A stretch of 34,364 nt of DNA from Catajapyx aquilonaris (Eukaryota), in NCBI GenBank assembly GCA_000934665.2, contig JYFJ02004146.1, positions 1 through 34,364 of the forward strand, given 5' to 3'. Each line of letters opens with the position of its first letter. The stretch's first letter is position 1. The position numbers and the translations under genes were made by a program. Of the stretch, positions 1 through 34,364 are shown one piece after another. The notes under the pieces are model-generated. The model was not told the DNA's origin. It saw only the letters and a list, made by a program, of their open reading frames with translations, and did no database searches.

Positions 1-173
1 CTGAACATTCAAGTTCATGTAGTGTACCGAACGTCTAATGAGGTAGCCTAACTCAGTCGGAGAACCACCTACACACGCGATTGTATTGTAAGTTACACGT
101 TACCGTAAATGCACGTTATGCCTTTACTTTCCTTCGTCATGTCTACTGATGCATAACTTATTATTCATGCCAG

Positions 174-3100
174 GGAGATCAAATCCAAGCCGAATTGGCA
201 GCTATGATCGTTCTCAAGGACGGCATTAAACTGCAGCACAAAGTACACCGAGAAGCTCTAAATCAGCTAGTGCAAGAAGGAGATATTGACCCTGATCTGA
301 AAGAGAGGCGAAAGGCTGAATGGGCGGATGTTTCTGCATTGGTAAAGACTCTGCTGGCTATAATATTGTGCTATGTGCACCGCATGTCCACGGTTAAAAT
401 GTGAATGTGTGTATATCCCCCATTCTTCCGCGCTGTTGCTTATTCTTCTTCTTCACAGTACGAACCTCTGTCTTGGGCCCACGCTGAAAGGATCGAGCAG
501 CTGGAGACTCAGCTGGCGGACGCCTTAAATGAGGTGTGCAAATTGTACCCACGACTCGACGAAGCCGTCGATGAAATTCAGCAACTGAAGAAGCAATTAG
601 TAACCGCTGGAATCTCCGTGTCAGAATATGGAGACAGCGCGTCTACAACAGATAGTTCATCGGGGTCGAAAAAGGTGAAGTCCTTTGTTAAAAACATTGG
701 TGTGCCAGAATACGTAATTGTGCGTATTTGGCAGTCTTTAAATTTGAGAAAAAGGCATCTGCACATCTTATTTGACCGATACAATTAACCCTCTGGTGAC
801 TAGTAAAAAAATAACTAAAGAGTTACTGTCTAATTATAAGGAAAATTCTTCTAATGAAACGGACAATTCAAATGGAAAAATCCCCATGTGATTGTACTGT
901 ACATTACATTTTTCAAGTGATAGTAGCCTACGTCATTTTGATTATGGACTACTACTTAGGTTAAGTTGTGCTGTACAGTACACTATATTTTGAATTAACA
1001 CACATGGCACATGCTATTGACTTTTAGGCTGGACAGCTTATTTAAATTACTTGTACTTGCTTGTACTGTATCTATAAGTACCATGGTAAACTTAGCTTGA
1101 GTATTTAAGTAAAGGCGTTGTTACCTCACCTCACTTGTAAAGTTACTTTCAAAGTCCATGGAACTGATGTCATACCGAAACATATCTGGATTCAAAAATC
1201 AACTTTTTTTTCAATATTCACTTGGACCTCTTTGTTCGAGAGTAGGCCTAGTTAGATCAGCAGAATTTTGCGTCTGCATACAAATAATGTCCATTTCAGA
1301 CAATTCATAAGATTCCGTAGTTTAAGTACAAAGTTATGGCATTATAGTGGACTATTGCTGATATTATGTGAAATGCTACTCACAGCAACCCCAAGTTATT
1401 TTCCTGTGATCTGTTTCATAACTTATGTGATTGGATCAAAGCATAAGTCGAGGTTAGAAAAGGCCCCCCTTGATACATGTGGCTGGATGCTTGCTTCACC
1501 TAGTGGGAGTGAGTCCAACCACATGGACTGTCTCTAATGTGTACAGTGCAGTGTCGGCATACAAGAGAAACACAGTAATTCCAAAAAACCAGTTTCGAGA
1601 TAATCGAAGGCACTTGCTTACAGGCTAGTGAAGACAGAAAATCCTGGCTTTCTGGTTGATTATTATTAATCTTTAGGACTAAATGGACTTCACCAGAGGC
1701 GATATAAAGTGAAAATGCTACTTGGTGGTGTTAATGTACACAAAACCGCAAATATTGGACTTAATGGATTTCACCTGCATGCCCACGATACGCTCATGTA
1801 AAGCGTAGTATTAGTCATACGGTGCTCTTGTAGTATTTTCCACGTGCAAAAACTTTAATTACTTGTTTGTGTATTTCTATTAAACAGTCGACATCAGTTC
1901 AAATAGAGGAATTACCTACCAAATCCATACCAAGTATTGGAAAAGAGGCCTTAAAGGTAAAGGCATCTCCAAAAAGGTTAGTAAGTTCGTCATTATCGCA
2001 AGCTACAACGGAGACAACGGCGGGGTGTGGACATAAATATGTTTACGGATTATAGGCACTCTAAGTCATGCAGCACACTCTGAAATAAGTCATGCAGCAC
2101 AGAACAGGCCACATCAACTAATTCGCCATTTTAAATTAATCTCGATATTAACACACTTTATTTCACCGTGTCATTTCTCATTTGTGTAATGGTTTTGAAA
2201 TAGTGATTGAATAGTAATTTTTAACAGGTTAATATTAATTTAGTGGAACCACTGGACATTCAAATACTAAGGTTATTTGGTTTGTTGTACTGAAAATACT
2301 ATCCAATACATACAGTATTACCCATTGCACAGTGTTATTGCACAACATATTACATGACATGCTGCGTTATTACAGCACAGAGCAACAAAAATATTTACTT
2401 TCATGGAAACAATTTTCAGTATGAAACAAGAGAGTTAAAATAACGGTGTTGTAGAATGAGGCTAATTGTTGATTTAGCTGACTTTTCTTATTGCTAATGC
2501 CAAAAACACTACTTACTGTGCTACCGAACCAATGCAATGTCTGAATTTTGGTGTAAAATGTGACTTGAGGCCCTTTTCATTTCACCGATTCAATATTGCA
2601 AATACCTTGTGTAGGATTCCGCAGACCAGTGTTTAATAATTTGTTACTTGTTCATGTCTATATCTGACTTACACACTCATTGCAGGAGCAAGGCAGGCAA
2701 AAGAGGAACAGCAAAATCGAAATACAAGGAAATTGTAAAGAAGCGATCAAAAACAAAAGGCCGAAAGAAAAAGAAAGCGATTGGTAAAGGGTCATTCAAG
2801 ACCGTGGTCAAACCCAGATACTTATACGGGAAAAAGCTCAGTCCTGCAGCCCTCGCAAGAGAGAAGGCAAAAAGACAAGTACAAGAGGCGTCTTTAAAAC
2901 ATACAAAAAGAGGTGTGGGCTGGAAGCCAGACCTGCGGCGTCATACGGCGCCGGCCATGCTCGAAAGGGAAGAACCTATTACCAAGAGGCTGTGGTTCGA
3001 ATCGAAGGAACAAGCTAGGATAACACAGCTACAGGGAATGTTATTAGTAAAAGAAGTGATGAGTAAAGACCCAATGGTGATGGATGTCCAGGATGCAAGA

Positions 3101-5962
3101 GCAGCAGTAAAGGCGGGACTAACAGACGCCAAATTAATAAACGTCAAATTTCTCTCGACATCTGAAAAGATACATATGGAGCAAGACCCAGCCGGATTTT
3201 ACAAGAAGAAGGTGGTAGAGAAGCTGGAACAGTTAGAAAAGAAGGATGCAGAAATAATAAAGCAGTTCGACTGGAGGAAGGCCCGAGACAAAGTCAAGGA
3301 CCGGAGCAGACACAGCATTCCAAAGTACCCTGCAAGTGCCATCGAGAAGGTTCAGATACGCCCTTTTCCTCCTCGTCGTCCTCCAGCTCCTCCTCCTGCT
3401 GAATTGATAAAGTCAAGTCATATTCAATACAAGCCCTCCTCCGCTCGGCCTCCTCTTGGTCCTCGCAGCGTGTCCGACACCACTCAAGAGCCTCCCGGCG
3501 TAGATGACGGGCTGGAGACAAATAAGAAGAGGCTCGAAAAGGCTTCTAGAAAGTCGGTCGAAGTGTCTTCTGAAATGAGCGTCCTTTCGTTAAAGAGAGG
3601 GGGTCCTGAAGTTGGGAAAGAGATCCGACATACCAGAAGCCAACGTCGTGACCGTGAGAGTGGGGCCACGGAGTACAGTGAGTTCGACGACGACAGGACA
3701 CGACGTGAAAGCGACGAGTTGGTGTTGTTGTTCACACGCGAGGGACATCCATCTGAACTCTCCGAGTACGACCGTACCAGCAGCCAACGTCGTGACCGTG
3801 AGAGTGTCGCCACGGAGTACGGCGAGTTCGATGACGACAGGAGACGACGTGAAAGCGACGAGGCGGAGGTTTTGGACACACGCGAGAAACGTCGACCTGA
3901 ACCTTATCTCTCCGATTACGACCGTCCTAGACGCTGGCGTCGTCAATATGAGAGTGGGGCCAAGGAGTACGGCGAGTTCGATGACGACAGAAGACGACGT
4001 GAAAGCGATGAGGCGGAATTCTTGCGCACACGCGAGAGACGTCGACCTGAACGCTCCGAGTACGACCGGTATGGCCGTCGACTCGACAGAGACAGTAGTT
4101 TACGATCGGGTTACGACGACGAATCCGAGTACGAGTCGCGTCGACGTGAATCACCAGGCAGGTATCGCGATCGTCGCCCTGAAGATTCTCCGTACGGACG
4201 ACGCCGACGTGAATTTGAATGGGGCAGGTCTGACGATCATCGCTACGACGAGACTGAGCACAGGCGTCGTCGACGTGTATCGCCAGGCAGGACTGACGAT
4301 CATCGCTACGACGAGCCTGAGCACGGGCGTCGTCGACGTGTATCGACAGGTAGGTCTGACGATCATCGCTACGACGAGCCTGAGTACGGGCGTCGTCGAC
4401 GTGTATCGACAGGCAGGTCTGACGATCATCGCTACGACGAGCCTGAGTACGGGCGTCGTCGACGTGTATCGCCAGGCAGGCTTCACGATCGTCATGGCGA
4501 AGAGCAGAGGCGGCCCAGATTCGACTCGTCTTCGACGCACGCCGAACGTAAGTTCGAAGAGGTCGAGGACGAAGAGGGCAAGGACCAGCCTTCGCGTCTG
4601 AAGAAGCGTGGACAACCAGAATACTCGAACAGATATGATGCTCGTCGGAGAGAAGGAGGCTTTCCAACCGAACTTGACGTGAGTGCCGTACAGGGCAAGT
4701 ATCCGTCGCGTCAGCCACACGTCGAAAGCCATCAGTTCATATCCCGAGACAGACGCCCCGTCGATCAGGGGTATCTAAGTTCATTGGAGCACATCAGACC
4801 CCCCGTCGATCAGGGGTATCGAAGTTCATTGGAGCACAGACCCACCGTCGATCATGGGTATCTAAGTTCATTGGAGCACTGGTCTAGCGTGGTGTCTACT
4901 CCCTCACTCTCAATGCCAAGGTAATGTGGAAAAGTCCTTCTTGCGTACGAGTATAATTTATGTAAAGCACTGCAAGTTCTACAAACATGCATCGTGCTTC
5001 CTTAAATCTCTCAGCATATCTAAAATTTCTCACTGACTTTCCATTCTGCACGTTATACTGTATTTTTCTCCATAAAAGACTTCCCAAAAACAAACTACTA
5101 ATCGCCCCATACACCTTCCAACCCGCAGAAGTTTCTCTGAAAAAGAGGAGAGCAAAATAAGTGTCACGAACCTAGACTACTACGAGAGAGATGAAGAAGC
5201 GCTAAAAGCAATGCCGTTTATGGACACTACGGAAATGTGGGAGGAAGTAGACGAAAACGAGGTGAAGGTCATCTGGGAAAAGTTGGCAGAAGTCGTCTGC
5301 ACAAGAGGCGTAGACAAGGTACCGCATCTATTACACAGTGTACCCCATCAGTCCAAAAAGAATTGTCCCTCGCGTCGAGCGGGCTGCCACGCGTCAGGAT
5401 GAAAGGAACCAGTTAACTGGTTGCTTTCATCCTGACGCGTGGCTGCCCGCTCGACGCGAGGGACAATTCTTTTTGAACTGTTGTACATACACACGCGCGA
5501 TCTTGAATTTGGCAAAAATATGCCACCTGACCGTAAATGGTGACAAACAAAAAAATAATGCTCTGAACTTTCACAGGAGAAGTGGACGAAAGAGCGTCTC
5601 ATTCGCAGCGAGCGATCGTGGCAGTTGCGCTATCGGGTCCTGCAACAGACGTGCAGATCGCATCGCGACGAATCTTACCTCAGAATGTCACTTCATCATC
5701 GTCAGGTGTCCCTGTGTACCGCGGCTCCAGGATATAAGGTTCGTCTTTTTCGTAATAAGCTCACCGCATAATAATACCGGATGGGGATGAAACGTGCTTT
5801 TTTTATTATTAATATTGTTGAAATCGCTGATTAGTATCCAAATTCCGCTATAAGCAAGCAACACAAAGTAACGAAATTAATGATGAAATATTTCAGAACA
5901 ACAATCAACCAGTTGGAATATGGCCAGTTCATCACCTTCCTCCAGGGAATTCCGCTGATTAG
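174..5962 (+). CDS. Uncharacterised multi-exon protein, 5'-partial: coiled-coil-like segment, Lys-rich segment, Pro-rich segment and Arg/Asp/Glu-rich tandem repeats
   Basis: Phase-consistent GT-AG exons read by eye: 174-341 (ph0), 459-674 (ph0; ERIEQLETQLADALNE...EIQQLKKQL heptad-like), 1888-1976 (ph2), 2686-4920 (ph2; within the 758-aa ORF), 5129-5318 (ph0). The last two exons, 5577-5738 and 5897-5962 (TAG), are tentative. AATAAA at ~6196. No family recognised. Confidence 0.65.
3638..4879 (+). repeat. Coding tandem repeats within the large exon
   Basis: Three ~144-156 bp units (SQRRDRES.ATEY.EFDDDR.RRESDE) from 3638, 3782 and ~3938. Four full 63-bp units plus a partial one (GRSDDHRYDEPEYGRRRRVST) from 4223, 4286, 4349, 4412 and 4475. 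Three 42-45 bp units (RPPVDQGYLSSLEH) at 4751-4879. Confidence 0.9.
5349..5480. mobile_element. 132-bp spacerless palindrome, probable MITE derivative
   Basis: Arms CAGTCCAAAAAGAATTGTCCCTCGCG... and ...CGCGAGGGACAATTCTTTTTGAACTG, centred on CCAGTT|AACTGG, with about 3 mismatches. Lies in an intron. No clear TSD. Confidence 0.7.
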
Positions 5963-6259
5963 AAGTCGCCAACGAATTGGGGAAACCTCGGTTCGGATGA
6001 TGACCTGCATGTGGACTTCTTGCTTTGATCAAGAGTAATCACTTTTACGACTCACTGGCACATTTCTGAAGGGCTGCACCTCAGCGACGTTGGTATGTGT
6101 GAGTGATTTTCCTTTCTGCAGAAACATATAGTGCATCATTTCTCCCAATTTGATGCCAGAGAAGGAGCAATTTACTCTGCAATCGCTGTCACCTTAATAA
6201 AAAGCGGTAAAAAAATATGAGTTTTTAATGTATCCCCTCCTAACATATAGTGATGTATT

Positions 6260-6401
6260 CTATCGGGTTCAAATACTTTTGGCCACTTTATCCTGGTCTT
6301 GAAGCAACCCTTCGCACAGACCCCACGTTAGGGAGGTGCGCGCGCGCGAAGGGTTGCTTCAAGACCAAGATAAAGTGGCCAAAAGTATTTGAACCCGATA
6401 G
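6260..6401. mobile_element. MITE with 56-bp TIRs (Tc1/mariner-like)
   Basis: TIRs 6260-6315 and 6346-6401 (CTATCGGGTTCAAATACTTTTGGCCAC...), 1 mismatch, 30-bp spacer. TA at the right flank; left flank is TAtt. Superfamily assignment is tentative. Confidence 0.75.
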
Positions 6402-6978
6402 TACATATGTAGACATAATAATGATGTAATACCAATCACATTTTGTATTCACCACCTATAACGCGACTACGGACTACAGTATACTATGGGATGTCTACTT
6501 ACCCCTGGTAAACTGGAAACCCGTCGAACAAAAGAAGCTCTTGGGTTGCAGCGCAGCGTAGGATAAGGTCCAACATTTTTATCACATTTCTGGAGCGAAT
6601 TTGTTCACTATGGATAAACTAGCCGTACGAAATAATATTGGTGTATACATGTATTGGTGTATAATGGCACATTTGATGTTTGATGTTTTAAAATATACCG
6701 TAAACACTATTTCCATATCCGACAATGCAGTGGACAAGACAGCGTCAGCACTCATCATGCTGACTCACTGCAGCACGTGTGTTTATTGCTTTAGTATATT
6801 AATAGACTCAGCCTATAGACATCTGTGGTAGTGTAAAAACAATTTTCCAAATAGGATTGCAATGCACTCGATTACTCATCATGCCAGTGTGATCAGAGTA
6901 AAAAAGGTTGATTGTCTACACAGGCGGGCTTGCCCTCCGAAGAGAGGCTTCATTATAAAGCAGTTAGAGGTCCTCATT

Positions 6979-9900
6979 CAGCTGCGGATCATACTTTTGT
7001 GGGGATCTCCCTCACCCCCCTTTGACCCCCCTCTCTTTCTAACCCGCACCCGGAGGGGTCAGAGGGGGTTGGATGGATGGGGGATGGTTTTTGGGTGATG
7101 TGGTTGAACTGCAGGGGGGCTTGCCATGAGCTTGCCGCTTCGTCGCTCTTGGTCAATGGCTGGCCCATTGCTCTTTGTTTTGCTTGACCCAACGATTTCC
7201 AGCGTCTTTCAGCTATCCTGTGTATATTGCCATCAAATGAAACGACAGTTTTTTTGCGGGCTAATTGTCGAGTAGGCTACGACATAACTTACAGACGGGA
7301 TTAATTTTTAATTTATTCAGATGCATGTTTGATCTTAATGGCAAGCAGCAATTAACATATGCTTAAATCATACTTCTTTATATATTGCAGGCCTAAAGCG
7401 CTTCCATTCATAGTTGGTGGGATGAAACCGGCTTCCACAAAAATTGGCTGTTATTAGTTGAAGTATTATGAGGAAAACATGCACTAATTATTATTAGCTT
7501 AAGTTCGTCCTAAAGCTACTTATTGCCTGATCTTTACACAGGCTTGTTATAACCCTTTATGAACAAAGGGAAACAAAAAGCAAGTAAAAACAAGGGGTAG
7601 AATTCTCATTGCACTGAGCTACTGTTAACTTATCAGTACCTATCAGTGCCAGGACGAAAATTCGACCCAAGAGATTTTCCTGGTTATTATACGGTAATAA
7701 TTATTGCTCAAAGTATGGTGTAAGAAGCACGACACCTATGGGCAATGCTCGATGAATTTATTCCAAAGCGACTGAAATCATGATTTCAGTCGCTTTGGAA
7801 TAAATTCACATATTCAATATTTTTAATGCGACTGCAGCAAAAGGAACAGCTTTTAAAAATTTAAAAGGGGTTGAAAGCAGGTGGTGTCGATTTATTGTTA
7901 TAGTGTTATTGACAGAAAAAAGAGCAGCCATTTTTTTCTTGCTTCCCCAGCACAGGATTAAATATGGCGCGGGATTAGGAAATCTGTGGTACAAAGAAGA
8001 GAGATTAACTACTAGGAGGGGAGGGGTTGTCGCAGCACTCTAAGTAAATCCCCCTTCTGACGAATCCATCACGACTTACATTTTTAATTCAAGCATCATC
8101 GCGACTGGGTTTTCCTCCGACTTGTTTTCCAAGCTTCAAAAATCTAAATCGGTCAATATATGGAATGTATCAACCACATCGCCTGTTCAGTACTTATTGG
8201 ATATACAACCCAGCAGAATTGATAACAGCAAAACGATTATGAAGTGGCCACTTCCTCTTTTTAAATAAGAGATATGTTATTCCCCCTAACCTCATTAACA
8301 AGCAGGTGAGTGATTTGCAGGTGTACAAGTTTGATTATTGGAGAGCAGGGGAGTGTGTGGTCGGCACTGACAGAGTTTGTAATAATAATCTAACCATAAG
8401 CTGCACATATAGGGGGGTCCGCTTGTGTACCCCTACTGCTTTGGGAGGGTTGAATGTGACATTAGGCATAAATGATTGAGAAGCCACGTGAATGCCAGGC
8501 GCCACCTCGCGTGTCGCTCTGCCTTCGTCCGACCCACATATTTTCCCCTTCACTTGTTTGTCATTTATTCATCTCCTTTTTTGTGGAGGAACCAAGCAAT
8601 CACGAAACGTGAGTCCCCCTTCTTTCGAGTCAGCTGATTTCTGCCTTCCGATTCTTATCCGACAGCGCAGGTGTCTGCATGCACATAGTTTTCCGTAATT
8701 CATTGCATTCGATACCTGTTTTTTTCCTGGTGAAAACGGTGGGTAAACATATAATCCATCGATATTGCGGAGTAGTCGCGTTAAATAATAAACCTAGCAG
8801 GTGGTATTAATGGGGTCCGTATCGCGCGAATTGCAAAATCTAAATTGAGCAAATGCAGAAATGGCACTCTGGTACACTTTACCTGAATTGAGCCAATACA
8901 TTCAATCAGATTGGGTGAGATAAACGGTAATAATAGTGAGACGTAAAGTGCTGTAAATGTTAGCAATTATTCGTTTTTAACACGTTTATTATTTTAGAGA
9001 ATCCTGCTGAGAGTATACGTTACAAACTGTATTATTTATTTACGTCATGGAAGAAGAGGTTAAAACAAAGACCAAGGCTCACAATTAAACATATCACAGT
9101 ACAATCTCAGTATGAAACGCGGAGCTTTATGGATAAAAATGATCGATTATGGAAATGCGCACTGCGTGTAATGCACGAGTATACAGTACGAATATTGTCT
9201 AGTTTGAAGCGAAGGGTATACATATAGTCGAGAGGAAAGGGCGTGCAGCTGCGTTGGTCGAAAAAAAAAGAGGATGGGTGCTGGGTGCTGTGTCGCAGGT
9301 GCTGGACATGAACCACTGACCCCGTCATCATTTCCACCCCCCAAACACCCACGAACTCTTCTCCCCCCCCCCCCTTTCGACCACCTTCCTCCTATAGCTG
9401 ATGGTACCCCCAACCCCCAATATCCCCACCCCTTATTCACGTTCCCTTCTCATCCATTTACACAGCTTTTGTCCACAAACACCTTTGTTTGCCATCACTT
9501 ATTTCACTCTCCCTCCGCAAGTAGACCCAACTACTCATGCCTAGGATTGCATGCACTTTGCTTCTCCAAATCCAGATCCATTTAATCCCTGAGAAAAGAT
9601 CAACAGAGACGATTCGGAATGGAAATGTCTGGCCAACATGTATCCGGCCGATTTTTTTTTGTGAGAAGTGTAAGATGCTTATCTGTATAATTACTTCATT
9701 ACATTGCGACAAATTACGTGATTTTTCACTCGCTGTCCAGTTGAAATAGCACAGAGTGAAGGTTCGACTAACTCTATAACCACTTTTACCATTAATATTT
9801 TCACCAAATATTTATTTTTGTTTTGAATACATACAGAATACTCCACTCCACATTCTAATTCAATTGAGAGGAATCCACTCAAAATTAGTTGAAGTGTCGG

Positions 9901-12900
9901 AAAATTTAAATTGGGAAAGAAGAAACTCATAATAATTATTTAGAGAGAGTGCGCGTCCAAAATTTTTGTCCTCGAGATTATGATGTTGGGGTGGTCATAA
10001 CTTTTGGTAATTGCAATTCTGTTGAGGTGGCAATTGATTGTTTAACAGTACAAAATGATGTCCAGGGACTATAAACCATAGACATGGAACAGGAGCAGCT
10101 GTCCACCACAAGATTCTGGATCCATTGGTATAGGGTGCTTGTGTTCACAATATGTGTTTGGTCAGGTGTGGGCGGGGTGGAATAGGGTCTGTTGGGTGGG
10201 GGTGACTAAGGACCACCGCCTATTGTGAACCCACACTCTGGGGTCGGGCTCTTTTTTTAAACCACATAAAAAATCTCAACTGTGTGTGACCATTGCCACT
10301 TTTTTAAGTATATGAATCTGCTGTATAGTCTATTTAGCATATTTTTTGCTTCGTTTTTTACAATCAGCTGTGGGACATACTAGAGTCTAGTGTGCCTCTT
10401 TTTTCATATAGCCTAGTTTACTATGCAGTAATGGGAGCCAGCTGGAGTAATATTAATGTGCTTACACTCTAAACTGGAATTAGTTGGACAGACACAGGGA
10501 TTTTGTACATAAAGGAATGGCATTATGCGTGGCACGCTCCAGTGGGCATCCTGACAGGGATGCGGTATGTCCCGCTCTTCATTTATTAGTGAACATAATG
10601 GTCTAACTTTACAGGTTGATGGGTGCGATTAATCAAGGTTTGCTTGAGCGTGACGAAGCGCAATTTTTCCGGAAAGCTTCAATATACGCACGTGTTTGGA
10701 CGCAGGTGGGGTTAGATATCCGATTCCGTCGACTCATTTCCGTCACATGTAATTATTGCATCCGCATCGACACCTTTGAACCACAATGGTTTATGGCAAT
10801 GTCTAACAAAGGACATCATACAGCGCTAATTCTATAAATAAATAAAATGCCAATAACTGACCATTTGTGGTTGTAACTATTTGTACATTATTTTACTAGA
10901 TATCCTTTTGATAGTTACAATAAGTGTAACATCATTCGTTAATAGAGGAGATTCATAGTGCGACCTGTTTCAAACTAAGACCAACGCATTGTGCAATATT
11001 ATAGTTCGCTATATTAGTGGACATTTTAAAAATCCATTCCGATCGGTTTTTAAATTCTTACAAAAATTGCTCTAGTGAGGCAACTGATAAAGCCCGTGAT
11101 AATTCTTCCATTATTATTTGTTGGTCGTCGGAGTGGAGTTTTGGAGGCGGAAAGATCGAGGAGTGATGATGGTCCGTGTAACTGGGTCCATACAAAAGGC
11201 AGGAGAAAACAGAAGTGAATGAAATCGAGTGTGGAATGGGTGGTTGTTTGCCCGTGCCAGGTGAGCAAACCCGAGTCCTGTCGATTGATGGCCCCAATCA
11301 AGCTTTCTGCCTTGATTTACGACCGCTCCTTATCTACGCCCACCTGTGTTTCATCCCCCAAGCTCTTCACTAAAAAACTACCCGCAAAATTATACACTTC
11401 ATTTTTTGCACTTTGTAACCTTTCAAACTCTACATATGAATAAGGCTAAGGTAAGGTAAAAAAATAGTTTAAAGATCATTATGATAATATCTTGATATAA
11501 TAGTAAAGCATAGTGATGACCAAAGCTATATAAATATCGTCAAGTTTTTTTCATGTACAAAAAGTTGTCAAATAATGTCAATGGAAACCACATAAAAACT
11601 TGGGTCTTGCATAATTATAAGACATAAGACGGTTGGCTAACTCATTGGTCTGATTAGCAATGATGATGGCGGGGGTAGGGGAGGGGGGGAAGGCAATAGA
11701 ATTGATTAGGTTCCTGATCACATTTAAGAGTCTGAGAGCAAGTAGAGCGGATCATATCCAGCATCCACCCATCCGTCTATCCCTTTTCACAAAACGCTTA
11801 TTCGCCATTCACATGTCTCCAGCTGTCCCCCGTAGATCCGGATCGTTTTCTCCTCTCGTGGGAAATGAGGAGATGCCCTTCTAGATTACCCCCACTTCAT
11901 CTCTTATCACTTCATCTTACACGTTCAACCAAACTCCTACCATCCAATGGCCTACAACCGCTCGTTTGTTCATTTTTCCCTAATCCATGTAATCGAGCCT
12001 GAAATGATCCTTCCAAATGTTTGCAATCCCCATAAAATTGGTCCAGCTGCTACATACTGTCATATTGAGCCTGTATTACATGAAGTATGATGTGCTATGT
12101 AAATGGTGCAAAGGTATCCAGCTAATTAGCACCATAATTACCAGATCTGACAATGAGAGTTCTGCTGACGAGTGGACCGTGTGATGAATGATGTTGTCAG
12201 GAGGTGTGAGTTAAGAATCAGTTCAAGTCGCATTAACTCAGGTAAGGTTGCTTCTCACGGGCAGATTTTGCGGAAGGGGGTGGCCGTCGAAAGCACCAAA
12301 CTTTGAGGGATGGGGGTGAGGAGCCAATCGAGCATTGAGCCCCGTTTGTTCATTTGAATCAATTAGCATATGAAAAGGTGTGGCGAGTGGAAGAGGATTT
12401 GCCAACGTCCTTTGGAAGGCTCATAATAATCCTGGGGAACCGGTGTCACTGATCCCAGAACCTTCCCCCCTTCCCCCAAAAAATCGCTCGTGACTGCCCT
12501 TGCTCCCTACCCCACTCTTCATAGGGGGGAGTTTTGGGGAGAAGGGGGGCAGAAGGGCCCTTTGGAGGCGCTTGAGTGGGCGCCACGTGCTCGAGGCCTC
12601 TTCACCGACACTCTTTTATTATCCCGGAACATATGCATCACAGCAGGGAAGATTACACCTCTCTTCACTGCCTTCACCTCCTCAGTACATCAAATATTCC
12701 CTCAATTTAGTGCCACACAGCATATTGCACATGATCTTCACCTTGATCTAGTGCTGATTGTTACATAACGCAGTGCTGTATTAATACGGTATTACTTAAT
12801 GGGTGGCAGGTTAGGTACAAAATTATGGGAGTGAGGGTGCTGCTTGGGTTGGGGGGTTCGGTCCATGGAATCAAATGAGTATGGAAAGAGGAGTAAAGTG

Positions 12901-13728
12901 GCATCGAGAGAGGGTGACGGACTTGCAGCTGGATCCATGGATGATTGTGGCTGGCCGCGTGGGTTAGCAGCAGAAAAGGTCCTAAACGTGGCCTAATGAG
13001 AGACCCACAAGAACCGCCTTAATCCCATTGGTTCCGCCGCCTTTTCACGCCCGCCTTTGCCTCAGGATGGATGCTGTATACAGCTGCAGCCCTTTTCTCT
13101 TCCTTTCCAACTTCACCTCTCAGCGAAATGTCACGTCCAATATTGCGTGTGGTGAAATCAGCCATGCAAGTCGTATTATTGTAATGAAGCAAGAAGGTGC
13201 GCGGTCACGTCACCTCCTATCATCCTAATATCGACGTCTACCCTGCATGAACAATTGACAACTCATATACACACACCCCTCCCTCCCCCACAGAGCTATA
13301 GAGTGATGCACCTGATTTCAAAAGTAATCGCACCATCTCCAACAGGTAACAAGCTTTCACAATTGAATTTAGAGTGAGGTTGCCATAGGTTTCGAGATGA
13401 CGCGTGAGGTCATCCGAACATTGCGAATAACGTCGTCGTCGACGTCGTCGATATTAGGCGGTGCTTGAGGGCGGTGGCGCATGCGTGGGTTTGCGGAGGA
13501 CGGGCAGGCTGCGATCCGGATTGGGGTTAGAGGCAGGGGTCGGGGGTTGAGGGCCTCTGATTGGGGGGCTGTTGCTGCAACCAAGAGGTTACTTTACCAG
13601 CAGCAGCCGCGGACAGAGAGGCCGCGTGTCCCGACGACGCTCGGCAGTTTGACCAAGGGCGACAATGACCCGGACGGCTGCCGGACACGTGCGGTGAAGA
13701 GCTAATCACACGCAATGTGCGGCAGGTG
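6979..13728. promoter_or_regulatory. Putative Ptf1a upstream cis-regulatory region rich in E-boxes, with Su(H)/RBPJ-type sites
   Basis: About 21 CAGSTG/CACCTG hexamers counted by eye. YGTGRGAA sites at 9660-9667, 11857-11864 and 12252-12259 (minus strand). No credible long ORF in the region. Confidence 0.45.
7753..7808. repeat. Perfect 56-bp palindrome with no spacer
   Basis: TGAATTTATTCCAAAGCGACTGAAATCA|TGATTTCAGTCGCTTTGGAATAAATTCA. Confidence 0.95.
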
Positions 13729-13915
13729 CTGCTTGTGAAGGTGCGCACGGGAGGTTCAAAAGGGTCGTCCGACCTTATCATCTCCTGGACAAGTACATCG
13801 AGGAAACAAGGAGGGCAAGATTGCCCCCGCAGCAGCTAGACCCCCTCCTCCCCCTCCTCCCCCGCCCCTGGTCCCCACCCCCGCCCCCTTGTCCCCTGCC
13901 CCTGCACCACCACCC

Positions 13916-16900
13916 ATGTTCAGCATGGAGAATCTGAACGTCGACCTGGATGCTGTCAGCCGACACTTCCTGGAGAGTCCAGGGTTCGACTTCGCCGACG
14001 CCTCTTCTCTCTACGACGCCTCTAGTCCCTCAGACGACGGATCGCCCTATTCTGCACACAGTGATCAGGTGTGTCTCCTTCTTCACCTACTTTCTCTGTC
14101 GTTAGTGGTGAAAGAAATTATTGTCCGAGTCATTTACAATGTGTTCCTTATAATGCGAAACCTATCTCCCTCTTTTTTAGTCAAATACGTAGCTATATTT
14201 TTCAAGTTACAATTATTTTACTGTGCATATAGTGTACGTATAAGTTAAAATACAGGCTGCAAGTGCTTTCAAACAGTAGGCAAATTCTTACCTGAAAAGC
14301 TTCTGGCCACACTATAGGCCACAGATCTTGCGGACCACGATCCAGAGTGAATCTTGCATAATTACGTGCATTATAGAGTGGCACAGTATGCTCAGTTATT
14401 TGTATACGAAAATGTAGCGGAGAGGCAGTCTCTAGAAATGGTACTATATTATTATTTCTGTAAACAATCAGGCAGGCTTTTAAAATGCCTCTAGGATGTT
14501 TTTTAATCATTAGGCTATCCGGTTATTTTTATTCGCTCATGTTATTCTGTAGAGCGTATGCAAATTCATTTTTCAAAAATGTAAATGTACAGTATCAGCA
14601 GCAAGGGAGAGGGGTAACATGCCTATCATACTGGTACAGCATATGATTACATGCCCTGCTTGCATCATGACTAATAGAGTCCGGATTTTTTAGGCGCGAA
14701 AAAACCCTGAAATAGGCACTTTTTAGTTTTGCGGGCATATGGAGGATAATGTTACAGAAAATCAAAAGAGAGAAATCTAGGTAAAGTTTCATTAAGCTAA
14801 CCACATTGTTATTTTATACAGTACCTGGCCCTGGTCAATATCCACTACCTCTTGCATAACGGGAAGGGACAGTATGGCTGTTCCTTTACATATTTCTATA
14901 AGGTCAAAGTAAGACATCATTTATATATCTGGGAAGGCTCGTCATCTTGTCAATGATATCGGGAATATCCTGATGGCAGTGGATGTGCATCAGTACAGAA
15001 GAACAGCCAAGTCTCGACCCAAGTAATACACAAGTTACAGAGCTTAAGGGTGGAATAAAGGTCCCGGCGCTTATGGAGGTTGACATGTTAAATGTCGGGC
15101 CTAATAACTCCATAATTACTGAACAGAATGACATGCCATTTTTGACACAACACGACACAACACGACACAACAACCCTTGTCACGGCTATGTTGAGCGATA
15201 TTGCTCATTTGGTCCTTATTCTTCACAGGACATTATTTCCTCACATGCCTTCAAATCCCTCTAAGTTTCGTGGTTTTCATAATGAACTGAATTCCTAAAA
15301 CAGGTTTCGCTGAACATAGCCGTGACAAGGGTTGTTGTGTCGTGTTGTGTCAAAAATTTCATGTCATTCTGTTCAGTAATTACGGAGTTATTAGGCCCGA
15401 CATTTAACATGTCAACCTCCATAAGCGCCGGGACCTTTATCCCACCCTTAATATGTCATTAAAGTCAATTCACCAATATTCATTATGGAAGGAAAGGAAC
15501 ATTTAGTTTTACTGCTGTGTATAGGACTTCTATACGGAGTCATTAAGAACTCCAGGTGTCGCAAGTTCCAGAAAGCATCTACTGTTGTAGTCCCAAAGTA
15601 GAGGCAATAATTGAGTTCCATCGGCGCAAATGATGAATATTAATTTTTGCGTTTTTCCATGACATTGCCTTTCTTCCTGTCACATTGGTCTTTTAAAAGT
15701 TCAGTAGCTTTCTATCTTGCTTATTTCCTACCCATTATTCTTAATCTAAAACAAAGCAGAATTTGCCCTCATTTTAATACATGGCGTGACATGGCTTACT
15801 CTGATAACATTACACCCTAGATGCATGAAAATATTTGGCCAAAGACATAGGGATAATAAAAGGAACGGTATTGCAAATGTAAAAAAAAAATTTGTCGCGT
15901 AACAAACAGGCCGGCGCCATCCCTTTCCTGTTGATTCATGAGATGCGGTAAATGGGGTTCATACCAAGGCAATGTGTGGAGTATCCTGGCAGGTATGGAA
16001 CCCTTTGCGCAAGTCTGCCTTTATAAATAAATAAAAAACCTCTTTACTATCGACTACAAGTATATAGGTAATTCGAAACCATAATGAGCCCGCATCAGTT
16101 CAATGTTCAGCCACTTTGGTTTGTGCTATTGTGAGCACTGCAGCCTAAAATCATATCTTGAACATGAACAGTTTTGTTCACAATAACACGCTCCAGCACG
16201 TCATAATTTTGGTGTTTTTATTAACTTCGTGCAGGAGAACTCTGGTCGTTCGTCCAGACGGAAAAGACGTCGCTGTCCCCAACAACAACTGCAGCAAAGG
16301 CAAGCGGCCAACCTTCGCGAAAGGAAGCGCATGCAGAGCATCAACGATGCCTTCGAAGGCCTCCGGGCACACATCCCTACTCTACCCTACGAGAAGAGAC
16401 TCTCCAAGGTACCTTACTTTCCTTCTTATTCGACACATAATTTTGCATAATACCCATTTGCAAATTCATGCAAAGCCACACTATGCACAGCTTGGGTTAC
16501 AATTAAGGGTGGCAATGCTTAATTTGAAGATAATGTGGAATAATGGTGGTTCTCGGTGCTTGTCCCTTTTCTGGTGGGAAAGGTGGACACGCTGAGGTTG
16601 GCTATTGGATACATCAACTTCCTGACCGAGCTGGTCAGGAATGACCGGGGGCCGGGGGAAGGGCTGCACGGGCCCAGCCAGGAACCTCCCAAGAAGATTG
16701 TCATCCAGTGTCACAGAGGTCAGTTAACAATATGTCATTTCAGATTTAATTCTTTTAAACAAAAAATTTAATATTTCGTAGCATCGTAGGATTAATATTT
16801 GGAGTAACTCTGTGCGACGTAACGTACAATTTCATCCAATTTGCACCAGCTACGTAATAAATTATTATTGAACATCTAATACACCTTAACGGTAATGCAC

Positions 16901-17612
16901 ACTATGCTGATTAGGTAACCGACCAGGTGTCCCCAAGCAACCACAGTCTGCATAACTCAATGCACATGCACAATGCACGCCCGAATCTGCACCCCAGCAT
17001 CCACCCCTCCGTGCAAATCATCATTATTATTCTTCTCCCCAACCAACCCTTGCCCCACTTTGATGCTGCTGGCACTGGTTCCAGAGAGGGAAACTCCCCC
17101 ACCCAATAGCCATTTAAGCATTACCAAAGAACTGATAATAAGACATACATGCTCCCCATTCATTTATTCAGTTCAACTGAGGATGTGCGAATTTGGGTAT
17201 ATCCACTGCAGCAGGTCTTTTCATTATTGGTAGTACGAGTATTTCGTCGTGGTACTGTTTCCTGTAGCCATACTGTGTGCATATTCATCGTGATATTATT
17301 AATAACATATAATTATTACTATGGTACACGAATTGTTTTTTGTAGTAAGCTATGAGTTATTCATATTGTTCCTTTTCTCGCACATTGACTGTGGGATATA
17401 GTCTTGCTGGCTGAGTATTCATGTACGGAGGACGGTGTCTGCTCTTTGCAGGAATGAGTGGTGACTTCGGGTCTTGGACGGGTCATTCTCTGTCGTGGTC
17501 GAGTGAGAAGGAAAACGGCGCCACAGGTACGATGTTCGCCAAAGTGTGGACTCCAGAGGATCCCAGGTCGAATAAGCCGGGCTTTCCCCCACCGCCGAAT
17601 CCCGAACACTAA
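13916..17612 (+). CDS. ptf1a: Pancreas transcription factor 1 subunit alpha (Ptf1a / Fer1-type bHLH), ~207 aa, 4 coding exons
   Basis: Exons 13916-14068 ([21 protein letters not shown]...SDQ), 16235-16408 ([37 protein letters not shown]), 16583-16718 ([14 protein letters not shown]...KKIVIQCHR), 17452-17612 (GHSLSW...[13 protein letters not shown]). All GT-AG, phases 0/0/1. The bHLH plus C1 (HSLSW) and C2 (VWTPEDPR) motifs are diagnostic of PTF1A. AATAAA at 17873 and 17952. Confidence 0.95.
15048..15447. mobile_element. 400-bp MITE with ~140-150-bp TIRs and TTAA TSD (Kolobok-like) in Ptf1a intron 1
   Basis: TTAA at 15044-15047 and 15448-15451. Termini GGGTGG(A/G)ATAAAGGTCCCGGCGC...GCGCCGGGACCTTTATCCCACCC. 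Purine 5' ends with TTAA TSD fit Kolobok rather than piggyBac (CCY ends). Confidence 0.85.
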
Positions 17613-20100
17613 TATAGATAATGATCATGATATGTTGTAAAATAACCCTATAGATATCCTGTTCCGCAAATATTTTCCGCCTCATTTATTGTCAGAAAAT
17701 ATATTTTATTGGCCAGTTCTGGCACATTGTGATCCTGAGTTGTAACTTTCCGATTTGACCAAATGAGTCAGAGAAGCGTAGGAAATTAATCGAGAAACCG
17801 GGATTATACGAGTATTTTTATGTTGCCCGAAAAGTAACGCGTTATTTATCAATTTACAGTCTATTCGTTGTAAATAAAATACTATAGCCTATACAAGAAC
17901 GACGACGCGTTCATACTATAGAAACTCAGTGGTTTATTGATTCTATTTGCCAATAAAATCGGAACAGATTCTCACATTTTGTTCCCTTCTAATTCATAAA
18001 CTTATAGACAGCATATGAATCATATGAATGACATAAATTCAGTTTGTTCAGCGCCATTTCGGTTGCGTGTAACCATATGTCATTGCGACGTTATTAATTA
18101 CAATGCTCTGGAATGTCGGACCCCAGCACTATAACTTCAAATATTCGCCATTGCGACGAATTCTCAATGGGTGGCAAGCGGGAGGAAGGGCTTTATCGAG
18201 CGAGACCGCCATTTTGTTTCCTGGCTCTTTACCAACTCTTACTTTCTCTGATTCTCGCGTAATTTGTGCATAAACAGGGTACAATGAGGTATCTAGTCAT
18301 AGGTCATGATGACTTTGTGTCCAAGGCTAGGGTTATTTTATGGCATACTGATATTATCTCATTTTCTTGTACATACATTCTTAATAAAATTACTGATTGT
18401 ATATTTATCATGTGGAAATAAAATGTCCAAAATATTATTTATTCAGCAACAGTCATTCAAGCATACCAGAAAGAGGATCTGGAGCAAAATTCCAGCGTAG
18501 TGTATGTATAACCCTGAATTTTCAAATGCCTGCTAAAGTCGCCAATGCCATATTTGCAATTCAGTCATAATTAATCAATCTGGATGAACATGTAGGTTTC
18601 GGAATACAAATCCATTCTTGCACACGTAATAAGCATTTGTGGATATGACCACTGTTAATCATTCAACTTGACTACATCCTGACCGACCTTGACATTTTGC
18701 ATTTATTCAGTAATTCTTTCGCTGTACGTCACTGACTCACGGTACTCAATCTTTACATCTTTATTGACGAAGGGGACAGATATAGGTCTTGAAATATATA
18801 TTAGATTTGCTTATTATTTCCCACGAGTTCAGCTACCTTTATATTTCTGGAATGCACATAAGTACTGCACTGCTGTGGCTTGGCCCAACCTTATTGTCTA
18901 TCCAAAAATAAAATGCTCCTCAAATATCATTATGCTGGCAGTATATATACACAGTATGCCTGATCTACGCAGCAGCATTTCAAATACCTGTCTCTCTATA
19001 TCAAATCCAAATCTGTAAATCACCCTCTTAACAATGCAAACTTGCATAACTCAACCAGAAAATACATATGGCATATACGGAAATCCTTGTTGGGGGTATC
19101 TGGTATAATGCACTGCACGGAAGTGGTCGATTTTTGCTCAGTTCCCCCACCATGCCCCATCCTCCCAGAATATACTGTATGTAGTATATTCTGTGTTATA
19201 GTGCTGGCCTAAACCCCCTCCATTCCCTCCACTTCCTCCCTCCCAATGCAGGCAGGCAGCCATCAGAAACAACCTTCCATGGAAACGCTGCGCCAGGTGC
19301 CCGCGTTCCCAAGGGACTTCGTCAATACATGGGATGCTTCACGATGATAGGCTGCTTGCTGCTTTCGCCACCGGATTACTTACTTACTGTCTTTGCCGCG
19401 GCAGCAGCAGAGAGATAGGACCGGAGGCAGTGGGGAGGACACACTTTTTTTCTGTCTTGATGATGGTCTAAAAGCGCGGAACAAACACAGGAAAGCTTTC
19501 ATGTGCAAGCTGGCGTGTGTGTATTGTTGCCGCAAGCTCAGAGCTGATACGAGCAGAGCTCAGTGATATATATATTCCCTCCATCAACTCGCATGGAGGG
19601 ACACGTACTGTACTGTATATAATATACCTATACCTGGTTATTTGATACCTGTGTGTTAAACTGTCAATTATTTAAGTAATAAGGCTTCGGAACCTTTTCC
19701 CATGATGTGCAAATGTAGCATAATAAAGCGGGCGATATGTTTTCTCAACGAGGTGTTTGAAAATTCCAAGTGCTGCTTGATTTGCCCTGCCCTGTTCATA
19801 TAGACTTTGGGACGTCAAGCGCCAATATTATAGCACTTGTAAGAAAGAATCATTCCCGCCCACCTATACAACCACCGCTCCCCCAACTGGCGTCTAAAAT
19901 CAATTTCTGCCATCGGCATTCAAAGAGTGACAACACTATAGCCTTCGATGGTCCTGATGCTTTATCTGCTCTATGTATATACAGTACACCACTCACTGGT
20001 GGAACAAGGGTTTCAGAGAGCATTCCACTCTGGTAATAGTGCTGTATAATTAATTGGTAATTCAATAGTATATAGAAATCTACATGATAATGTGATCTTT

Positions 20101-20171
20101 TCGTAACATTATACGGTACGTGAATTGAGTTTTGCGTAACTCGAGGCTACGTAAGTCGGAGGTTGCCTGTA
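20101..20171. mobile_element. Possible solo Tigger/pogo-type terminal fragment
   Basis: Repeated CGTAAC/CGTAAG motifs ending CGTAAGTCGGAGGTTGCCTG-TA. Partner TIR not found. Confidence 0.3.
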
Positions 20172-20775
20172 CAGTACCTTACAGGCAACGATTCACATTG
20201 TTGGTGGCATATTCGACAGAAACACTTTAATATGAGCCTGTTAATTTTGAAATAAGAGTACGGCATATCCTATACTTGTATAGCAGTATAGGCTACTGTA
20301 TACTGTAACTTCTGCCTATATTGCCTATATTGCTAAGGCTCTAATAAGGATAGTCACTATATACAGCTCAGTGCGCTGAACTCAAGCCGGAACTAACTTA
20401 TTCACATTGCTGATAAAAATAATTGCCTCCATAGAGTGCATTGACGCCCCTTATTATAGAATGGCCGCATATTTCCGACTAATTGCTGGGACGTGTAACG
20501 GGCAGCCCATGCAAGGGGCTTACATCACAATCGTATACGATAAGTTTCGTTTCTTTTATCATCAGGGTGATTTTATAGTTTCGCTCTCTTTCCCACGCTT
20601 ATCTACTGTAGTAGCCAAGCCCTTATTGATGCGACGATGCTACACTAATCACGAAGGCCATAATAATCCTACATACAACCTGACCAAAACCCAGAGGAGT
20701 TGTGCAGTATTCATTAACAACTCGGAAATATAGGGATCCACATTAGAAGTCGTCTTCCTCATAATCTTTTATGAA

Positions 20776-21072
20776 ACCGAAGCAGTTTGGAGTAAGGGAT
20801 ATGGTGTCCGACTGCTAATCGGGAGGTCCTGGGATCAAATCCCGGGGCCGGCAACTCTGACCGTGGATTTATGTGGTTTCCCACGGTCCTTCCAGGAAAA
20901 TTCCGGAGTTGCTTCCGTAATTAATAGGCCACAGCCGCTTCCTTCCGTCCCTATCCTATCCCAAAAAGCGCGGTAAAATGAAAGCAAAGAGTTCCAGGAA
21001 AAACAAAACTTCCCCCCTAAAGAGCCGACGATGGCTGATAACGGGGTATGAATTATTAATTATTATTATCAT
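20776..21072 (+). mobile_element. tRNA-derived SINE, copy 1
   Basis: tRNA-like head (GACTGCTAATC, B-box-like GGATCAAATCCC), central core, (ATT)-type tail. 14-bp TSD TAATCTTTTA(T/G)GAA at 20762-20775 and 21073-21086. Near-identical to 33628-33926. Confidence 0.9.
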
Positions 21073-21543
21073 TAATCTTTTAGGAATCCTTTTAAAAGTA
21101 AAATCCCAAACCTTGTTCGCTGTAGAGTGTCAACCATAACTACAGCATATATGGTATAAGATGTGTTATACGAATTATAGTCTAGACTAGACTAATTCCT
21201 GTGAACAAAAAAAATCGAGCAAAATATTACGCGGTCTGCAACATTTTAGTTGTTTTCACCCTACTGCGGGCCACTTCATAATCAGAAATACAGGCCAGAA
21301 AGTCAATAAAAAATCATAGCCCATGACAATAAGCAATGCGCACGAGAAGCTATCCTATACAGACTAGGCATCCCTCCCGGCAGGCCGTGCCTTAGAAGAA
21401 ACTCCTATCAAAATTCAAACATGACAAACCCTTTAACTAACCGTTAACATCTAACTGCAGTTTGATCAAGTTTGTCGGGACAACACTAATAAGTACAGTT
21501 AGCTCTATAATTATTTTAAAAAGTAGGAGACTATAGTGACTAG

Positions 21544-21670
21544 GGGCCGGTTTCACCGAGCTTGGTATATGATAAAACCAGGTTTCTTTAGGAATATCCC
21601 ATACAAATAGATAGGGATTTTGAGAAAGAAACCTGGTTTTATCATATACCGAGCTCGGTGAAACTGGCCC
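21544..21670. mobile_element. 127-bp PIF/Harbinger-like MITE
   Basis: ~45-bp TIRs GGGCC(G/A)GTTTCACCGAGCT..., flanked by 3-bp TAG on both sides (21541-21543, 21671-21673). Confidence 0.8.
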
Positions 21671-21755
21671 TAGGTGACTAGGAGATGAAGCCGACGTCCG
21701 AAGCACGTGCGTTTATATTGAGGGTTCATAGGGAACGCGGCGAGTGTGGCAGCAG

Positions 21756-21766
21756 TGCGCAGGCGC
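21756..21766 (+). promoter_or_regulatory. NRF1/Ewg-like motif in a CpG-rich patch; candidate SERHL-locus promoter element
   Basis: TGCGCAGGCGC matches the NRF1 consensus. It would lie ~120 bp upstream of ATG 23677 if the foldback insertion is removed. Confidence 0.35.
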
Positions 21767-22229
21767 CGATCAGAGTCTAGAGTCCCGGCACGTTGTGATC
21801 TTCCTTGCTTGAAGCAAGGCTTTTTCTAACCAGGTTCCGTCATCTAATGTAAATCGTCTGGCACGCTTCCGTTGCACGCCGCTAGAGGCGCTGATGCCAG
21901 CCGCGGGGGGAAACTGCCGCTCACCGCTATGCATATGCTTACGTTTTCATTTAATATTTGCATGCAAAAAATGTATACGTTGAATCCGGATATAACATCC
22001 TCGGCTACAACCGATCCTTGGTTATAGCAGACTGGTCCCGCCATACTCACGCACTCTATGACCTGTGTATTTAGCTACAACAGACTCGGTTTATTACAGC
22101 AGACTGATTATATTTGAGCGGTTTTTTGATATCCGAGTCTTATGTAGTTTTTTTCGGGCAATGATTAAAGACCGTTATTGGAAATATCATCCCCTAAAAG
22201 ACTCAAGGAGCCATAACGCGAGGTATCCA

Positions 22230-22257
22230 TTATTATTATCGTTTATTATTATTATCG

Positions 22258-22311
<54 letters not shown>

Positions 22312-22429
22312 TTTGTTGTTGTTGTTTAATATTATCATTATTATTATTATTATTAGTATTAGTATTTTTGTTGTTGTTTATTATTATTAGTATTATTATT
22401 ATTATTAGTAGTAGTAGTAGTGTTTTTTG

Positions 22430-22471
<42 letters not shown>

Positions 22472-22545
22472 TTTGCTGTTGCTGTTGTTGTTGTTGTTGT
22501 TGTTTATTATTATTATTAATGTTGTTGTTGTTGTTGTTGTTGTTA
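22230..22545. repeat. Compound (ATT)n/(GTT)n microsatellite
   Basis: Directly visible, inside the left arm of the foldback element. Confidence 0.95.
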
Positions 22546-22948
22546 GCACAAGTGGTTACCAGACGTCCCGGATTGTCCGGGACTGTCCGGAATATCCACC
22601 CACTGTCCCGGATTCTTTCAGGGGTCATTCGGGATACCAATTTGTCCCGGATTACGCCAAATTGTCACGGTTATAGCAGGGCTATGTTAGTATACAGTAG
22701 TATATGACTGTAACAGTACAACATTTGATTACTCTCCGGTCAGCCAGCGACTTGAATGATGTATCTGGGACGGCCCAAACCAGTAGCCTATAACATCTCA
22801 TTACAGTGGCAAAAATAAGTAGTTATATAAAATATAATGGTACACCTGCGATGGTCTCCACTAAGGGTCTCCATCATCACCGACAGATCACCTCTTATTG
22901 TTTGCTACCCTAATAAAAAGGTCCAATAAAGCATATCATGGGATATCC

Positions 22949-23193
<245 letters not shown>

Positions 23194-23676
23194 TGGATAC
23201 CTCGCGATATGGCTCCTAGAGTCTTTTAGGGGATGATATTTCCAATAACGGTTTATCATTGCCCGAAAAAAACCACGTAAGACTCGGATATAAAAAAAAC
23301 CGCGCAAATCAGTCTGCTGTAATAAACCGAGTCTGTTGTAGCTAAATACACAGGTCATAGAGTACGTGAGTATGGCGGGACCAGTCTGCTATAACCAAGG
23401 ATCGGTTGTAGCCGAGGATGTTATATCCGGATTCAACGTATACATTTTTTGCATGCAAATATTAAATGAAAACGTAAGCATATGCATAGCGGTGAGCGGC
23501 AGTTTCCCCCCGCGGCTGGCATCAGCGCCTCTAGCGGCGTGCAACGGAAGCGTGCCAGACGATTTACATTAGATGACGGAACCTGGTTAGAAAAAGCCTT
23601 GCTTGAAGCTTCGAAGGCCGTTCGTTCTTCCACTTGCTGTATGCTGTTATTAGAGCTCTGGTTGACCTTCTTTTCT

Positions 23677-23776
23677 ATGCTGCCACAGCTGAGGAGAGGT
23701 TTCCTCCGACTGATCCTCCCAGTCAAGCCACTCAGGCGGTACGTCCACGGCACCATGGCCACCAGGACAGAACCAG
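23677..23776 (+). CDS. Putative shared first coding exon of the SERHL locus encoding a mitochondrial-presequence-like peptide
   Basis: MLPQLRRGFLRLILPVKPLRRYVHGTMATRTEP followed by CCAG|GTGGAT (phase 1). In-frame second ATG caccATGG at 23755. Phase matches acceptors at 25200 and 28932. Confidence 0.6.
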
Positions 23777-25189
23777 GTGGATACTAAGGCCCAGGGTCTA
23801 TATTCTCTGTGTCAGCTGGTATACAGACACAGTCTGTAAATGTGCACAGGATCTGACCGGTGAATACTTAAAATATGTGTCTTTACTAGGGCAACACCAG
23901 GGAGAAATAATTGGCAGAAATAGTTTTCTAAAGAAAACACGTTAAATTACCATTACAGTAGGTTTCTTCTTAATGGCAACAGTCCGAAGTCCCAAGGAGG
24001 CATTTTTTTTTTCTGGTTGAACTTGTAGAATTTCTGTATTCATTGGTCAGTTCATCTGCACATTTACCAAATTAGTTAATAAGCCAACAGAAGGATTCGA
24101 ATAATGTTTGACTGCCATTTATCATGTGATGGTTGGTTGATTGAAAGGATGCTACTGGACAGATTATACGTTATTGAGAAGTAATAATGTTGCATTTAAT
24201 TTTCAGATTTGCACACAATGATGTGTTCGCACATAATTTGAATAATTGCTAAATATTGCTGGGGATCAAAACAAGCTGTTGTCAATTATTGCATTTCACA
24301 CTTGTACGTGAAGATTTGGTAATATTTGCACTCTCATTAATACGGTCATAATAAGCAGCAGGTTGTGAGAACAATGTGCAACATTTGAAGAAGGATAAAT
24401 ACAAAGTGTGCGTCTTGTCTCATGTGCTGTCCATTCACATGTGAATGCATTTGGGACTCATGGAGTGAGTATCCACCCAAACAGTTCAAAATCATTGAAG
24501 AGGCTGCTCCCTGTAAACAAAACATAAGGATATTGTAGCTGCCTGAACAACTTAAAGCTCTTTGGGAGCAAGTGATACGTCCTGCTCTGTGAGTCCCAAA
24601 TTTGTCAATTTTATGTGAATGTGCCGTAAGGCATAGTTTAGGCTGCATTAAACGACATGGTAACAGGACAAGTGATGAGTCTTTGCGATAAAGATGGCAT
24701 AAGAGAGGTCAGCAGTCAGAGAGTAAGTTGTTGGACCAGATTTCTACCTTCAAAATGTTGTTACTCCCTGTCCACCCATGCCATTATTTGTCATATTACG
24801 TCATTGCTCATACTTCACATCTGATCAGGTCACTCACTTCTCAGTAGAAACCCCACCTAAGCAAAGGACTTTGTGGCTATCTGTATTTAGACTATTATTG
24901 CTCTGCCTAATTGCCTACTAGCATTTTGGCCTCATCTCATATCAATAGCTAAAGAACTTCATCCATTCCTGCACCAATTTTCATTTGGAAACCATTGTGT
25001 GTTTATGGGAATACTGACGAGTTCCCAGATGAAAATAGGTGCTGGAGTGGACAAAAGTCACCTTCCTACAGGTAGAACATTCCATCTACATATTGTGGGG
25101 AATGCTTGATGGATATATTTGTAGTGCTAGATCCTAATTGCAAGAAATGCCAAACATTTTGTGTCACTTAACTCACTGCCTTTAAATTG

Positions 25190-26468
25190 ATGGAATCAGA
25201 AAGGACAGCGGTGGAGCTCAAAATCCCAGTTCCTTGGGGACACATAGCTGCAAAGGACTGGGGCCCTCCTGATGGAATTCCTCTCCTGGGGCTGCATGGC
25301 TGGCAAGACAATGCAGGAACCCATGATCGCCTAGTGCATTTTCTTCCTGGACATCGTTTAGTGTCCCTTGACCTCCCAGGGCATGGCCTTTCGTCTCATT
25401 ATCCACCGGGGATGCACTACACATACTTTGATTTCTTCCTTGCTGTGAGGAGGGCTGTAATGCACCTTGGATGGACCAAATACAACATGATTGGGCATAG
25501 CATGGGTGGGTTGGTGGCAGCAGTATATGCCAGCGTGTATCCAAGTGAGGTCGAGAAGGTAGTCATGCTTGACACTGTCCATCCTCTGAGGAGAGAAGAG
25601 CGTATTCCCAGCAAACTTATTGACACTGTAAGTCCATTTTTGTGGCTCTGGGAATGGTGTAGCACTTGTTCATGGCATGTTTCTCATCGTTCATTAACAA
25701 GGCCTCCAACTCTGGCACTGTTGTTATTAATCTACTGTTTCCAACTAGTGTATGTTTTACTTGTACATTAATCAAGACGTAAAGTAATCATTCTGAAGCT
25801 TCTAACTGACATGATATAACCTCGCTATTGCTAGAGCACTTTATAGCAATCCATCTCCTAATTTACACTAATTTTAAAATTGCACATCCAGACTTCACCA
25901 CTGCTGTGGTACACCATTAACAAAGTTTGTCCTATTCCCAGTAGTGTAACATAATTTAGGCATGGCAAGCAAGAGCAGTAACTAAAGTGGAATTTTTTAT
26001 CAGGTGTTTGCAGTAGAAAAGAAACTAGAGAGACCAACTCCAACATTCACTCAAGAGGATGCAACAATGAGGGCAGCAGAAAACCTGACAGGACAAATGA
26101 GTCTGGACTCAATGAAGATATTGATGGAGCGGGGACTGAGGGAAGCTCCAGAAGGTGGCGGCAGGGTTATTTTCTCCAGGGATCTGCGCCTACAAACAAT
26201 CATGCTGTACTCAATGTCTCGGAGACAAGCCATGCAGTTTTTGTCCCACATTAAGTGCCATCTTCTAGTTGTGATATGCAAGAACCGGGTTGGGATGTTA
26301 CCTGATGCCCAGAAGGAGGACACTGAATTTTACGAGATGTATCAAAAGAAATGTTCTTCATTTCAACTAGAGCGAGTGGATGGTACACATTTTGTGCACT
26401 TGGATCACCCTGAGCATGTAGGACACATGGTAGCAAAGTTTCTTAGCAACACCTCCAGCCATCTGTAA
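25190..26468 (+). CDS. serhl: Serine hydrolase-like protein (SERHL/kraken-type alpha/beta hydrolase), paralogue A, intron-poor
   Basis: Exons 25190 (or acceptor 25200)-25627 and 26004-26468 (GTAAGT...TTTTTTATCAG, ph0). Motifs IPVPWGHI, LHGWQDN, DLPGHG, GHSMGG (nucleophile), SRDLRL, GTHFVHL. Ends -SHL. AATAAA at 27193. Confidence 0.9.
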
Positions 26469-27947
26469 GGAAGTCAATGCAGTTCCAATGATACTTCTTT
26501 GACTCGGAGTAAGCCTTGAGAAAGTTACTTTTTTTTCATGCGAGTATGAAGAAGTTGATTTATTCTTGGAGAGATTTGACAGGCCAAATATTCCATCCCT
26601 TTCCAGCCTTTGTGCAGTATCTGTTCCTCCATAGTGTAATGGAAGTAATCGAAGGAGATTAATTGATGCAAGTGAATAAGCAATAATTTCAAAAGCACTA
26701 AGGAACTACACCTGATTTTTGACATTTGTATAGCTGCATTGTTACTGGAGGCTTGGGCAACAATATCAATTTGTTTTGAGATTTCTGTATAGAATGGCTT
26801 AGTCATGGGGCAAGTCATCATGGTAAAGTCATCACAACATGTAAGCCACATCTTTCTTGACAATGACAGTATTTGTAGTGATGACAAGCCAACATGGTTT
26901 TAATTGGCAGTAATTTCCTGTGGAGCTGCCACTTGGGCCATTTGTGTCTACTCTTGAGTATTTGTAACTTGTACGTACTACAACTGTGAAGTCCCTCTAA
27001 TACCAATGTGGAAGCTTGTTTACAATGGCTCTTGACCAAAACTCAGAGTACTAAACAGTCTCCTCAGTCATGGCAGGTTTTGCTGAATGGTACAAAATTG
27101 AACCAGCATGACTACCTTAGGCAGCAGAAATCTGGTATTACAATTTGCCCTACAACTTGAACTGCCTATCTTTTAAGCACTGTTTTTCTTGCAATAAATG
27201 CTCATTTCATCGTGCCCTATGACCATGTCATGGTAAATGATCATGACTTAACTATCTCAGAGCACTACCTCCACCATATGCTGAGGTATTTGGTATCTAA
27301 TGTTGTCAGCATGTCTTTTGGGAAGCTGGATAGTTCAAAACTTGGTGCTTACGAGACTACCATTCGCATTCTCAACTGTGATATACCTTGGTGCTTCCAC
27401 AACAAAACTAGAATGTTCTGCTTCATTCCTTTCCTCACATTGGCCCTCTTTTGCGTAAGTACCAGTTTTTAAAATGCTAAATTTAACTTCCACCTTACTG
27501 ATAAAATCAATCAGCTATTTCATCAATGTTTTATGCACTGTATGATCTACTTACTCAGAAAACTTCATTTAAGTGATGCTCAGTGTGTAACTCAGATGAA
27601 AACTGTGAGCGTCCTTTATACACTGTCTTTTGCACTTTTACACTGTCTTTTATTATGGTGATTTCAAATTGATTTAAAATATGTGCTCCATTATTATACA
27701 CTATTTTAATATTTCGTGGACTGCTTGCTCTTTATTCTAAATGTAAGAATGCAATTATTCAAGCCTTAAAACATTATAGGAAAATAAGAATTTTGTAATG
27801 ATGCCATTTACTTAGGTGATGAAATGATACCGATTACTTTAAGTCCATTTGTAACATCCACATATAACGGCAATCAAGATGTGTCATTACATCATTTTGT
27901 CATCAAAGTGAATACAAGCCTGATAGTATGGTACTTATACTTGGGTC

Positions 27948-27999
27948 GTTCCCCCCAGAGAGTCCTATATGGCCCCACAAACCAGTATGTAAAGTAGTA

Positions 28000-28074
<75 letters not shown>
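27948..28074 (+). mobile_element. 5'-truncated non-LTR retroelement 3' end with (TAA)n tail
   Basis: 12-bp TSD TATACTTGGGTC at 27936-27947 and 28075-28086, around ~50 bp of unique sequence plus a long (TAA)n run. Confidence 0.75.
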
Positions 28075-28931
28075 TATACTTGGGTCATATGTGACACCTT
28101 ATCAGAAGTTCATTGATAAAATATAAACTTTCAAATGTTTGTGATTTCACTCTGCTTTAGTTGTGACAAGTTATGTTGTGGCCAGTGCAGGAGAATTCTG
28201 TGTGAAGTTATAATAGTCAAAACTTCAGTGTGATGAAATGTGCCAAAAATATTAATAATAATAGTTGTTATTATACATTGTGAAATTAAATGCAGGTCTC
28301 AAAAGACATCTCAACAATTAGTTATGGTACTGGTACTGTAATGCATATGTATTACAAATAGTGTGTAATTGATAGCTCTTGTTGATAGCAATAATACAAG
28401 TGACATCCAGTCAGTCAGCAGTGTAGCTTATTTTTTTCTACCTTGCTTATTCTCTGTATCTGTGACAAGAATTGTTAATCACCAGTGAATGGTCCCTGCT
28501 CTCTGGCAGCCTGCCAACTTTGATTTCCTGTTACTTTGAACTGGGACCTGTTGGCAGCACTTGTTATCTGTGTCCTTCAATTGGGTTCAGGGATTACTGT
28601 ACAATGCCTTAGTCTCCCCCACAGTCTCTCCTCAATCTGCTCTTCTGCTGGCAGCTGCTTTGGAGGTTGTTGGTATTGTAATTTTATTTATACTCCTTCT
28701 GATGAGTGGCTAGTGCATTGTTATTACTCAGATTTGAGTGTGGTGATAATGAGTTTTTATTATCATTACATGTACTGAAACTGATTTTGTGTAGCTGTCA
28801 ATCAGAAATGTCCAGTAGCAAAGCTGAGTTAGCATAACACATTATTAATATCAGTCAACTACACTGCCACTCCAGCATTGTCAGTTTACTTTGTGTGGTA
28901 GAGAGGCTACCATTTTAAAACTTATTTTCAG

Positions 28932-29253
28932 GCACTTCAAGTACATCAACCACATCCTTGAAAATGCAAGAAAATGGTGCGTACCCAACTGACATAACTA
29001 TCCCTGTGCCCTGGGGACATATCTCAGGTAGGTATCAAATACAAGTAATAATATATTGTACATGTACTGTTCCTTGCTGTATTAAGCATTCAATTGGGAA
29101 AAAAACCATTCATATCAGGGAAATCATTTTAAAACACTTGAAATTGGGAAAATTGTATGATACACTACAGGCTCCTCATAAAATGCCAAGACAGTAAGAG
29201 TAAAACAACTCAATTACCACCCACACTTACGGTTAGTGACAATCAGGAACAAT

Positions 29254-29303
<50 letters not shown>

Positions 29304-31446
29304 TCATACCCTGTTATCAGCTGGCAGCTCTTTAGGGGGGGGAGTTCATCCCAATTTTGTTTTGACTGGAACTCTTTGCTTTCATTTTTACTTTGCGTTT
29401 TGGGATGGGATAGGGACGGAAGGAAGCGGCTGTGCGCGGCTGTGTCCTAATTATTTAGGAAGCAATCCTGGAATTCTCCTGGGGGTACTGTGGGAAACGT
29501 CAGAAAACCACAGTTAGGATTGCTGGCCCTGGGACTCAAACCCAGGACCTCCCGATTAGCAGTCGAACACCTTATCCACTCCACCAAACTGCTTCGGTGG
29601 AACAATTTAATAATTGTGTGGGATGAAGTTTTTTGTGAAGCAGAGGTTCCTGCAATTGTTCGCAGAATGTTTCTCACAGAATAAATGTTGAAAGAGTTGA
29701 GTTCAGGTCTTTCATGGCGCATGAAAATTTATCAGTGAAAGTGAAACAATAGTCCAGGGCAATTAAAATGGGTGTAAACTGCATAAAACAGGATGTGGGT
29801 GAGTTTTAATGGACACCAGCTCATTGTTAGTGAATAATATGTTTTATTCACAGGTAAGGATTGGGGTCCTGAGACAGGGAAACCCCTTCTGGCCATGCAT
29901 GGATGGCAGGACAACTGCGGCACTTTTGATCTCCTAGCACCACTCATTCCTCAAGAGTGGCGATTGATCTCAATTGACCTTCCTGGGCATGGATATTCCT
30001 CCCATCTACCACCAGGAATGTTTTATGACAAGCTTTCAGATGTGGCTACTGTTCGCAGAGTCATCAAGCACTTGGGATGGGCATCCTTCAGTGTATGTGC
30101 CCAATAATTTCCATGCAAGGATATTTCAAGCAATGTTATTCTCCCCTACAGATTATTGGGCACAGCATGGGAGCTGGGATTGGCATGCTATATTCATGCA
30201 TTTATCCAGATGATATTGAGAAGCTGATATGTCTTGATCTGGTCAGACCAACAACAAGACCATCATCTGAGCATCATCTAGGTGCAAGGGCAGGAATCAC
30301 TGCTTTCTTAGACATGGAGGTAATTATGCCTCGAATTCATCAGCATTACATCTTTTACAACCTTGGACCACATTTTCAGGCCAAAATGAAATGTAATTCT
30401 GCACCCAAGTACGACCCAGATGATGCATTTGAGCGCCTATTGAAAGCAACTGGAGGTGAACTAAGCCCAAGGTCAGCAAAGATTCTCCTCAAGAGAGGGA
30501 TGAAGCCAGCTGATGATGATGACACCAAATTTGTGTTCACTCGTGATCCCCGCCTTCAAACACCATCATTGCATCGATTCACTCATGAGCAACTTATGCA
30601 GTTTGCTTCTAATATGAAGTAAGTGACTGGAACACGTTGGTATTTTCCGAGATGGGGGGAAGTGGCAAAGCCTATTCCTTTTTTTCTATCTCGAACTTAA
30701 GTGACCATAGTTGTCATTACTAACTTATGTTAGTCACACTTAGCTCTTGGTCACACTGACAATATCAGGAAAGGTGACATTAGTCTGAACGACTGAACTT
30801 CAAAAAGTCAGAGTGTAGCACTTTTTTGTGACTGACCAGACTTAACTGATAGTATATCAGAAAGCATGCAAAGAGACAATGATGTCAATAATATTGTGGA
30901 AATTTCGCAGTGGCCTGATGTCTGATACTCAAGTAGTGATTGGCATTATGTAACAAAGACGGCTGGCTCCCAACATTGTAGATCATCATAAAGCCTAGGC
31001 TTATCTCCACTTCCTGTTACCAATGCCAAATGGCATTGCACAATTTCTGGATGGCTTGCATGTAGTTATGCAAAATACCCTTATATGTATGCATATGGAG
31101 TTGAGTCCCCAAACTGACATGAATACCTGTGTTCCTAGAAATGTGTCTTACTGACCTTTTCTTCAGGTGTGAGACGCTGGTGGTGAGAGCACTTCTATCT
31201 CCAAAGGGAACCGAGTCTCGAGTTCATCCACAAGAACTGTCAAAGGTGGCCAAGAACATAAAAAGTTACCTAAGCAAGCAGGAGTTGGAGGAAAAGGAAA
31301 TGCTGGCTCTATACAAGCAGAAGTGTCGTCGACATTCCTATGTTGAAGTAACTGGCACTCACTTTGTGCACCTTAACCAGCCTGAACTTGTCTCTCCCCA
31401 TGTTGCTTGCTTTCTAAGAGGTGAATCAAATTCAGGAGGAGATTAA
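28932..31446 (+). CDS. serhl: Serine hydrolase-like protein (SERHL/kraken-type), paralogue B, intron-rich
   Basis: Exons 28932-29027 (internal ATG 28964; IPVPWGHIS), 29854-30092 (KDWGP, HGWQDN, DLPGHG), 30152-30319 (GHSMG), 30380-30618 (TRDPRL), 31167-31446 (GTHFVHL, TAA). All GT-AG, phases 1/0/0/2 consistent. Confidence 0.92.
29262..29598 (-). mobile_element. tRNA-derived SINE, copy 3 (more diverged), in an intron of SERHL paralogue B
   Basis: Reverse complement starts ACCGAAGCAGTTTGG like the other copies. (ATT)n tail. 16-bp TSD GGAACAATTTAATAAT at 29246-29261 and 29599-29614. Confidence 0.88.
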
Positions 31447-31919
31447 AGTGAGCAACTTGTCATGTCTAGTGTTTGTGTTTGGGATCTGTTGTGTTACTTA
31501 AACAGCTGTAGCATGCCAGATTATAATGTGAGTCAAAAGAAATTATCTTCATCTTATGTTAATTATGGAACAATGCAAGAGGTAAGTTGTGGTCATGGAA
31601 GACTTGTGTGGATGGGTATTGTTCAGTTGATTACAAGTTTTGTTAATTTCTGACTTCTGTTTTGAACATGCAGGTTACTTCAGGAATAGTAAAACACAAT
31701 TTTGATTCATAATCTGCTTCATGTGTGTTCTTGTGATCTTCAAGGGAGTGCTGATAGATTCCTTGCACTCACCATTTTGTTAGTTCCTTTTCAAAAACAC
31801 CTGTATCACATGCAAGGTGATAGTTGCTAAGGGTCAAATACCAAATATCACCTCTCTAATATTAGTATGCTTTTTCTGTTGTTTAGGTTTACAGTTATGA
31901 CAACTACCCGGCATTTACA

Positions 31920-32460
31920 ATGAAAGAGGGTTGAGTGGTCATGAACAACCTTTTATTAAAAAGACAATAGGCCAAACACACATTTAAAACAATGCGTCTA
32001 TTACATTAGGTGACATGTCTTCCTACTCCCCTGTCAAAAACTGGGTTGATGAATTATATAACAGGTCATTTCACCACTGAAGGCAAAGAACATTCTGGAG
32101 GGTTAGTTGAAGTGACTGGTCCTGAAAATGTGGATGCCATTCATTTCATGATATTGCACCAGCATTTCTCAACCAGGGTTCCACAATAAACAGTGATGAA
32201 TAGGCTAATCATATGCAAATGTACATTTGAGTTTTTAATTGCTAGGTTTATAGTATAATAATTTTTATGTAGGGGTTCCCTGAGATATGAATATTATTTC
32301 AAGGGTTCTGCAAGGGTAAAAAGGTTGAGAAACGCTGTATTAGAGGATTGAAAAGTCACACCTAAAAGGTAGCAGAGGTCCAAAGTATACATCACATGTT
32401 ATTTAAGACATTGGACATGAGGAAGCTCTCAACCAAATGGATGGCCAAATGTTTGAATGA
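31920..32460 (+). pseudogene. Degenerate mariner transposase N-terminal remnant, interrupted by a hAT MITE
   Basis: Frameshifted translation gives SYSPVKNWVDE, GHFTTEGKEHSG...VTGPENVDAIHFMILED* and LDMRKLSTKWMAKCL, matching the mariner HTH/WVPHEL-linker region. Boundaries approximate. Confidence 0.7.
32160..32337. mobile_element. hAT/Charlie-type MITE
   Basis: TIRs CAGCATTTCTCAACC / GGTTGAGAAACGCTG, internal GGGTTC motifs, degenerate 8-bp flanks TATTGCAC / TATTAGAG. Confidence 0.8.
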
Positions 32461-32875
32461 TTGTATGATCTTTACACTACGTAACAAATAACACCTTTTT
32501 ATCCACGGGTATTCATGGCACTTCCATGTTTCTTAGGACACTTGTAACTCATAATGACCATTCATTTTGTCTGAACGTTTTTTAAATAGCTTGAATGGGG
32601 CAGTCAGAAAACCAATCGATGTTGCTAGATCATCTCGGAATTTGCCGAAAGAAATCAGAGCTGTACGCACCTATGATTCGGAATGACACCAATATTTCGA
32701 GGAATTTGGTTTTTTGAATGCCCCTAGGTCAAAACCAAAGGTCAGACAAAATGAAATGTCATTATATGAGTAACGAGTGGCCTAAGGAGCAATGGCAATG
32801 AAGTCCCATGGACAAATAATATCGTGTTCATAGTGTTATGGACGAGAAGCACTATGATGAGTTGATGACTCCATA

Positions 32876-33000
32876 TGGATCAAGGCAGAGACTCTGTGAT
32901 CTTGCTCTGCTGAGTGTAGAAAGAAAAGAAATTGACAAAAACAACTGACGTTGACCCATCATAGACCAAATTGCATCAGTGAAATCAAAAGGAAGGCGTG
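32876..33000 (+). pseudogene. hAT transposase C-terminal dimerisation-domain remnant
   Basis: RLCDLALLSVERKE...IIDQIASVKS with in-frame stops, resembling the ERLxxLALLSIE...IIDxFA end of hAT transposases. Confidence 0.6.
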
Positions 33001-33350
33001 GTTGTAATTTTTATGAAAAGTGTCATTTGTCATTGAAAAGATTAATGAACTTTCGACTAGTATATTTAAGCTTATTTAATTATGAAGTTATATGAAAGAA
33101 GGGGGGAAAATTTCATAGCTCATGAGGAGCCAAAGAACTAGAAAGGTTTGTTTGAATGGTTATGAATAAATATACCATGCTACATACTGTACTGTAAGTG
33201 TACTAGTACCTCTGGCTGGAACATGCCCTGATTCGAAATTTTATATGCGACAAGACAATTACGACAAATGTTGGTTGGTGACAATGTAAAATAATAGTAT
33301 TTCAAAGTTCCCAAGTCAAACCGTCACGAAGTTCTCCATCGAATAATTTG

Positions 33351-33507
33351 CAAGTGGGTAACCACTTCGGTACTCCAGTGTACACCTGCGAGTGATACTG
33401 CCACAGGTACTCCTTAGGTGCCTTACTCTTCGGTACTCCTTGGTACTCCTTGAATTTGGTACCGGTACTCCAGTGTACACTTTTTAATTCGAGTGGTTAC
33501 CCTCTTG
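33351..33507. mobile_element. 157-bp MITE with 16-bp TIRs and perfect 8-bp TSD (P- or hAT-like)
   Basis: CAAGTGGGTAACCACT...AGTGGTTACCCTCTTG (1 mismatch). ATAATTTG at 33343-33350 and 33508-33515. Five internal GGTACTCC repeats. Confidence 0.85.
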
Positions 33508-33627
33508 ATAATTTGCTATGGTACTGTACCGATGTATTTGCAATTCATAGTCTCCACAAGTTTATATAGCAGATTCAGGTAACTTATAGGTTTTGCCTGG
33601 TCGGCTGGGATTAAAATAAGAAATACT

Positions 33628-33926
33628 ACCGAAGCAGTTTGGAGTATAGGGGATATTGTGTCCGACTGCTAATCGGGAGGTCCTGGGATCAAATCCCTGG
33701 GCCGACAACTCTGACCGTGGTTTTCTGTGGTTTCCCACGGTCCTTCCAGGAAAATTCCGGAGTTGCTTCCGTAATTAATAGGCCACAGCCGCTTCCTTCC
33801 GTCCTTATCCCATCCCAAAACGCAAAGTAAAAATGAAAGCAAAGAGTTCCAGGCAAAACAAACTTCCCCCCTAAAGAGCCGACGGCTGATAACGGGGTAT
33901 GAATTATTAATTATTATTAATTATTG
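33628..33926 (+). mobile_element. tRNA-derived SINE, copy 2
   Basis: Near-identical to 20776-21072. Perfect 13-bp TSD AATAAGAAATACT at 33615-33627 and 33927-33939. Confidence 0.92.
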
Positions 33927-34269
33927 AATAAGAAATACTCAACATCGTTTCGAAAGCAAAATTTTCCATGTCTGCCTGCACAGGACTTTGCTTAGTGGCC
34001 GTCTTTCAATCATTAAAAAAGAAGAAGAAATAAATAGATTTGATGATGCACGGTATTATGATTCCAAATGTTAGCGACAGTGGCTAGGAAGTACGCTTAC
34101 TTCCCAGCCACTATCTCTAACATAACCTCCCCAGCCATTATGTCTAGACAACATCCGTAACTTATCATTATTGCAAATCGGCGCACAACATGAAGTCATA
34201 CTAAAGTTTTCATATCTTTGAATATAAGAGCGGTGTATTGCATTTTGTGATTGCGAATACTGTGAAATA

Positions 34270-34364
34270 CGAGGGCGGATCAAAAAAGACTGAGACTTAT
34301 TTTTTTTCTCACACTATTTATTGAACTGGATCAATGGGCACATGGTCTTTTTCGAAGTACTCCC
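34270..34364 (-). mobile_element. 3' end of a mariner element, truncated by the window edge
   Basis: TA followed by mariner-type TIR CGAGGGCGGATCAAAAAAG. The minus strand reads ...EYFEKDHVPIDPVQ*, like the mariner C-terminal G(D/E)YFE. Confidence 0.75.

Follow-up and report, generated by a model that had tools for sequence, protein, structure and literature searches.

The textbook example of a first exon shared by two whole proteins is the cholinergic locus (ChAT/VAChT), in which the smaller open reading frame lies in the first intron of the larger gene. For Ixodes, a shared 82-bp exon 1, confirmed by RT-PCR, and a VAChT ORF exon within intron 1 of ChAT are reported (PMC7524744). A first-pass annotation of 34,364 nt of Catajapyx aquilonaris DNA, the whole stretch being referred to hereafter as the window, had proposed a design that would work in the same manner: one leader exon that can be spliced onto either of two paralogous serine hydrolase bodies, A and B. 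The cholinergic exon is short and its products are unrelated proteins of one pathway, whereas here the exon would be coding and the products paralogous enzymes. Moreover, the joint from the leader to the distal body is here absent from the contigs of the RNA run used (X1).

The first-pass annotation knew of no such cassette for SERHL/kraken genes, but RefSeq isoforms of two insects show this design. Isoforms X1 (XP_059484873/4), X2 (XP_059484875) and X3 (P0266) of Neocloeon triangulifer have an identical N-terminus of 60 aa, and isoforms X1 (P0234) and X2 (XP_063228390) of Bacillus rossius redtenbacheri have an identical one of 52 aa. Past this shared part the isoforms differ over the whole enzyme, with 39–49% identity in Neocloeon and 40% in Bacillus. 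As in the proposed model, a basic, presequence-like N-terminal exon is thus combined with two to three whole bodies that have their own C-termini. However, the part shared in insects takes in IPVPWGHIAGK and stops at the point that corresponds to the first intron of B, whereas the leader here is presequence only and IPVPWGH is carried by each body. Furthermore, the insect design is computed annotation, while here RNA supports the junction to the first body only. No mention of a shared-leader whole-enzyme design for SERHL/kraken was found in the text available to a full-text literature search, Kraken papers included. In Drosophila, Kraken is described as a serine hydrolase found in gut and Malpighian tubules, with a putative role in detoxification and support from activity-based proteomics (PMC13568702), and a review table enters the fly protein as not localised to peroxisomes (PMC7477296).

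A and B belong to the SERHL/kraken alpha/beta serine hydrolases. Like SERHL/SERHL2 of vertebrates and the Kraken or 'probable serine hydrolase' proteins of arthropods, they share the PF00561 domain. Exon 2 of A matched Pfam PF00561 (Abhydrolase_1) with an E-value of 1.7e-19 (70.9 bits; cut-off 25.8); exons 2 and 3 of B matched with E-values of 1.7e-5 and 6.3e-5 (25.1 and 23.2 bits), which fall just short of a cut-off meant for whole proteins since the two were scanned singly. The lengths of A and B fit the family range (about 300–340 aa), and their motifs are those of SERHL/kraken proteins (IPVPWGH, HGWQDN, DLPGHG, GHSMG and a C-terminal GTHxVH). The GHSMG elbow (G-x-S-x-G) and the C-terminal histidine motif GTHFVH are present in both, which are presumed to be catalytically active; as the first-pass annotation had it, HGWQDN, GHSMG and GTHFVHL are retained in the two bodies, each of which ends at a stop of its own. 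Protein searches gave 101 and 341 matches at E ≤ 0.001, the named ones being 'probable serine hydrolase', 'serine hydrolase-like protein' and 'kraken', and no relative above 61% identity was found among these. A and B are 43% identical (128/296 aligned residues) and are, on protein comparison, each other's nearest relatives. In a tree of 190 sequences they paired in a small non-insect clade with a fish SERHL and unnamed sequences, apart from the insect proteins. Exons and other features of the locus are listed in Table 1.

Table 1. Features of the A and B locus, in positions of the window.
Feature	Positions	Strand	Remarks
CpG-rich patch, presumed promoter region	23200–23616	.	Directly upstream of leader; only one in 22.8–31.6 kb
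Leader exon, gene A	23657–23776	+	RNA contig from 23657; ATG 23677; donor CAG/gtggat
Gene A intron 1	23777–25199	+	1423 nt, GT..AG; contig joint 23773>25197 (cut +3)
Gene A exon 2	25200–25627	+	IPVPWGH, HGWQDN, DLPGHG, GHSMG nucleophile elbow; Abhydrolase_1; two contigs
Gene A exon 3, coding part	26004–26468	+	GTHFVH; C-terminus -SHL; TAA 26466–26468; joint 25627>26004
Gene B exon 1 (B1)	28932–29027	+	96 nt; encodes IPVPWGHIS; RNA contig from 28931
Gene B exon 2	29854–30092	+	HGWQDN, DLPGHG; joints 29024>29851, 30092>30152; Abhydrolase_1
Gene B exon 3	30152–30319	+	GHSMG; contig joints; Abhydrolase_1
Gene B exon 4	30380–30618	+	Joints 30317>30378 (cut +2), 30618>31167
Gene B exon 5, coding part	31167–31446	+	GTHFVH; stop TAA; 3' UTR to at least 31672 (contig)

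The RNA data came from a single public run (X1) kept as assembled contigs, in which rare forms are lost and neither true transcript starts nor strand are visible. The contigs skip six introns at the locus, all GT..AG, and therefore derive from spliced RNA. They bear out the junction 23776>25200 as well as the internal introns, one in A and all four in B, so that the exon structures, the leader-to-A splice and a B contig that lacks the leader are directly observed.

All the sequence features listed in the first-pass annotation were found where it had placed them, those of the leader exon and body A included. From the ATG at 23677 the coding part of the leader extends over 100 nt (33 residues plus 1 nt, phase 1) and is followed by GT; the start-codon context has T at -3. 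The predicted junction 23776>25200 was recovered in a spliced contig of 343 nt (depth 10.9) that runs unbroken from 23657–23773 into 25197–25422 (117 + 226 letters) and does not branch across the 3' end of the leader. Inside the intron, CTTAAC (25167–25172) has its first downstream AG at 25198–25199. The in-frame ATG 25190 is absent from the RNA contigs of run X1, which have zero depth in bins 24038–25144 and leave 24038–25196 without cover. Joined, the coding parts of the three exons form a single open frame of 330 aa. In a second A contig (mean depth 5.9) exon 3 continues into a 3' UTR that reaches position 26897 or beyond; farther downstream, contigs cover 26991–27613 and 27685–27952, and gapped cover continues to about 28.1–28.2 kb, beyond the AATAAA at 27193–27198 noted earlier. 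Gene A comprises three exons, the last from 26004 onward, and encodes a 330-aa protein ending in -SHL.

The contig of gene B (1249 nt) has the highest depth, 14.8. Exactly 94 letters stand ahead of its joint 29024>29851, and the contig therefore starts at 28931, without leader sequence; no leader letters were found on it in run X1. The depth of bin 28835–29203 is fully explained by this contig (94 x 14.8 / 369 = 3.77, as compared with 3.78 observed). Depth is zero in 28466–28834, and contig cover in run X1 is absent over 28466–28930. The predicted junction 23776>28932 was not found in run X1, and the proposal that A lies within intron 1 of B was not borne out by contigs that lack a leader-to-B joint. 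Of the leader that both bodies were thought to share, the splice to A is present in RNA and that to B is absent from run X1. Gene B probably has its own 5' end in the sampled RNA and probably starts at ATG 28964 (329 aa; context GAAAATGC, A at -3). Its mRNA would begin at or very near 28931, about 0.8 kb past the end of A's long 3' UTR, and translation from ATG 28964 would yield an enzyme of 329 aa that, like the family members with a short N-terminus, lacks a presequence. On balance we favour, with some reserve, two tandem, same-strand SERHL/kraken paralogues in which leader-to-A is the only leader splice seen and B has a 5' end of its own. The locus would then be an ordinary tandem gene pair rather than a single promoter serving two enzymes.

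The N-termini of homologues are consistent with both starts. Many carry a basic extension directly before IPVPWGH (e.g. P0114–P0117, P0005 and P0159), and others begin about 10 residues before this motif (e.g. P0119, P0120 and P0173). The extension is 39 aa in leader plus A and 10 aa in B when read from its own ATG, both within these two common length classes. It is at least 20 aa long in 136 of 189 homologues, and 53 of the 136 have at least three basic and at most one acidic residue in the first 20 aa.

An unlikely alternative, to be taken seriously nonetheless, is that a single promoter before the leader serves both enzymes. The donor at 23776 would be spliced either to A at 25200, with polyadenylation after A, or to B at 28932, by read-through; A would lie inside intron 1 of B, one presequence would be placed on either whole enzyme (330 or 373 aa), and in the sampled RNA the leader-to-B form would be scarce, or restricted to a tissue or stage. 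The leader is in phase with B1, and with the five B exons it forms one open frame of 373 aa, including the 32 nt before B's ATG, with introns that are all GT..AG, as had been claimed. This fit argues only weakly for the shared leader, being expected by chance in an estimated 1 in 5 cases because it takes a one-in-three match of frame and a run of 10 codons free of stops. B1 is preceded, as was also claimed, by an acceptor-like sequence, TTATTTTCAG, which we take to resemble an initiator (TCAGG) as well. As an acceptor it is strong, with 14/20 pyrimidines at -22 to -3 as compared with 10/20 for the proven acceptor of A. The B contig begins 1 nt before the G that follows TTATTTTCAG, as it would if the assembly had broken at a splice between B1 and some sequence farther upstream. 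However, CAG before B1 is common to leader and genome, and a break arising from those two forms would be expected at 28929, not at 28931.

The CpG distribution also favours a single promoter. One CpG-rich patch precedes the leader, and 23200–23676 contains 30 CpG (observed/expected 1.21). The 200-nt windows before 25200 and 28932 contain 1 and 0–1 CpG, in agreement with the first-pass annotation, which saw no such patch before either body. The 979-nt stretch that ends just before B1 (27953–28931) contains 0 CpG, against 20.7 expected at the window average, and a CpG-poor block (observed/expected 0.26) starts at the leader exon (23601) and extends without interruption to about 32400. From what is known of gene-body methylation in invertebrates, this block resembles a single transcription unit, methylated in the germline and CpG-rich only at its 5' edge. 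Positions 23307–23616 also make up the right arm of an inverted repeat (98%). The window contains neither another copy of the leader nor, from the stop of A to B1, an alternative coding first exon of phase 1; therefore B must take its presequence from this leader or lack one. Precedent within the family is given by the isoform models of Neocloeon triangulifer and Bacillus rossius, and in fused models of Timema (P0107 and P0109) a single PVPWG goes with two copies each of HGWQDN and GHSMG. A speculative hint comes from depth: if A's part of the 343-nt contig is set at 5.9, the leader part would be at about 24, near the sum of A and B (20.7).

The assembly points the other way. If B depended on the leader in this sample, a de Bruijn assembly should, we infer, branch at the leader's 3' end, yet the leader-to-A contig is unbranched at 23776 even though the depth of B exceeds that of A, and leader depth is fully explained by the single contig that continues to A. 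Assembly of a leader-to-B mRNA should moreover have left up to 30 leader letters on the B contig, given the expected breaks of a k=31 graph, and these are missing. The product of leader plus B would have an unusually long extension of 54 aa; only 10 of 189 homologues have one of at least 50 aa. Since A and B fall in a non-insect clade and each body has its own IPVPWGH, unlike the insect genes, the computed insect models offer an analogy and not a homology. That the leader is shared in an unsampled tissue or stage, in an arrangement that places A inside intron 1 of B and would have arisen independently of the insect loci, seems to us doubtful.

It is less probable still that B1 is an internal exon spliced to an uncaptured upstream exon, with translation still from ATG 28964 and the partner being a non-coding first exon elsewhere, a donor in A's 3' UTR (A-B read-through) or a trans-spliced leader: the contig start within 1 nt of an acceptor-like site, the uncovered sequence immediately upstream, the CpG-free region before B1, unlike a CpG-type promoter, and unexplained contig cover in 28097–28465 (mean 2.02) would fit, but no loose ends or joints at 28931 were among those listed for run X1, the assembly should have attached a single upstream partner to the B contig, and no SL RNA or other Rfam family was found in the window.

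In the tandem pair that we favour, the leader would give A alone a targeting signal. The leader peptide has seven R+K in 33 residues, six of them within the first 22, and its first acidic residue is at position 32; it is thus basic, hydroxylated and acidic-free before position 32, the composition of a mitochondrial-type presequence. Its maximal hydrophobic moment is 0.70, as compared with 0.64 ± 0.16 in shuffles, 36% of which were at least as high. On composition, we read it as a putative organelle (mitochondrial-type) presequence. It contains RRY/V, which we take to resemble the R-3 cleavage motif. The C-termini are -SHL in A and -GGD in B. The consensus of peroxisomal targeting signal 1 is [SAC][KRH][LM], and only A carries a tripeptide of this type; -SKL is the C-terminus of 16 of 189 homologues.

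The best reading of the locus is a routine annotation result, two tandem SERHL-like genes. Gene A has a separate exon for the presequence and, in -SHL, a possible peroxisomal signal; B lacks both, which would suggest that the duplicates diverged in cellular location. The more interesting by-product is the set of insect RefSeq models with two to three alternative enzymes behind one presequence exon. RNA confirmation of the design, in insects and here, would make it a clean case from nature in which tandem duplicates serve as mutually exclusive whole-domain cassettes, comparable to ChAT/VAChT. An independently arisen shared leader in Catajapyx, if true, would mean that the SERHL/kraken family is repeatedly prone to turn tandem duplicates into mutually exclusive whole-enzyme cassettes.

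Every feature that the first-pass annotation had named around the leader exon and the two paralogous serine hydrolase bodies, A and B, was recovered when its position was checked in the sequence; the window is eukaryotic DNA with introns. Joining the leader to either body gives a single open frame (see table), and the splice sites of the leader + B frame are canonical throughout. Ahead of A, a branch-point-like CTTAAC occupies 25167-25172, with 25198-25199 as the nearest AG downstream. Both bodies matched Pfam Abhydrolase_1 and contain IPVPWGH, HGWQDN, GHSMG and GTHFVH; they are 43% identical (128/296 aligned residues). The single internal intron of A falls at most six alignment columns from the third intron of B, and B's other three introns are absent from A. 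That third intron (30320-30379) is 60 nt long, in frame and stop-free; its retention would add 20 residues, and it is removed in the RNA contig. The first exon of B (B1) is symmetric, with 96 nt and phase 1 at both ends, and a splice from the leader to the second exon (B2) without B1 would also be in frame.

Leader exon and the reading frames obtained by joining it to each hydrolase body
Feature	Position	Strand	Remarks
Leader exon	ATG 23677 to 23776, then GT	+	100 nt, ends in phase 1
Leader + A	leader + 25200-25627 + 26004-26468	+	single 330-aa frame
Leader + B	leader + 28932-29027, 29854-30092, 30152-30319, 30380-30618, 31167-31446	+	single 373-aa frame

The only public sequencing run found, X1, is kept as contigs and its kind is not on record; the run search returned none recorded as RNA. 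X1 contained 39% of the sampled words of 23300-31800, and its contigs were aligned to 23300-34364. Each of the six stretches that the contigs skip has GT..AG ends, and the introns are left without cover; the contigs thus come from spliced RNA. Record 1 (343 nt, depth 10.9) matched 23657-23773 and then 25197-25422. With its 3-nt ambiguity this joint is exactly 23776>25200, so the predicted leader-to-A junction is real. Reading the leader region from the minus strand, where 23433-23783 is an open frame, was rejected because the GT..AG ends of the joint are on the plus strand. The in-frame ATG of A at 25190, proposed as a possible start of its own, falls inside the intron removed in record 1, the only A contig at that point, and is uncovered; it was therefore rejected for the X1 sample. 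Its use elsewhere is possible, given that horseshoe-crab isoforms are annotated with and without a presequence. Record 2 confirmed the internal intron of A and reaches 26897, while further contigs over 26991-27613 and 27685-27952 span the AATAAA at 27193. As contig cover continues past this signal, the 3' UTR of A probably extends to about 28.1-28.2 kb. For B, the four internal introns were all confirmed by record 5 (1249 nt, depth 14.8). Exact scans of metagenome contigs gave no match to a 26-nt string from B exon 1 or to a 27-nt leader string.

B mRNA was more abundant than A mRNA in X1. Had this abundant mRNA carried the leader, a branch would be expected at 23776 in the k-mer graph, and up to 30 leader letters at the start of the B contig. 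Neither was seen: a leader-to-B branch was not found in X1, the leader contig running directly into A, and record 5 has exactly 94 letters ahead of B's first intron, with no leader sequence, which places its start at 28931, 1 nt upstream of the proposed acceptor. By our arithmetic, record 1 alone accounts for the depth of 3.09 in the leader bin, and record 5 alone for the depth of 3.78 over 28835-29203. X1 contigs do not cover 24038-25196 or 28466-28930, and such holes are not evidence of absence. From what we infer about how contigs break, it is hard to avoid the conclusion that B has its own 5' end in the X1 sample. The boundary before B1 (TTATTTTCAG/G) reads as a good acceptor, with 14/20 pyrimidines as compared with 10/20 for the proven acceptor of A, and its TCAGG also resembles an initiator. 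The context of B's ATG at 28964 is good (GAAAATGC), while position -3 relative to the leader's start codon is a T. The first-pass annotation had one leader spliced to either body, with A inside intron 1 of B. Half of this interpretation stands, in that RNA assigns the leader to A; B is most likely a separate paralogue that lies downstream and has a start of its own, a reading that we favour with some reserve.

Alternatively, the leader could be common to A and B and be used for B in conditions other than those sampled, which we consider unlikely. Its phase fits B1 and no stop interrupts the 32 nt ahead of B's ATG, a coincidence with a chance of about 1 in 5 by our estimate. The leader occurs only once in the window (best non-self tblastn E 0.059), and B has no other plausible presequence exon there: none of 49 candidate phase-1 ATG-to-GT exons in 26469-28931 had a decent donor on a crude 5-point score. 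On the other hand, leader and B together would give an extension of 54 aa, and extensions of at least this length occur in just 10/189 homologues. CpG composition bears on the same question. The observed/expected ratio is 0.6-1.8 across most of 1-23600 (1.2-1.4 in 23200-23600) and averages 0.26 over the stretch from 23601 to ∼32400; B1 is preceded by 979 nt with 0 CpG, against 20.7 expected. In invertebrates with mosaic methylation, such a pattern is typical of a single methylated transcription unit whose one promoter is unmethylated, as a common leader would predict, but two abutting methylated genes could produce the same picture. The CpG-poor block is sharply bounded (0.26 over 23777-31446 as compared with 0.72 for the whole window); it begins at the leader exon, covers both genes and the spacer, and ends ∼1 kb past the stop of B. 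From its composition, it looks like a germline-methylated domain. Splicing of B1 to some other, unseen exon appears less probable still.

Upstream of the leader lies a 310-nt inverted repeat (arms 21800-22109 and 23307-23616, 98% complementary); between the arms are 1197 nt rich in microsatellites, with additional inverted segments (e.g. 22164-22255/23168-23259, 95%). The right arm stops 41 nt short of the 5' end of the contig that contains the leader exon, which would place the presumed promoter of A within the arm of a foldback-like element; alternatively, the repeat (21800-23616) may be an assembly palindrome. An interspersed repeat of ∼290 nt is present in three copies, 78-93% identical, at 29311-29600, 33628-33893 and 20776-21068, one of them in B's first intron. 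Contig depth over these copies in X1 is very high (bins at 846 and 7410), and ARAGORN and Rfam found nothing in them; over the window, Rfam gave 0 matches at the gathering threshold and ARAGORN 0 tRNAs. A plus-strand open frame at 2615-4924 (769 codons), in which R, D, E and S are very frequent and RRRRVS.GR.DDHRYDEPE-like units recur, lies in a GC- and CpG-rich stretch.

Protein searches with exon 2 of A and of B returned relatives of at most 61% identity; almost all of them carry the name 'probable serine hydrolase', 'serine hydrolase-like protein' or 'kraken'. One report describes Kraken as a serine hydrolase with a putative role in detoxification (PMC13568702). In a tree of 190 bodies, A and B were mutual nearest relatives (support 0.475), grouped with one fish SERHL and unnamed sequences in a nine-member clade (support 0.812) apart from the insects. 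At least 20 residues precede IPVPWGH in 136/189 homologues with a recognizable motif, and in 53 of these 136 the first 20 residues are basic and nearly free of acidic residues. The corresponding extension is 39 aa for leader + A and 10 aa for B from its own ATG, both within the two common classes. The leader peptide contains seven basic residues, and its first acidic one comes at position 32; as its helical moment is not above that of shuffles, we call it presequence-like only in composition. The C-terminus of A, -SHL, fits the PTS1 pattern and that of B does not; -SKL ends 16/189 homologues.

At least 15 identical N-terminal residues are common to 26 pairs among 296 gathered proteins, and 22 of these pairs are close relatives, 79-99% identical elsewhere. 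The four exceptions come from Neocloeon triangulifer, whose X1, X2 and X3 (P0154, P0179 and, for X3, P0266) have 60 identical N-terminal residues (64 for X1/X3) and then 39-49% identity, and from Bacillus rossius redtenbacheri, whose X1/X2 (P0140 and, for X1, P0234) have 52 and then 40% identity. Neighbouring accession numbers point to one gene for the Neocloeon isoforms. In these mayfly and stick insect RefSeq 'probable serine hydrolase' isoforms, a single first exon is followed by two or three alternatives for the entire body. A whole-enzyme cassette, of a kind that the first-pass annotation did not know for SERHL/kraken genes, thus already exists in annotation of the family, though as computed models. 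The shared exon of the insect sets contains IPVPWGH, whereas the Catajapyx leader does not. Two fused Timema models have one PVPWG motif with two HGWQDN and two GHSMG; fused models of Ladona, Strigamia and Blattella have one PVPWG for each body. Vespula squamosa isoform X2 (P0002) and Polistes canadensis isoform X3 (P0003) have two consecutive HGWQDN...DLPGHG copies, and look as if two tandemly duplicated, probably mutually exclusive, exons had both been included.

Literature searches returned nothing specific on a shared first exon or tandem duplication, and on SERHL/Kraken only background. The classic analogue of a shared first exon is the cholinergic locus: in Ixodes, exon 1 is common to ChAT and VAChT, the VAChT ORF lies inside ChAT intron 1, and RT-PCR confirmed the arrangement (PMC7524744). 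The serine hydrolase-like proteins of Tachypleus tridentatus (P0130, P0220, P0221, P0163) include isoforms X1-X3 of one gene with different N-termini, which either have or lack a basic extension ahead of a start that resembles the region of A's intronic ATG, and a near-identical paralogue whose accession number follows directly. In the SERHL/kraken family, it seems common for N-termini to vary between isoforms and for genes to occur as tandem copies.
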